Assembly: GCA_937625935.1 (NCBI GenBank)
Contig: OW569375.1
Coordinates: 1 to 64,000 of the forward strand
DNA length: 64,000 nucleotides
Source: Tetramitus jugosus
Lineage: Eukaryota > Protista > Heterolobosea
Direction: 5' to 3'
Part shown: piece after piece, positions 1 to 64,000 of the stretch
How positions within the stretch are numbered: position 1 is the stretch's first letter
Layout: every line of letters starts with the position of its first letter
Made by a program: the position numbers and the translations under genes
Notes under the pieces: generated by a model
The model's input: the letters and a program-made list of their open reading frames with translations, nothing else
Database searches by the model: none
What the model was told of the DNA's origin: nothing

Positions 1-581
1 CCCAAACCCAAACCCAAACCCAAACCCAAACCCAAACCCAAACCCAAACCCAAACCCAAACCCAAACCCAAACCCAAACCCAAACCCAAACCCAAACCCA
101 AACCCAAACCCAAACCCAAACCCAAACCCAAACCCAAACCCAAACCCAAACCCAAACCCAAACCCAAACCCAAACCCAAACCCAAACCCAAACCCAAACC
201 CAAACCCAAACCCAAACCCAAACCCAAACCCAAACCCAAACCCAAACCCAAACCCAAACCCAAACCCAAACCCAAACCCAAACCCAAACCCAAACCCAAA
301 CCCAAACCCAAACCCAAACCCAAACCCAAACCCAAACCCAAACCCAAACCCAAACCCAAACCCAAACCCAAACCCAAACCCAAACCCAAACCCAAACCCA
401 AACCCAAACCCAAACCCAAACCCAAACCCAAACCCAAACCCAAACCCAAACCCAAACCCAAACCCAAACCCAAACCCAAACCCAAACCCAAACCCAAACC
501 CAAACCCAAACCCAAACCCAAACCCAAACCCAAACCCAAACCCAAACCCAAACCCAAACCCAAACCCAAACCCAAACCCAA
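1..581. repeat. Telomeric repeat array (CCCAAA)n, i.e. TTTGGG on the G-rich strand
   Basis: 96 perfect CCCAAA units (1-576) plus a partial CCCAA, at the sequence start with the C-rich strand on +, as expected for a left chromosome end; a degenerate CCGAAA unit follows. Confidence 0.97.
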
Positions 582-627
582 CCGAAACAAGAAGAAAATA
601 ATAAAATTTAACAATCACCGTAGCATC

Positions 628-1401
628 ATGAAACTTGTCCATTTATTGTGTTGGTTCGTGTTGTTAGCTGTGATTCCATGGAATTCCATTCCACAAATTA
701 GGATCGCCCTGTGAGTTCTATTCGAGCTCAGTATGGCCCAAATATCACTTCCACTCACTTGAGTGGAGATTTAAATGAAAATGTGAAGCAATTGTTGCTT
801 CACCAAGTAAAGAGAGAGGTGATTGTTCTGGGTGAGTTTAACTCTGGTTCATTGAATGTGGGAGCTGCTTCTTTGTTGAAGAACAAGGGTCCATCGAACA
901 CAAATGATGTGTGTGTTGTGAATCCACTTTGATCCATCTCTTCAGACAAGTGATCTCCATTTGAACTATTACTCCTTCTTTTCAGTATCTTTATGGTTTC
1001 AGGTTGGTGGTGACAAGGATGAGTTTGGGCAATTTTTCGGTGCAGCAAATTTCAAGTCACCAATCAGAATTAAGCATATTTTCAAACATCTCTTCCCGCA
1101 AATATCGCATTTCAAAACAGGCTCAACATCAGATATTTTCTTGTTCTGTTTTTCCTTCCCTGACCGTACAATTGTTCGTGTGATTGGTGGTAACGGGAAT
1201 GGTTCAACCCGTGGAGGTGCGATTATTGTTGGATACTTTCTATTCTACATCAATTATAATAATAATTTCCCAGTAAAGATGTTTTCATTGTCAAGTCAGT
1301 TGAAACTAGGCAATATATTGTTGTTCATGGTTTTAGCAAAGACGAGTTGGCCATTGTGTTGGCCATGGATGCGTCTGTGGATACAGGATGTATTGTTGTA
1401 A
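628..1401 (+). pseudogene. Decayed secreted/surface protein, possibly beta-propeller repeat type
   Basis: Signal-peptide-like start [15 protein letters not shown] at 628, then broken frames with blade-like motifs (VIVLGEFNSGSLNVG..NDVCVV; QVGGDKDEFG..GSTSDIFL; VIGGNGN); multiple stops and frameshifts. Confidence 0.4.
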
Positions 1402-2448
1402 ATATTCTTTTTCCTTGATGTCAAACCATCAATTAACACGTATGGTAGGAATCATAGACTTCTCCTTCACAAAGAGGCACCTTTGTTAAACCAAATCCAC
1501 CTCAAGCTGAAACCCAGTTAATTTGTTCATCTCAGCAAGATGAATCAACAGTGAACAGAGGGGTAGTTGAGGTTCCAACTACTGTGACTCATAACCCTCC
1601 ATCTACATCTGATGGTGACACTGAGATCCGCATCCAACGCGTCCTCTGCCAAAGAGACAGAGGTTCCATCTACTGACTTGACTCGTTCATCTCACTGATG
1701 AATCAATGGTGAATGATGACTGCGAAAGAAGACAACCCGAGTCATAACAACATCAGCTGAATTAGTCACTTATTGTTTAGTTCAAAGATCTTTGCATCCT
1801 TTCGATTATACAATCATCGACTACGGATGCCGAGAGCATTGAATTTTTCACAACAAACGGATAATCTTAGGCACTACCTGTAGAAGAGAGTGACGAAGAG
1901 GATTCTGATAGCTAGAGAGTTCCTCTGGTGTCGGAGCTCTCAAGTTGTCAGTTCTTTGGTCTACGGCTCGAAAAAATAAACGCTTCGCCTTCAGATGCAA
2001 CCATCAATTGATCCAAACTTTGATTTGCGCATTCGTTCCCTTGATTCCAATCAGACATCTCGTTTCCTGAATCAAAAGAATCGATTAGTAGTTACTCAAC
2101 AACTGAATCTTCCACATCGAAACGCAAGGGGAGCTTCATCAACCAAGGGTGCATCCTTACGACAATCCCTTCCTCATTCTTTATCCCATTCACCAAAGAA
2201 TCATGACCTTTTACAATCACTTGCCAGGCCAAAGTCAGCTTTGAACCGTGTACCAAGCAATCGTATGTCTATTTCATTAGTTAAGTACCATTCCTCATAT
2301 CGCTTTGTCTCACACCCAAATCGAAAAGGAGCGATCCCACAACTGAAAGAAAAGCAAAGATCTGAAGTTGGATTAATTTATCGGTCAATGACAGATTTTA
2401 GCCCTGAGTGGTGTTTGATGGAATGTCTAACTTCCGATCTTTGCGCCA

Positions 2449-2680
2449 TCAAATCCTTCGGCCAAAATCCAAGCGTTCAAGCATGTAACTTCCACCCACA
2501 CTCGCTCCTCCACCAGAAACAATTTGAGTAAAATTTGAATTACCTCCTGGAATAGAAGTAGGCGAAATGTACATCAAGCCTCCCCAGCAAGCAATATTCT
2601 TATCCTTTATAGTACAAGTAGAATCAGGACCAGTAGCAACTTGGAGATATTTATGTGATGAACAACAGTCACAGGGAATC
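2449..2680 (-). pseudogene. RCC1/BLIP-II-like repeat fragment
   Basis: YLQVATGPDSTCTIKDKNIACWGG...FTQIVSGGG resembles RCC1-like repeats; no convincing start, isolated fragment. Confidence 0.35.
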
Positions 2681-2789
2681 GAACCTGATTCGATATTCCT
2701 TTCATCAAGTGATTGAAAACTATGCTGCATCTGAAACGAAGAATTATTGTGTGGTTCTGTTTACAAAAGCTAAAAATGAGATTTAGAGT

Positions 2790-2935
2790 ATCTGAAGAAT
2801 GAGTCATTTAAGGATGTAGTTCGGTAAAAATAAACCCACAATTTTTTCCATCGTAGGGTTAATTTCACCTCCCGCGCCTTAACGGTCTTCGCAGACCTTG
2901 TCACAGTGAGCACTCTGGATCTGAGAAACAGGTGT
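2790..2935 (-). ncRNA. Candidate Fanzor omega-RNA (scaffold at the element 3' end plus flanking guide); boundaries approximate
   Basis: Lies at the CDS 3' end and transposon right end, as for TnpB/Fanzor omega-RNAs; GGUCU-GCGA-AGACC GNRA hairpin (2897-2884) and a long hairpin (2869-2823) just inside the terminus. Confidence 0.65.
2808..2835. repeat. Right-end (3') terminal inverted repeat plus TTAA of the Fanzor element
   Basis: ttaaggatgtagttcggtaaaaataaac versus the reverse complement of the other end, ttaaggatgtagtgcgttgaacctcaac. Confidence 0.85.
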
Positions 2936-4985
2936 GTTATGACGTTCTTTGTTGTGATTAATAAGTACATCTTCGATATGATCATCACATTCATGGCAGT
3001 ATTGTCGCTTGAATGTCAATTTTTCCAACTCGGATACTGTTGAATTGTTCTTCCTTGAAAACACCAGCGGTCTTTGTCCAGTGGATAACCAGTGGTGGAA
3101 GATGGAGAGAATGTTTTTTGCTGCATTTCTGTCCCTGTCGTGAGTAACACCACATGATCTACCACTGTCAATACAGCGTTTCATGCATTGTTTTACTCCA
3201 TGAACAATCTTTCCATCTCTCTTCATATTCATCGTTTGACCGTGGCATCCATTACATTTCTGTGATGTCATGTATTCATCCACCATTATCACAATTGCCT
3301 TCTTGGACAGTGCCTTAATCAATTTGTTCTTAGGAACAGGTGCATGTCCCCTGTGAGTAGAAGAGAAACCAGCAGCACCCATCGCAATTACTACTGGCTG
3401 TCCACATGCTGGTGCTAAAAATCTTTCATGGACAACTTTATCGATGGTCTTTTGTCTCATCTGATAACTATCCCAGTTCAATTTGGTGACCTTTTTCTGG
3501 GAATAAAAATCATACAGTTCATCAGCAGCATTCAAAAATGATAGAATGTGTTCTTTGTATTCCTCGGTTGTTGCAACACCGGATGGTTTGATGTTGTTTT
3601 CCAACTTCTGAATTTTGTCTTCGCATGATGATTTGTACTTCTCCAATTTTCTCTGGTTTCTTTTGTGGTGGGACAAAAAATGATATTCTGCGCCACTCAG
3701 TCTATCGAAGTTGCCATCAGTATCCACCCAAGACAATATATTTCTGATTCCGGGGTCGCATCCATAAACACGTGAAGCCTTGGGGATGCCTGTAACACTC
3801 TTCATGTCATAGCAGTCTGGTTGAGTACAAGAAATACTTGGTTCAATCCTTCTCTTCTTTTCAAACCTTTTCTTTGTCGTCTTTTGGGGTAGTCGGTTAT
3901 TGATGTGGTTTCCTATCAATTTGTGCCTCAAACAAACAGATGCTTGGTACGAACGATAGTGTTCGTACCGGTGAAACCGGTTTTCAAACAAGAAAAATTG
4001 TAAATCAACTCTTGATTGTCACACTTGGTTTTCTTCATCAACTCTTTGGTTCCAATTTGCATGAACCTCATCTTGAACCCTGACATTGGCAGTAATGTGA
4101 ATCTCTTTCCGTCTTTCTTGTTGATGTATTGGAGCAATTCCCAGTAAAAATGGTAAACCTTGGATGGATTCTGTTTGATTGTCTCTTCTGTCAGTGGTAA
4201 GGATATTTGTAACATTTGACTGACCTCATCCAAAAGAAGAGGAATCAATCGAATAAGTTCTTCTGGTGGCAGTCTTCGAAAATCATGTACCGCTGTGACG
4301 TACATAATTTTCCTTGCAATGTATTCAACCACTCTTCTTCTTTCACCAGAAAGAATTGTAGAACTCTCACCAAGCAATTCATTCACTCTCATTCTCAGAT
4401 ATCTTCTCAGCCTTGCTTCGAAGGTGAAGACCAATGAATTTTCAATAGCAGTAGCAAACTCCTTTGCCAAGTAGTTCATGGTGATTGAATAACCACTCAG
4501 CGGTATCCTTAATTCCTTAGCTATGTCCAGTGATTTGACCCACTCTGGAATTTTCTCAATGTTTCTCTTCCATTCCTTACTCTCTTTCGAAAAGAGCAAA
4601 GAAGTAACCTTTTGCAACATGTTTTGGTCCATCACATCCATTGATAAATCATCTGTCAAGCACCTGAGTATATGAAAGTTGAGAAACCTCCCAAAATGAC
4701 CAGCCGTTCTTGTCATTTGTTTCACCCTTGCTCCAATTTCACCAATGAGTTTAGGCTGTTTGGACAAGAGTCTCTTCAGACCAACTTTGACTACGTAATA
4801 ATCAGAGTATTGTTTTTTTGTCAACAACTGTCCTCTTTCTCTTTCCGGACTTGGAAACACCCTTGGGCATTCGTTGTATGTTTTTTGAAAGTTTTGTTGT
4901 TTTGGTTTTTGGTTGGTTTGTGTTTTTTGAAAAAAATTTATACGTTTGCTTCTATTTATACGTTGAGGTTCAACGCACTACATCC
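2812..4985 (-). mobile_element. Non-autonomous TIR DNA transposon carrying a Fanzor gene, flanked by TTAA
   Basis: TTAA(2808-2811)+GGATGTAGT(2812-2820) at one end and ACTACATCC(4977-4985)+TTAA(4986-4989) at the other form a perfect 13-bp inverted repeat including TTAA, with imperfect similarity extending to about 28 bp; the ends tightly bracket the Fanzor CDS; no transposase inside. Confidence 0.88.
2879..4870 (-). pseudogene. Fanzor (TnpB-family RNA-guided RuvC endonuclease, Fanzor1-like), two frameshifts
   Basis: RuvC-I YGCDPGIRN, GAAGF..RGHAPVP, repositioned RuvC-II VDEYMTSQKC, zinc ribbon CNGC...CMKRC, RuvC-III HDRDRNAAKNI, C-terminal RPLVFSR; N-half (3928-4860) has VVKVGLKRLL and RFTLLPM; ATG at 4870 (MPKGVSKSGKRER); frameshifts at the A7 run 4813-4819 and at about 3945-3990. 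Confidence 0.92.
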
Positions 4986-4989
4986 TTAA
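4962..4989. repeat. Left-end (5') terminal inverted repeat plus TTAA of the Fanzor element
   Basis: Reverse complement matches 2808-2835; overlaps a small hairpin cgttga-ggt-tcaacg (4961-4975); the direct repeat atttatacgtt lies at 4936-4946 and 4954-4964. Confidence 0.85.
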
Positions 4990-5229
4990 TGTTGTGATTT
5001 GTGGTTGCACACTAAATGCTATTGTGCTCTTTGGAAGACAAGGCCGAGCAACCAGAAACAACAGAATTGACCAAGCATTGCCAAGAAGAGTGTTTTGAAG
5101 ACGATGGCAACAAAAATTTTACAAAATGACATATGACACACCGACGCACCTCACTGATGGTAGTCCCGGAGAGTCTTCATTCACCTAGCAACTCTTATCT
5201 TGTTCATTTCGCATAAACAACTACAAGGT

Positions 5230-6769
5230 TCATTGTGAATGTCCTTCATCGAAGAATGAAGTAAGAGCATCATACATATCACTCGACTTCAATTTGGTCG
5301 CAATCTCCTGAAAATTATACCTGTCATAGTCATGCCAGAAGTTGTAGGATTGCCGGAATCGTTCTTCATCAGTTCCAGTAAATTGATAGACAGACTTGTC
5401 ATCATCTTTTAAAAAACAGAATGTTTTCAATAGTGATTCACAATCATACACAGCCTTGTACTCTCGTAAACTGATCGTTCGATTTTGCTTCTCTCTCAGG
5501 TAGTCATTCGCACAAAAGGTAATAGTTCCCGCAAACACACATTCTTCATTCAATTTGTGAGCAAAACCCCAGTCAATCAAAACAGGACGTCCAATACTGT
5601 CTAATAAAATATTATCTGGTCTTATATCTCTATGACCAAAAGAAAGTGAGTGCAGTTTCTTCAATAGGTCAATTAATATCAAGCCTTTTTCCTTCGTAAG
5701 TACCTCAAGTGGTGCCAGTATCCCCAATGTGATGTATCCTCGAGAGTGATGAATCATTTTGGGAATATTTGCACTATGCTCCCCTAGATGAGCATGCAGA
5801 TGTTCGAGGATGCGAGCCTCATTTTCAAAACAGGCTAAGAATTTTTCTTCTTGACATACCTTCACTGCTTGGTTGTCACGGTTCTGAAAAACACAAGATG
5901 TCAAACCTTCTCCTAAGAATTTTCTAAGGGCCATACTTTCATTTGGTTCGATGATTGCATTTATAGAATCTAACTCGTCAGACTTCATGTTCAATAGTCC
6001 TGACAACATATCTAGACCAATAGTGCTCTGTGATCCATCAGTTGGAGCAAAGAGTAGGGATTTTGTTCGTGTAATTTGTATAGTTCTCCCATCCATGTTT
6101 CTATCTGCTCTCAAGAGGATAATCGAATTGTAATTGGATAAAAATCCATAGATTGCGTACCTTCTCGTCTGATGTAGTTCTAGGATCGTTCGCATATAGA
6201 AGGTTATTTGTCCAAGCATTGTGTCTGTTTCAATATTGACATGAGGTGCTTTGACATCACCTACACCGATCACAATCTTCGACAGTAATGGACCGATATT
6301 CTTGTCCTTCAAGTCAATTTCAAATTTTCTCAGAGTAATTGCAAAATCCGGTGATAATAGCTGTTCCTCCTCGCCAGTTTTTGGAGTGCGTGTCATGAAC
6401 TTTGAGAGAGGAATCAACTTCAAGCACTTTAAAGATTTCCCCAAATGTTTCTTGAACAAACACCTCATTGGTGCTGGTTTGAGAAGGAAAGTCATAGTTC
6501 AAAGTTTTTGGTTTCCAAAGGCTCCCAGGAAGGACGATAGTCTCGAAGGGTTTGATCCTACTATAATATGATGCATAAGTGGTTGAATCCAACTTGAATT
6601 TTTTGTTGTCACTCTGAAATTCTAGTTCTGCTCTCCTGGTCTTTTGTCGTTCTACAATATCAATTTGTTTTGTTTTCTCCTGTTCTCGTTTTGTTTTCTC
6701 CCGTTCACTGACGATTGTTACAATCGTTGAAGCTAAAACTTGGACGATGTCATCGTTTTGCTGTTCCAT
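5230..6769 (-). pseudogene. Crinkler/CR-effector-like protein: PD-(D/E)xK REase-like domain + protein kinase, one frameshift
   Basis: ATG 6769 (MEQQNDD), coiled coil, HDTH, then SPDFAI...VGDVK...LGQITFY...YGFLSN, then kinase LGEGLTSCVF, AVK, HRDIRPDN, LIDWGFA; the two ORFs join if one A is removed from the A5 run at 6378-6382 (about 512 aa). Confidence 0.75.
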
Positions 6770-6946
6770 TATTGATTGTTTTTTTGTTGAATGTTTGTTG
6801 GTCTCAACCGCAAAAAATCGCAAAAGGTTTCGCGAAATTGTTACAATCGGATAAAACTTCAGGAAGGAAAATCACTGGAATAACGACTGGCCATTGGAAA
6901 GGAAAAGAAGGAAAAGCAGGTTTTCTTCAGAAAGTACTTTATGAAT

Positions 6947-7128
6947 TTACAACTTGATGCTCTTGTATCTCTCGTCATCAATTGCCTCTCTCAAGATACC
7001 AAAAGGTGAGAAGTCTTCTCCGTTGATCACAGCCTTAAGCAGGGCTGGAGAGAAGCCAGCCAACATTGCAACACCTTGCTCGTTAGACTTGGCGGCAAAG
7101 TCACGCACATTCCAGTACGATCTGAGCA
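6947..7128 (-). pseudogene. C-terminal fragment of a DUF2828-like (vWA-fold) protein
   Basis: QIV-YWNVR...GVAMLAGFSPALLKAV...SPFGILREAIDDERY resembles the DUF2828 C-terminal pattern as I recall it; the 5' part is missing. Confidence 0.5.
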
Positions 7129-7207
7129 GATGAATCACCACGAGCCAAAACACCGAGATGAATCCTCTTCACAAAAAACCGACAACTAAAAAGAAGACAA
7201 AACAACC

Positions 7208-8481
7208 ATGAGAAGGACAACCAATCCCCATGAAAGCAATGGATATCTTGTCATGAATGACATGGCCAATAATCACATGAATAAGATTTTTTGGGCACTG
7301 AGTCTAGATTCATGGTCCAAGATCCTAGAGTTTTTGGACACCAGAGAATGGATGCAGTTGAGTTACACTTGCAAAGGGTTCAATCAATTCAAGTACAGCA
7401 AACAATGCCTGTTCAACAAGCGAAGAACGTTGAAACGTGATTTATCGTCTCGAAAGATTGAACACTTCTTTGCACTGGGAAAAGGAACATTGCTCAATGT
7501 GAGTAATGTGCACTTTCAATATTTAGAAGGTATTCATACGCTCGATATGAGTCATTGCAATCAAAAAACGATTTCAGATGAAGCATTTAAACACTTGACA
7601 GGTATTCAATCACTCGATATTAGTTTATGCTTTCAAATCACAGACAACGCGTTTTCTCATTTGAAAGGCATTCATACACTTTTGATGGCTTATTGTAATC
7701 ACTCAACGATCACAAATGAGGCGTTTAAACACTTGAAAGGTATTCACACACTTAATATGGTTGGTGTCCGGCAAGCAACAATTACAGACGATGCCCTTTC
7801 GTATCTTGAAGGCATTCACTCTCTCAATATGAGTCATTGTACTCAAATCACAGACAAAGCCTTTTCTTACTTGAAAGGCATTCATACACTCAACATGATT
7901 CGTTGTCGTCAAGAAACCATTACAGATGAGGCTTTTTCACATCTAGAAGGCATTCACACACTAGATATGACCAATTGCAACCAAAATACGATCACAGATG
8001 AAGCATTCAAGCACTTGAAAGGTATTCATACACTTACTATGGCCTATTGCAATCAACCAACAATTACCGATTGGGCTTTTTCTCATTTGGAAGGCATTCA
8101 TACACTCAATATGACTCTCTGCCAGCAAAAAACTATCACAGATGAAGCTTTTTCACATCTTGAAGGAATTCATACTCTGATTATTCTCCATTGTACATGA
8201 GTGGTTGTGATCAAGAATCAATCACAGATCGTGCATTCTCTCATTTGAAAGGCATTCACACACTTTCTATGCTTTGTTGTACTCAAACAACAATCACAGA
8301 CAGTGCATTCTCCTATTTGAACGGGATTCATACACTGGATATGAGACATTGTAATCAACAATATATCACCAACAAAGCAGTTTCAAATTTGAATCCACGT
8401 GATATCAGAAAAGATCAAACATTCATCGAAAATGTGACCTTATCTCTAAAAAAGTTAATGAATCGAATATTCGGGAAATAG
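7208..8481 (+). pseudogene. F-box + leucine-rich repeat protein with a frameshift at about 8190
   Basis: F-box-like LSLDSWSKILEFLDTREWMQLSYTCK; about 11 repeats of 24/26 aa (ITDEAFSHLEGIHTLxMxxCxQ); repeats continue in another frame at 8191-8481, as expected from a partial-repeat deletion. Confidence 0.8.
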
Positions 8482-8841
8482 GGAGAAGTGTATCACATTG
8501 CTGAAACAAAATCTTCGGTAACTATCTGACGACTCCTGGTAGAGTTGGATGATTGCCGCTGATCATTGGATAAAGTCTCCTTTGAAAGCGGACATCGAGA
8601 TTTGATTTATTGTCTTTGTCATATATGATACTTACACGATCCAAGAACATGTTTCATCAAGTGGGACGATCAACAGCGAGGAGGTCTCCAGGCTGTTAAG
8701 AAAGATTAACCAAGTAACTAAAAAGCTAGAGACACAAGGAACACTTTCTGATGAAGTGGAATTGATAAGAGGTTTGGCAGCTGAACTGCAATTTCGACTG
8801 AACAAACCAATTTGGGGGAAACACAAGAATGATGTTGTCGT

Positions 8842-9960
8842 TCATAATGCTGACATTCCTGCCTTGCCACAACCATTAGAACAATTTCTAAATTCTTGGT
8901 TGATAAAGTATGATGATACACCTCTCAAGAAACAAGAGGAAACATCCGAGCGATCATCAGATGAGGGAGGTACGTATATACTCTGTTCCTCAGGTGGTTG
9001 AACCTCCAGTGGTGGTGGGTTGTCTTCCAGAGCTGACTGCTGATAAAACGTGTAAAAGCGTTTCAATAAGACATCAGACATGGCCGCTACATTATCATAA
9101 TCCAACTCAAAGTACTCCAAAGGCAAGCGATCGAACAATTGAGCACAATCCTTGAGGAATCTCTGCTTTGAAACGGGTGCATCTTTTGACCAATCGCCAA
9201 CACCAACAATCAATATACCTTTACAGGCCTTTGGAGGCTCCAGATTTATCATGAGTCTCACTTCCCTGAGAGAAACTAAAGCTCTTGACAAAGAATTATA
9301 ACCCAACGAAACCACAACATGTGGAAGCGTGGAATAAGTGTCCTCATGCCATGCATCTCTCGTATCTATTGTAATCACTAAGCATTGACTCTCATTGTAG
9401 TACCTCTTTGGATCGGTTCTAAATCGCTCCCATCCATTCCCAAACATCCAGAGTTGAAACACCATGGTGTTTGGAGTAATTGTTGGTTGGTTCGACGTCA
9501 TCCACAAACACAAGAAATCAATGCTCGAATCCGATGACTCATCAACCGTTGGCATCACAAGTTCTCTGGTCATTATGGCATTAATCACTGACTTATTCAA
9601 CGAACTATCCGGCACAGTGAACAAAATTTTTGAAATGACATAATCGTGAAAACCCTGAATTCCTGTTCTGTTGAACGGAAGTTGAAAAAATCGAACATAT
9701 CGACACATGAAATCTCTCATTTCATCACAACAATTTTGATCCATGGTGCTAGGTGTGATGAGCACTGGTGGTAACTCTCTCGTCCGATACAATGGTCCAA
9801 CAATGAATGCGAAATCTCTTTTCAAAAGTTCTGGCCATAGAGTTCGATTGTGTCTGATGCAATCATAGGCGAAGCGATTCGTTTGAGAGTATCGACAAAT
9901 GGAAGTCACGGGAAGAAAGAACAAAATCTGGCTCAATTCGTCCCAACTGATTCCTGACAT
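8842..9960 (-). CDS. F-box protein with a degenerate Ras/Rab-like GTPase domain
   Basis: F-box ISWDELSQILFFLPVTSICRYSQTNR..LWPELLKRDF; FQLWMFGNGWERFRTDPKRYYNES parallels Rab [21 protein letters not shown]; P-loop and NKxD absent. Confidence 0.65.
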   Translation of the reverse strand: MSGISWDELSQILFFLPVTSICRYSQTNRFAYDCIRHNRTLWPELLKRDFAFIVGPLYRTRELPPVLITPSTMDQNCCDEMRDFMCRYVRFFQLPFNRTGIQGFHDYVISKILFTVPDSSLNKSVINAIMTRELVMPTVDESSDSSIDFLCLWMTSNQPTITPNTMVFQLWMFGNGWERFRTDPKRYYNESQCLVITIDTRDAWHEDTYSTLPHVVVSLGYNSLSRALVSLREVRLMINLEPPKACKGILIVGVGDWSKDAPVSKQRFLKDCAQLFDRLPLEYFELDYDNVAAMSDVLLKRFYTFYQQSALEDNPPPLEVQPPEEQSIYVPPSSDDRSDVSSCFLRGVSSYFINQEFRNCSNGCGKAGMSAL

Positions 9961-10423
9961 ATCTGTTGTTCTTTTTTGCTTTTTTTCTTGTTCTTCGGGA
10001 GCAAACGAGATGGAGAACCAACACATGATATCAACTCATTTCTGGAGAGACTAACCCAGAAGAAGATGGAGATGGAGTGGTACTCTTTCTGAAAGAAAGA
10101 TCCTGAAAAAAATCGAATTCATGCCAAGATTCATGGACAACATCCGTAGTCTGACCGGAACTCGGTCTCTCCGTTGAACCTATTAGGAAGTTTCTTTATT
10201 TAACTTTTTCCTACCGGAGTATAGAACTTTGGATACCATAAACAGCATAAAATTGACGGCATGTCCATGTCATCCTTCCATCATTATTCTTCCAGTTTCC
10301 GTGAACTCAACCAGCGATTGCTGGAACCGTTATTGGTGTTGAACTTGTGTTTCTTGTCTCGTCACAAACAACAAACCAAAGCTCGTACATACCCAACACT
10401 AAACCATTGCCTTGTAATTAATA

Positions 10424-11215
10424 ATGAGTGGCTTCATCAACACTTGCTTCAATATGCGCAACACCACTGTGCACAACAAGTACATTGGTCCTGTTGTACA
10501 AATGCCCTACCTCCTGGCTGATGATTGGCACACACAGCCTTCACTCAAAGGAATCAGAATATTCATGACCATTTACTGTCTTGTAACTTTCTTGACAAGC
10601 TTTTCCCTCTTCTTCTATCACAAGTACAAGAGAGGCAAGCAAACATGGACCAACACGCTTGCATTCTGGTTCAACTTCAGTAATGCATTCATTTTCTCAG
10701 TGTTGATCAATGCTGGCTGGACCAGCAATGTTTTTGTGATTGCTGCTGCTCACAATGCCCTCGAGCTCATCATTGTTCTCACATTGTACAAAAAGTTTTT
10801 TGTTGACTTTTTCCATTCAGCTTTTGCCTACAAGGTTATCATGGACATTGCCTATGTTGTTGGAGTTCTCTCAGTGTTGCCCCACTTGTTGATCATTGAC
10901 TTTGAATTGGGTGCCAAGATCAAGGCGTTTGGAGGTATTTCGGATTTTATTCTGTTTGCAGTCAGTCTCGTCGGTGTGACAAAGTACTTGATTGATATTT
11001 TCCGGAAGTTTGTCAGAAAGAATCCAGATATCCATCCTGCACCACGTCGTCATGTTGCTCTGTTGATCACAACTCTCAGTCACACCACAACTGTCATGAT
11101 CACATTTGCTGCTTGTTTTTATACGAGACTGCAATTCGTCATGATTATCGTCGGAACATTGATCATGAATATGGCTGGTGTGGTTTACTTTGTCTTCCAA
11201 ATTTTGGACAAATAA
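10424..11215 (+). CDS. Multi-pass (about 7 TM) membrane protein of unknown function
   Basis: Intact 263-aa ORF with about seven hydrophobic segments. Confidence 0.75.
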   Translation: MSGFINTCFNMRNTTVHNKYIGPVVQMPYLLADDWHTQPSLKGIRIFMTIYCLVTFLTSFSLFFYHKYKRGKQTWTNTLAFWFNFSNAFIFSVLINAGWTSNVFVIAAAHNALELIIVLTLYKKFFVDFFHSAFAYKVIMDIAYVVGVLSVLPHLLIIDFELGAKIKAFGGISDFILFAVSLVGVTKYLIDIFRKFVRKNPDIHPAPRRHVALLITTLSHTTTVMITFAACFYTRLQFVMIIVGTLIMNMAGVVYFVFQILDK

Positions 11216-11351
11216 ACTGTAGTTTCAATGTCGAAAAACTTTACGATATCCACGAAGCGGATCTTTTAATTTGTGACAGTTGAGATGGATGATTTACCTG
11301 AAATGGGTGTGACGACTGCTTCAGGGCTCACAAACAAAAGCAACAACAACA

Positions 11352-14300
11352 ATGGAGCAATCTCCTGATCGTGTCAGATATTGTACTCTTATTTTGAGCC
11401 TCTTCTTGTTCACTTTCTCTCACTATCTAACACTTGTGAGAGGCAGTGAATCCCACTGCAGGCAATTGGGTGGTGTTTTATACTTTGGGAAATGTTACAA
11501 GTTCATGGGAACCAACGAGTTCACTTTTCCAGAGGGGGAAAGAGCGTGTAAGGCCAATGGCTTTGATGGTCTTATTCAGTTTCAGTACCCTGAAGAAGAA
11601 GCTATTTTGCAATGGATGGCAGTCAGTGCTGGCAACTATTGGACAGGAGTCAAGTTTTGGAACGGCCAGTATCGATTCAGAGATGGAAGAGTTGGTAAGT
11701 TGTGACAACAGAGTGTACATGTTGTGTTCAGTTTTACTCATCAATGTTTGTCTTAGCTTCGGTGCAGAGTGTCGAGAATGCCAGCTATCATTCAGCTTCT
11801 CTGATCACACATGTGCGTTTAGTGTATGAGGGACAAATACCAACATTGTGGTTCGAATCTCTCCCAGATTCAACCAACCAAGTCATATGTGAATACATGT
11901 ACGACGATTATTGTCACCAGATGAAAGGTCATTTACTTCTGGGTAAGTGTATCAGAGATATCGGTAATGTGGAAACGAGACAGAGGGCTCCTGATCTATG
12001 TGCTCATGTCGGGTATCAATCTTTGTTGGCAATAGACTCTGAGAAAGAGAAAAAATTACTGATTGCCAAGTTAACAATGGAGGATGTTTGGTTAGATCAG
12101 CAAAAACAAGGGGCAAACTACAGTTTTTCAAATGGAATTCATCCAACATACAATGACATCCTTCCTACGACAGATAATGGAACTCATGATTCTGTTTATC
12201 TGTCAGGAGGAAGCTATCAAGTTGACCATAGTAACAACAACGTCACTCGTAATGTGGTGTGTCAAATAGCCCTTTCATCATTCTGCTTGAAAATGCATGG
12301 ATACTACTATCGTGGTAGTTGTTATAGGTTTTACAATGAGTTTGGATACTCTTTTTCCTCAGCTAGAACGGCCTGTGCATCGTCTGGTTATCAATTAGCG
12401 AGTATACAATCACAAGACGAACTCTACTTTCTCTTGGATATGATATCCGGTAATTCTACAATTGATTCTTATGTGAGACTTGATGGGCAATACAATGGTA
12501 CTCACTTTTTGGATGTTAAGGGAGTAGTAGTTCCCTTTTCTTCAACCACGCAAACAGGATTCCTCATTTCTGATACAATAGTGGTTAGTACCGCAAACAC
12601 TACATCTCTTGGTCAATACAGAAATGCGAATGCTGCCATTGCTCTTAGTTATGTTTGCCAAATGGAAATGACTTGTTTTGGGAAGAAGAAAGATACAGGA
12701 TGTGGATCTCATGGCAGATGTGTATATACAGACAATTGCATATGTGAAGGAGATATTGTTGGAGATAAGTGCCAAGCTCGAGAAAGAATTACATTCGAAT
12801 CTCGACTTGCACCACTAAACACTGATGCCATCAACGATATAGTGATAACTGAAGCCAATAGCGGATTTTTGACCAACACTACTCATGTTCTCTCATTGTC
12901 TATCGAGCCATCTAGTGCCTCAGTGGTGACGATAATAGGACTGGGCACTTCACATTTGATTAATTTAACAGATGTAAGAGGGATAATCAATGTCGGTAAT
13001 TACACCTTCGCCTATGCAGATATTGGATCGCAAGCAATTAGGCTCTTCAATTATAACAGTAATAATGATTCTTCTTATATTCCAGGAGTAGGTCTAACAC
13101 CCGAAATAGCCTTTGGTGGAAACACCATATATTATGGATTAGACCGCAACATCCGAGGGTTTGATCTTTCAACTGGTTCATCCTATTCGGTGAAGCCCAA
13201 TCTTCCCTTTAGTATCGGAGGAATGACTTATCAAACAAAAACATTGTACTTAGCTTGTGAGGGTTTCAATAGAATTATGGCCTTTAATATGGACAGTGCG
13301 TCCATGATTGTTTGTGCTGGAGATGAAAGCTCAGATTACAAACAATTGACAATTGATCCCATTACTAACTCCTTAATAGCAACGGTTGGTGGTAACATTC
13401 AGATAATATCTCCGAAGAGAAAAAGCCCATACATTGGTGGAGGTTCGGGGCGATTCACGAATCAAATTTCATTCAGCCAACCTACCGGATTATCATTCTC
13501 TCCAGATGGATCCATCCTATATACTGTTGACGGAATCAATAAGCAATTAGTATCAATTAATATGAGATGTAAATATGGCTACGCATCTCCTAGTTGCTTG
13601 ACTCCATTATGTTTTGGAATTGAGGCCAATGACAGTAAAGTTTGCAGTGCATTGGGGGTTTGTACAGCACCAGATCACTGTGTATGTAATCATCCAAATA
13701 TCACCAGTCCTGACTGCTCTCAGTATCCCTCTATTCCAATGCAGATAACAACATTGACGAACTCAGTAGTGGCACCAAATTCGGGATTAGTTCATCCGAG
13801 ATGGAAGGATGTACTACTGTTCTGTGACGATAGTGATACGATCAAAGCGCTAAATAGATCATCTGGAGCGATATCTCATTACTATAGCTCATTATTTTGC
13901 AAGAGTATGACACTGACTGCGGACAAAAGAAGCCTAATAATCGTCACACACAACTTCACGATCGAGTTGATAGAAGATTTAATGAATCCAAATGGATCAA
14001 GCTTACTAGCAGGTCAACTAGACACTGAGAGTTATGAGAATGGTTATAATTCAAAGATTGGAGTTGTGTACAACATTGTTATCGATCCTGTTATGAGTCA
14101 CTATTGCTATTTCATTGATTCATCCAACGGATGTATCCGTCGTTTAGATATAGTCAATAGATTCGTCGATACCTTATCCTCGCCAGGCAATCTTGTAGAT
14201 ACAGGATATATAGAATCACTTGCGTACTATGCAAATACCTTAGGATACATGGTACATGTTCGAGACAAAATAGTATTTTCTCATAATCAACTGCATAAAG

Positions 14301-17300
14301 TATACAATTTGGATGTTAACACAATGCAAGTCACCAAGCTTACTGGAGGTGGACCGGGTAATAACGATAATCCTATAGATATTAATGACCCAGCCGCATA
14401 CTTGGACTCTCCTTTCCACATGTCAGCCGATGTGGTCAGTGGTGACATATATTTGACTTACAAAGGAAAAGGAATCATCAAGAAGATTTCAGTGAATGGA
14501 TTACTGACAACTTTTGCAGGATCATACACTGTACTGGATAGTAGTGGGTCCGATATTACGAATGCAACTTTTGCTGAAATATCAAGCACAACATTTGATC
14601 CGATATCTAGATCCCTCATCATTTTTGAGAAAGGAGCGAATCAGATAAGAGAAGTGAAATTCAAGTGTGGAGCAGGTTATTTAGAAGATACATGCATTCC
14701 GACATGCTTTGGAATAGAATCTAACAGCTCTTCCGTTTGCTCGGGTCATGGTACATGTGTGTATCCAGATGTGTGCGCTTGCACCTCTGGTTTCTCGCGA
14801 GATCAATGTGAATACAAGGATTTAATTATTGTGGCCACATACAACATCTCCTTGCCTCCATGTATCCCTATGGAAATATCCATCATACCGATGTCGCAGT
14901 CTAACCAAACATTCACAACTCAATTAGTCTCATGGTATCTAGAGTCTACGATTCTGCCTATTCCTCAAGCATCCCAGTTCGCTCTATTTCTCTCCAATTT
15001 GAACTCGTTTAATATTACAATTCCCGTGGAGTACCTACCAATGGGGGGACAAACTATTCTCAGAGCAACTATAAACACTGACAAAGGAGTGATATCTGAC
15101 ACCTTAACTTTCAATATCTCCTCGGTTATGTCTGTCATGGTTGATGCAGCAGAAGATTTCTCAATTAGAAGTGCAGATGACAATGTCATATACAGCAAGA
15201 TTACGATTCCAAAGTGCGTGAGTACTTCAAGGATTCAATTTCATTGGGATGTCGATGGTATCTCCGGTTCTGCATCGCAATTTTTGATACCCAAACGCTC
15301 ATTTCAAGTTGGAACATACCTCATCACCTTGACAATTTTTTTGAGGGACACCCCATATTATTCGAGAACCTTCAAAAATGTAGACGTCCTCTATGATCCC
15401 CCAGTTGTAAGAATCAAAGGTGGAGATACTGCCATCCGTATCGGTACTAATCATACATTGGACGCATCCGGCACATATTATCCGGATGATCCAAACAAAG
15501 GCATGATATTTTCGTGGTATTGCAGCTGTGAGACCTCTTATTTTTGTGCTGGTTTTATCAACTCTGGCACCGCCAAGCAAATTTTTACACCAACAATCAA
15601 AGACTTGTACAGTTTCTACTTGGAAATCAATCAGTATACTCTTGATTTTGTGTCAGCACTCGTGACGATTGAGGTATTGGAGGAAGAGATACCACAAGTA
15701 TCTATTGTGAATACAATTGGTTTTGTTAGTACGACCAAAAAATTGTCCTTGGAGGCAATCGTGCTCAATAATGTTACACGTGATGTCCTCTTTTGGTGGG
15801 AACTGTCTGAGAGATTGAATAATTCAACCTTGGTTCCTGTTACATTGACTTCGAATCAAGTTCTCACATCTCTATCCTCGAGGTTCCTGGTATTGCGATC
15901 GGGCGTTCTCAGACCAAGCAAAACGTATGTGGCGAAAGTCAGTTGCAGGAAACGAACTGCCCAAGGAGTTGGGTTCGCAGCAATCAACGTAACTACGAGC
16001 GACGCTCCATTCAGTTCGGACCCTAATCCTTGTACTACTATTCCTCAAAACAATAACAAATATTTGCTTCTTGCAAATGGATGGGCACTCCCTCAGAATT
16101 ATGAAAACAATTTCCAGCCATTGGCATATTCATTCCAGTATCTTGATGAAGAAACACAGCGATGGACAGTAATATCTCCCTACGGCTCATCAAATGAATT
16201 TACTACACGACTCTTCCCTCAACACTTGAACAGTACCACCCAATTTGCGTGCCGCGTTAGAAACTATTATGGCGAAGAAACTATCTCATTCTTTAACTAC
16301 ACTCTGAAGTCCGTAGCAAATGAAGATACTTTCAATGAGGTTCTTTTTGAGCAACTAGATATCATTCAAAGCTCGAATGGTTCAATTTCCAGAGACTTCG
16401 GTTTCTCTCTTGTTCAAATTGGAAAACTCTACGCTGAACTTAACATTACATCGAACACTGTTATTGAGAGTATAATTATGATGCTGTCCATCAAAAGGAG
16501 CGAAACAACTCCTCCAGAGCTTACGATACAACAAATGCAGGCTCTGTCGAGTGTATCGCGAAAGATATCAACAATGAGCATTGATTACAAAATTGATCTG
16601 ATTCATGTAATCTCTTATCTACTTGGTGATGCTGATTTTGATCAAACTGATAGTATAATCAACAATGCAGGTTCAACTTTGTCCAACATGTTGTCTGATA
16701 CTCAAACTGGGGAGACTATAAGCGTATTAAATGCACCACTCCGCTCAGCCATGAAGGATTTGTCACAGTATCTCTTGGGTGATTCAGTGCCTGGAGAAGA
16801 GATCAGGTCGATTCAAACAATTGCCTTTGCTCTCGCAACTCGAAGAGGATATGGTAATCAATTGCGAAATTCGACCTTAACTAACTATGCGGGCTCATCG
16901 ATATATTTACCTCTTTTGAATCAATTTACCCAGCAATATGAGGAAATTGTGTATGCGCTAGAATACATAACATTCCCTGATGCCACCAGTTTGATATGGA
17001 GAGATCATTCAAACAATATTTCATCGACCATCATTTCTTTCAAGTTATTGGACACAAATCATAGTAAGTTGTCTATTGAAGCTTCCAATGATGATCCACT
17101 CGTAATTACCATGCCAAAACTCGAAACCAATACAAGTATTGAGGGTTTTCAGTCTCAATATCTGTGCTACTTCTACGATGATTCTGCCGATATGATATGG
17201 GACACTCGAGGATGTTGGTTGTTTAATGAAACTAACACGACGGTTACGTGTCACTGTAATCATACTACCTCGTTTGCAGCATTTATTCAATACTCCAAGG

Positions 17301-18757
17301 AAGACCTTGCAGTCAATAGCGAAGTGAACAGAGCAATCTATTTTGTGAGAATAGCATTTGATATTCTATTCATCATTATAATTGTCATTTTGGCAGTGTT
17401 CTTGATCTATCATCGCAACAAACAGCCAATTCGATCAAGAATTTATGCTCCACTCATATGTCTAATTGCTCTATTTGTGGAGTGTGCTCTTCAGGGCATT
17501 TTGAGAAATGCTTTATTGTCAGCACGAGATCGAGAAAAACTTGCCTACCCGATTAACATTGTCGGTGGAATTATCATTACGATTTCATGTCCTCTGTCAA
17601 TCATGAGTTTATACATATATTTGTGGCAGAATGTTAGGTACTTTATGTTGCGCAAATTCTATGAACTAATGGAAGCCAACCATGGAAAGGTTACTCCATC
17701 CAGAGTGATGCTAATAGGGAAAGTGATATCATCCAAATTCATATTGTATACATCGAGTATCATAGTACTCTTAGTGTCGATCATTTACTTTTTAGTTCTG
17801 TCAACTGTTGGTGGAGTTGAGAGTACCACAGCAACCTCTGCTGCCACTGCCATTACAATAACCAGCTCTGTTACATATTTGGGAGTACTGGCTATCATTG
17901 GTATAGGCATTGTAACTACCTTGATTATAGACACGATTTTTTGGCCACTTCGAAGAGATTTGAGAGCACATAGAGAAAGCTCGTCCAAAAAGAATATTTG
18001 GTCAGAGTTTACCTCCTACTCACGAATATATCATCATTTCAGACACGATGACCCATTGTACTTTAGAGTTGACTCCCTATGCATCTCCGCGGCAGTTATT
18101 GTTGGTTTTGTTTCATTTGGTATCGGAATCGCGGCTCAGTATACAAAGATGGAGGACAACTCAGCACCTAAGGTTGTATCTCTGATATTTGATTTACTGT
18201 TTACTGCTCTTAGAATAATTGCTTTTGGAGGAGCTTTATCAGTCATCAGAATTCTATTTGTGATAAAGAAGAAGCAGATTCAAGTACCTGAGATGGGTGA
18301 AAAAGGAGATGATAGCATAGAAGACATGATTTTATCCCTGATATCCTCACCAAGAGGTTTAGCAATATTCAAAGAGTTTTGCCTCAGGGAATTCGCCTTA
18401 GAAAATCTATTTTGTATCATTGAGTTGAACGACATTCGTTCTGCCTGGAGCTCTATGGACAACGGACAGAAACAATTCAGAATCGATGCACTGTTCAGTC
18501 AGTACATCCAAACCAATGCAGTTCAAGAAGTTAACATTCCTGGCTCAGTTCGGAAAGCAGTATCTAAACTGAAGAAGGAACTTGGATCTTCCTTGGACAA
18601 CGAGCAACAAGAGCAAATAATTGCCAGACTCCATGTTGCTATCATGACCAATTTATCTGACACGTTCTCGAGATTTGTGGTGATTGATGAATACAGCGAA
18701 TATGCCAAGACAACTAACATGCACAAGCAACTAGAAGACATCAACTTCTCACTTTAG
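11352..18757 (+). CDS. Giant adhesion-GPCR-like receptor: C-type lectin, EGF, NHL-like propellers, PKD/REJ, GPS, multi-TM, C-terminal RGS domain
   Basis: Signal peptide; intron 11695-11756 (GTAAGT..TTAG); lectin motifs (YRGSCYRF..ARTAC..LASIQS); EGF CSGHGTCVYPDVCAC; GPS CYFYD..WDTRGC..VTCHCNHTTSFA; TM bundle; RGS FKEFCLREFALENL..YIQTNAVQEVNI..DTFSRF. Confidence 0.9.
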
Positions 18758-19100
18758 TGGTGTGAAAAACACACGATTCGTAGCGTAGGAATAAAACCAG
18801 GCGATCAAATTTTCGCTCCGCAATCCCATTCGAGTTCTTTACTCAAAAAAGCGAAAAAAGGATGGAAGCTTCCATCAGGGCATGTCCTCAAGGTATCTCC
18901 TGTCACATACTCAGGATTTATTTGTCATTGGACCCCTGCTATCGATCGCACCTTCTCAAAAGAACAATGAATCTGGCCAGTAACTCTTGTATGACTTTGG
19001 TGATGGTGGCACTTCCTGAACTCTACAACAACAATAAAAGAAGCTCGGATCCTCAAGATTGACGTGACCCTCGTCAGTGCATTTCAACAACAAGAAAAGA

Positions 19101-20549
19101 ATGGCACTCAATGTAGACAATATCATTGGACTCAGTGTGGCTCATGGGATCGATATAACAACAGCATTGATCGTTATACTGACCTACGTTGGTCACAGAG
19201 CATACTTTTGGTTGTTTGAAAAGTTTGCTTCAGTATGGAATCTCCTGATTACCAAAGTGTTTTGTTGTGGACTGTCCTCTCGGTGGATCATTCGACGTCA
19301 GTTCCTCAAGGACTCATCAACAAGTGGATCGTATGCAAAGACCTCTCTGTATCTCATGCTGCACATTTGCCTTGTTTTCAATGCAGGTAAGGTATCATCC
19401 TCGGGATCATTTATTTTTGGAAAGGATGTCTTGTTGTTTGTACTGCAACTTCAAACAAAAAGATGGCTCACTCTCTTACTCTCTTTCTTTCATGCAACTT
19501 ACTATTTCTAACATGTAGTGAGAGTCGCTGGTAGTGCGTTCCATGTGGCGCGTTACTCGATTACAACCAACTATGACTTTTCAAAGCCACCGTCCGAGCA
19601 AGTCCTGACAAGAAAGGTTCACATTTTGAATTCTATACAGAATGCTCTTTTCGTTGTGGGTCTCTTCCTTTACTCGGTCATTTTCTCTATTCTCATACTG
19701 ATTTGGTTGCAGGTCGTGAGGACATTGCAGGACCTGTACGATCCAAAGGATCATCGATCATTTGGAGTCATTCATCACAGTGTTGTCAAGGTGTTGTTAG
19801 TGATTGTGCTGTCGATCGAAGCTGTTTTTGTTGTTCCAGCAATTGTCACTTATTCGGTCCCGAGACAAAAGCTTGTTGACAAGAGAGTTATCGATTGGGT
19901 TGTGGCATACACGTGCGGGCCAGTGTTCGGGCTGTGTATCATCTTTTTGATTACGCTGGCAACAGTGTTAGGTGTTCGAATTCTGTATCTGACTTATCGA
20001 GCCAATAAGAACTCTGCGTCTACCGAATCGAGTGAGAGCAAGCGTGTGCTGATTACGAAAATCTCAATCAGTCTCATCGTTTTCATGATAACTATGATTA
20101 TTCAGTTAGTTGGTGTTGTTTTGAATGGTTTGGGTTTGCCAGTGTGGAGTACGATTCTGTTCCTGCAATCCTTACCAGAGTTGATTGGTATCACGATGGT
20201 CATGCTCATCTTCTCACCATTCAAGCTGATTAACAATATTTGGAAGTTCGCCCTATCTTCCAAGAAGAAGGAAAAACAAACTCCTTCTGATGAGAAGCAG
20301 CAATCTCTGGCTGATACTGAGCCAACTCTCGAAAAAGTGATCGAGAAGGACGGACAAGACAAAGAACCTTCGGCAACCGAACTGGCTTGTATGAAACAGG
20401 AGATGGAACCCGTTATAGAGATGGAGACAGAAGTTGAGATAAAGATTGAGGAGCCAAAGATGGAAGATACAGAAGTTGAAGCGACAGAGGTTGAGGATAC
20501 AATGTTGGAGGAGAGTGGAGATGATCAGAGCAAAGTAGAAAGCGTTTGA
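19101..20549 (+). CDS. 7TM-like membrane protein with acidic cytoplasmic tail
   Basis: Two exons joined by intron 19387-19518 (GTAAGG..GTAG) keep the frame; about seven hydrophobic helices; E-rich C-terminus. Confidence 0.75.
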
Positions 20550-20677
20550 TATTCAAATGTAGTCAATTTTGAACATCACTAGGAAACTAGGTTCTGGCTG
20601 AAACCAAATCTGCTCGAATGACAGATAGGGGAGCTGGGAAGTAATTCTATGTAAAGTTAAGTTTTATATGATTTGTT

Positions 20678-21772
20678 TCAAGCGGATGGTGAACCTCGAC
20701 CCTTCTTATTCATAGCCTCTGCTTTTGCAAGCATTTGCAAGTAAGTTCTGTACACGGGCGTATCGATCATTCTTCCATCAACTTGTGTGCTTCCTCTTTG
20801 TCCATCTGCACCAGCAGCAGCATTGTACGCATCAACAACTCTCTTGGCATACTCATACTCACTCTGACTAATGCCAAACACATTGTTCAAGTGCGGAACT
20901 TGGCTTGGATGGATCGCAAACTTGCCCTTGAATCCCAACTGCTTCACAGCTCTACTCTCCTCGATCGTCGAGTTCGAGTCTCTAAAGTTCACATTGGGCG
21001 TATCCAAGCTCAAGATCCTAGAAGCAGCAGCAGCCACTGCAATTACACTTCTTGGATACTCCAACTCTCTTTCCACGTTCTGACTCGTGTCTCTCGCAAA
21101 TCCCACATCATTTGCATAATCATCCGCACCAAAAGCCACACCAATCATCCGTCTCTGGTCAGCTGAGCAAATTTGATGCGCATTTACGATTCCAAGCGCC
21201 GTTTCGATCCATGGAATCAGTTTGATCGAATAAGGAGCAAGGTTCTTTTCTTGTTCAATGCGCGTAAGCATACGACTCACCATATCAACACTCTGTGCTG
21301 ACTCTGCTTTTCCAAATGTAATGGCATCAGTTCCGCTTGTTACAACGGCTTGAATGTCCTTGAACAAGCATTCTTCACTAATCGTTGCATTGACCCTTGG
21401 AATCAACAGTGGAGCAACCACACCAAAAGTGTCTGAACTGGTAGCTAACTGATTCACATGAGGAATCCACTGCTGTTCAATAAATTGTTGAACAAGACGT
21501 CTTGCTTCGTCTTTAGCACCCATGGGCACAGAGTCTTCCAGATCGGGAACAAGTGCATCGACAGATGAGGTCATTGTAAGCATTTTTGAGAGCATTTTGG
21601 AGCTATTACCAGGTATGAACAATAGACTTCTCAGGAATGAGAATTTGTTGTTATTCTTGTCATCATGTGCTGTTGTAGAATAGGAAGAAACAACAGCAGA
21701 ACAAGTCGTGTTCTTGATTGCAATGAAGGATCGATTCTGTTGAACCAACAATTTCTGTACTGATCTTTGCAT
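20678..21772 (-). CDS. CLYBL: Citrate lyase beta-like / citramalyl-CoA lyase (HpcH/HpaI family), probably mitochondrial
   Basis: RSLLFIPGN, DLEDSV, IETALG, FGADDY, GFKGKFAIHPSQ, DGRMIDTP; presequence-like N-terminus. Confidence 0.88.
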   Translation of the reverse strand: MQRSVQKLLVQQNRSFIAIKNTTCSAVVSSYSTTAHDDKNNNKFSFLRSLLFIPGNSSKMLSKMLTMTSSVDALVPDLEDSVPMGAKDEARRLVQQFIEQQWIPHVNQLATSSDTFGVVAPLLIPRVNATISEECLFKDIQAVVTSGTDAITFGKAESAQSVDMVSRMLTRIEQEKNLAPYSIKLIPWIETALGIVNAHQICSADQRRMIGVAFGADDYANDVGFARDTSQNVERELEYPRSVIAVAAAASRILSLDTPNVNFRDSNSTIEESRAVKQLGFKGKFAIHPSQVPHLNNVFGISQSEYEYAKRVVDAYNAAAGADGQRGSTQVDGRMIDTPVYRTYLQMLAKAEAMNKKGRGSPSA

Positions 21773-21908
21773 TTGATGTAAGCAACAACTTTTTTTGTTT
21801 TTTGAGATCTCGCTGAAATTGGGTTTTATTTTGCAGGACAGGTGGGTGAATCAATCATGAGGACAATGCTGCCAGTCGAGAGGTGAGGATTTGGGATGAG
21901 AACCAAGA

Positions 21909-22166
21909 TCATTCCTCCTTTTCCTTCTCTAATAATTCATCCAAATCTTCTTCCAAAACTTCCTCTCCCAACTTTCCCCAGTTGTGACGTCCACCACCTC
22001 CCTTCTTGAGATGATAGGTGTCCTTGAAGTCTCTCTTGTCTCTCTCATGTTTGGTGACTGTCTTGTGTGTAGGCTTATGAAGTCGCTGATCACTTCTTAA
22101 GTCCCTAGGATTCTGTTCAACTTCAGGGACTGAGAAGTCTGCTGGTGTTTCTTTCTGGTCGGACAT
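21909..22166 (-). CDS. Small HABP4/PAI-RBP1 (Stm1/Stf2-like) RNA- or ribosome-binding protein
   Basis: KKGGGGRHNWGKLGEE motif. Confidence 0.7.
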   Translation of the reverse strand: MSDQKETPADFSVPEVEQNPRDLRSDQRLHKPTHKTVTKHERDKRDFKDTYHLKKGGGGRHNWGKLGEEVLEEDLDELLEKEKEE

Positions 22167-22317
22167 TGTTTTTGTATACTCGTATTAGTAGAATGATAAT
22201 GTAAATGATTGTATTGCGTTTTACTCGGGTTCAGATTGAGTTCGTTCGTGATTTTATCTTGGTTGTCACATGAGTTCAAATGGGAGCAGATCTAAGTTTT
22301 GATTATTAATAGAACAG

Positions 22318-24881
22318 TCAACTGACGTTTACAAAATTTGAAATTGTATGAGCTATGACATAACCCCATATCACACAATTCATATTTTCGATAAGAAAAA
22401 GGAAGATTTGGCTCATAACAATATACAAACAAGTAAGGATATCTGGGAGTAAGGATACTGTCTGGCTGTCTTGATCCTTCCTAGTCGGTCGAAATTGAAC
22501 TTGATTATACTGTAAATGATTCACTCTTTTCCTCAGGTATTCATGTTTTCTTTTTATACTATGGTGTGTTATCAGTAGCTTGCGTATGTATGAACATTGA
22601 ATTTCCTTAAAGGACGATAACTGGAGGTTTCTTTTCTCTAACATAAAGATACTCCTCCGCAGTGAGTGATATGTTGCACGCATGGCTGTAACTTTTGATC
22701 GGTTACGGGCTGACTCATTCCTCAAGTTTGTAAGATACTCCCGTATTATGTGCAGAAGATGAGAAAAGTTTTGTGAATTACCCTCTTTGATCGTCTTAAG
22801 GCCAATATTGGACGAGTGTCAATAATTGCTGTGGTTCATTAGTAATAGTTTCAACAGGGTGCATTGTGTTCAGCTTCAAATAATACATACTTGAACCACA
22901 GTCGGTAAAGAAAATGGAGTTGGGTTGCAGTTTCGAACATATCGGTCTTGCGCTAACTTCTTCTCCAATAATTTAAGATCATCCCTTGCGTCGTTACAAA
23001 TCTCACTTCGTGAGAGGTGTCTCGAACTGTCCAACGAAGAAGTTGCCCCACGATTTTGGGACGCAAGATGTGGCTTTTCACGTTTTAAGCCTTGTTCTTC
23101 GTACACCTTTCTCTCATTCTCCCATTCTTGTTTCTGTTTTTCGAAGGTGGATTTCTCAACTTTCAAATCTGCTATTGTTTGTTTCAATAAATTAATCTGC
23201 TCTGTTAGATTTGCAGTCACTTTTCCTGCATGAACCTTCGCCAATAGAGCTGACGATTTCCCACTTGGAGATGGAGTCAGAGACAATGATGGGATATCTG
23301 CATTCGATATCGATTTGTTTCTTCTAAATACTGGACTATCGGCAGAAGGACTTATAGAATTGCTAGGAGTCAGAGGAACTTCCAGTTCAGTTGTTTCATC
23401 ATCAAAGTCTGATGCAGCACTCATCTCATCGAAATCTAGCAACATGCCATGTGTGATAACATCTTCAGAGCAGTCCTCCACAAAAAATTCCTCATCAGGG
23501 GCTTCGTCACCAACCAAGATGAGCTGTGTGATTTCATTAAGTGCACTCTCAAGTTGTAGTCTTTCTTCCTTGTGACGTTCTAACTCCTGTACTAAATTAT
23601 CGTTTGGCTCACTACCATTGCTCATCAATTTTCGTTTCAATTCTTCAATTTCTCTCTTGTACTGTTTGAGAAGGGCAGTTTCGTCCTTCACTTGATTCAC
23701 AGTACTCTTATTCTTTATCATCCTTGCGCTCTGTCCGAATCGCATAGTACTCACAGATTCTTGATAATGAGAGAATCCTGGAGTTACACAACATAACACA
23801 CTGAGTTTGGAATTACCTCCAAGCCCAACTCGAATGAGACGAGTCAATTTACTGTCTCGAAAGTTTGACTGAATTTTCTTACCACCTGCCTTTGCTAATT
23901 GAGCAATGCATATTGATAAATTCAGAAGACTTTTGTTGATGAATGCACCTTCTCTCAGTGTTTTGCCTACAGCAAGGGTTTTATCTCCTCTTTCTGAACC
24001 AGCTAAATCAACCAAATACAAACATGATATCTTGACTGCCGATCCTTTCTCCTTCATTGATTTCTTATTGTTGTTAGCAAATCGAAATGAGTCAGACATC
24101 AACTCTCTACTCTCTACAATCATTGTGAATACTGCGTGTGAACGACTACTCTGTGCATTCATCGCTGTTGCACTCACATGACGATTATGAATTCCTTTCT
24201 TAATTAATTCCATCACTTCAGTTTCTGATCTAACAATCTCTTCCTGCAAATTTTTCACTTGTGTATGACCCAACTCATCTTCGTATATCATTAACTTTGT
24301 GGGAGGAGTTGAAGGATTCAACAAATCATGCAGCTGTTCGTTGTATACTTCAGTGTAACTAACACGCAATAACCATTCCTTCCGAGACTATATTCAATGT
24401 TTGTTTAGTAATCCTTTAAATATCAATTTGACTACAACAGGTGTACATACGCTCTTAATATGGTCAAACACTTGACGCATAGCGAGAGGTATTAAACCCT
24501 CGTCTCCATCGTATCCGATGATACTATGCGTTTTACCACTCGATGTTTGTCCATAGGCAAAAATGACACCATTATATCCATTCATGCATGACTCTACTAC
24601 ATGTCGAGCTGTTCTGTCATACACATCAGGGTTTCGAGCTTCAGGACCAAATACGTGATCTAGAGCAGCAAGAATATTAATAAAACTAGTTTCTAGTTCG
24701 ATTCAAGCAATTGACGGTACGTACCATATTCAAATTTTAGTTTTCCACCAGTAATCTCTTCATTCTCTGCAATTTCACCATCAGATACCTCAAAGGAGTA
24801 GCCTTTCTCTCGATCTGCCACCTCCTTGTCACCAAAGGGTCTCATTCTCATGAAGACCTGCACATCTGCTTCTTTAGACAT
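22318..24881 (-). CDS. Kinesin motor protein (kinesin-7/CENP-E-like), 4 exons
   Basis: VFMRMRP, YGQTSSGKTHS, SSRSHAVF, LVDLAGSER, FRDSKLTR; introns 24724-24660, 24450-24388 and probably 22890-22795 (the last exon is less certain). Confidence 0.88.
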
Positions 24882-25116
24882 GACCACGTAAGAGTTTATA
24901 GAAGATTGGTGTTGTGTGCGTTTCGATGGTTTTTGCGATTTACAGTTGTTGCGCGCAACAATATTCCATTCATGGAATGAGGAAACTGTTAGCACAACAC
25001 TCCTTTGGAGGTCTCATCTGACTTCGAGAATCATCATATCCACGGAAGGAAGTATAGCGTATACACATAGAGAAGGAACTAACTAATAGTGAGTAAATTT
25101 ACTATAACCAACAACA

Positions 25117-25743
25117 TTAAAATTCATTGATTAATCCATCATGCTGAACAGAAAACTGTCCAGATTCATCTTCCTTCTTCTTCTGAGCTCTTCGCAGCAT
25201 AAAGAATCGAACACACAGCACCAAATCCACAATCATGCCAAACAACACAACAAACGCAATGAATCCATAAATGCCCAGCGCACTGGAATACATGCACCAC
25301 AGGACACAACCAAACAAGTGCAGCACCAAAATAATGATGCACCATGTCTGAACAATAGAAATTGGTTTTTTGCGAGCATTCGTAGATCCACTCGTTCCAT
25401 CAAAACCGTCATAACCCTCATTTTCACCACTTGCACTGCTTCTTCTGTGCAACACCAAAAATAGAATGACATAGGCAAACACGAGAGGAACAAGTGCAAT
25501 GAATTGGACGACTTGTTTCATTCCTTCTTTTTGAGCTTCAGAGGCACAGTGACTTGGTTTCCATGATACTGGACACAATTGATGAAAAATGTTTTTGACT
25601 CGCATGCCTGACCACAGTACCCACAAGAGCATCAACGTTGTGTCAATGGCAGATCGCAACACGAAATAAAATTTACCTCCACCACTTTCAATCAGACCAA
25701 ACAGTTGAGCAATGGGTTTGCTATTGTTTGTGATTGACTCCAT
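25117..25743 (-). CDS. Four-TM membrane protein, unknown function
   Basis: Intact 208-aa ORF with four hydrophobic segments. Confidence 0.65.
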   Translation of the reverse strand: MESITNNSKPIAQLFGLIESGGGKFYFVLRSAIDTTLMLLWVLWSGMRVKNIFHQLCPVSWKPSHCASEAQKEGMKQVVQFIALVPLVFAYVILFLVLHRRSSASGENEGYDGFDGTSGSTNARKKPISIVQTWCIIILVLHLFGCVLWCMYSSALGIYGFIAFVVLFGMIVDLVLCVRFFMLRRAQKKKEDESGQFSVQHDGLINEF

Positions 25744-25901
25744 TTTTTAGATATATGATATATTGTACTGTACACACACTCAACGAAAAAAAAAAGGAGT
25801 TGTTGTTCTTTTGTGATCCCAGTTTCTGCAAAAAGAAACAAGCAAAAAAAACTTTCTCCGAAGTAGGAAGAATATTTACGAGCAACTTGTGCTTTGGAAC
25901 T

Positions 25902-27311
25902 TCAAACAGCGTCAATTTTGCAAATGGGACACTTGGCTTTGACTTTGAGTGCTTGAGCGATACAGCCAGTGTGGAACTCGTGTGTGCACGTTCTCAGCCT
26001 AGAAATACACTCCTCTGGCTTGTAATCCTCCAAACAAATGACGCATTGCTTTTCTAATAACCGATGTGCCTCTGCCTCTGTACAGTAATTGATCGTCTTA
26101 TGATCGATAATGGCATCGCACAATCGACGACTCTGGTCATCTCCATCTTCCTCGATACCATCTACTAATAGTCTTTGTTGTGATGACGAATCATCTTCCA
26201 TTGAGCTCAAATCAACAATTGTTCCTCCTCCATTGTTCTCCACACTGCTAAACTCGTCCATTTCAATGAGATTCATCTCATTGTGTCGATGACGATTCTT
26301 GTTATCGTTGCCAGTAGTTGTAGTGGTGGGCCACACAACAGGAGGTATCTTGTACGAGACAAGCACACGCTTCAATTCATCATTTGACACTATTCGATTC
26401 CGAGCAACAGTGTTATCATCCAATGCTAACAATGCTTCGTAATCACTCTCATCAAAATCACGATCCACCATTGCCAACTGCAATCGATACAATTGATCAA
26501 TAGGTCTCTCATTTTCATCTCCACTGTCATTGTCATCGCCACTACGGTAACGATTCGATCGAAACAGTGAATCCAAATCAGAGTCACCACTGGCTCCTCC
26601 ACCTACATAGACACCTGCTCTTGTCATTTGTATCCTGAGTAGTTGAGCCACAGCACTATTGGATCTCTGTGCATACACAATGGCCAATTTTCTCATGCAC
26701 ATGGAAAAGACACAACAACCGATACACGCCAAGAAAAATAAATTGGGAATCGTGATCAAATAAGTGAACAATGTTCGCTTTCTACGCGCTTCTTCTTCAC
26801 TTTCACTGCCCTCCTCGCCTTCACCTTCTTCTTCACCTCCACCACCACCAGGTATCCATGGATTATCACCACCACTGCCACCACCACTATTCTTATTGGC
26901 GATATAGCGATTATAAGTATTGAAAAACATGATGATAATAATTAAGTGAATACAAATAATGAGTAATGTGACAGTGAGACTGAGCATGAACCGACGTCTT
27001 CCTTGTTGTTGCTCCGGTGTCAAAGAACTCGACGGCAGAAACAAACTGGAGATTTGAGGAGAATTATAAATTCTCCGCCAGAACTGAGAAAATCGATTGC
27101 CAGTAGTAGCAGTGGATGGAACTGTTTGAGAAGATGCAATTCTTCTGTTTGTGGGGGTCGTTGGAGTAAAAGTGGAGGTCATTCCTGGTTCATCATGAAA
27201 AATGAATTGAAGTGTTGTTGGAGCTCCTGTTGTGTCATCACTGCCAATATCATTATCGATGGAATGACGATTGTCGTGATAGTGATGATGGAGATTGGTT
27301 GTTGTTGACAT
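25902..27311 (-). CDS. Membrane-anchored RING-H2 E3 ubiquitin ligase (SDIR1-like)
   Basis: Two TM segments, QLAMVDRDFDESDYEALLALD, C-terminal CVICLEDY..CTHEFHTGCI..CPIC. Confidence 0.85.
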   Translation of the reverse strand: MSTTTNLHHHYHDNRHSIDNDIGSDDTTGAPTTLQFIFHDEPGMTSTFTPTTPTNRRIASSQTVPSTATTGNRFSQFWRRIYNSPQISSLFLPSSSLTPEQQQGRRRFMLSLTVTLLIICIHLIIIIMFFNTYNRYIANKNSGGGSGGDNPWIPGGGGGEEEGEGEEGSESEEEARRKRTLFTYLITIPNLFFLACIGCCVFSMCMRKLAIVYAQRSNSAVAQLLRIQMTRAGVYVGGGASGDSDLDSLFRSNRYRSGDDNDSGDENERPIDQLYRLQLAMVDRDFDESDYEALLALDDNTVARNRIVSNDELKRVLVSYKIPPVVWPTTTTTGNDNKNRHRHNEMNLIEMDEFSSVENNGGGTIVDLSSMEDDSSSQQRLLVDGIEEDGDDQSRRLCDAIIDHKTINYCTEAEAHRLLEKQCVICLEDYKPEECISRLRTCTHEFHTGCIAQALKVKAKCPICKIDAV

Positions 27312-27669
27312 TTTTTGTTCGTGTTGGTTGTTCGTCGTTTTGGGAATGGACGAATCAACACAACAGGAGGTTTTTTGTGATTTTTTGTTGAGCTTGATGG
27401 ATGGTTCGGGGTTTTTTCCAATATAAATATAGTTGCTAGATACACCGGTGTCAGAAAGTTCATGTCGCGGCTGGAAGCTGTTTCGCTCAGAATGAAAAAT
27501 TTCACACACGATACTTGACGAAAAGCTCTCCTTTTTCCCACACAAGGGTATCACAAAAGCAATCTAAATTTTCCCCACCTTCCACACAACACAACAAATC
27601 CAAGGTTTATCCTACACACACAGTACACTCAACATCAAACAACCTACTTTTGCTTTTTCTCTCCTGTGA

Positions 27670-28677
27670 ATGACCGCACCAACAAACAACAACAACACCA
27701 ACAACAACAACAACACTCATTCAACCAACAATAACAATAGCAACAACAACAACAATAGTAGTCGCAACAATGTAAAAATTCATCTCATTGGTGGTGCATT
27801 GGCTGGACTCGCAGAGACTCTCTCTGTTCAACCAGTTGACATGATCAAAACGCGACAACAAATTCATCAGGGTTCTCCTGTTCACTCCAGTATGAAACAC
27901 GTGATGAAATCCATTGTCAATGAAGGTGGTTTTCTTCAATTTTATAGAGGTGTCTTACCTCCTGTCATGTCTATTGTGCCCAGTACTTGTGTCATGTTTG
28001 TTTGTAATGAACAAGTGAAACGATTGTTGAATACGGATGCTGAGGAACAACGGTTGAGTGTAGCGATTGCTGCAGGTGCTCTCAGTGGACTCCCAGAAGC
28101 TATTATTTTGACTCCGTTTGAAGTGGTCAAGGTTCGATTGCAATCCAGTGAATTTTTAGGTAGATATATCAATTCTTGGGACTGTTTGCATCAAATGAGG
28201 AGACAAGAAGGTGTCTCTAGTCTGTTTAGAGGTTTGTGGCCCACCATTTATCGTAATTGTGTTTGGAATGGTGCTTATTTTGGATTGATTCACATTGTGA
28301 AGCCATATCTGCCGACACCACAGTCGCACTTGGATGAACTGGCCATCAATTTTACGTCGGGCGCCGTCGCAGGTACGTTTGCAACAGTGTTCAATACGCC
28401 GTTCGATGTAGTCAAGAGTAGAATTCAGAATGAAGTTGTATTGCGTAATAGTCATAATAGCAGTGGTAGTGGTAGTCATCGTGTATACAGAAACACGATT
28501 CAAAGCATGTTATATTTGTATAGAAGTGAAGGATATAAGGCCCTATACAAGGGTTTTAGTGCCAAGGTGATACGAATGTCGATTGGAGGTGGTGTCGGAA
28601 TTGCAGTATTCGAATCGATATGCTCACTGTCTGGCAAGATTGATAGAGCATTTCAAATGCTTTCTTCATTCGAGTAA
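27670..28677 (+). CDS. Mitochondrial carrier (SLC25; 2-oxodicarboxylate carrier-like)
   Basis: Three Px[DE]xxKxR motifs (PVDMIKTR, PFEVVKVR, PFDVVKSR); RNCVWNGAYFG. Confidence 0.9.
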   Translation: MTAPTNNNNTNNNNNTHSTNNNNSNNNNNSSRNNVKIHLIGGALAGLAETLSVQPVDMIKTRQQIHQGSPVHSSMKHVMKSIVNEGGFLQFYRGVLPPVMSIVPSTCVMFVCNEQVKRLLNTDAEEQRLSVAIAAGALSGLPEAIILTPFEVVKVRLQSSEFLGRYINSWDCLHQMRRQEGVSSLFRGLWPTIYRNCVWNGAYFGLIHIVKPYLPTPQSHLDELAINFTSGAVAGTFATVFNTPFDVVKSRIQNEVVLRNSHNSSGSGSHRVYRNTIQSMLYLYRSEGYKALYKGFSAKVIRMSIGGGVGIAVFESICSLSGKIDRAFQMLSSFE

Positions 28678-28746
28678 ATTGTTTTGCCAGTCTCGGTTCA
28701 CACAATCCATGGAGCCCAACAACAAGAACTAGATCTGAGAGAACTT

Positions 28747-31700
28747 TTAATTCTTGGTAATGTGAGTGACGACTTTTGTAATTTCACTGAAATGGTTATT
28801 GGTGCTCTTTTGAATGTGAATCGTTCTGTTCGCTTCACTCTGGAATGCATGATTATGAGATATTGATAGTATTTGAACACCGTCTGAGAGCACTTGCTTG
28901 ATGAGAGACGCGATCGCTCTTTGATTTTCTTCATCAAGTGCCGCATCGATCTCATCCATGAGATAGAATGGTGATTTGCTGTAGGAGGCAATTGCAAGCA
29001 TAAAACAAAGTGACAGTAATGTCTTTTGTCCACCTGAGAGCTGTGAGATATCGATTGGATTAAACATATCATTTGCGCTGAATATTACAAACTTGATTCC
29101 TTGTTCAATCTTGTTGCCTTGTTTTTCCAGCTTTGACACCATATGAGGAAAAACCATTTGGAAGTACTTTGTGAACTGCTGGTTGATAAACTCGAAGGCG
29201 TTCACATTGCACTGGTCAACGATTTGAGTTGCACAATCTATGCCATCGAGTAACTGCTGAATAGAGTGATGAATTTGATCATACTTTCTTTGGAGTTCAG
29301 CCAATTGATTTTGTTTGATTTCAAGTAATTGTTGATTGACCACAGGCAGGTTTAGATTTATATCATTCTGTTTCTTCTCCAGTTTTTGTATTCGTAATAG
29401 TAATTCTTCTCGAGAGACCGAAGATAGTGTAGGTGATTCACTGGGTGTCTGGTTGGGTGTTTGTTTTCTCTCCATCTCCAATTGCCGAAGAGCATGGTTG
29501 AGCTTCGATAAACGTTTTTGTTCTTCTTTCTCCACACTCTTATGTGAAGTCAGAGTATTTTGATGATGAGCCAGTTCTTCAAAGGATATTAGTATGAGTT
29601 GTTCAAAAGACAAGAGAATAGAGAAAACATACTCTCCTCAAGTTCGACTATGTGCTGACTCTTGGATGATAACTCTTCGATGGTTTGTGTTAATTCTGAA
29701 ATCATGGTATCTAATACTTGCAAGGCACTTCCCAAATGATTAAGTTCTATCTTTTGATCTTCGATATCTTCTAAAATATCCTTTGTTCGTTCTAATATCA
29801 ACACTTTGGAAGATAGTTCTGCTTCTACCTGCATTAAACAATCTGTGAGGGATTGTTCTGATGTAAAGGAGTTGTCGTGTAGGTTTCCTCCTCCAAGAAT
29901 TAGAATTTCCATATCTTCTTCAATTATTCTCTTCTCCTTCTGCAATTCGTCTACTCTTGAAGTGCTCTCTGATAGGCGGATCTCCAATCGAGATTCTCTC
30001 TCCTGAGATGATTTTAGTTTCTCCTGAAGTGAATAGGTTTCTTTCCACAACACCAGATCTCTCTCCAACAACTCTTTCTGCTTCCTCATTTGACAAATTT
30101 TCTCCTGGAGAATCGTTTCTCTCTGATTCAATTTGGTTACGGTGCTTAGAAGTAGAGGTAGAGAACGACCTGGAGATTGGTACCCACCTGATATTGAACA
30201 TGAACGATAAACGTTGCCTGCCTTCGTTATAGAGTTCAAATGATACCTCTTCAATAGGTACTGAGATACTTCATCATTTTCGGTGATGACAAGAGACCCA
30301 AGACATTTTAGTATGGCATCATGCACTGTGTCATCAAACGAAACACAATCCATAGGATGATGTATTGTGGAGGAACATAGAGGGTCAGACAACTGAATAT
30401 GCTTCACTCGATCCCTCAAAGATTTTGCATGAGATACCTCTAGTCTATCCAGAGGCCACAGAGTAACACTCCTATTCTTCTTCTTTGCAAGATCTATTAC
30501 AATTGATATTGTTGATGAATTTTCAACAACAAGGGATCGTTCGAATGGCTTCGCTATCAATGAGAGAGGAAGCTCCATTTCTTCTGTTTTAGGAGAGAAA
30601 AGGAGACCAACGGGTCCATAGACGCCCTTGATAGTATATTCCCTTAGTTTCTCTATTGATTTTTCTATCAAGTAACGCTCATTTCTGATCTCTTCTAAGT
30701 CTGTCTGGAGAGATTTACAGGTTGAATCGTTTTCTATCATACTGTCTCTCAAAGTTGCTTCAGTTGTAATCCCATCCAACTTTCGATTTGAAAGACTCTC
30801 GGCGAGTTGCGATACCAATCTTTTCATCTCTTCAAAATCATGTTGAATTCTGCCATTTCTCGACTCTTCTTCCTGAATCGACTCTATCACTTCTGTTAAA
30901 CATTGCTTCTTTCTTGTCAGCAGCAGATGGAGATCATCGCAATTCTTCCCACTACTCTCAGAATGGAGTAGTGTGGTTAGTTTCCCTTTTCTTGCATTCA
31001 AACGAACAACATCTTTTTCGATAGCTTCTTTTTCTTGGATAAGAGACTCTCTTTTGGAAGAACTGTCTCTGAACGCGATTATCTTCTTCTCTAATATTCT
31101 TCGCTCCATCTTCTTCTCTTCCAAACATGATTCGTATTGAATGATCTCCTTCGAAGTAGAGCTACGTTCGAGATTTTCTAGCTGTGTTTTTGTTTCATTC
31201 AACCTCTTCTCTACCATCAACACTTCGGCTCTAACTTGATCAAGACTTTCTTCGATTTCTTTAATCTCCTGCTTCTTCTTTTCTCGATTAATTTCTGTCT
31301 CTTGCAGTTTCAAATACTGGAGAGCATTCTTGTGTTCTCTTATGGAATGCTTGATCTTTCCAAGTTCTTTCCACTTCTCCAAAGTGGCAAGATCTTCCAT
31401 CATTCCCATGGACAAGAGATCAATTTCATGTTTCATTTTGGTTTGTGTTTCCTTTGCCGTATCAATTTGACTTCTACATCTCTTGACACATTCATAAAAT
31501 TGAAGACCTCCACTTGCATCTGTGACAAGGTTGGCTATTTCCACAGGATTTCTCATCATTAAAGTAGTCACTCTGTTCTGTAAAATGACAAAACCAGGCA
31601 TAGAGCTTCCATACACACGAATTCCCATAGAAAGCAAAAACTTTCTTAAACCTCGAATAGAGATTGCTCGTCCATTCAGAAGGAATATTCTATTGGGATT

Positions 31701-32118
31701 ATCTTTCTTCATCTGTACAGTGAGTTCATTCAGTTCTTCCTTTTTCGTGTTTTGACTCTTTTTAGCTATGGAGATCTTGATAGAAGCCATACTTTCGGAG
31801 TTCAGTCCTTGAGAGCAAATGAGATCTTTCACACTGGAGACGCGTAGATTTTTCACTTCAAGTGTCAATGCCAGACAGATGGCATCAAAAAGATTACTCT
31901 TTTGGATTTCATTGTGTGTTAGAGGTGTAAAAGTCAGTTAGGAAATTGTAAATGGAACTGTGACACAAATATCCAAAAAGGCTGTTGCTACTCCTACACA
32001 CCATTCCTGACCCATTCGCTCCAACAACACAGTTCAGACCATTTAGGAACTCCACTTGTTGAGGATTTTGTCTTGAGAAGGACTTGAAACCAGACAATGA
32101 TATTCTTTTGATGTACAT
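28747..32118 (-). CDS. Divergent, short SMC ATPase (SMC2/SMC3-like), about 1070 aa, 3 exons
   Basis: MYIKRISLSGFKSF, VGANGSG/xSNLFDAI, Q-loop FVILQNRV, hinge GVYGPV..VTLWPLDRL..SISGG, signature LSGGQK, Walker B FYLMDEIDAALD; introns about 32001-31899 and 29632-29577. Confidence 0.88.
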
Positions 32119-32259
32119 CATGGCTCTTGATCAAAAGGGTGTATCTTGTTTTTTCTCGAACATCTACAGTAAATCGCTTGTCGGCAAAACAAAAAGTGTA
32201 TTCCCTCGTTTTCTTCACAGATAGTGAACAAATCAAACACCCAAGAAGAGGTTGACACA

Positions 32260-35200
32260 ATGGAGAAGAAAAGCAATAGTAAGAAGAGACCTCTTAAATC
32301 ACAAGAGCTCAAAGCCATCAAGTCCATAAAACAAATAGAGAACCCCAAAATGGAAGCTTTGGTCGAAGCTCAGAGTGATGATTTGATACAACAAATGATG
32401 GAAGCTGTCGAAGCTCAGAACTCTCATGACAGACTAGAGATAATCCGTAAAAATGACGATAGTCACATCCAGGCGAGACAAGTGCTCAATGACTGGTTAG
32501 CTATGGTGCGAAGAGGTAAAAGTTCGAATGTGGACAATGCGTTCAGTCTTTTCTGTCTGTTGAGCCAAGATCAATGGGAGGATTTTTGTGCCATCGATTG
32601 CTTGGCTGACCCATTCATTATGGACCTCTATTCTATGATTGATTTGTCAATTCATTGGTTGTTGTTGTTATGGTCTTCGGTTAAAGACAGCTCTGATACT
32701 GAAAGAAAGGTGTCTGTTGTTAGACTACTCGGTAGGTATGGATTCCTTTCCCTCTTTGTTCTCTCTGCAAGGCAAAAAGATCGAAATATCAAGACAGAAA
32801 TGGATTTCATTGGTCCCAGTATCCTTCTTATAATGGATTCTATTCTCGAGGAACCTTCATTTCGAAGTACTGATGATGACGATCAGGACTTTGATTTCGG
32901 TGGTCTATATCTCGACTTGGTGAAAGGAGTGATGAAAGTCGTGAATGAGGGGACATCGCATCCGGGGAGCAAACTTGCAAGAGATTGCTTGTTGATCTCG
33001 TACACCAAAGGTATTAACAAGCTGCACGAAAGCATTTGTCAGATCATATTTTTTAGTGGCATGGAGGTCCATCGTTCTATCATCGTTTACTACATCTCTG
33101 AATTGCTGCAGATCAGCGGATATTCAGCCATTTCAGCAATGCAGTTTCACGTCTCATTGCTAAAATCAGCAGTGGAGAGAGGAGTTGAGTGCGAAGAGAA
33201 ATTGATTGTGGCGTCTGAACTTTCTACGAGTAATCCTTCCCTAGTGCTATGCTTTCTTCCACAACTCTTGGTGATCGCCAAATGCAAAAAGGGAACGAGC
33301 AGAAAATATCTGATCGATATCGTTGTCAATTGTATTATGGGAGCCAACTCTTGCGTTGCAGATCGCTATTCTATGGCGAGAGTTCTACTCAAAATGTTGC
33401 AAGATAGAGACGCTCTTGTGCGCGTGAAGCTTCTCAAGTCTATCAGAGATGTCATACCAACGATCGATTGGGAGAATCAACAAGACTTCTTTGCAGAGAT
33501 GCTAATTGGAGTAGGGGAGGCCATTCAGGATAGAACAAAATCTGTTCGTGCATCTGCTCTTCGATGTATTCGAGCACTAATTGAGAGTAATCCCTTTACA
33601 AAATCGTTTGACAGAGTGTCGGTCAGAAAAGCGCTTGATAGTACTTCAGATTGTTCTCTGGAATACGAATATTGTAACAAAACGATTCGAGAGATGTTTC
33701 AGGATGATGCTGATCAAATTGTAAGCTCACTCCGAACGGCATTCACAAGTAATCTGCAGGGATATGAAATATCAACCAAGCTAAACAGCTTAGAGGGTAT
33801 CTTAGCCATCGGTCCGTACATGGTCGAGAATCCTTGCGGGCAGGATAGAATAGAGTTAGTTGATTACGAATCTATACTCTCAACAATTGTTCCAAAAACT
33901 GGGATAGGACTACTTGATGGCGAATATGTCTTGCGTCGTAGGATTGCATCTTTGGAGCAAATTGATGCTTTCCTCAACAGTCTCTATGATCAGGTTCTCC
34001 CAAACGTATACTCGTTAATGAGGGAGATGTTTGATCTATCGACAGACTTGTATTGCACCGAAAGTTTAGCTGCAATTGAAACATTATTTGCAGGAGGTAC
34101 TACCGCTTCAATTCAAGTTGAGTGGAATCAATTGTTGAAGTTAGTGATGTCCAATCCAGGTGAGCATGGCATTACAAAAGCTCAATCAATTCAAGATCTA
34201 ATAAGCAAAATTCTCTCAGTTCGGATAGTTCATGGAGTACAAGATGAAAATGTACCACTCATTATTTCAGACATTGGCAGGGATGAAAACTATTGGACAA
34301 ACATTGAGAAGTGGGATATCGTTTTACGACACTTGCAAAAGATGAACCACACGTTAAACCTTGATGAATTCATTTCTGACATCATTAACGCGGGTCACGC
34401 TGACTTGTCCACTCTGAGAACCCTCTGTGTTTTTGCTGATTGTTGCTCCTCAGTATTCAGAATGAATAGCGAAGTTATTATTGATTGGGTGTATCACCTA
34501 CTAAATTCCTCCCAAGATAACTCACCCGAGAAAAAACTTTCATGCTTACTTAAGGTACGTAACTCCTCTATTCGTTGTGTTCAAACAACTTTCCAATAAC
34601 ACGAAATCAGATAATTGTAAGGTCGTTTGGTGACAATGATAGCCCTTTCTGTCTATTTGTGGATGAACTTATCCAAAATCACATTACTGAGATGATTTAT
34701 ACCTACAGAGACGAAGTAATCGATTTACTGTTTCGTCGAGGTTGTTCGACACTCGTAATCTTATCAATCATTGAGAAGATGGAAGAAGAGGTAAAACAAG
34801 ATCCACTCAAATTCCATGGCTTCGTTCTAGCTGTCTCTATTATTTTATCTAAACAAAGTGAGCGTTACCGGGAGTGTGCTCGAGCACGCTGGAAATCATT
34901 GCAGGCTGATGATATGACTAGTGAAATGGAAGAAGATCAGATTGAGGACTATATGAAACAAGCAATGGAAAGTAAGAGAGAGAGCGAATTCGAGCAAGCA
35001 TTCATCAACAACCTACTTACCCAAGGTTTCTTTTCAAAGTACTACAACTTGGCAAAACAACTGATCCAAAACACGGAATTACCTGTGTATCTGATGCGAT
35101 GTACTATTGTATTATGCTGCCGATATATGGTGCTGAGTGAGAATATTGCGAATGATGTTCTGCCATTAATCATCGATTTGATATCAAGGGAATCTGATCT

Positions 35201-36146
35201 GATCGTAGGTTTAAATGCTATGGTAACATTAGCCGATATGCAATACGTGGTTCCAGTCAAATCAGAATCCCATATCGATGTTCTCTTCAAGAATCTAAAA
35301 TCAAGTAATCCCTCTCTGTTGAGATATTCAAGCCTATCTTTAATTGGCGACCTATTCCTGCACAAAATTATGAAGAGTGATAGTGGATTGTCAAAGTTGC
35401 TCGAATATGTGGCTGATGACGAAGATCTTCTATACAAATCTCAGCAACTAATTCTAAGAATTGTATTCAGTGATGCAAAAAATACTACTCAACTCCTGTA
35501 CAACATAATCATCAGCTTTAGCGAGCACCACCACATACACTACTCGCGAATATGTGATACGGTCAGCGAAATAGTGGAAACAGTTTCTAACAGCTCGTTC
35601 ATTCACACCAAGAACGACCAGAAAGAGTTATCTCGCTCTCTAATTCGTGCCTTTGTAGATAAGCCATCGCTACTATCTTCAGCATGCTTAACGAAACTTA
35701 ATTGCTCAGTCATCGAAGTGTCTTCCATAGAAATGCTAAAGACATTCATCGATCTCAATTCTTTCGACTTGTTCAACAATCAACGTAAGGACTCTGACCA
35801 CTTGAAAACTATTTACAATATGCTCTCTTCATTTTTGAAAAGGTTGAAATCAGTCAGCGCAAGTCCTCTGGTAGATGAAATGATCGAATCATTGTCCAAC
35901 ACGCACTCCACAATAGCAAATGAGACAAAAACTGTTCGCAAAAACAAAAACTCCAAGAGAGTCAAAGTTGCACAGCAGCACTCAAAACAACGCTCCACCA
36001 GAGATGAAGATGCTGACTATGATTCAACTGCAACCAACTACAACCAAGCCAATCGCAATGATACTGCAAGCAGCAGTAACAGCAGCATAACAATGAACCT
36101 ATCCAAACATATCGAGCAATTCAAACAAGACATGTTGGAATGGTAG
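32260..36146 (+). CDS. Condensin CAP-D2/Cnd1-like HEAT-repeat (HAWK) subunit, divergent
   Basis: LQDRDALVRVK, QDRTKSVRASALRCIRALIESNPF, and Cnd1-like LCCRYMVLSE..IVGLNAMVTLADM; intron 34555-34610 (GTACGT..TCAG). Confidence 0.75.
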
Positions 36147-36228
36147 TCAACATAACAAACAGTAGAATCAACAACTGCTTCTATGAATCAACAGTACACC
36201 CATTTCAAAATAGAATATATGTAATACT

Positions 36229-36744
36229 TTATGGTGTTTTCTTGGCCAACAATTTTTGCATAAAAGCTCGATTGCGTATACCAGTCCATGAAAACCACAA
36301 ACCCAGTCCCAATATGGAGTACAGTCCAACAAATTGAGCAATCTCATGCGCAGTTACAATCTTATTTTCATAATACTTGTCATCATACGGCTCAAAATTT
36401 GCATCATTCGGTTTCAAGAGCGGCACACCATTCTCAAGAATCGAATCCTTGTCATAGAACCACACATAATGCGACAGAGTTGCCTTAAACTCCAGATTCA
36501 AATCCTTATTGTCATTATTCAACTGTACATCTGCCTCACCGATCGCTGGTGACTCTCGAACAATGAAATGACGTTCGCGCAATGACGTTGGAGTAAAATG
36601 ATCCGTTTTTTTGGTTTTTTGACGGTATTGTCGGAGAAAATCATGCACCAGTGGGTCTGGTTGCTGCTGATTGAGCAAGTATTGAGTGACATAGGGTGAC
36701 AGTGCACCCAATCCCAACACACCTACAATTGTTCGTTCTCGCAT
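36229..36744 (-). CDS. Hypothetical protein with C-terminal TM helix
   Basis: Intact 171-aa ORF with A-rich leader. Confidence 0.6.
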   Translation of the reverse strand: MRERTIVGVLGLGALSPYVTQYLLNQQQPDPLVHDFLRQYRQKTKKTDHFTPTSLRERHFIVRESPAIGEADVQLNNDNKDLNLEFKATLSHYVWFYDKDSILENGVPLLKPNDANFEPYDDKYYENKIVTAHEIAQFVGLYSILGLGLWFSWTGIRNRAFMQKLLAKKTP

Positions 36745-36999
36745 TTTCTTTCTTTTTGTTTTGATTTTTTCTGTTGAATTTGATTATCCCGAATAAGGCA
36801 AAAAATTTCTCGAAATCTGATTAGTGAAGGTCTTTGCCGATCACACGCAAAGACTCGAACTCTCAGACTACGAACAGTTGCAACGCGCACCTACCGTCAG
36901 GTATAAAAAGCTCGAAGAATTGAGAACAACCCATTCACTCACACAAAAAACACAATTACTTGAATTCTTATTGAACAGTATTATTATAAATATATAAAA

Positions 37000-38277
37000 A
37001 TGTCTTCTTCTGAATACTCCCTTCCCTATTCTGCCACAGAGGTCGATGGTGGATTTGCTGTAGAGCCCAAGAGAAACTGTCCTCATGTTCTCCTGTCTGA
37101 TAAGCACATTGCTGCCATCTCCACTGCCAATGAAGATGAGCTAAAAAGATTGTGCTTGGCTGCTGCACAACAAACCAAGTGTCAGCACCCGAGTTGCGAC
37201 GAAAAGGATGAAAATTGGCTCTGTTTACAATGTGGTGTACTTCTCTGCTCAAGATATAAGAATGCTCACATGGCTGACCATTGTGATCAAGATCAAGAAG
37301 ATGAATCTGCGACGGATCACTGTATTGCTGTCAGTATGAGTGATTTGAGCTTTTGGTGCTACAAGTGTGAATCCTATATTCAATCTCCAGTGTTGCGCCA
37401 GGTCAATTCCTTGTTGTATGCTGCAAGAGAGTCCATTGGTAAGGAACCAGTGTTCAACAATAGAGTGAACAAGGCCAGTGCAGCACAACTTGAAGAACAT
37501 TTTGACAATGATGTCACTGTAGAGAAGGCTGCCAAGTTTATTGCCTCCAAGATTGCCAGAAGTGGTCATCTCGTGGTCTACACGGGAGCCGGTATCAGTA
37601 CTTCGGCAAAAATCCCAGATTATCGTGGTCCAAAGGGCATCTGGACATTGAGAGATCAAGGAAGATCACATGAATGTAACGGAATCGAGATTGAACAAGC
37701 TCATCCAACCTATGCTCACTATGCGTTGACTCTGTTGGCCAAGAAGGGAATTGTAAAGAGAATTGTTACGACCAATGTCGATGGCTTGCACAGAAGAAGC
37801 GGTTGTCCAAGAGAACGTCTATCTGAATTGCACGGTAGTTGCTATAGAGAGATGTGCGAAAAGTGTGACACTGAATATTTGAGGGGATTCGATGTGACAA
37901 AGACTGTTGTCAATCATAGCAATCATCTCACTGGTAGACTTTGCACTGTACCAAATTGTGGTGGAAGACTCAAAGACTCCATCATTCACTTCACAGAGAA
38001 TTTGCCAGAGTCTGAACTCAATCCATCTCTCGATGACTCTTCCAAGGCTGATGTCACAATCGTTTTAGGTACCAGCATGCAAGTGAAACCAGCATGCAAT
38101 CTCCCAATGATGAACAGACATGCTCAAATGTTCATTGTTAATCTTCAACAAACACCATATGATGAATCTGCAATTATCAAGTTGTATGCAAGAACAGATC
38201 AATTCATGAAGTTGGTGATGCAGGAATTGCAATTGCACGATGAAGTTGATGAAACTTACGACGAATTACAAAAATAA
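37000..38277 (+). CDS. Class IV (SIRT6/7-like) sirtuin with N-terminal UBP-type zinc finger
   Basis: CPH...ENWLCLQCGVLLCSRYKNAHM...SDLSFWCYKCESY; GAGISTSAKIPDYRGPKGIWT, TTNVDGLH, ELHG, LGTSMQV. Confidence 0.9.
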   Translation: MSSSEYSLPYSATEVDGGFAVEPKRNCPHVLLSDKHIAAISTANEDELKRLCLAAAQQTKCQHPSCDEKDENWLCLQCGVLLCSRYKNAHMADHCDQDQEDESATDHCIAVSMSDLSFWCYKCESYIQSPVLRQVNSLLYAARESIGKEPVFNNRVNKASAAQLEEHFDNDVTVEKAAKFIASKIARSGHLVVYTGAGISTSAKIPDYRGPKGIWTLRDQGRSHECNGIEIEQAHPTYAHYALTLLAKKGIVKRIVTTNVDGLHRRSGCPRERLSELHGSCYREMCEKCDTEYLRGFDVTKTVVNHSNHLTGRLCTVPNCGGRLKDSIIHFTENLPESELNPSLDDSSKADVTIVLGTSMQVKPACNLPMMNRHAQMFIVNLQQTPYDESAIIKLYARTDQFMKLVMQELQLHDEVDETYDELQK

Positions 38278-38307
38278 ATTATGTATTAATTAACTATCTG
38301 ATAGCTG

Positions 38308-41300
38308 TTAGTCTTGATTTGTGTGCTGTTGATGCTTCTGAATGAGCGTCTTGAGCACAGGATTTTCTGTTTGATCAACTTGTTCTCTTAGTTGTTTCAG
38401 TCTTTCTGTCAGTTCGTCGTCGCTCAAATCATCGATTGGAATTTGACAGAACTGCTTCAGAATATGTTGCATAAACTGAATGCTCTCAACAGTTGTTGGA
38501 GAAATCTTGCGCTTCTTTGTTGCAGGCTGATCACTGTCATCTTCTGTTCCATCAATACTCTCCAGCTCCTCTGCTTTGCGCTTGGCAACTGTGATCACCT
38601 CATCAGGGAAGTTTGCAAGCTTTGCAACCTCAATTCCAAACGATTTGTTGCTCGGTCCATCCTGAATCTTGTAACACATAACAATATGATTTTGATCTGC
38701 CTTGACAGCAACAGACTTGTTGGCTACACTGAGGAAGGCACCAAACTTGGCCACACTCCTTTCATCCTCAGGGTCACACAGCGTGCTCAAGGTAGTGAGT
38801 TCGTGGAAATGAGTGGCAAATAGACACATACTCTTCTTTTCCTTGATAATGTGCTCGGAGATGGCCCAAGCGAGACCAAATCCATCATACGATGAAGTAC
38901 CTCTGCCCAACTCGTCAATAATAATCAAGGAATTCTCTGTTGCGTTGTGCAATATCGTCGATGTTTCCAACATTTCAGCCATAAACGTTGAAATACCACG
39001 CAGCTGAGAATCACTGGCTCCCACTCTGGCCAAGATGCAATCACGAACAGATATTTCAGCACTGTCACAAGGAACAAAACATCCTATCTGAGCCATGAGT
39101 ACAATCATACCAATCTGACGAATATATGTTGATTTACCTTATTATTTGCAACAAAGAGATTATAGAAAAATTTGTTAATAATTAGGTAAGTACGAATGAG
39201 AAGTGTGACATAAGTGCTTTCTACATACCACCCATATTAGGACCTGTGATTACAGTGAAAGAAGATTGTCCTTTCCTCATGTCTACATCGTTCGGTATGA
39301 AGACTTGATCACCAAAATCTTGTCTCTCAAGACATGGGTGACGACTGCCACGAAGAACAACTCTGTCATCAGCCTGGCCACTCTCGAGCATGAGAGGCCT
39401 TTGATAGTTGTAAGCAGAGGAAACATGAGCAAAATTGGACAATACGTCCAGTTGTCCAATAACATCTACCACTTCACTGAGTGGAGGAAGATATGACATG
39501 ACAGCTTCCATACACTTGGCCGTTAGCTCTGATTGCTTATTTTGATATTGCTCATAAATTTCAGAGTAAGCAGCATCTTGCTCACGCAATTCTTCACTGG
39601 TGAACTTTGTGCCACTCTTGCTCTTGTGATCAATCACAGTGTACTTCTTCTTTTTACTGCTGACCTTCTTTTCATCCTTGGATGCAACCTTGAAGAAGTA
39701 ACCAGATTGTGGTGTTTTATCGAGCTTCACATCACATCCCAATTCATCCTCAGCTTGCTCCCGCAATGCCTCAATGCTCTCTTTAATCTCGTCCTTCTTC
39801 TCCTTGAGCTCCTTTAATTCTTCATTGAAATCAGGATTAATCAAATACTCGTGATTCTCAATTGCCTCCAAATCCACAGCTGTTTCAACAAGATTGCAAA
39901 GAATGACAAATTTGTTTGCAGACTCTTCAATCTCCTGAGTGAACGTCTCACGAATAATTTCAGCTTGATCCGAGTGCTCTGAAAGAACTTGAGCCAACTC
40001 TGGAAGACTCTGCACAAACTGGTACAACTTAACCATGTCTTGGATGGTTCCTCTGCCTCGGTTGATTCGATTAATGACTCCACTCAAATCTGGAACCTTC
40101 TTCAAGAATCTTCTCACATTATTCAAGCAAACGATATCACTCAAGAACGCATCCACAAAATCGTGTCTATTGTCGATTTGCTCCTTGTCCACGAGAGGCA
40201 TACGAATCCATTCAATCAATCTTCTCTTACCCATAATCGTCTGACACTGATTCAACAATCCATACAAATTCATCTGAGGATTCAAATCAGTCGGTTGCGG
40301 CAATATATTCAATGCATTAAACGCAGTGCTATCAAGTTTCATGTATTCGTGCAGCTTGAACTGTTCCAAAGTAAAGCTTTTTTGATTGGTCGAGTCAGCC
40401 AACAAGTCCATGGTTTTCACTAAGCAAGACATGGACGCGCAGCACAACTTCTCATCCAACAGTGACTCGATATTAGTGCCCTTCTTGAGCAAAATGTCCA
40501 AATCTTGTTCGATCGATCCAAAGTCAAATGCCTTCTTCGTCTGCTCCGTCATAATCACATTGGCCTTGTCCAATATGTCCTTGACTTTTCTGTGATGATT
40601 GTTGTTCTTGTCAAACAGGGACAACACCTCGGATGCACCAGTCTGATTCAACACCGTCTCCAACACACTAAACTGTTCATTGTCAAAGAACTGACAAAAG
40701 TAGAGTGCGTTGGATGTGCTCTCACAGAATGCAACACCAACCGAAATGTGTTTTGCTACAACAGACAAGTGCAATGCCAATGAAGTGGCCTGCAAGTGCG
40801 CATCCTCTCTAAAATACTCTTGAAAGGCAGACAAATTTCCTGGCGATCCCGTTCTCTCACATGTCCACTCTCCACCTGTCACTCTGGACCAAACTTCGAC
40901 TCTCATCTTCTTTTGATTAATGCACTTTTGCAACACTGGACTCATGTCTCTTTCCTTGATATAAATGACAGGAAGACCCTTTCCTTGACACTCTTCAATG
41001 TCTCTTCTCGTAATATAGGAATCAGCAGTCAAATTCTGAACAATGGGCATACTGTACGGACAATCAATAAACTTGAGAGCAGCCAATGTACCAGTGTAGT
41101 AATTTGCGAGAAAGATGGCATCTTTACCATAGACTGAATAGTACATTTCTTCAACATCTGCATCACCAGCCTTCTTTCGTGCATTACCAGACTTGTTCTT
41201 GAACAGCAGTAGAATATCTTGTGGTTTCTAGAATCATACACGTTGGTTAGAATGAAAAAACAACGAGTATTGGAAAAACAATAACAAGCTCCAAAGACGT

Positions 41301-41401
41301 ACCTGTTTCTCCATGGTAATAAATTTTTGAACACCTTGTCTCTTGTCTAGAGACACCTTGACATTGAGTTCACTGTCTTCTTCTGCAGTAATTCGAGACA
41401 T
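38308..41401 (-). CDS. MSH2: DNA mismatch repair protein MSH2, 3 exons
   Basis: GSPGNL, YMKLDSTAFNALN, SRHPCLE, ITGPNMGGKSTYIRQ, GISTFMAEMLET, IIDELGRGTS, FATHFHEL; introns 41302-41228 and 39228-39138. Confidence 0.93.
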
Positions 41402-41579
41402 GTTGGTGCTTTCGATATTTTAATTTTTTGATACTTGTTGTTTGATGTTGCAAGTTTATCAACTTCGAGCAAATTGAGGAAGCAAAAAGGCGGCAAAAAA
41501 CGCTCCAAGAAAGGAGAAACCAGAAAAAGAGCGGGATTCTTCACACATACAGAGAATTCTGCTTTATTGTGTTGATACT

Positions 41580-43028
41580 TTAGCAGCACTTGTGACCATT
41601 GAGATGTCTCTTGAACATTTCCAAGCTCTCCATTGGCTTCATCAATGAGGTCATGTGACCAGCACCTCTGATGGTAGTGAAGGTCAAGCTTCCCTTTGGA
41701 TCAGGGGTGGACAGCTTTCTAACAAAACCACCAACCAATTGACCACCATTGTCAGTAGTCACTCTCCAGGAGCTCCAGTCAGAAACAATAGTTCTGTTCA
41801 ACTTGTCAATTGCCATTTGAGTACCCAATGAGTTGACAATAGCATCAACATCACCAGAGAACACAAGGATGTGGTATTGAGCAAGAGCATCATAGAATGG
41901 AAGCATGCTGTCATAAGTCCATTGATAACCATTGTTAATTTCGTCGTTACAGACTTGCCATTCGCCAGCAGGGATCGTATGGGTAGCATGGATGGCCTTT
42001 CTGACTTCTGGGTCGTTAAAGTATTGGCTGAGAGCGCTATCTGGAACACAAGGAGAATCGGTTTCAACACCCAATGGAGCTCTATCTCTCGAGATTCTTC
42101 TTCTGTGCATGGTGAACAATGGATGAATCTTGGAGTCAAATCTGAATCTCTTGTTCATTGCCTTGGCAAACTCGACACCAGTCCATGGACATGAGTCATA
42201 GAGATAGTATGGGTTGATCATATCGAGATTGTTCCAAATGTTGGTCAAGAAACGAGCACATTTTGGATCATTTTGGTTCTGATAAAAGTTACCCTTGCAA
42301 TCCTTGACACCCTGATCATATTGACTCATTGGAATCAATGAATGTTGAGCAAAGAATGGAGGAATACTGTTTGCGTCAGTCTCTTGATTGGTGCATCCGT
42401 TACCAACCAAAATTCCCTTCAAATTAATCTTTTTTCCCTCACCATTGACATTTCCGTCATGGACTCTCTTGGCCAAAGCAGGAACATAATGTCCGGCAAA
42501 GCTCTCACCAGAAATATAAAAATCATTGTTTGCAAATTGAGGATACTTTGCGAAAAAGTTCAACAAAAAGTGATAGGAATCATCAGCAGTGATATGATCA
42601 TTGTAGTTGGAGTAGTCAGATGGGGTCTTGCTGTAAGAGTATCCAACACCAGCAGGTGACTCCAGATAGATCATGTTTGCAATCTTGTTCCAAGAGTAGT
42701 CATTGGTTCTCAGTGTCTTACCATCGGCATTGACCATGAATGCACCATGTTCAGTAGACAAACCTGCCAATGAAGAGCAACCTGGACCACCGTTCAACCA
42801 TAGGACAACAGGGTCATTGCTTGGATTGTTTTGTGATTCGAGGTACCAGTAGAACAAGTTGCGTCCATTGGTCGTATTGGCAGTCAAATAACCAGCGTAT
42901 TGTCTAAACTTTGGTTGATCTTTCAAACCAGGCAAATAAGTAATTTCGTCATTGTTGACTTGAGCAACGGCAACAGCAACAATTGCAAATAGAGCAACAA
43001 TTGCCAACCACAATGTGTTTTTCATCAT
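41580..43028 (-). CDS. Serine carboxypeptidase S10 (cathepsin A-like), secreted/lysosomal
   Basis: Signal peptide, WLNGGPGCSS, ESPAGVGYSY, GESFAG, SGDVD, GAGHM. Confidence 0.95.
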   Translation of the reverse strand: MMKNTLWLAIVALFAIVAVAVAQVNNDEITYLPGLKDQPKFRQYAGYLTANTTNGRNLFYWYLESQNNPSNDPVVLWLNGGPGCSSLAGLSTEHGAFMVNADGKTLRTNDYSWNKIANMIYLESPAGVGYSYSKTPSDYSNYNDHITADDSYHFLLNFFAKYPQFANNDFYISGESFAGHYVPALAKRVHDGNVNGEGKKINLKGILVGNGCTNQETDANSIPPFFAQHSLIPMSQYDQGVKDCKGNFYQNQNDPKCARFLTNIWNNLDMINPYYLYDSCPWTGVEFAKAMNKRFRFDSKIHPLFTMHRRRISRDRAPLGVETDSPCVPDSALSQYFNDPEVRKAIHATHTIPAGEWQVCNDEINNGYQWTYDSMLPFYDALAQYHILVFSGDVDAIVNSLGTQMAIDKLNRTIVSDWSSWRVTTDNGGQLVGGFVRKLSTPDPKGSLTFTTIRGAGHMTSLMKPMESLEMFKRHLNGHKCC

Positions 43029-43726
43029 AATATAATAAGAATAGTGGTAGTTGTTTGTTTTTGTGGGTTTTGGTCTTGCTCTCTCGTTTGGAGTGTGTGA
43101 AGATTCGCGCCGTTGTTCTCCGGAGATGCAGATGATGTTCAGGAGTTTCGATGCCGATTGGCGATGCTTTGGGGAAAATCGCGCTAGCTATCGCGATTAT
43201 CAACTGGTCTTTTACAGTAAAACTTTTGGTGGGATTTTCGGAGTAAATAAACAAAGGGAAATTGTTGAACTTGGCGAATTGGAAGAAACTCCTTTTATTG
43301 TTCCATGATGACTGAAGACACATCAGAAGGATATTGTGACACAACAAAACCCACACAAACAGAGAAACAATGACTCTTGCAAATAATGGCAACACGCCGT
43401 ATGAAGACATCATCCAAGAACTGCTGGACGCGTTTTGTGAATACGAAGACGCTCAGATCCAAAAGATGAAAAGTTGTGTCACTCGGTGGATGGGTTCATT
43501 TGCGGATCAAACACTTGGTTTTCTTAGGCGACCGGACACTGAATCGACAATAGCATCTCAGTAAATGTGTAACAATATAAACAGATCTCCTTCAGTTCTA
43601 ACCAATTGTCCGTACTCATTTTTTTCACACAATTTCATGACACCCGCCATCCGTATTTTTACGTATTTCGGGACCGCGGAGTAATCATCTATTATTTGGG
43701 GAACATCCAATTTCTGTTTTGAAAAG

Positions 43727-44682
43727 ATGAGACCACTGTTTCTCTTCGTCTGTTGTTGCCTTGTTGCTGTTCTTGTCTTTGCGACTCAAGTATCTGCATT
43801 GTTCCCTGGTTGTGATGTCATCAAGACAAAGAATGGGAAGCAAAAGTTCATGTGTGGGTCCAACGTGGAGCAAAAAAAGCTCTTGAGACAAAAGAAGCAA
43901 ACTTTGCGTCAGAGAGAGCACTTTGAAACCCATGATGACGGAAAAGTTTGTTATGTGAAAAGCACAAAGAATAGATGTTTTGGTGCTGTTGGTCCTGGTT
44001 GTTCTGTATGTTGTTATTGTTGTTATTTATTGTTGTGCGAAAGAGCTTTCATTTTCTGTTGGTTGTTGTTTTCTGTGTTTATTGGCTCATTTACATGTTG
44101 TTTGCTTTGTGTGTGATCATCTTTAGGGTGTCATTGTATCAATCTTTGATACCAATAGAAAAGTTATTCCTGGAACGAGAGATTTCACTCTCAAGGTGTC
44201 TGTTGGCAGTATTTTGCATGACAATTGTTGTTTGATGATGTCAAGAAAGGGAATTACTGGTCAAATGTGTAATATGAATGACCTGTTGGGCACAGAGGGA
44301 CCTTGCAGCAAGGAATGGCAAAAGGCTGTTACAAACACACTGGAAGGAGCGATGTGGGATCAGTAAGTTGACAAGTGTTTATTATTTGTAAGTGATTGAA
44401 GAGTCATTGTTTCTAACTCTTTTCATTGTTTAACAAATTTTTAGCAAATTTGAGCGATACTTGAGAGGTGATTACGATGAGGTTGGTTGTGAAGTACCAT
44501 CAAGAAAAGCTTCTCTTTATACCTATGGTAAGAAGAATAAGGAGATGTATGAGGGTATGGAAACTGAGATTACAAGACGCATGTGTGCTCCAGTGGCTAC
44601 AAAGCTTGATATCGAAGATGAACAATTCTGTTGCTCACAACAATTCGCTTCCAAGTCTTCCCAGCACGGAATCTGTGCATAA
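43727..44682 (+). CDS. Secreted cysteine-rich protein, 3 exons
   Basis: Signal peptide; GT-AG introns at 44006-44126 and about 44363-44445 restore one frame; contains SVGSILHDNCC. Confidence 0.7.
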
Positions 44683-44921
44683 AGTCATGTTTACTTTTTG
44701 CTTATTCTTATAAGTTATTTGCCTCTTTATTCTTGAAAATATTAGATTTTGCATATCTTTTGGCAAACTCATGAACTCATAACAGATTCCCCACTGACCT
44801 TTTTCCTTGGTTGATCATCCGGTAGTTATACACCTTTGTTAACTACCAGAAATCATCAACAACATGCTGCTGTTGATGAATCACACACAAACACAGAGAA
44901 TCATTCACATAGCCAATCCAT

Positions 44922-45866
44922 CTAACTCGTCAGCGAATCCCTGCACAAATCATGAACCATCCTTAATCGATCTCTCTTCTCCTCTTCGTACTCGTAAACA
45001 TCTCGATCCACTTTTGTCTTCTCATAATGAGTCATCATGACCGATTTGCAACACTCCAACGCCTTCAACGAATCATACAATGACTTTACATACAACTGTG
45101 TCTCCTCATAACACAAACTCCGATTGAAATATCCGTGCGTGTATTCTCCGCCTCTCAACTCAATCGCCCGAGTGAAATCCCGAATGGCCTCCTCATGCCG
45201 ATTCGTTCGATAATAAATACTGCCACGATTATTGTGCGCCTGAACATCACAATTGTCCAACCGTATCACTGCAGAGTAATCTTCGAGTGCCAACTTGAAT
45301 TTTCCAGCAGAGACAAGTGCAACACCTCGATTATAGTATGCAAGAGCATATGTCGGGTCAATCTCAATGGCCATTCCATAATCTTGCAATGCATTCTCCA
45401 ATTGAGACAACATTCGATGTCTCAATGCTCGATTATTGAACACGAGAGCAGCCAACTTTGATCGATCAAGTGACATTTGAGTCAATTGATTGAGAATCAA
45501 TGTGAATCGATCGACTATAAACTGATCATTCGATTCCAAAGAGGATGATGAAGAAGATGACGATGGTCGAATCAAGTACAATTGACCAAATTCCAATAGG
45601 AGCATTTTGAGAGGAAAAAGTGAAAAATGATCATGTTTTTTGGCTCGTTCGAAATCATGAATCATTAATTGTGTTTGATCGGGTGGTAATTGAGCCATTG
45701 TACTCAGTTTTGTTCGGTTGAGCCGGTGAAGGTTCGTTGATGCGTCATTGACTTGATAAAGTGCGTTGAAAAAGGGTTGGGAGTGAGGTGATTGGAAGAT
45801 GAATTGGTGGTGGCGTTCTGGTAGTGGTGATGATAGTGATTGTCGTATGGAAGTCATGTATGACAT
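44922..45866 (-). CDS. TPR-repeat protein
   Basis: AYYNRGVAL, AHNNRGSIY and GYFNRSLCY repeats; start codon uncertain. Confidence 0.85.
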   Translation of the reverse strand: MSYMTSIRQSLSSPLPERHHQFIFQSPHSQPFFNALYQVNDASTNLHRLNRTKLSTMAQLPPDQTQLMIHDFERAKKHDHFSLFPLKMLLLEFGQLYLIRPSSSSSSSSLESNDQFIVDRFTLILNQLTQMSLDRSKLAALVFNNRALRHRMLSQLENALQDYGMAIEIDPTYALAYYNRGVALVSAGKFKLALEDYSAVIRLDNCDVQAHNNRGSIYYRTNRHEEAIRDFTRAIELRGGEYTHGYFNRSLCYEETQLYVKSLYDSLKALECCKSVMMTHYEKTKVDRDVYEYEEEKRDRLRMVHDLCRDSLTS

Positions 45867-46022
45867 GAGTTGTTGTTGTTGTTTGCTTTTTAGGGGGTTT
45901 TTTGGGAAATTGTCAGGTGGAGTTCAAGCTGCAGTTGAAGTGCGAGAAAATCATCGAATTTTTGTAGGACTTTTTTCGAGCGGAGGACAAAAATCAAACA
46001 AGAAGAACTCTGATTGGAAAAA

Positions 46023-46289
46023 ATGGCGATAATGATGCCCACCACAGATCAACAGCAAGTTGAACAACAAGCATCGACATCCGTTTGGTCGCGGTTCAGG
46101 AAGACATTGTGGAACAAGACATTTTTGTTGGTTTTGATTCCCTTCTCTGGAGCTATTGGATCCATTTTGGGTGAATTTACAGTGCGAATGATTGGTCGAA
46201 CTTTGGGCTACGAAAAATGCATACAGGACTTTTGTCATACGGCGCCAAAGATTGTTCAAGTGAAGCAATTGACGCAACCAATCGATTGA
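46023..46289 (+). CDS. Small hypothetical single-TM protein
   Basis: Short ORF with a hydrophobic segment in the gap between two minus-strand genes. Confidence 0.4.
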   Translation: MAIMMPTTDQQQVEQQASTSVWSRFRKTLWNKTFLLVLIPFSGAIGSILGEFTVRMIGRTLGYEKCIQDFCHTAPKIVQVKQLTQPID

Positions 46290-46414
46290 ATTCTCACCTG
46301 ATGAGATCAGTCTGCCAAGAAACGAAAAAAGCTTTTCCTTTCTTTCGTATAAATTACAATAAAAAAAACAAAAGGAGATCATTAATTTACAATCACTTTA
46401 AATTTCATTTTATT

Positions 46415-47509
46415 TTACTGTCCTAAAGCTTGGTCACGTACATCTGCTTCCATTGCTTTGAACTTGACATCCAGATTCAAATGTAATTCCTGGGACAAGT
46501 TTTGAATCAACTTTTGTACTTCGCTATCAATCATTTGAATCTTCTCTTCTTCTGTCAAATCCAGTGCCACTTCAGCATCACTCCTCTTGTTCGATGAAGC
46601 ATCATACGTGCAAATCACCTCTAAAGACGTTGGTTTTTGTTCGGCATGCGACTGAGTTGTATTGACCTCACTCTTATTTTCATCTACATTGTCTTCACTT
46701 CCTATTGATAGTGTTTCCTTTGTAGAGGAGCTATCCATTTTTTCTTGTTTCACCGTAGATGCTACTACTGCCGCTGTTGCATTCTGATTCAGTGGAGTTC
46801 TAGGCGTATTCATACTCAACTGATCATTATTAATAACATCATCAAACATTTGTGGCGGCAATCGATTATTCCGCCTTCGGAGTAACCAAGGCAACCGAAC
46901 ACTTGTTCCACAACAATTGACAATTTCTTCATCAGAGCTCGTATAGTCTTCCTCCTTATCATACAATGCCAAGTATTCCTTGACGGATTGCATGGCACTC
47001 ATCCAACTTTTCATCGAGTCGGGAGAACTTGCCAAAAATAGAACATTTTCCCTCAGAGGATGATAGACCATAAATGCAGTGGCTCTTCCAGTTTCTTCCT
47101 TTGCACTCCAAATGGACACCTTACTCAAGTTGATGATACCAGCTATTCGCTTGTCTTCCTTGTGATTCTTGTACACGAGAACAGAACGTTTCAGAATAAA
47201 GTAATAGGTTCGCCATATCGAAATGAAACCAAGTGTCGTTTGTCTCATTTTCAAGTAACCTGATTTGACAGTGTTTGTTTTTGTTTTTTTGTGATGAGAG
47301 TGGTGATGAGAAGTGGTCAGATGATGAGATGTCGAGGCATGATGTGAAGATGGTGAAGATGGTGATGAGGATGATTGTTGTTGTGTTTGTTGTAGGGGAA
47401 CATGAATGTAATTTTCAATGAGTTTGAGTGGTGGAGTGATGGTGAGCAGTGGCGTTTTTTCATTGTTGTTGCCATCATCATGGTCTTCATGATTGTCGTT
47501 GTGGTTCAT
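46415..47509 (-). CDS. PH-domain protein
   Basis: VKSGYLKM..WRTYYFILK..GIINL..FLASSPDSMKSWMSAM. Confidence 0.85.
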   Translation of the reverse strand: MNHNDNHEDHDDGNNNEKTPLLTITPPLKLIENYIHVPLQQTQQQSSSSPSSPSSHHASTSHHLTTSHHHSHHKKTKTNTVKSGYLKMRQTTLGFISIWRTYYFILKRSVLVYKNHKEDKRIAGIINLSKVSIWSAKEETGRATAFMVYHPLRENVLFLASSPDSMKSWMSAMQSVKEYLALYDKEEDYTSSDEEIVNCCGTSVRLPWLLRRRNNRLPPQMFDDVINNDQLSMNTPRTPLNQNATAAVVASTVKQEKMDSSSTKETLSIGSEDNVDENKSEVNTTQSHAEQKPTSLEVICTYDASSNKRSDAEVALDLTEEEKIQMIDSEVQKLIQNLSQELHLNLDVKFKAMEADVRDQALGQ

Positions 47510-48498
47510 TCACTTCCTTTAGTTTCGAACGAGAAATGTGTGCACACCTCTGGTTGTTGCGTGTTTTGTTTTTTCTGATATTTTTGTATTTTGCTCAGTC
47601 GTTGCTTTTTGATATTTTCTTTCATGTGAAACTCCGAAAGTCGGCACAATGCTGTTGGAATTCATGCCAGTGAAGATATTGCTTGCACTGAAAGGAGCGA
47701 GTGGGAATAGGTGTGTGGTGAGGGAGTGCAAGAGAATACTTGTTAGAATAAGTTGCTTCTGTGAACTTATTATTATTCATCCCATTCTCCTTACGGACTC
47801 TTGTCGACGTGTTAAGGTCAATCCGCTTATGGTTGACACATGGACCCACTATGGCAGTGAGGAGAAATAACTAAAAAGTGACAAGACAAACCCCAAAAAT
47901 GAAGAGACCACGCTCTTGAAGAATCGTCTCTGACGGCTACACAGCTCTTGTCCACTTATCAGAGGGATTTACACATTCAAAAACAACAAATTAACATCAC
48001 AAGAGGATTCACACAACTATTAACTCCTTGTTGACCCTTGCTTCCCAACAAACTTATTGTATCCAAAAAAACAATCTCCTTGAGAATTTTTCCCGGTGAA
48101 CCAATCCCAAGAAAGACCAAAACTCAACCAAATCCAGATATACGGAGAAATAAGTACGGCAATTCCGTTCCCCATCGATTTTTTTTGCAAGCGAGTAACG
48201 AGTTGAATCCGTGACTGTCCATTCAGTAGAAACAACACAACCAACTACATCAAATCCTTCACCTCCAATAATTATTGGTATGTTTACTCTCTGTCACATG
48301 TGTGGAAGCCTGTCATTTCAACCACACATCCGTCCACTCCTCTTTTTTTGCCTTTTCGCTGCAAGAATAGCTCAGCTAACCAACCACACATCCGTTTTTG
48401 ACCACAACCACAACACACAAAAAATATTTTTTCAATCTCCTTGAAGACAACGAACACACCTTGTCAATAAACATCAACAATAAACAACAACAAAAAGA

Positions 48499-50157
48499 AT
48501 GACCCTTGCACAACTGATACAAAGGAAGCAACAACACAGAGAAGAACAACAACAAGATCAACCTCTGCCCTCTTATTTGAAACCCATTGACAGAGACAAG
48601 GGACTGGGACAACTCAAGGTCATTGAAGACCATGTCATGATCAACTTGTTGTTGCCTTGTTTGACCATACCTGAGATTTGTAAGCTTAGTCAAGTGTCTA
48701 GAACGATGCTTGTGCTCAGTGAGGACGATCGTCTCTGGAAACAGTTTACACTCAATCGATTTCTGGGAGAATTTTGGTTTGAAATCTCATGGAAGTACAC
48801 ATATGTGCACAACATGTTCTTGACTCAGAGAATGATGCAAGCACAGCAGCTACAGAATTCTGCTAATAATAATAATATTTCGTTTGCTAATACTCCGCCA
48901 ACACCTACGGCGGAGAAAGTAATAAGCTTGGCATCGTTGGAGAGTGCACCTCCACTGATACCAGAGAATCCGTTCAAGGGACAGACACATGGTCTCTATG
49001 CCAAATGGTCACGAAGCAATTTTGATATGAATCAAATGGTTTTACCATTTTCTCATCTTGATCGCCGTAACTGCATGACTCTGGAACAGTTTATCCGTGA
49101 GTATGCTTCGATACAGAAGCCTGTGATCATTACGGATGCAATGAACGATTGGAAGGCGTTCAAGGACTTTAAGAGCGACACCAAAGAGTACAAGGAATTC
49201 TTGTTGAGCGAGTATGGTAATGTGGCGTTCAAGACGGATGCCATGTGGATGTCTGATTGGCCACATTGGTCACCCACGTACAAGCGATACTTGGAGATGG
49301 ATCATCAGGAGTCTGTTGTGGAGAAGCGAAAGAAACCGAGTGAGGAGTTGCGTGCCTTGATGGACAAGCAACATCAAACCATTCGTATGCCACTCAAAAT
49401 GTACATGCACTATATGCAGAACAATAGGGACGAAGAACCCATTTATTTATTTGATGGAAAGTTTGGTGAACGTGCACCAGGGCTACTGGAAGACTACAAG
49501 GTACCAGACTATTTCCAAGAAGACTTTTTTGAGCAGTGTTTGCCACAGGACAAGAGACCTGACTTTAGATGGTTGGTCATGGGACCCAAGAGAAGTGGCA
49601 GTGCGTGGCACATGGACCCATACATGACATCTGCGTGGAATGCATTGATTTGTGGAGCAAAGAGATGGGCATTCTATCCTCAGGGTTATCTGTCGACAGA
49701 TTTGAAGGAACTGGTCGATGATGCACTCAAGGATAAGGAGCGTGAGATTGAAGAGGGATATGCCTCGGATGAGAATGACAAGAGCACTGTAAGAGCTGCA
49801 CCACTGCCTAATTATTTGCCTTGTTCAGAGCCATTGGAATGGTTGACCGAGGAGTACTTGGATGCTTGTGATGAGAACTTTAGGCCATGGGAGTGCATGC
49901 AATACCCTGGAGAGGTGTTGTTTGTGCCTAGTGGCTGGTGGCACATGGTTCTCAATGTGGATGACACCATTGCTGTCACTCAGAATTTTGTAAATACTCA
50001 AAACTTTGCTGCCGTTTTCCCTGACATCGAGAAGCGAGACAAGAATATGGCTGCTGCACTGAAACAGGGATTAATGGATAAGAATCGACAGGATTTGTTC
50101 TGGTTGCTCGAGCAAGCCAACAACGCCTCTTCACAACCTATGGAAGTTGATGAATAA
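48499..50157 (+). CDS. F-box + JmjC protein (JMJD6-like)
   Basis: F-box (LLPCLTIPEICKLSQVSR..LWK); FRWLVMGPKRSGSAWHMDP, TSAWN, FVPSGWWHMV, AVTQNF. Confidence 0.9.
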   Translation: MTLAQLIQRKQQHREEQQQDQPLPSYLKPIDRDKGLGQLKVIEDHVMINLLLPCLTIPEICKLSQVSRTMLVLSEDDRLWKQFTLNRFLGEFWFEISWKYTYVHNMFLTQRMMQAQQLQNSANNNNISFANTPPTPTAEKVISLASLESAPPLIPENPFKGQTHGLYAKWSRSNFDMNQMVLPFSHLDRRNCMTLEQFIREYASIQKPVIITDAMNDWKAFKDFKSDTKEYKEFLLSEYGNVAFKTDAMWMSDWPHWSPTYKRYLEMDHQESVVEKRKKPSEELRALMDKQHQTIRMPLKMYMHYMQNNRDEEPIYLFDGKFGERAPGLLEDYKVPDYFQEDFFEQCLPQDKRPDFRWLVMGPKRSGSAWHMDPYMTSAWNALICGAKRWAFYPQGYLSTDLKELVDDALKDKEREIEEGYASDENDKSTVRAAPLPNYLPCSEPLEWLTEEYLDACDENFRPWECMQYPGEVLFVPSGWWHMVLNVDDTIAVTQNFVNTQNFAAVFPDIEKRDKNMAAALKQGLMDKNRQDLFWLLEQANNASSQPMEVDE

Positions 50158-50186
50158 AATAAAAACTTCTATTGTACATTTATATT

Positions 50187-50705
50187 TCAAGTTGTTCGGT
50201 CTTTCCTAATATCCTCCACTCGTCTTGTATAATCTGGTTTGTATTCATTGTGGCTGTGTATTGTCTTGAGGTAGGAGTTATGCATTCCTTCCCAATCACT
50301 TTCTTCAACAAAGTTATCAGATTGGATATCACCAGGCACAGAATCCGAACTGCCATCATAGCAACTCTCCATCATGTGATTCACACTGTAGATTCCACCA
50401 AACAACTGTTCCTGTGTTGTGGATGTGTCAACACAATCTAATTCATTTTCAGTTTTCTTACTCATTGGATCATTCGAGCTACCAGTCTCAAATTCACTAG
50501 ATCTCAACACAGAAACCGGAAGTTGCTTCTCCTGTGTTTCACTCGGGAATTGAATCAATTCTTCTTTGATCTTACGCTCTTTGGGGAACAAGAGATTGAA
50601 CTGAGAACAGAAGGAAGAATAGCTCATATTGGTAAACGACATTTCATTTAGAACTTTCTTTTCTTCGCTCAACAACTCCACAGAAGCTTTCATCATTTGT
50701 TTCAT
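50187..50705 (-). CDS. Hypothetical acidic protein
   Basis: Open frame filling the gap between the JmjC and AAGAB genes; no recognisable motif. Confidence 0.4.
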   Translation of the reverse strand: MKQMMKASVELLSEEKKVLNEMSFTNMSYSSFCSQFNLLFPKERKIKEELIQFPSETQEKQLPVSVLRSSEFETGSSNDPMSKKTENELDCVDTSTTQEQLFGGIYSVNHMMESCYDGSSDSVPGDIQSDNFVEESDWEGMHNSYLKTIHSHNEYKPDYTRRVEDIRKDRTT

Positions 50706-50815
50706 GCAACAAAGTTCTCTCAAGATTGATCCAAAAGAAAGAGCAACATATTTTCTTCAACACAAAATCGAAAAACAAAAACAACAACAGAAAACAAAAT
50801 CAATCCATCCAAACA

Positions 50816-51877
50816 ATGAATCACGTGCTCGTACTCCACTGCTGCAAGAATCAACAAGAATCACAACAACTACAACTACCACACCTTGGAAAATCAATCA
50901 TCAAACAATTATTGAACATTGATCAAAATTTGAATTTGCAAAAAAATGAAAAAATTGCTTGTTTTGATCATTTGATACAGACAAAGTACTATGACGCTAC
51001 ACTATCATTCTCACTGCTCACGTTGACTGTTGATTCCATTCTCAATGATAGTAGTGATCATTTGATGAACTCTCTTTTGAGTTTGAATCATCATGATAGT
51101 GGTGATGATGATGCATCGTCGAAATCATATCATCCACATGCTCTCATACTCACATTTGATGATGAAATGATGCATCGTGAGTGTGATCAATTGTCGCAAG
51201 CGCTCAACAAGTGCATTCAAATTTGCCGCTCAAAATTCCATCAAAATCTCGAAGTTTGCTTGTGTGTTAGTTTACAACACGTGAGCGACAGGGAAAATTT
51301 TTATGCCACGTTGAATGAGCTTACGATTGATGAACAGTTTGAACTGGTGAGACAACAACAGCAATCACAAGAGCTAACAGATGAAGAAGAAGAAGAAGCT
51401 AGTGACTCCATTTTTGAAGAAAAGTTTGGTAGTGATCGAGTATGGGAAGCTCTAAAGAGCACCATGTGGCCACACATGGACAAACCAACTCTTTCACAAC
51501 AACCACAACAAGCTCCAGTGTACTCTGATAACACTGGAGAAGAGTCTAGTCAACATGACAAGGAAATGTTAGCTTTGGAAGAGTTGATGAGTCAAGTGTT
51601 TCAAACAGAGGAAGATTTGGAGAGTGATGAAGAACAGTCGACAGAGCCACTAAAGAGCAGTCCTGTGGAGACGACGAGTACGACTCACGTGCCTGTGCAA
51701 CAAGAAAAGACAAAAACAGGAGCAAACGAGGTGGATGAGGCACAACAGTTTGATCAGTTGCTTCAGGCCATGTTGCACATGAGAAGGAATGCAGGTTCAA
51801 TGGTAGATCAAGATAGAAAGCAGAGAGCTGCTGATTTGGCCATGAGTTTGCTGTCCATGCTTGACGCTGAAAAATAA
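50816..51877 (+). CDS. AAGAB: Alpha/gamma-adaptin-binding protein p34
   Basis: IQTKYYDA, EKFGSDRVWEALKSTMWPHM, C-terminal RKQRAADLAMSL. Confidence 0.8.
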   Translation: MNHVLVLHCCKNQQESQQLQLPHLGKSIIKQLLNIDQNLNLQKNEKIACFDHLIQTKYYDATLSFSLLTLTVDSILNDSSDHLMNSLLSLNHHDSGDDDASSKSYHPHALILTFDDEMMHRECDQLSQALNKCIQICRSKFHQNLEVCLCVSLQHVSDRENFYATLNELTIDEQFELVRQQQQSQELTDEEEEEASDSIFEEKFGSDRVWEALKSTMWPHMDKPTLSQQPQQAPVYSDNTGEESSQHDKEMLALEELMSQVFQTEEDLESDEEQSTEPLKSSPVETTSTTHVPVQQEKTKTGANEVDEAQQFDQLLQAMLHMRRNAGSMVDQDRKQRAADLAMSLLSMLDAEK

Positions 51878-52144
51878 TTATACGTGTGATACCAGTTGTA
51901 TTCATACAAGAGACGTCCACAGCATTTGTAAAATAAAGAACTCCATCGTGTATTTGATGTTCTTGCTTGTTTAAACTCAACATCAAGTTCCACCGGGTTA
52001 CAAAATATTCTCGACTATTTATAACCCATTTTGCTGCGAGCCGACTTTGAGACAAAAAACAACAAAAACAAAAGCAGAACCATCCATTGTTCAACATTGT
52101 ACAACTAAGATCAAAAACCACCCACCAACATCATCATCAACAAA

Positions 52145-53092
52145 ATGGCAGACAAGAAACAAATCAAGATTAGAGTCAGAGGACCAAGCAGCCAATTCCT
52201 CATTGATGAACTCGACACTGAATCCACATTTGATCAATTGACATCTCTATTGGAACAAAAGTGTCCTGATGTTCTCGTCAATGAACAACAAATTCTCAAT
52301 GGATTCCCACCAAAAGGTAACAACACCATCTTTTTTGTATTATTATTATTATTGTATCTATTCATTAACAAAGCATGATTGGCTCACACAATTGAAAAAA
52401 AACAAACAAACACGTTTCCATATTCATTCACATATGTCACAGAGATTGTTGCGAGTGACCCAAGTCAAAAGCTAAGTGAACTCGGTATTAAAACAGGTGA
52501 TCAATTGACACTCAAGAAGAAGGGAACTCAAACAGGTATCATCCAGGGAAAGACTGATGGACCATACATTCCACCAAGTGACACTCGAGGCTATTTTGTC
52601 AGAAGAAACATGCCAGGTGACAACTCTTGTCTCTTCCACAGTTGTTCCTACGTGTTGGAGAATCGTTCACGAACGAAAGCAAAGCAACTGAGAGAACTGT
52701 GTGCACAGATTGTGTTGGATGATGCAAAAACGTACAATACTGCTTTCCTCGGCATGAACAATCACAATTATGTGAGCAGTATACTCGATCCAAATGCATG
52801 GGGTGGCGCAATCGAATTGTCCATTCTCAGCAAGTATTACAAGACTGAGATTGTTGCGTTCGATATTCAAACTACGAGAGAAGATCACTATGGCGAAGAT
52901 TTGAACTATAGCACGAGAGCACTTGTGTTGTACACTGGTAATCATTATGATGCGTTGGCTTTGGCCGGATTTGGTGGTGCAAGTGAATCTACGGATCAAG
53001 TCAGGTTCTCTAGCACTGACAAGAGTATTATGGAGAAGGCACGTGCCTACATTAAGGAAGAACATCAAAAGTACATGAGAGGTCAAAGATAA
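52145..53092 (+). CDS. OTU1: OTU1/YOD1-like deubiquitinase (UBX-like + OTU)
   Basis: GFPPK, MPGDNSCLFHS, AWGGAIEL, LYTGNHYDAL; intron 52317-52442. Confidence 0.88.
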
Positions 53093-53264
53093 TCTCATCA
53101 TGCACACTCACACACTCACGCACACTGCCACCTGTCCAATATAAAATAATACGCACAACACCAACAGAAGCTTCCATTCAGAAAAAAAAATCTCCTCGCA
53201 CAAAAACATCTTTCGTTTCACACAAGAAGAAGCAAAAACAAAACAAAAAAAAACACATATCACG

Positions 53265-54812
53265 ATGATGACGTCGAAAAAGCGACTCTTGTCATCACTC
53301 GTCGTTGTTTGTCTGTTGATGAGTTTGCTGTGCTTCTTCTCCTCGAATCGTTGCCTAGTGACTGCTCAACAAAACTCCAACAACAATAACAACAACAATG
53401 GAGTGACAATGATTGAAAGCATATTGGCCACTGATTACATTCAATTCAATTTCGAGAGCAAGGAACAAGAAGAATCATACGTTCAAAATGCTCATTACAA
53501 GAATTGTACCATTGCAGGCATCAAATTAGACTCTCACAATCAAATCTATGTGAGTTTGCCTCGTTGGAAACTCAATTGTCCAGTGACATTGGCTCGCTAC
53601 AATTCAACCAATGGTCGATTCGATGCTTTTCCTGATTGGAGATGGAATCAACAAGTGTACAATGTGACTCACGGGTTGCAGAGTGTGTTGGGATTCGAAA
53701 TTGATCGAAATGATCAATTGTGGATATTGGATCAGGGTAAAATGTTTGGTCAATCGGCTCAGAATCAGTCCATTAAGCTGTTGGCATGGGATCTCAAGAA
53801 GAATCAGGAGCAATTTCGTTATCATTTTACAGAGGAACAAGCACCGTTGAGAACCAGTTTTTTGAATGATGTGGTCATTAGTACGAGTGACAATGTAGCG
53901 TACATTAGTGATAGTGGGTTGTCAGTGTCGGAGGATGAGCCCATGGACCCTGCGATTCTCTATTTTGATATGGGAGATTTGATTGTTAAGAGAATGTTGC
54001 GCCAATCGGTGTCTACAATGCCCAATCGAACCATGAGTTTTTCAGTGAATGGAAAGGAGTGTTTGGCGCCTGGGAAGCCAATGTTGACCGGTGCAGATGG
54101 TATTGCTCTGACGTGCGATGGTCAGAGATTGTACTGGACACCGTTGACGAGCAGAAATTTGTACGCCATCAACACAGACGTCTTGCAAATGTACGATGCG
54201 GATGATAAGATTGTTTCGGAGGCTGTGATCGACTTGGGCAACAAGATTTCAGTGTCTGATGGTCTCACATGTACATCGAGACATGATTTGCTCATTACAG
54301 CACTAGAGAATGATGCCATTTATTCCGTAAAGGAGAAGGTGTTGGCTCCTTTTGTTGCACAATCGGAACAGGTCAAGATTAAGAAGAGATTGGCAGAGGG
54401 AAAGCTCGCAGAGATGATGAGCAGCATTGCAAATGATACTTTGATTCCTTCTTCTGTGGGTACTCGTATGATATGGCCAGATACAGTGGCATTATCATCT
54501 GATTCCTACTTGTACTTTGTGAGTAACAATCTCTGTGATTTCATCAATGACGCGATTGATTTTGAATCTGGCAAGCCAAACTTTTTCATTTATCGTATTA
54601 AGATGCATGATAAGAGTCGATCCTACGTTCACGGTTGTGATTATGAACGGTTGCAACTCAGATTTGTTGAATGGTTCTTGATTGTGTCAGGTTCCATTGC
54701 ATTCGTTGTCATCCTGACTGCACTGTTGATTTGGTCGTTGCGTAACTCCATTTCTGAATGGATGAACAAGCGCAAAGAGAGACAGCAGGCTGGCTATCTC
54801 TTGTCCAGGTAA
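53265..54812 (+). CDS. Major royal jelly protein/yellow family beta-propeller with C-terminal TM anchor
   Basis: Signal peptide, YVSLPRW, FPDW, LWILDQG, FLNDVVI, AYISDSG, GADGIAL, IWPDT; hydrophobic helix near the C-terminus. Confidence 0.88.
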   Translation: MMTSKKRLLSSLVVVCLLMSLLCFFSSNRCLVTAQQNSNNNNNNNGVTMIESILATDYIQFNFESKEQEESYVQNAHYKNCTIAGIKLDSHNQIYVSLPRWKLNCPVTLARYNSTNGRFDAFPDWRWNQQVYNVTHGLQSVLGFEIDRNDQLWILDQGKMFGQSAQNQSIKLLAWDLKKNQEQFRYHFTEEQAPLRTSFLNDVVISTSDNVAYISDSGLSVSEDEPMDPAILYFDMGDLIVKRMLRQSVSTMPNRTMSFSVNGKECLAPGKPMLTGADGIALTCDGQRLYWTPLTSRNLYAINTDVLQMYDADDKIVSEAVIDLGNKISVSDGLTCTSRHDLLITALENDAIYSVKEKVLAPFVAQSEQVKIKKRLAEGKLAEMMSSIANDTLIPSSVGTRMIWPDTVALSSDSYLYFVSNNLCDFINDAIDFESGKPNFFIYRIKMHDKSRSYVHGCDYERLQLRFVEWFLIVSGSIAFVVILTALLIWSLRNSISEWMNKRKERQQAGYLLSR

Positions 54813-55464
54813 ACACAATTCATAGAGGTTATCGAAGTAGGAGCAATAGAAAATGTATTTATTAGACAAGCCCTCTTACAATAGATTCAATACGTTCACA
54901 CATCAAACGTATTACTTGTGTATCATTGTATGTTGCTGTTGACTCTGAGTCTGTTCTGTACAGGTGTTCGTTTCCGAAGAATGCAATCTTTGGTTTTGTG
55001 AGAGCTTTATCATGCATCTGGCTTTCAGTTGAGCGACTTGCTCTTTTCTTTTCCGCTCGGGAACACTGGAGTGCCTTTCACATAACCTCATGTTTTAGCT
55101 GGAGGGATATGACAATGGTTACTAACAATATGTTATGTATGATCGTGTTCTTGTTTGTTGTTCTTAGATCTGCATGTGAGAAAAGCACAACCAATTAGAC
55201 ACCACCCAACGAAGCGTCAAAGATGCGCGTAAAAATAGATAGCTGCCTCAATTGAACAAGAGAGCTTCCTTTCTCAATTCAGCTGACCAGAAAGACAATA
55301 CTAGCCACCACTAACACCAATAGTCCTTGGTATACAAGGAACTGCATAACTTCAGAACATTTGAGAGCTTCGCCACGTACGTTCTGTTTCAAATTTCTTT
55401 TTTTGGATTATCAGGTTTGCTTTCCCGCCAAGATCTTCTTCACACAACGTAATCAGGAAGAAAG

Positions 55465-56694
55465 ATGCGCAGAAAGCATTTGATTGTACTCACTGTGGCC
55501 ATAACAGCCTACTTGTATCTCTTCTTTCAGAGTCAATTCTTTCTCGCTGTGAATCATGCTCATTTGACTTTTGACTCGTCCAATCCAGTTGACCAGATGA
55601 GTGATGAGGAACAAAAAGTTCTCAGAAAACTAAAGTTCATTCAGTTGAGTGATCTTCACGGCTCAAATTCTTCCTTTTCAAGTGGAGATGGTGGTCTTAC
55701 TGCTCTCTCAGATGAGATCTTGAGTATTGTAAAGTCGGAGAAACCAGACTTCGTGTTCATTACGGGTGATTTTGTAGAGTGTGGATTGGAAGAGTATGCT
55801 TATACGGTGGCGACTCGCTTCTTGAGAAATTTGACAGATTTGATGGATGAGATTCATCAGCTTGATGATTCATCCACATCTTCTATTAAACAACGTGTCT
55901 ATGGTGTCATTGGAAATCATGATCATAAGCACAAGGATACGGATGTTAGAGTTCCAGTCATGCCAGAGATCAAGCCTCACTATCCATTCAATGAAGAAGA
56001 GAGAAAGAAGCGAATCATGTCTGTAATTGAGAAAGAGGGCCATGTGAAGATACTGGAGAATGAATACGTGTACATTGAGGAGCTCGATTTGTTGATTATT
56101 GGATTCGGTGATCCATTTACGTTTGAACATGTATCATTTAGACCAGAGGTTGTTCGAGAGTCATTGCAGAAAGAGAAGTTTGTGAAACACGAGCTAGCAG
56201 AAAACAAGAGTTTGCGTCGAGATAGACCTTTTGCTGTTGTCTTGTCTCATAATCCTGATACCGCTGCATGCTTTATTCACAATGCAGAGAGCTATCATAT
56301 CGATACTTCAGAAACAGTCGAAAGAGTGCCAATGATGAAGAAGCGGATTCAATTTATGAACGAAATTGAGAAGAAGCACATGTGTGATGGAATTCCTGCT
56401 GATATAATACTGTCAGGACACACGCATGGTGGTCAACTAAGCACTCCTAGTGGTAGTTCTCTCATTCGACTCGTATATGAAACTTTAGATCGCTTCTTTC
56501 CTCATTTTACAAAGCAGTTCGAGTACATTGTCTATTTTACAATTAGGCATTGGAATTGGCTGAGAGGATTGCACGAATATATTGATATGGAAGGAAACAA
56601 GCAATATCTTTATGTGAATAGTGGTATCCATACATCCAAATATCTCAGGTTATGGACACCACCTGAAGTGTCAATCTTTTCAGTCGAATTTTAA
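55465..56694 (+). CDS. Calcineurin-like metallophosphoesterase (YkuE-like)
   Basis: SDLH, TGDF, GNHD, LSHNPD, SGHTHGGQ. Confidence 0.9.
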   Translation: MRRKHLIVLTVAITAYLYLFFQSQFFLAVNHAHLTFDSSNPVDQMSDEEQKVLRKLKFIQLSDLHGSNSSFSSGDGGLTALSDEILSIVKSEKPDFVFITGDFVECGLEEYAYTVATRFLRNLTDLMDEIHQLDDSSTSSIKQRVYGVIGNHDHKHKDTDVRVPVMPEIKPHYPFNEEERKKRIMSVIEKEGHVKILENEYVYIEELDLLIIGFGDPFTFEHVSFRPEVVRESLQKEKFVKHELAENKSLRRDRPFAVVLSHNPDTAACFIHNAESYHIDTSETVERVPMMKKRIQFMNEIEKKHMCDGIPADIILSGHTHGGQLSTPSGSSLIRLVYETLDRFFPHFTKQFEYIVYFTIRHWNWLRGLHEYIDMEGNKQYLYVNSGIHTSKYLRLWTPPEVSIFSVEF

Positions 56695-56970
56695 CCCAAT
56701 TTGTTAAGGTGGCTAACCATTTATTAAACAATTCTCTGTGCGAGGCCATTAGAATCCCAGTAAATGGTGGCCAATCAACATTCTCTTGGTAAAGCTGTAC
56801 ATGAAATGTTTTGTCGAAATCGCCGTTTCGTTAAGGTCATGAGCTTCATTTGTCTGCCTCATAGACTTTTTGGGAGACCCTGGTCCGTATGGTGAGAATC
56901 ATCTCTCATTCCTCAAGATTCCATTATTCCTTTTCGATCTCATGTTTTTGGAGAGCTTCCTTTTTGGTCC

Positions 56971-59900
56971 ATGTCGGCGGCAGAGTCTGATTATGTTTGT
57001 TTTGAACGGAGCAGTTGGCGAGAGGTTCAAGAGACAAACATACATTTTTATAGAAGAAAGCACCAACCGAAAACTCAAGCACATTCACAAGTCTTCCAGA
57101 TGAAGAAGTCATTATCACGAAATCTGGTCTCCACACCATGGTGGAGTTCCCCATTTGCTCACAAGTTCAAGGGTTTATTAAGATCATCACAGAGTGCATG
57201 CACAATCATCGCACATACCTTTTTCATGAGTTTTATGACATGCCAGGTGTTTTTGACTCAGAGAAACAAGGGTAGAGACAAGAATGGAACGATTCAATTG
57301 TTGTTGAACCTATTGGGAGTTCATATGGTGTTTCAGATACTCCTTCTGTGTGCTTACCTGTACTACTTAACAAAAGAGTTTGACGATCCTTATCACAAGA
57401 GCGAGATACTAGTAGAGGAAAAGTCTTCAACATCGACGGTAGAGTGTGATAGAGCAATCATACGATACCTGTGGGTCGTTTGCTGTGCATGCGGAGTGAT
57501 TCATTTCACTTCTTGTTTCTTCCTGGGATCAGAGATGGAGATAATAACTCTTCTCATCTATCCTTTCTTCAGCGTTATTGGCATAGGTGATCTCAATCAA
57601 AAGAACCTTACAAGAGTCGCTTGTTTGACGACATACTGCTGTTGTTTGATTCTGGGGACAGAACCATTGGTCAAATACGTGATACATTCTTTGCATTGGA
57701 ATCAAGGATGGCTCTTGTTGATTGAAGAATCAATGAGCTTCTATGGCACACCTGCATGCTCCCTATGTAGATTCTTTCATTTCCTTCCAGCACTCATGCT
57801 GTACTGCTGGAGGAATTTTCAAATCACAATTTTTCAAGAAGGAGTCGCTCAGTGGAGAAGGCACACACACGATAAGAATGTTATGTTGGATACAGTTTTG
57901 GACAACCTGCCTGGGGTTCTCTATTCGTATGACAAAGATATGACCATTAGGTACATGAAGGGGCTGGGGTTGGCAAAGTATGGTGTAAAACAAAGTTCTT
58001 GGCTCGGAGTGAATCTGGAGAAGTTCAATCAGGATGTCCTGCAAATGAACAAATCTACGAAAGAGCTAAAGATGACTCATCATCGAAGGGCGCTCAGTGG
58101 TGAAGCGAACACCTATTTCTGCCGAATACAAATCCCCAATACCGATCTTGAGTTTGCAGCCTATAATACCTCCATAGTGCCCATTAGGGACTCTCAGGGA
58201 GAGGTAGTAGGAGTGACAGTAATGTCCCTCGATGTTACCGAGTTAATAGTTGCGCAGGAGGCAAAGTCTGTGTCAGAAGAGCATTATCGAACGTTGGTTG
58301 AGTCAATTGATGATGTGATTATGAAGATCAACAACAAGCATTCCATACTGTTCGTGAATCGAGATTTCTTGGGTATTGACAGAGAAACGACGGTTGGACG
58401 TTCGTTCCTTGATGTACTAGACCAAAATCGCACACATGACGTCAGTAACAAGCTAGACAACTTATTCAAGAACAATGAGCGGTGTTCGTGGGAGTGGAGT
58501 AATGTTGTGCATGGCGAACAAAAACACTTTTCGAGTAGAGTGGTTCCCATTGTCAGTGATTCCTCGTCTGCTGAATGTGCCATTGTTATTACCTCCGATA
58601 TCACACAAAAGAAAAGGGTGCTTGAACAAGAGCGAGAGGTGAATGAAATGAGAATTGCATCAAAGTCCAAAACTGCATTCATTTGCGAAATGAGTCATGA
58701 GATTAGAAACCCCTTGAACATTGTCATGGGAAGCTTGCATTTGCTTGCAAGTACAAAAGGTTTGAACAAGACTCAACTTGATTACTTGAATGATGCCAAT
58801 GAGAATTTGAAGTTATTGTTGGCTATTATATCAGATGTGCTCGATATTTCAAAGGTTGAAGCTGGAAAATTGCAGATTATCGAGGAGAGTGCCAGTGTGT
58901 TGGATATTGTTGAAACAACTGCCAATATGATACAATCTCAAGCATATGGAAAAGGATTGTCTCTTTTCACTCATGTTGACTGTCGAATACCATATCGAGT
59001 TCGTTGTGACCGGTTCAGAATCAGTCAAATATTGCTCAACTTCTTGGGAAATTCCATCAAGTTCACAAACAGAGGATACATTTGTTTGACAGCTGAATTA
59101 GTGAGTGAAACAGAAACAGAAGCAGAGATAAAGTTCACATGCAAAGATACTGGTTTTGGGATCAAGGATGAAGACAAAGAAAAAGTGTTTGAATCATTCT
59201 ATCAAGTTAAGGAGCAATCTCAACCACAACAGTATGCTGGTTGGGGACTGGGATGCGCTATATGTGTGAAATTGGCAGAGTTGATGAAAGGACAAGTTGG
59301 ATTAAAAAGTGATTATGGACTTGGTAGCGAATTCTATTTCACAGCCAAGTTACCAAAGGTTTCTGAGCTAACAAGTGCTCGAGTGACACGACTTGAAGAA
59401 GAATTGATCCAATCAGACTATTCCACGACGTTTGTTATTGATAGCGAGCATTTATCCAAGCCCCATATTGAGGATTATTTGAAGAAACTGGGAGTAACTC
59501 GAGCCATTTTCTTTGGAGAGAATGAAAAACTCGACGAAACACGTACTATTATTGAATGTTATGCAAGAGATCACCCAAGCGAAAACATTGCAGTAATTGT
59601 AAATAGTTATCACTATGATGCATTGGATCATTTGTTGTCCAAGTATTCCAGAGTGAAACTTCTGTTGTTTCAACAGACACGGATATCACAAAATTGTTCA
59701 ATATCGACAGATGAACAAGATGTTACCCTTACTTCTCCCAGAGCGGTTACATTGTCTCTACCAATTCGATTGAATCGACTGATGTGTGCTCTGACAAATT
59801 CCGAACACTCTGAATTGAATTCATTGAATAGAGACTTGGATGTGAAGTGTTTATCTCTCAATAGCACAACTGACAATCAACCATGTCGAAAGAATTCAAA

Positions 59901-60288
59901 ATCATTTAACTTTGATGTGGAGGTACTCTGTGTGGAAGATAATATGATCAACAGAAAGATTCTTTGCAACATGTTGCACAATCTTGGAGTGAGGAAAGTG
60001 GATGCGGCAGTCAATGGTTTGGAAGGTTTGAACAAAGTCAAGCAGAAGAAGGAACCTTACTCAATTATTTTCATGGACTTGATGATGGACAAGATGAATG
60101 GAAATGAATGCACAGAAGAGATTCGAAAACTAACAGGTGAGAAAGCTCAGACTCCAATTATTGCTTGCACTGCCAATGCTGATATTCAGAGTATTTCGAC
60201 TTATTTATCTCGTTCCTTCAATGGTGTCATCACAAAACCCATCAGTGCTGAAAAACTCTTGAAGACCCTACAACAATATGGTGGGTAA
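56971..60288 (+). CDS. Hybrid sensor histidine kinase (TM-PAS-PAS-HisKA-HATPase-receiver), copy 1
   Basis: MSHEIRNPL, QILLNFLGNSIKFT, DTGFGI, GWGLG, receiver VEDN..FMDLMM..TKP; start codon uncertain. Confidence 0.93.
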   Translation: MSAAESDYVCFERSSWREVQETNIHFYRRKHQPKTQAHSQVFQMKKSLSRNLVSTPWWSSPFAHKFKGLLRSSQSACTIIAHTFFMSFMTCQVFLTQRNKGRDKNGTIQLLLNLLGVHMVFQILLLCAYLYYLTKEFDDPYHKSEILVEEKSSTSTVECDRAIIRYLWVVCCACGVIHFTSCFFLGSEMEIITLLIYPFFSVIGIGDLNQKNLTRVACLTTYCCCLILGTEPLVKYVIHSLHWNQGWLLLIEESMSFYGTPACSLCRFFHFLPALMLYCWRNFQITIFQEGVAQWRRHTHDKNVMLDTVLDNLPGVLYSYDKDMTIRYMKGLGLAKYGVKQSSWLGVNLEKFNQDVLQMNKSTKELKMTHHRRALSGEANTYFCRIQIPNTDLEFAAYNTSIVPIRDSQGEVVGVTVMSLDVTELIVAQEAKSVSEEHYRTLVESIDDVIMKINNKHSILFVNRDFLGIDRETTVGRSFLDVLDQNRTHDVSNKLDNLFKNNERCSWEWSNVVHGEQKHFSSRVVPIVSDSSSAECAIVITSDITQKKRVLEQEREVNEMRIASKSKTAFICEMSHEIRNPLNIVMGSLHLLASTKGLNKTQLDYLNDANENLKLLLAIISDVLDISKVEAGKLQIIEESASVLDIVETTANMIQSQAYGKGLSLFTHVDCRIPYRVRCDRFRISQILLNFLGNSIKFTNRGYICLTAELVSETETEAEIKFTCKDTGFGIKDEDKEKVFESFYQVKEQSQPQQYAGWGLGCAICVKLAELMKGQVGLKSDYGLGSEFYFTAKLPKVSELTSARVTRLEEELIQSDYSTTFVIDSEHLSKPHIEDYLKKLGVTRAIFFGENEKLDETRTIIECYARDHPSENIAVIVNSYHYDALDHLLSKYSRVKLLLFQQTRISQNCSISTDEQDVTLTSPRAVTLSLPIRLNRLMCALTNSEHSELNSLNRDLDVKCLSLNSTTDNQPCRKNSKSFNFDVEVLCVEDNMINRKILCNMLHNLGVRKVDAAVNGLEGLNKVKQKKEPYSIIFMDLMMDKMNGNECTEEIRKLTGEKAQTPIIACTANADIQSISTYLSRSFNGVITKPISAEKLLKTLQQYGG

Positions 60289-60923
60289 ATTGTACGCATA
60301 GTAAGACTATTGGGCTTTGGAACGGAGACGAAAGTTACAGTTACAACTTTGGCTGCTTCTTCGATCACTCTACGTTCGGTCGAGCGGTTGTGTGCAACTA
60401 TGATGGTAACACCATCAAGGCATTCAGAAAAGGCAATAAACTTTGTAAACACTTCCTTTTCAGATACTGCGTTTTTGCTTATTGCATACTTGGTTGTTTG
60501 ATTAGAAAAAAAATGGATCCAATGCATTTGGCAATGTAGTCGTTCACTGGAATCACAACATCTCCACCTTGATGAAAGTAATCTCCATTGGAGGAGGTTA
60601 ACCGTTCTGCTATTCCTTGTTTCATCTCGATCTTGCTTATGGGGATAGTGCAACCCCCTTGGATCTCATTGTCTTTACTTCCAGTGCTGACCTTTCAACT
60701 TGTCTTTACTTAACTAAACTCTTTAGTCTACTGCATGCTTTCTATCGCGGTATTTGCATTTGTGGGATACTTCGAAGGACATTAACACACTTACGTCAGA
60801 TATGTGCTTCACAAAAGGAGAAACAACATCGAAAGCAGACAAAAAAAATTTCTTTGTTAAACAAAGCTCAAAATTCCTTTTTTCACCAAAGGCTTTTCCT
60901 TTTAAAGTCGTGCGGAGTTTCCC

Positions 60924-63900
60924 ATGTTTCATGATCTGAGCGACACTAACTCGAGACAATACAAGGTTTCAACACCATCGAACCAGAGAATACATCATTC
61001 CTACTTTTCGATGAAATCAACATCGTGGAACTTTCCATCAACCCACACGTTCAGAGGACTGTTAAGATCATCCCAGAATGCTTACACGATCATTCTCCAT
61101 GCCTTTTTCATGTGTGGCATGACATATCAGGCGTTCATGAGTCAAAGAAACAAGGGACGAGACAACAATGGAACAATTCATTTTTTACTGAACTTGTTGG
61201 GATTTCATATGATTTTTCAGATACTTCTGCTTTGTGTGTACCTCTACTATTTGGCAAAGGAGTTTGATGATTCGTGTGGTCAGAGCGATGCCGATTCAAC
61301 GAGCAACTTTCTGGTGCCCACTTCCCCAATGTCTTCAGCAGTTTTTCATTTCTCGGAATATGATAAGAAGATCGTTGGTCATCTGTGGTTCTTACATTCT
61401 GCATGTGGGGTGATTCATCTCACATTTTGCTTCCTTCTGGGATTAGAGATGGAAGCACCAACTCTTCTCGCCTATCCTTTCTTCAGCGCTTTCAGCATTG
61501 GTGGTTCCAATCCATACAACTTTACAAGAATTGGTTGTTTGACGACATACTGCTGCTGTTTGATTCTGGGGACAGAACCATTGATCAAATACATGATACA
61601 TTCTTTGCATTGGAATCAAGGATGTTTCTTGTTGATTGAAGAATCAATGAGCTTCTATGGAAAACCGGCTTGTTCAATATGTAGATTCTTCCACTTTCTT
61701 CCATTGTTCATTCTGTACTGCTGGAGGAACATACAAATAAGAATTTTTCAGGAGGGAGTAGCCCAGTGGAAACGAAACACACAAGAGAAAGCTGTTCTAC
61801 TGGAGACGATCATGACCAATCTACCCGGAGTGTTGTACTCGTATGACAAGAATTTGGTCATCAAGTATATGGGTGGATTGGGTTTACCTAGGTTTGGTCT
61901 TGAGCCAGGTTCATTCGTGGGAATGAACCTGGAAGAGTTCAATGAACATGTTGTGGAAGATAAAACGGTTATACGGGAAAAGATGAAGCAGCATCGAAGA
62001 GCTCTCGAAGGTGAATCATGCAGCTATTTCAGTCGAGTTAAGCTCCCTGTATCTCACATTGATTTTGGAGCTTATAAAACATCAATGATGCCCATTAGAG
62101 ACCCTCAGGGAGAGGTTGTTGGAGTTGCTGCGATGGCTCTAGACATTACAGAGTTAATTGTGGCACAGGAAGCAAAGTCAGTGTCCGAAAAGAATTATCG
62201 AACATTGGTGGAATCGATAGATGATGTAATTATGAAGATTAATGACAAGAATACTATTTTATTCGTGAATAGAAACTTCTTGAACTTTGACAGAGACCAC
62301 ATGGCAGGTCGTTCGTTACTTGATATAATGGGCCGGAATCAAATGATTGAAATAAGTGTAAAACTGGAAAGTCTGTTCAAGAACAAGGAGTGGTTTTCAT
62401 GGGAGTGGAGTATTGTTGTGCATGGCGAACAAAAACACTTTTCGAGTAGAGTGGTTCCCATTGTCAGTGATTCCTCGTCTGCTGAATGTGCCATTGTTAT
62501 TACCTCCGATATCACACAAAAGAAAAGGGTGCTTGAACAAGAGCGAGAGGTGAATGAAATGAGAATTGCATCAAAGTCCAAAACTGCATTCATTTGCGAA
62601 ATGAGTCATGAGATTAGAAATCCATTGAATATTGTCATGGGAAGCTTGCATTTGCTTGCAAGTACAAAGGGTTTGAACAAGACTCAACTTGATTACTTGA
62701 ATGATGCCAATGAGAATTTAAAGTTATTGTTGGCAATTATTTCAGATGTGCTCGATATTTCAAAGGTTGAAGCTGGAAAATTGCAGATTATCGAGGAAAG
62801 TGCCAGTGTGCTGGATATTGTCGAAACGACTGCCAATATGATACAATCTCAAGCATATGGAAAAGGATTGTCTCTTTTCACTCATGTTGACTGTCGAATA
62901 CCATATCGAGTTCGCTGTGACCGTTTCAGAATCAGTCAAATATTGCTCAATTTCTTGGGAAATTCCATCAAGTTCACAAACAGAGGATACATTTGTTTGA
63001 CAGCTGAATTAGTGAGTGAAACAGAAGCAGAAGCAGAGATAAAGTTCACATGCAAAGATACTGGTTTTGGGATCAAGGATGAAGACAAAGACCAAGTATT
63101 CGAGCCATTCTATCAAGTCAAGGAACAAACACAACCACAAAAGTATGCTGGTTGGGGATTGGGATGTGCCATATGTGTTCGATTAGCAGATTTGATGAAG
63201 GGTCGAGTTGGATTGAACAGTCACTATGGTGAAGGTAGTGAATTCCATTTCACAATTTCGTTACCCAAGCTTCCTAATGTGACCAGTGCTCGTGTGACAC
63301 GGATAGAGGAGGAATTGGCATTATCAGATTATTCCACTGTATTTGTCCTGAATTGCGAGACCATTGATGCATCTCAACAATATATGGTGGATTATCTGAA
63401 GAAGCTTGGGGTTTCTAACATAACGATACCGCCAAAAGAAAAAGGAACATACGGTGATACTTCATCAATTGAGTGTTATGCTAGAAATCATGCCAGTGAG
63501 AGTATAGCAATTATTGCAAACGGTTACCACTATAGTGAATTAGATCATTTTCTTTCCAAGTTTTCCAATGTGAAACTGCTGCTGCTACAACAGCCACAGG
63601 ACGATGCACAACATGTTGAACTCAAATCTCCCAGAGCAGTCACATTGTCTTTACCAGTTCGGTTAAATCGCTTGATGATGGCCCTGACAAATTCTGAACA
63701 CTCTGAATTGAATTCATTGAATAGAGACTTGGATGTGAAGTGTTTATCTCTCAATAGCACAACTGACAACCAACCATGTCGAAAGAATTCCAAATCATTT
63801 AACTTTGATGTGGAGATACTCTGTGTGGAAGATAATATGATCAACAGAAAGGTTCTTTGCAACATGTTGCACAATCTTGGAGTGAGGAAAGTGGATGCGG

Positions 63901-64000
63901 CAGTCAATGGTTTGGAAGGTTTGAACAAAGTCAAGGAGAAGAAGGAACCATACTCAATTATTTTCATGGACTTGATGATGGACACGATGGATGGAATTGA
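60924..64000 (+). CDS. Hybrid sensor histidine kinase, tandem copy 2 (runs off the window; absent from the ORF track)
   Basis: Open frame from ATG 60924 to the window end, collinear with copy 1, with the same H-box, G-box and receiver motifs. Confidence 0.9.
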   Translation, partial: MFHDLSDTNSRQYKVSTPSNQRIHHSYFSMKSTSWNFPSTHTFRGLLRSSQNAYTIILHAFFMCGMTYQAFMSQRNKGRDNNGTIHFLLNLLGFHMIFQILLLCVYLYYLAKEFDDSCGQSDADSTSNFLVPTSPMSSAVFHFSEYDKKIVGHLWFLHSACGVIHLTFCFLLGLEMEAPTLLAYPFFSAFSIGGSNPYNFTRIGCLTTYCCCLILGTEPLIKYMIHSLHWNQGCFLLIEESMSFYGKPACSICRFFHFLPLFILYCWRNIQIRIFQEGVAQWKRNTQEKAVLLETIMTNLPGVLYSYDKNLVIKYMGGLGLPRFGLEPGSFVGMNLEEFNEHVVEDKTVIREKMKQHRRALEGESCSYFSRVKLPVSHIDFGAYKTSMMPIRDPQGEVVGVAAMALDITELIVAQEAKSVSEKNYRTLVESIDDVIMKINDKNTILFVNRNFLNFDRDHMAGRSLLDIMGRNQMIEISVKLESLFKNKEWFSWEWSIVVHGEQKHFSSRVVPIVSDSSSAECAIVITSDITQKKRVLEQEREVNEMRIASKSKTAFICEMSHEIRNPLNIVMGSLHLLASTKGLNKTQLDYLNDANENLKLLLAIISDVLDISKVEAGKLQIIEESASVLDIVETTANMIQSQAYGKGLSLFTHVDCRIPYRVRCDRFRISQILLNFLGNSIKFTNRGYICLTAELVSETEAEAEIKFTCKDTGFGIKDEDKDQVFEPFYQVKEQTQPQKYAGWGLGCAICVRLADLMKGRVGLNSHYGEGSEFHFTISLPKLPNVTSARVTRIEEELALSDYSTVFVLNCETIDASQQYMVDYLKKLGVSNITIPPKEKGTYGDTSSIECYARNHASESIAIIANGYHYSELDHFLSKFSNVKLLLLQQPQDDAQHVELKSPRAVTLSLPVRLNRLMMALTNSEHSELNSLNRDLDVKCLSLNSTTDNQPCRKNSKSFNFDVEILCVEDNMINRKVLCNMLHNLGVRKVDAAVNGLEGLNKVKEKKEPYSIIFMDLMMDTMDGI

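What the first reader, a model, noticed from the sequence alone, without database searches (positions are those of the whole stretch)
2790..2935. Candidate omega-RNA scaffold, with predicted guide and TAM
Seen on the minus strand: a GNRA-capped hairpin GGUCU-GCGA-AGACC (2897-2884) just before the stop codon, then a long hairpin GGUGAAA-UU-AACCCUACGAU-ggaaaaa-AUUGUGGGUU-UAU-UUUUACC (2869-2823). Its G-U wobble pairs work on this strand but not on the other, as expected for a functional RNA. It ends 11 nt from the terminus. Inference by analogy to TnpB/Fanzor: the guide is the flank beyond the end, (UUAA)AUGACUCAUUCUUCAG, and the TAM is the 5' flank ending ...ATTAA. The target would be the reconstructed empty site CACAACA-TTAA-ATGACTCATTC.
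Basis: partly seen in the sequence, partly recalled or inferred. Interest (0 to 1): 0.78.

Follow-up and report, generated by a model that had tools for sequence, protein, structure and literature searches.

The report
Guide-RNA end of broken Fanzor transposon
The folded tail of a small jumping gene near a chromosome tip of a single-celled eukaryote is likely the scaffold of the guide RNA for its DNA-cutting Fanzor enzyme, but this copy's enzyme gene is broken twice and the site it would cut survives unchanged in the same samples, so this copy is probably switched off.

Summary
The hairpins are real and lie at the right end of a 2,174-bp element (2812-4985, minus strand) with short inverted ends, TTAA on both sides and a Fanzor1 gene. 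The resulting 90-nt fold is laid out like published Fanzor1 omega-RNAs (z -4.2 with chosen bounds; matched by 11 of 14,070 sliding windows). The 'reconstructed' empty site exists: contigs from three studies hold it with one TTAA. So guide = flank from 2807 down and TAM = TTAA are sound predictions, with TTAA in the scaffold, not the guide. No small RNA was seen (only contigs were available) and no real covariation test was possible. Against activity: the gene has two frameshifts, one removing the TDG motif, and no run that covers them shows an indel; the empty allele keeps TAM plus 26 matching bases. The ends (TTAA, GG..CC) fit Kolobok, a host not listed for Fanzors in my searches; no transposase was seen. 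The scan had not reported this on other DNA. Verdict: likely omega-RNA of a probably dead Fanzor1 copy.

The parts
2812..4985 (-). Non-autonomous DNA transposon, 2,174 bp, carrying only a Fanzor1 gene; GG...CC termini
   Evidence: Inverted ends (I1); contigs of the empty site join 2811 to the left flank with one TTAA; no transposase ORF inside
2808..2811 (.). Right TTAA target-site duplication; predicted last 4 nt of the scaffold
   Evidence: Sequence; single TTAA in the empty allele; pairs 2882-2879 with 2808-2811 at p 0.48-0.72
2812..2823 (-). Right terminal inverted repeat core (11 of 12 match the left end)
   Evidence: 15 of 16 with the TTAA
2823..2869 (-). Long hairpin (18 pairs, 3 G-U, 7-nt loop), inner part of the predicted second stem
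2877..2882 (-).
   Evidence: p 0.48-0.72; such a 6-mer match arises at 2.4% of positions by chance (1,516 of 63,100)
2884..2897 (-). First stem-loop, 5 bp with a GCGA tetraloop; predicted 5' part of the scaffold
2793..2807 (-). Predicted 14-15 nt guide (host flank beyond the TTAA)
   Evidence: Inference from PMC10432273 section 7, PMC10711439, PMC13565253 section 20; the matching target is in the empty allele
2879..3946 (-). Fanzor1 gene, RuvC/zinc-finger half; catalytic D, E, D present
   Evidence: PF07282 E 1.4e-9; best solved hit SpuFz1 E 4.4e-7; D79, E239, D287 invariant in 7 of 7 rows
3946..3969 (-). Second frameshift: about 10 nt short of relatives across the TDG motif, inside a perfect 9-bp inverted repeat (3969-3961 / 3954-3946)
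   Evidence: the repeat is read from the sequence; TDG in 74 of 82 full-length relatives
3947..4812 (-). Fanzor1 gene, REC/WED part, in another frame
   Evidence: 35-38% to intact relatives; model pLDDT 85; top 7 fold matches are SpuFz, PpFz, GtFz
4813..4870 (-). Likely true start (ATG 4870) and first frameshift at an A7 run (4819-4813); this frame stops after 22 codons
   Evidence: 79% to residues 1-19 of P0162 in a frame different from the middle part
4974..4985 (-). Left terminal inverted repeat core
4986..4989 (.). Left TTAA duplication; the predicted TAM
   Evidence: Sequence; inference from PMC13565253 section 20

Best explanation
The stretch 2897-2808 is likely the omega-RNA scaffold of a Fanzor1 carried by a TTAA-flanked transposon whose gene in this copy is broken by two frameshifts, so it probably no longer cuts. 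In the working ancestor a transcript would run through the right end into the flank and be trimmed to about 90 nt of scaffold (first stem-loop, then a long stem closing on the terminus and the TTAA) plus a 14-15 nt guide. The Fanzor would read TTAA as TAM at a site lacking the element and cut it, and repair from a filled chromosome would copy the element back. Shown: ends, duplication, empty allele, protein family, both breaks, predicted fold. Inferred: the RNA, guide start, TAM, cutting, homing, and loss of activity.
For: Position and layout match published Fanzor1 RNAs: first stem-loop, terminal stem ending at the duplication, then flank (by eye on the table; text). The 90-nt fold is among the best of the contig and the best of the element, on the coding strand only. 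All 3 variants of the scaffold region listed for run X9 are tolerated: a change and an insertion in the loop, and A-U to G-U at 2860. A multi-copy sister end (depth 477 against 84 in X2; 16 against 2-3 in X16) shares 2808-2842 with 4 differences and then diverges. By eye its different 5' arm can still pair down to the terminal CC (19 pairs from 24 nt if its 3' arm were ours). Protein. Breaks; no indel listed near either break in the 4 of 4 runs laid or in L020. Intact target: the empty allele keeps TTAA plus 26 matching bases in X1, X2 and X9 beside the filled allele.
Against: No small RNA: all 8 runs laid were contigs and 2 of 8 gave nothing. No covariation test: the right ends of 17 related loci examined were too distant or cut short. 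No Rfam match. The first stem has 5 pairs, against 7 in three solved Fanzor1 RNAs; 7 needs a bulge and competes with the closing stem. The closing stem is only p 0.5-0.7. The three X9 variants are few and one is a homopolymer slip. The 4 differing letters of the sister end were not displayed, so its pairing is uncertain. Homing has not been shown for any Fanzor in the review read.
Confidence: 0.7

Rival explanations
1. The scaffold is still used in trans: this copy and the gene-less sister ends make guide RNAs for an intact, more diverged Fanzor1 elsewhere in the genome, like the ghost elements of Spizellomyces.
For: Ghost loci with working RNAs exist (PMC10432273). Sister ends are multi-copy. 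An RNA-library contig runs from 4911 through the right end to 2744 (X5). Intact relatives of 648-743 aa exist in metagenomes.
Against: No second copy at 85% or more over the gene in X1. The perfect target survives in samples of two studies that also hold the filled allele. The RNA contig may be DNA. No genome was held, so a distant intact copy was not looked for.
Confidence: 0.13
2. The hairpins are DNA features of a transposon end (subterminal inverted repeats for the transposase) or a transcript 3'-end signal, with no guide function.
For: The 5' arm of the closing stem is an inner copy of the element's terminal six bases. The long hairpin is followed by a T run and scores as terminator-like (1 found, 0.3 expected). 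The sister end keeps the hairpin although it may carry no Fanzor.
Against: With DNA energies the fold is weak and nearly strand-neutral (-11.9 against -9.4); as RNA it is strongly strand-biased. The left end has no such structure. The layout fits known omega-RNAs.
Confidence: 0.12
3. The gene is recoded (frameshifting or splicing) and this copy is active.
For: Both breaks are shared by all covering runs; catalytic residues are intact; one break is at an A7 run and the other in a hairpin.
Against: The TDG codons are missing, not merely out of frame, so no shift or splice supplies them. No joint in the gene in RNA run X5. No canonical slippery heptamer seen by eye. The target is intact.
Confidence: 0.03

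Closest known systems
Spu-1 Fanzor1 element of Spizellomyces punctatus (SpuFz1; PMC10432273, sections 7 and 11 and supplement file 5 read)
   Same: About 2.1-kb single-gene element with inverted ends and no transposase; scaffold across the right end; guide in the flank; multi-copy sister ends; best sequence and fold match of the protein.
   Different: TAM CATA, 30-nt repeats and a 75-nt scaffold there. Here TTAA, a 12-nt repeat core, about 90 nt predicted, low protein identity (17-19% in the fold match) and a broken gene.
GtFz1 of Guillardia theta (PMC10432273 passages; PMC11423790 passages and section 5)
   Same: TAM TTAA(N); RNA overlaps the end of the gene; its listed RNA also has a terminal stem ending in UAA before the flank (by eye).
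   Different: About 150-nt RNA with four stems; the paper found no inverted repeats at its loci; a weaker fold match (E 9e-3).
Kolobok DNA transposons (PMC9587614, passages)
   Same: TTAA duplication, 5'-RR..YY-3' termini, short inverted repeats; the paper lists Naegleria among hosts.
   Different: No DDD/E transposase or KolX seen here; Fanzor cargo is not listed for Kolobok in the sources read.
piggyBac (recalled termini CC..GG; contrast stated in PMC9587614)
   Same: TTAA duplication; listed as a Fanzor host in PMC13565253.
   Different: This element starts with GG on both strands.

Membership tests
Fanzor1 protein | RuvC D-E-D with the glutamate just before the zinc finger | tested here: met
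   D79, E239, D287; E is followed by C246 and C249
Fanzor1 protein | Large REC/WED N-terminal half like solved Fanzor1s | tested here: met
   Top 7 fold matches are SpuFz, PpFz, GtFz
Fanzor1 protein | TDG motif in WED (PMC10711439) | tested here: not met
   Lost at the second break; present in 74 of 82 full-length relatives. This marks decay of the copy, not another family
Fanzor1 protein | One intact reading frame | tested here: not met
   Three segments in two frames, stop after 22 codons
Fanzor1 omega-RNA | Structured scaffold across the right end, with repeat and duplication in a terminal stem | tested here: met
   Predicted fold only
Fanzor1 omega-RNA | First stem-loop of 7 pairs (PMC11423790) | tested here: inconclusive
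   5 pairs; 7 only with a bulge (and sequence)
Fanzor1 omega-RNA | Scaffold conserved across copies, flank variable | tested here: inconclusive
   The multi-copy sister piece starts exactly at 2808 in X2, as variable flanks would give; other flanks and the 4 differing letters were not displayed; 3 of 3 X9 variants tolerated
Fanzor1 omega-RNA | Small RNA ending 14-15 nt beyond the duplication and bound by the protein | not testable with these tools
   Only contigs were served
Fanzor1 omega-RNA | TAM equals the 5' duplication; cleavage of the empty site | not testable with these tools
   Inferred
Kolobok | TTAA target-site duplication | tested here: met
   Filled allele has two, empty allele one. 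A TA duplication with one more terminal base at a TTAA site gives the same letters and cannot be excluded
Kolobok | 5'-RR..YY-3' termini with short inverted repeats | tested here: met
   GG..CC
Kolobok | Kolobok-type DDD/E transposase with the same ends | not testable with these tools
   None in the element; no transposase family among the 29 window proteins scanned; genome not held
piggyBac | YY..RR termini (recalled) | tested here: not met
   Termini are GG..CC

The most novel reading that the evidence does not exclude
This is a Fanzor1 captured by the Kolobok superfamily, a host not yet listed for Fanzors: a family of TTAA-specific elements whose multi-copy sister ends keep the omega-RNA hairpin with a different sequence, and which has left a natural filled/empty pair of alleles with the target intact, ready for a direct test of Fanzor homing in a eukaryote.
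Probability: 0.4. Interest if true: 0.6.

Novelty: new member of a known kind. Interest (0 to 1): 0.4.

Why it matters
The anatomy is that of a known system, and a TTAA TAM is already known from GtFz1. Two things add value. First, the role of Fanzors in their hosts is open: the review read lists cutting and refilling of empty sites for TnpB and IscB only. A sample holding a filled allele and an empty allele with a perfect target is a ready substrate for that test once an intact relative is supplied. Second, if the ends are Kolobok's, the list of transposons that captured Fanzor1 grows by one superfamily, and the intact relatives found here (P0004, P0160-P0162) are untested compact nucleases.

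Tried and rejected
No genome was held, so copies could not be pulled out. Viral contigs: no relative with the single protein; 62 distant loci with the alignment; end-motif scans gave 19 chance hits and then 0. Prokaryote genomes: nothing and 9 chance hits. Metagenomes: 15 loci, of which L020 is the same insertion with the same flank and L021 (44%) ends 98 nt after its stop. Of the 77 protein-found loci I read the downstream DNA of 17 plus L020; none of the 17 aligned to this end, and a BLAST of both ends against all 105 loci found only L020 and the seed matches. So no covariance model was built. A search for longer proteins with the middle ORF found none of 2,352 candidates, a weak negative since P0004 is such a protein. 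Rfam: no match. Runs X15 and X18 laid nothing on the right end, which shows no absence. A TTAAGGATG at 44958 lies inside a TPR gene and is chance. The 147-bp deletion in the empty allele as a scar of cutting: not accepted, because 26 target bases remain while SpuFz1 and GtFz1 cut 14-21 bases from the TAM, and X16's empty site lacks it. The host's lineage: the atlas gave only 'eukaryote'. The sister end was paired by eye and not folded by a program.

Full report
Setting. The window starts with about 580 bases of CCCAAA telomere repeat and carries ordinary eukaryotic genes. An earlier unreviewed note on this genome calls the host a probable amoeba of the Naegleria group; my own check gave only 'eukaryote'. 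No genome was held.

Observation. The 90 nt from 2897 to 2808 give -31.5 kcal/mol, z -4.2, 0 of 300 shuffles, against -19.9 on the other strand. Since I chose those bounds, I ran a control: 11 of 14,070 sliding windows fold as well after GC correction, and grid windows over this end are the top 2 of 468 in the element. The fold includes a third stem, 2882-2877 with 2813-2808 (p 0.48-0.72), that closes on the terminal CC and the TTAA; such a 6-mer match occurs by chance at 2.4% of positions.

The element. The longest inverted repeat in 600-7000 joins 2808-2835 to 4962-4989. The empty site is not only reconstructed: contigs of X1 and X9 jump from 2811 into the left flank with one TTAA (2 of 4 runs), as do X2 and X16 (2 of 4 runs, the other two laid nothing). 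X1 and X2 are one sample and may be this window's source, so the count is three studies. In X1 the depths of filled (46.7) and empty (27.3) pieces add up to about that of the shared flank (70.7), as for alleles or paralogous chromosome ends in one sample. A short piece starting exactly at 2808 has depth 477 in X2 against 84 for this copy, differs at 4 of 35 letters and diverges after 2842; a like piece exists for the left end in X5 (depth 211 against 34). So there is a multi-copy sister family with the same termini, and TTAA appears to be shared by its copies. Depth is a rough measure and the other flanks were not displayed.

The protein. The downstream ORF matches PF07282 and best SpuFz1 among solved structures, with the three catalytic residues invariant in 7 of 7 rows. 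The middle ORF folds like the front half of SpuFz, PpFz and GtFz. The intact relative P0004 matches SpuFz1 over residues 188-668. But relatives map to three segments: a start at 4870 that stops after 22 codons, a middle part in another frame after an A7 run, and the RuvC half back in the first frame. The second break drops about 10 nt across the TDG motif, which 74 of 82 full-length relatives keep and which PMC10711439 calls characteristic of Fanzor1 (passages). No indel near either break is listed for the 4 runs or for L020, so they are not assembly errors.

Is it an omega-RNA? Published Fanzor1 RNAs span the right end, include the repeat and the duplication in the scaffold and run 14-15 nt into the flank (PMC10432273 section 7; PMC10711439 passages; PMC13565253 section 20). 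By eye, the SpuFz1 and GtFz1 RNAs in supplement file 5 of PMC10432273 have the same order: first stem-loop, a stem ending at the duplication, then flank. That puts the guide start at 2807 and makes TTAA the TAM, as for GtFz1 (TTAAN). Natural variation is scarce but fits: 3 of 3 scaffold variants in X9 keep the fold. The 30 letters shown for the sister end differ from ours yet could pair, by eye, with the shared 3' arm down to the terminal CC; its 4 other differences were not shown. Against: no small RNA could be seen, the first stem has 5 pairs and not 7 (PMC11423790 section 5), Rfam has no match, and related loci were too distant to align. An RNA-library contig covers 4911-2744 (X5), L020 starts at 4914, and TATAAA boxes lie at 4960 and 4942: a weak hint of a transcript that reads through the right end.

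Is it working? Probably not in this copy. The gene is broken twice, no second copy at 85% or more covers the gene in X1, and the empty allele keeps TTAA plus 26 perfectly matching bases in samples that also hold the filled allele. An active nuclease with this guide would be expected to convert or mutate that site (inference). Use in trans by a distant intact Fanzor remains open.

Which transposon? TTAA with RR..YY termini is the stated signature of Kolobok, in contrast to piggyBac (PMC9587614 passages). A search for Fanzor and Kolobok found one paper, whose list of Fanzor hosts lacks Kolobok; PMC10530073 has no 'Kolobok' or 'TTAA' in its main text; the passages seen of PMC3627910 name Mariner, Helitron, IS4-like, Sola2, MuDR and others. 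Further searches: (listings only, apart from the papers named). Repbase, most subscription papers, the supplement of PMC10530073 and file 2 of PMC10432273 were not seen and may bear on this. No transposase was found, and a TA duplication with one more terminal base gives the same letters; Sola3 also targets TTAA (recalled, not checked). I put Kolobok near one in two.

Verdict. A real and well-placed candidate scaffold of a known kind, attached to a decayed Fanzor1. Look-ups of earlier scan findings by this DNA, by words and by P0004 found nothing. Interest 0.4.

Noticed in passing
window 2635-2781: The empty allele of X1, X2 and X9 lacks 147 bp starting 26 nt beyond the TTAA, with 3 other letters in their place; X16's empty site does not. 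Near, but outside, where known Fanzor1s cut.
   Followed up: partly
window 2808-2842 and 4950-4987: Multi-copy sister elements share only the terminal 35-38 bp with this one and diverge inward; they could be gene-less ghosts, MITEs or the autonomous transposon.
   Followed up: partly
window 3946-3969: The second frameshift sits in a perfect 9-bp inverted repeat with a 6-nt loop, which suggests a template-switch or hairpin-driven deletion.
   Followed up: partly
window 2879-2960: The gene runs 85 codons past the last RuvC motif against 45-60 in close relatives, so its overlap with the first hairpin may come from a lost stop; X16 has a copy with a 6-nt gap at 3024.
   Followed up: partly
window 4959-4975: Small hairpin inside the left end, next to two TATAAA boxes (4960, 4942).
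   Followed up: no
window 3458-3760: X9 holds a variant with a 301-bp internal deletion of the Fanzor gene (depth 5.8).
   Followed up: no
L020:3027-4516 against window 1886: The same insertion continues into different DNA below window 1886 (an open frame of over 500 codons), so the chromosome tip differs between isolates; window 1870-1977 on the plus strand is the best-folding stretch of the contig.
   Followed up: no
window 44791-44908: Strong minus-strand fold (-4.2 SD) just after the stop of a TPR gene.
   Followed up: no
window 1-7200: Subtelomeric region with paralogous variants in the runs (2419-2650), a kinase gene (5230-6495) and an F-box/LRR gene (7208-8200) beside the element.
   Followed up: no

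Follow-up and report, generated by a model that had tools for sequence, protein, structure and literature searches.

Does the Fanzor-like element near the telomere at the start of the 64 kb window (the whole stretch of DNA analyzed) represent a complete RNA-guided nuclease module, and what moved it there? The first-pass annotation had described a complete, self-contained unit of nuclease, guide RNA and ends, mobilized in trans and lying 2.2 kb from the telomere. A CCCAAA telomere array opens the window and stops at about 576-582, which agrees with that distance. The assembly comprises 26.35 Mb in 56 contigs, and near-identical DNA is present in groundwater and soil samples. Among named proteins, a neighboring carboxypeptidase is most like those of Naegleria lovaniensis (50%), N. 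fowleri, Willaertia, and Acrasis, and the host is therefore a heterolobosean, probably not Naegleria itself. No publication pairing "Fanzor" with "Heterolobosea" was found among those searched, in keeping with the suggestion of a possible new lineage for this host group. We interpret the element as a DNA transposon of the cut-and-paste kind that is non-autonomous, has Kolobok-type ends, and carries a Fanzor1 pseudogene as its sole gene. The explanation as a whole has, in our estimate, a probability of about 0.68; the identity of the element as described is close to certain. What stands of the module first proposed is a non-autonomous combination of nuclease gene, predicted ωRNA, and ends, but not a complete working copy: wherever the gene was sampled, it is a pseudogene. 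Neither the Kolobok-type carrier nor the larger sister family with intact genes figured in the first-pass annotation.

The element spans 2808-4989 with its gene on the minus strand, and TTAA is found at both ends with 2,174 bp between. Its inverted arms (2808-2835 and 4962-4989), TTAA included, are the longest inverted repeat within 500-7000 and the only inverted pair bounded by TTAA in the whole 64 kb window, in agreement with the inverted repeats and flanking TTAA initially reported. In the genome, 22 exact copies of the 12-mer end were counted, versus 0 for the reversed control, and comparison with sister elements confirmed the expectation that other copies would have these ends. The ATG at 4870 is 119 nt from the left TTAA, downstream of both TATAAAT boxes.

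Table 1. Features of the Fanzor element, listed in the direction of its gene
Feature	Position	Strand	Remarks
Left target-site copy TTAA	4986..4989	(-)	With 5' base A (4990, coding strand), predicted TAM; empty paralog has a single TTAA
Left terminal inverted repeat	4974..4985	(-)	GG start; type A; 11/12 match to right end
Left end common to type-A sisters	4936..4985	(-)	82-88% over about 57 nt
Two TATAAAT boxes	4960-4954, 4942-4936	(-)	Candidate promoter
5' piece of Fanzor gene	4802..4870	(-)	ATG 4870; basic NLS-like start, homologous to sister proteins
Break 1	A7 run 4819-4813	(-)	Frame lost; unchanged in runs X1, X3, X7 and in L077
Middle piece	3976..4812	(-)	WED start and helical REC half; 39-43% identity to intact sisters
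Break 2	3947..3975	(-)	29 nt versus 42 in sisters; near-invariant TxG WED motif lost
3' piece	2879..3946	(-)	RuvC-I D 3757-3755; RuvC-II E 3277-3275; RuvC-III D 3133-3131
Predicted ωRNA scaffold	2808..2897	(-)	Small hairpin 2897-2884, then long stem closed by internal UUAAGG (2882-2877) paired with terminal CCUUAA (2813-2808)
Right terminal inverted repeat	2812..2823	(-)	CC at its end
Right target-site copy TTAA	2808..2811	(-)	Part of predicted scaffold stem
Predicted guide	2792..2807	(-)	First 16 nt of flank, starting at 2807; exact match behind A-TTAA at G000:C8:628326-628353

The Fanzor signature consists of a DPG motif, a catalytic Glu six residues before CxxC, and an RD after the zinc ribbon (PMC10711439). 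In the 3' piece, CDPG is found at 3760-3749, and the RuvC-II Glu is six residues ahead of the zinc ribbon CxxC and 157 residues past the DPG, inside the Fanzor range of 120-160. The third catalytic Asp is just past the zinc ribbon, in an RDRN that aligns to the RD of SpuFz1. The triad recognized at first reading (CDPG, VDEYMTS, and RDRNAA), together with the zinc ribbon and the displaced catalytic Glu, is present in its entirety, and the piece matches PF07282 and SpuFz1. It also has a C-terminal extension of ~55 aa that reaches into the predicted ωRNA, the stop codon of the 3' ORF being the TAA within the internal TTAAGG. For the C-terminal Cys/His stretch, Pfam gave nothing at E≤1.

A profile of 101 relatives compared with known structures scored SpuFz1 at E 7e-99, PpFz1 at 3e-73, and GtFz1 at 4e-70, versus 1e-10 for the mimivirus Fz2. 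Fold comparison was made with a model of an intact sister rather than of the broken copy (pLDDT 91), and gave TM 0.72 to SpuFz1, 0.66 to PpFz1, and 0.61 to GtFz1, versus 0.21 to Fz2; Fz2 and TnpB were both at about 0.2. All protein searches used the pieces of the gene separately and not as a joined or spliced model. The pieces span the whole of the 628-649 aa sister proteins, within the 600-700 aa of Fanzor1 proteins with their large REC lobe, and the three Fz1 structures rank first by both profile and sister fold. The carrier, with its inverted repeats and 4-bp duplication, is a eukaryotic transposon and not IS607, as expected of a Fanzor1. Fanzor2 of the IS607EU type is compact and TnpB-like, accompanied by a serine recombinase and devoid of inverted repeats, an organization that this element does not have; no serine recombinase was found in any element with both ends in view. 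Judged by its motifs, the profile search, and the modeled fold of a sister copy, the protein is a Fanzor1 and not a Fanzor2, as had been supposed.

Protein searches of the genome detected about 30 further Fanzor loci with 39-46% identity (42-44% between the element protein and about 30 sisters), 19 of them with ORFs of 628-649 aa and all motifs present. The sister copies that were compared are 90-98% identical in DNA over the parts they have in common, and are therefore young. They fall into two end types, A, which is also that of the present element, and B. In type-A sister elements, which are 3.4-4.0 kb long, there is a C-terminal fragment of Vps35 as well as an F-box-like piece; type-B elements are about 2.7 kb. 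No transposase gene was found in any sister element seen end to end. DNA likeness of our copy to the sisters is confined to its first 57 nt and last ~30 nt. In a quick tree built from the RuvC halves only, it is placed outside all sisters and metagenomic relatives, within the same clade (SH-aLRT 98). Searches for intact members of its own subfamily, by DNA and by profile in the genome and also in the full HMMER library, metagenome contigs, and viral contigs, were all negative; the 19 intact copies belong to the sister family. A 43% match in the HMMER library (P0009) was rejected as a separate relative, being the element's own 3' piece. On these sequence comparisons, the element is the sole surviving minimal copy of a divergent subfamily that stands outside the young Fanzor family of the genome and has the same type-A ends.

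Five database proteins are 59-96% identical to one of the sisters. Of the relatives elsewhere, L073 is bounded by type-B ends, and L074 has one such end at the right. The relatives P0002 and P0004 are encoded on gene-dense contigs with short, tightly packed genes for thioredoxin, PP2C, ubiquitin-RING, BTB, and glycosyltransferase proteins, which, by gene density and content, look like giant-virus DNA. These two have a different 3' end in common, nest within the host clade in the quick RuvC-half tree, and are not surrounded by inverted repeats. End patterns in viral contigs amounted to 21 chance matches, with no partner end and no Fanzor. We infer a host-to-virus transfer of this Fanzor branch.

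The last 98 nt of the element have a fold z-score of -3.75, and 0 of 200 shuffled sequences were as stable. Fanzor1 scaffolds include the transposon end and the target-site copy (PMC10711439, PMC13565253), and the predicted fold fits such a scaffold, including its 3' end and target-site copy. A like fold with different inner sequence is predicted for type A, type B, and one metagenomic end. The six closing base pairs of the stem are invariant in 8 related ends, although the terminal CCTTAA is constrained by transposition regardless of RNA pairing. RNAalifold gave no measurable covariation on an alignment that is poor outside the terminal stem.

The flank that would serve as guide has a counterpart without the element. 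The end of contig C8 (626424-629902), known from match coordinates, is a paralog of this subtelomere (93-96% identical) that lacks the element and has one TTAA at the junction, where the filled site has two. Runs X1 and X3 also contain the clean empty joint (2811 to 4999), of which X15 has a variant; the exact empty site was found only once. Insertion after duplication of the subtelomere and precise loss from C8 both fit.

The element thus sits in the TTAA of one of two paralogous subtelomeres, with TTAA on both sides. A DDE transposase encoded elsewhere, most likely of Kolobok type, would have moved it. By analogy with known Fanzor1 biology and from the predicted fold, a transcript of the right end would yield the ωRNA, with the transposon end and TTAA copy in the scaffold and the next 15-16 nt of flank as guide. 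An intact ancestor may then have cut W-TTAA-guide in alleles or paralogs that were empty; repair templated by the filled copy would have restored the element there. Carriers that duplicate their target face a self-cutting problem, since TTAA and the guide match sit at the element's own right junction; this junction, CC-TTAA-guide, would have been spared by a TAM that rejects C at -1. The gene has been killed by two lesions, and the empty site that matches its predicted guide is still uncut.

The flanks of the sister family are consistent with such sparing. C at -1 was found at 1 of 19 left ends and at 13 of 28 mirrored right positions (Fisher p = 0.003), the count covering the 19 of about 30 left ends located by an exact TTAAGG and leaving about a third unread; among copies with both ends known, the figures are 1 versus 7 (p = 0.07). 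The lone left end with C (C24) belongs to a copy whose ORF is shortened and whose right TTAA is damaged; our element is itself inserted at A-TTAA. G at -1 is uncommon at left ends (0/19) and at mirrored right positions (1/28) alike, a pattern that resembles a symmetric preference of the transposase. Avoidance of C is what a W-TTAA TAM predicts; a transposase that acts asymmetrically could be its cause as well. With modest confidence we lean toward a homing role for the Fanzor of the sister family.

The alternative that fares best, although we do not favor it, is that Fanzor is a passenger without a homing role, the flank bias reflecting asymmetric target capture by the transposase and the intact ORFs a recent burst. 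With the sister copies as alike in DNA as they are, their intact ORFs need no selection, and cleavage of empty sites is listed only for prokaryotic TnpB and IscB (PMC13565253). Against a passenger, the avoided base is exactly that presented at the element's own junction, and the catalytic triad and two-stem RNA layout persist across three distinct protein lineages (42-65% identical) and several end types. A bolder and more doubtful extension of the homing model is that heterolobosean Kolobok transposons carry at least two long-diverged homing Fanzor1 lineages, which would spare themselves by a fifth TAM base that excludes their own terminal C and leaves an orientation bias, and that one branch entered virus-like genomes and lost its inverted repeats.

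The identity of the mobilizer was approached through the ends. TTAA is present at 28 of 29 right ends (the other has TTGG), with CC ahead of it in all; every left end read is TTAA-GG; and GG…CC termini are found in 14/14 elements with both ends in view. Kolobok is defined by TTAA duplication and 5'-RR/YY-3' termini, unlike piggyBac, and Naegleria is a listed host (PMC9587614). Both features are seen here, the TTAA duplication in the comparison of filled and empty sites and the 5'-RR … YY-3' termini in association with short inverted repeats. A search of the genome with PF20700 (Kolobok transposase) gave no match, but its control was also silent, which makes this negative uninformative. Fanzor carriers that have been listed are Mariner, Sola2, MuDR, Harbinger, Helitron, Crypton, hAT, EnSpm, and piggyBac, Kolobok not among them, in a 2026 review that was the one paper found to contain both names (PMC13565253). 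We regard Kolobok as a reasonable, somewhat favored candidate for the mobilizer, and write of Kolobok-type ends rather than of a Kolobok member because the transposase was not found and because the junctions would look no different if only the TA within TTAA were duplicated.

Mobilization by a genomic piggyBac transposase is unlikely. The genome holds 13 PF13843 matches at about 10 loci, known from match coordinates, several of which lie in ORFs of 580-970 aa; two pairs with identical scores suggest recent duplication. piggyBac likewise duplicates TTAA, and its scarless excision would be well suited to homing, but its termini are of the CC…GG type. The GG…CC termini of our element display precisely the RR…YY feature that parts Kolobok from piggyBac, and the type-A and type-B end matches are all more than about 30 kb away from any piggyBac locus. 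In its favor, piggyBac is among the Repbase Fanzor carriers according to the same review (PMC13565253).

A Tc1/mariner-type element with TA duplication, AGG…CCT ends, and a strong T-TA-A preference, for which junction and empty site would look no different, is more improbable still. The model element SPu-1 does have TA duplications, and Tc1-like DDE_3 fragments occur in the genome. These matches are short, mostly broken, and not near type-A or type-B ends, and the TTAA kept at all but one of the right ends and at every left end read exceeds the strictness usual for TA specialists.

Returning to the preferred reading, in which a Kolobok-type transposase moved the element and its gene then died, the survival of the C8 target is expected if the nuclease is dead and the sisters do not use its RNA. 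That they do use it is very improbable: in such a case the dead copy would be a guide donor, or "ghost," whose ωRNA is loaded by intact sisters, which would cut the C8 subtelomere and drive recombination of chromosome ends. The scaffold is still predicted to fold well, its terminal stem is common with the sisters, and ghost ωRNAs work in SpuFz1. Its first hairpin, however, differs strongly from that of the sisters, and the perfect C8 target is unscarred in the assembly, with the joint equally clean in X1 and X3.

That the gene is dead follows from its two frame breaks. The earlier reconstruction of one protein of ~660 aa from two overlapping minus-strand ORFs and a 5' piece was right as to the parts, the ORFs at 3928-4860 and 2879-3991 and a 22-codon piece from ATG 4870, but these do not sum to a normal 660-aa protein because break 2 is too short (29 of the 42 nt needed) and the TDG motif is lost. 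The T and G of this TxG motif are kept in at least 90% of the 101 relatives. Break 2 contains a perfect 9-bp hairpin (3969-3961 / 3954-3946) and is more than a one-base slip. In three independent runs (isolate, groundwater, and soil), contigs cross the breaks with a few substitutions and no indel, and among further public assemblies a metagenome contig (L077) has both breaks and a Logan contig (L075) has break 2. The breaks are therefore real, assembly error is rejected as their source, and the nuclease is not "complete"; an intact reading frame, as expected of a Fanzor1, is found in the 19 sisters and not in this copy. A functional copy, with break 1 an assembly slip or recoding site (an A7 run being a typical error site) and break 2 a 26-nt GT-AG micro-intron (3968-3943) whose removal would put the two ORFs in one frame, is scarcely credible and the micro-intron was rejected, since both breaks recur in short-read contigs from independent samples, splicing leaves the protein about 12 residues short and without the TxG motif, and an RNA-library contig (which may be DNA) crosses 3968-3943 unspliced with no joint seen.

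Restorative homing has been shown for bacterial TnpB and IscB, and only proposed for eukaryotes (PMC13565253). If the bolder extension of the homing model is true, this genome, which has both a filled and an empty paralog, would offer a first footprint in nature of eukaryotic homing by Fanzor. The sister family would provide a testable answer to the self-cutting problem, a TAM rejecting C at -1, and 19 intact sister proteins with a natural empty target in one genome are a resource for it. Since its gene is dead, the present copy serves as outgroup and as negative control, its perfect target uncut. Kolobok-type ends and Heterolobosea would join the range of Fanzor1, perhaps with new TTAA-TAM nucleases.

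Among known systems, NlovFz2 of Naegleria lovaniensis likewise has a heterolobosean host and a rearranged catalytic Glu; unlike our element it is a Fanzor2 with no inverted repeats and a CCG TAM, a distinction made by description, as the Fz2 that was scored is the mimivirus structure. GtFz1 of Guillardia theta (PDB 9CER) is likewise a Fanzor1, with a TTAA-type TAM measured in vitro and an ωRNA that overlaps the end of the ORF, but its loci are reported to be without inverted repeats and its third catalytic residue is N, where the element has D. The Kolobok superfamily (PMC9587614) has the same TTAA duplication, 5'-RR/YY-3' termini, and short inverted repeats, and is known from Naegleria. Several of its lineages have accessory nucleases (KolobokP, E, and D), Fanzor not being among the accessory proteins listed, and its DDD/E transposase with C/DxxH is absent from our element, nor did the genome yield one. 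The insect-virus elements SFav-1 and HVav-1 (PMC3627910), likened to ours by description and not by end sequence, are likewise Fanzor-only, with 4-bp duplications starting in TT, the duplication in the RNA scaffold, 13-bp repeats, and no known transposase; they differ in TTAN rather than strict TTAA and in their viral hosts. SPu-1 with SpuFz1 of Spizellomyces punctatus (PDB 8GKH; PMC3627910, PMC10432273) is an element that is likewise ~2.1 kb, with a single ORF of ~630-660 aa, terminal inverted repeats, no transposase, an ωRNA in the right end, and a similar fold (TM 0.72, sister model). Its conserved flank exceeds the duplication on the left only (CA-TA), and the CATA TAM of SpuFz1 parallels W-TTAA. 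Protein identity is about 18-25%, the duplication is TA in SPu-1 versus TTAA here, and the repeats are 30 bp versus 12 bp; GG…CC ends, a heterolobosean host, and a pseudogene set our element apart. The enzyme class is known, and the element is of a known kind, Fanzor1-only and non-autonomous much like SPu-1, here with a pseudogene; what is new is a divergent subfamily whose one copy is dead, an empty target elsewhere in its genome, the flank statistic, and the relatives without inverted repeats on virus-like contigs.

The proteins of related elements in the host genome are mosaic: among the sister copies, for example those of stretches L022 and L043 and the copy on contig C22, a common C-terminal segment of 100 aa is combined with two N-terminal types that are approximately 65% identical to each other. 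In the RuvC tree, the C22 copy clusters with the metagenomic relative P0001. Because of this grouping and the mosaic proteins, the sequences suggest that recombination has occurred between copies. The long sister elements also contain a Vps35 C-terminal fragment (Pfam E 6e-51), whose reading frame is open over 200-234 aa in many of the copies. Their F-box-like piece is found on the opposite strand.

Coordinates of features in the window, the host genome (G000, contigs C4 to C47), sister-element stretches (L003, L050) and metagenome contigs (L071, L072)
Feature	Location	Strand	Remarks
Telomere array	window 1-582		unit TTTGGG/CCCAAA
C-terminal extension, ~55 aa	window 2879-3010	-	CxxC and several His
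Protein kinase gene with overlapping upstream ORF	window 5230-6823	-	Pkinase E 7e-11
F-box and leucine-rich-repeat gene, two frames	window 7208-8481	+	typical of subtelomeric zone
Unpaired type-A/B end matches, 15-16 nt	G000 C4:597941, C8:461446, C10:247202, C11:254183, C15:15257, C24:126317, C25:365142, C35:56457, C47:119537
piggyBac-family transposase domains	G000 C18:150044-151294, C30:266267-267517, C34:198515, C18:38735, C39:393561
Vps35 C-terminal fragment and F-box-like piece, long sister elements	L050:277-1014 and L003:1733-2104
Two Fanzor1 elements without inverted repeats	L071:2375-4556 and L072:1725-3897		virus-like contigs, one metagenome

The nine unpaired end matches have no Fanzor nearby and are candidates for ghost or autonomous elements. 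All five listed piggyBac-family domains are within open frames of 580-970 aa, and scores are identical within two pairs.

The C-terminal extension of the element's protein is absent from the sisters and matched nothing in Pfam at E≤1; its coding region overlaps the first hairpin of the predicted guide RNA (ωRNA). The main ωRNA stem (2808-2882) has TTAA-GG … CC-TTAA at its own borders, resembling a 75-nt mini-element, and the type A/B sequence differences among sisters are located within it. Its internal TTAA follows a G, which is the base that is avoided where elements insert.

The surrounding subtelomere (600-6860) has a paralog of 93-96% identity at C8:626424-629902, which lacks the element and also ~497 nt (1889-2385) and 147 nt (2635-2781) of the window; shorter stretches are repeated close to several further contig ends. 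No literature linking the telomere unit to this host was found. The kinase gene, which adjoins the element on its left, is split over two frames in the window, and near 6370 the four compared sequencing runs depart from the window sequence.

Beyond the host, the two Fanzor1 elements of the virus-like contigs are 81% identical to each other, and their 3' ends are the same as far as CTCTAT and different beyond. A metagenomic type-B element has TCAA, not TTAA, at its left end (L073:393-404).
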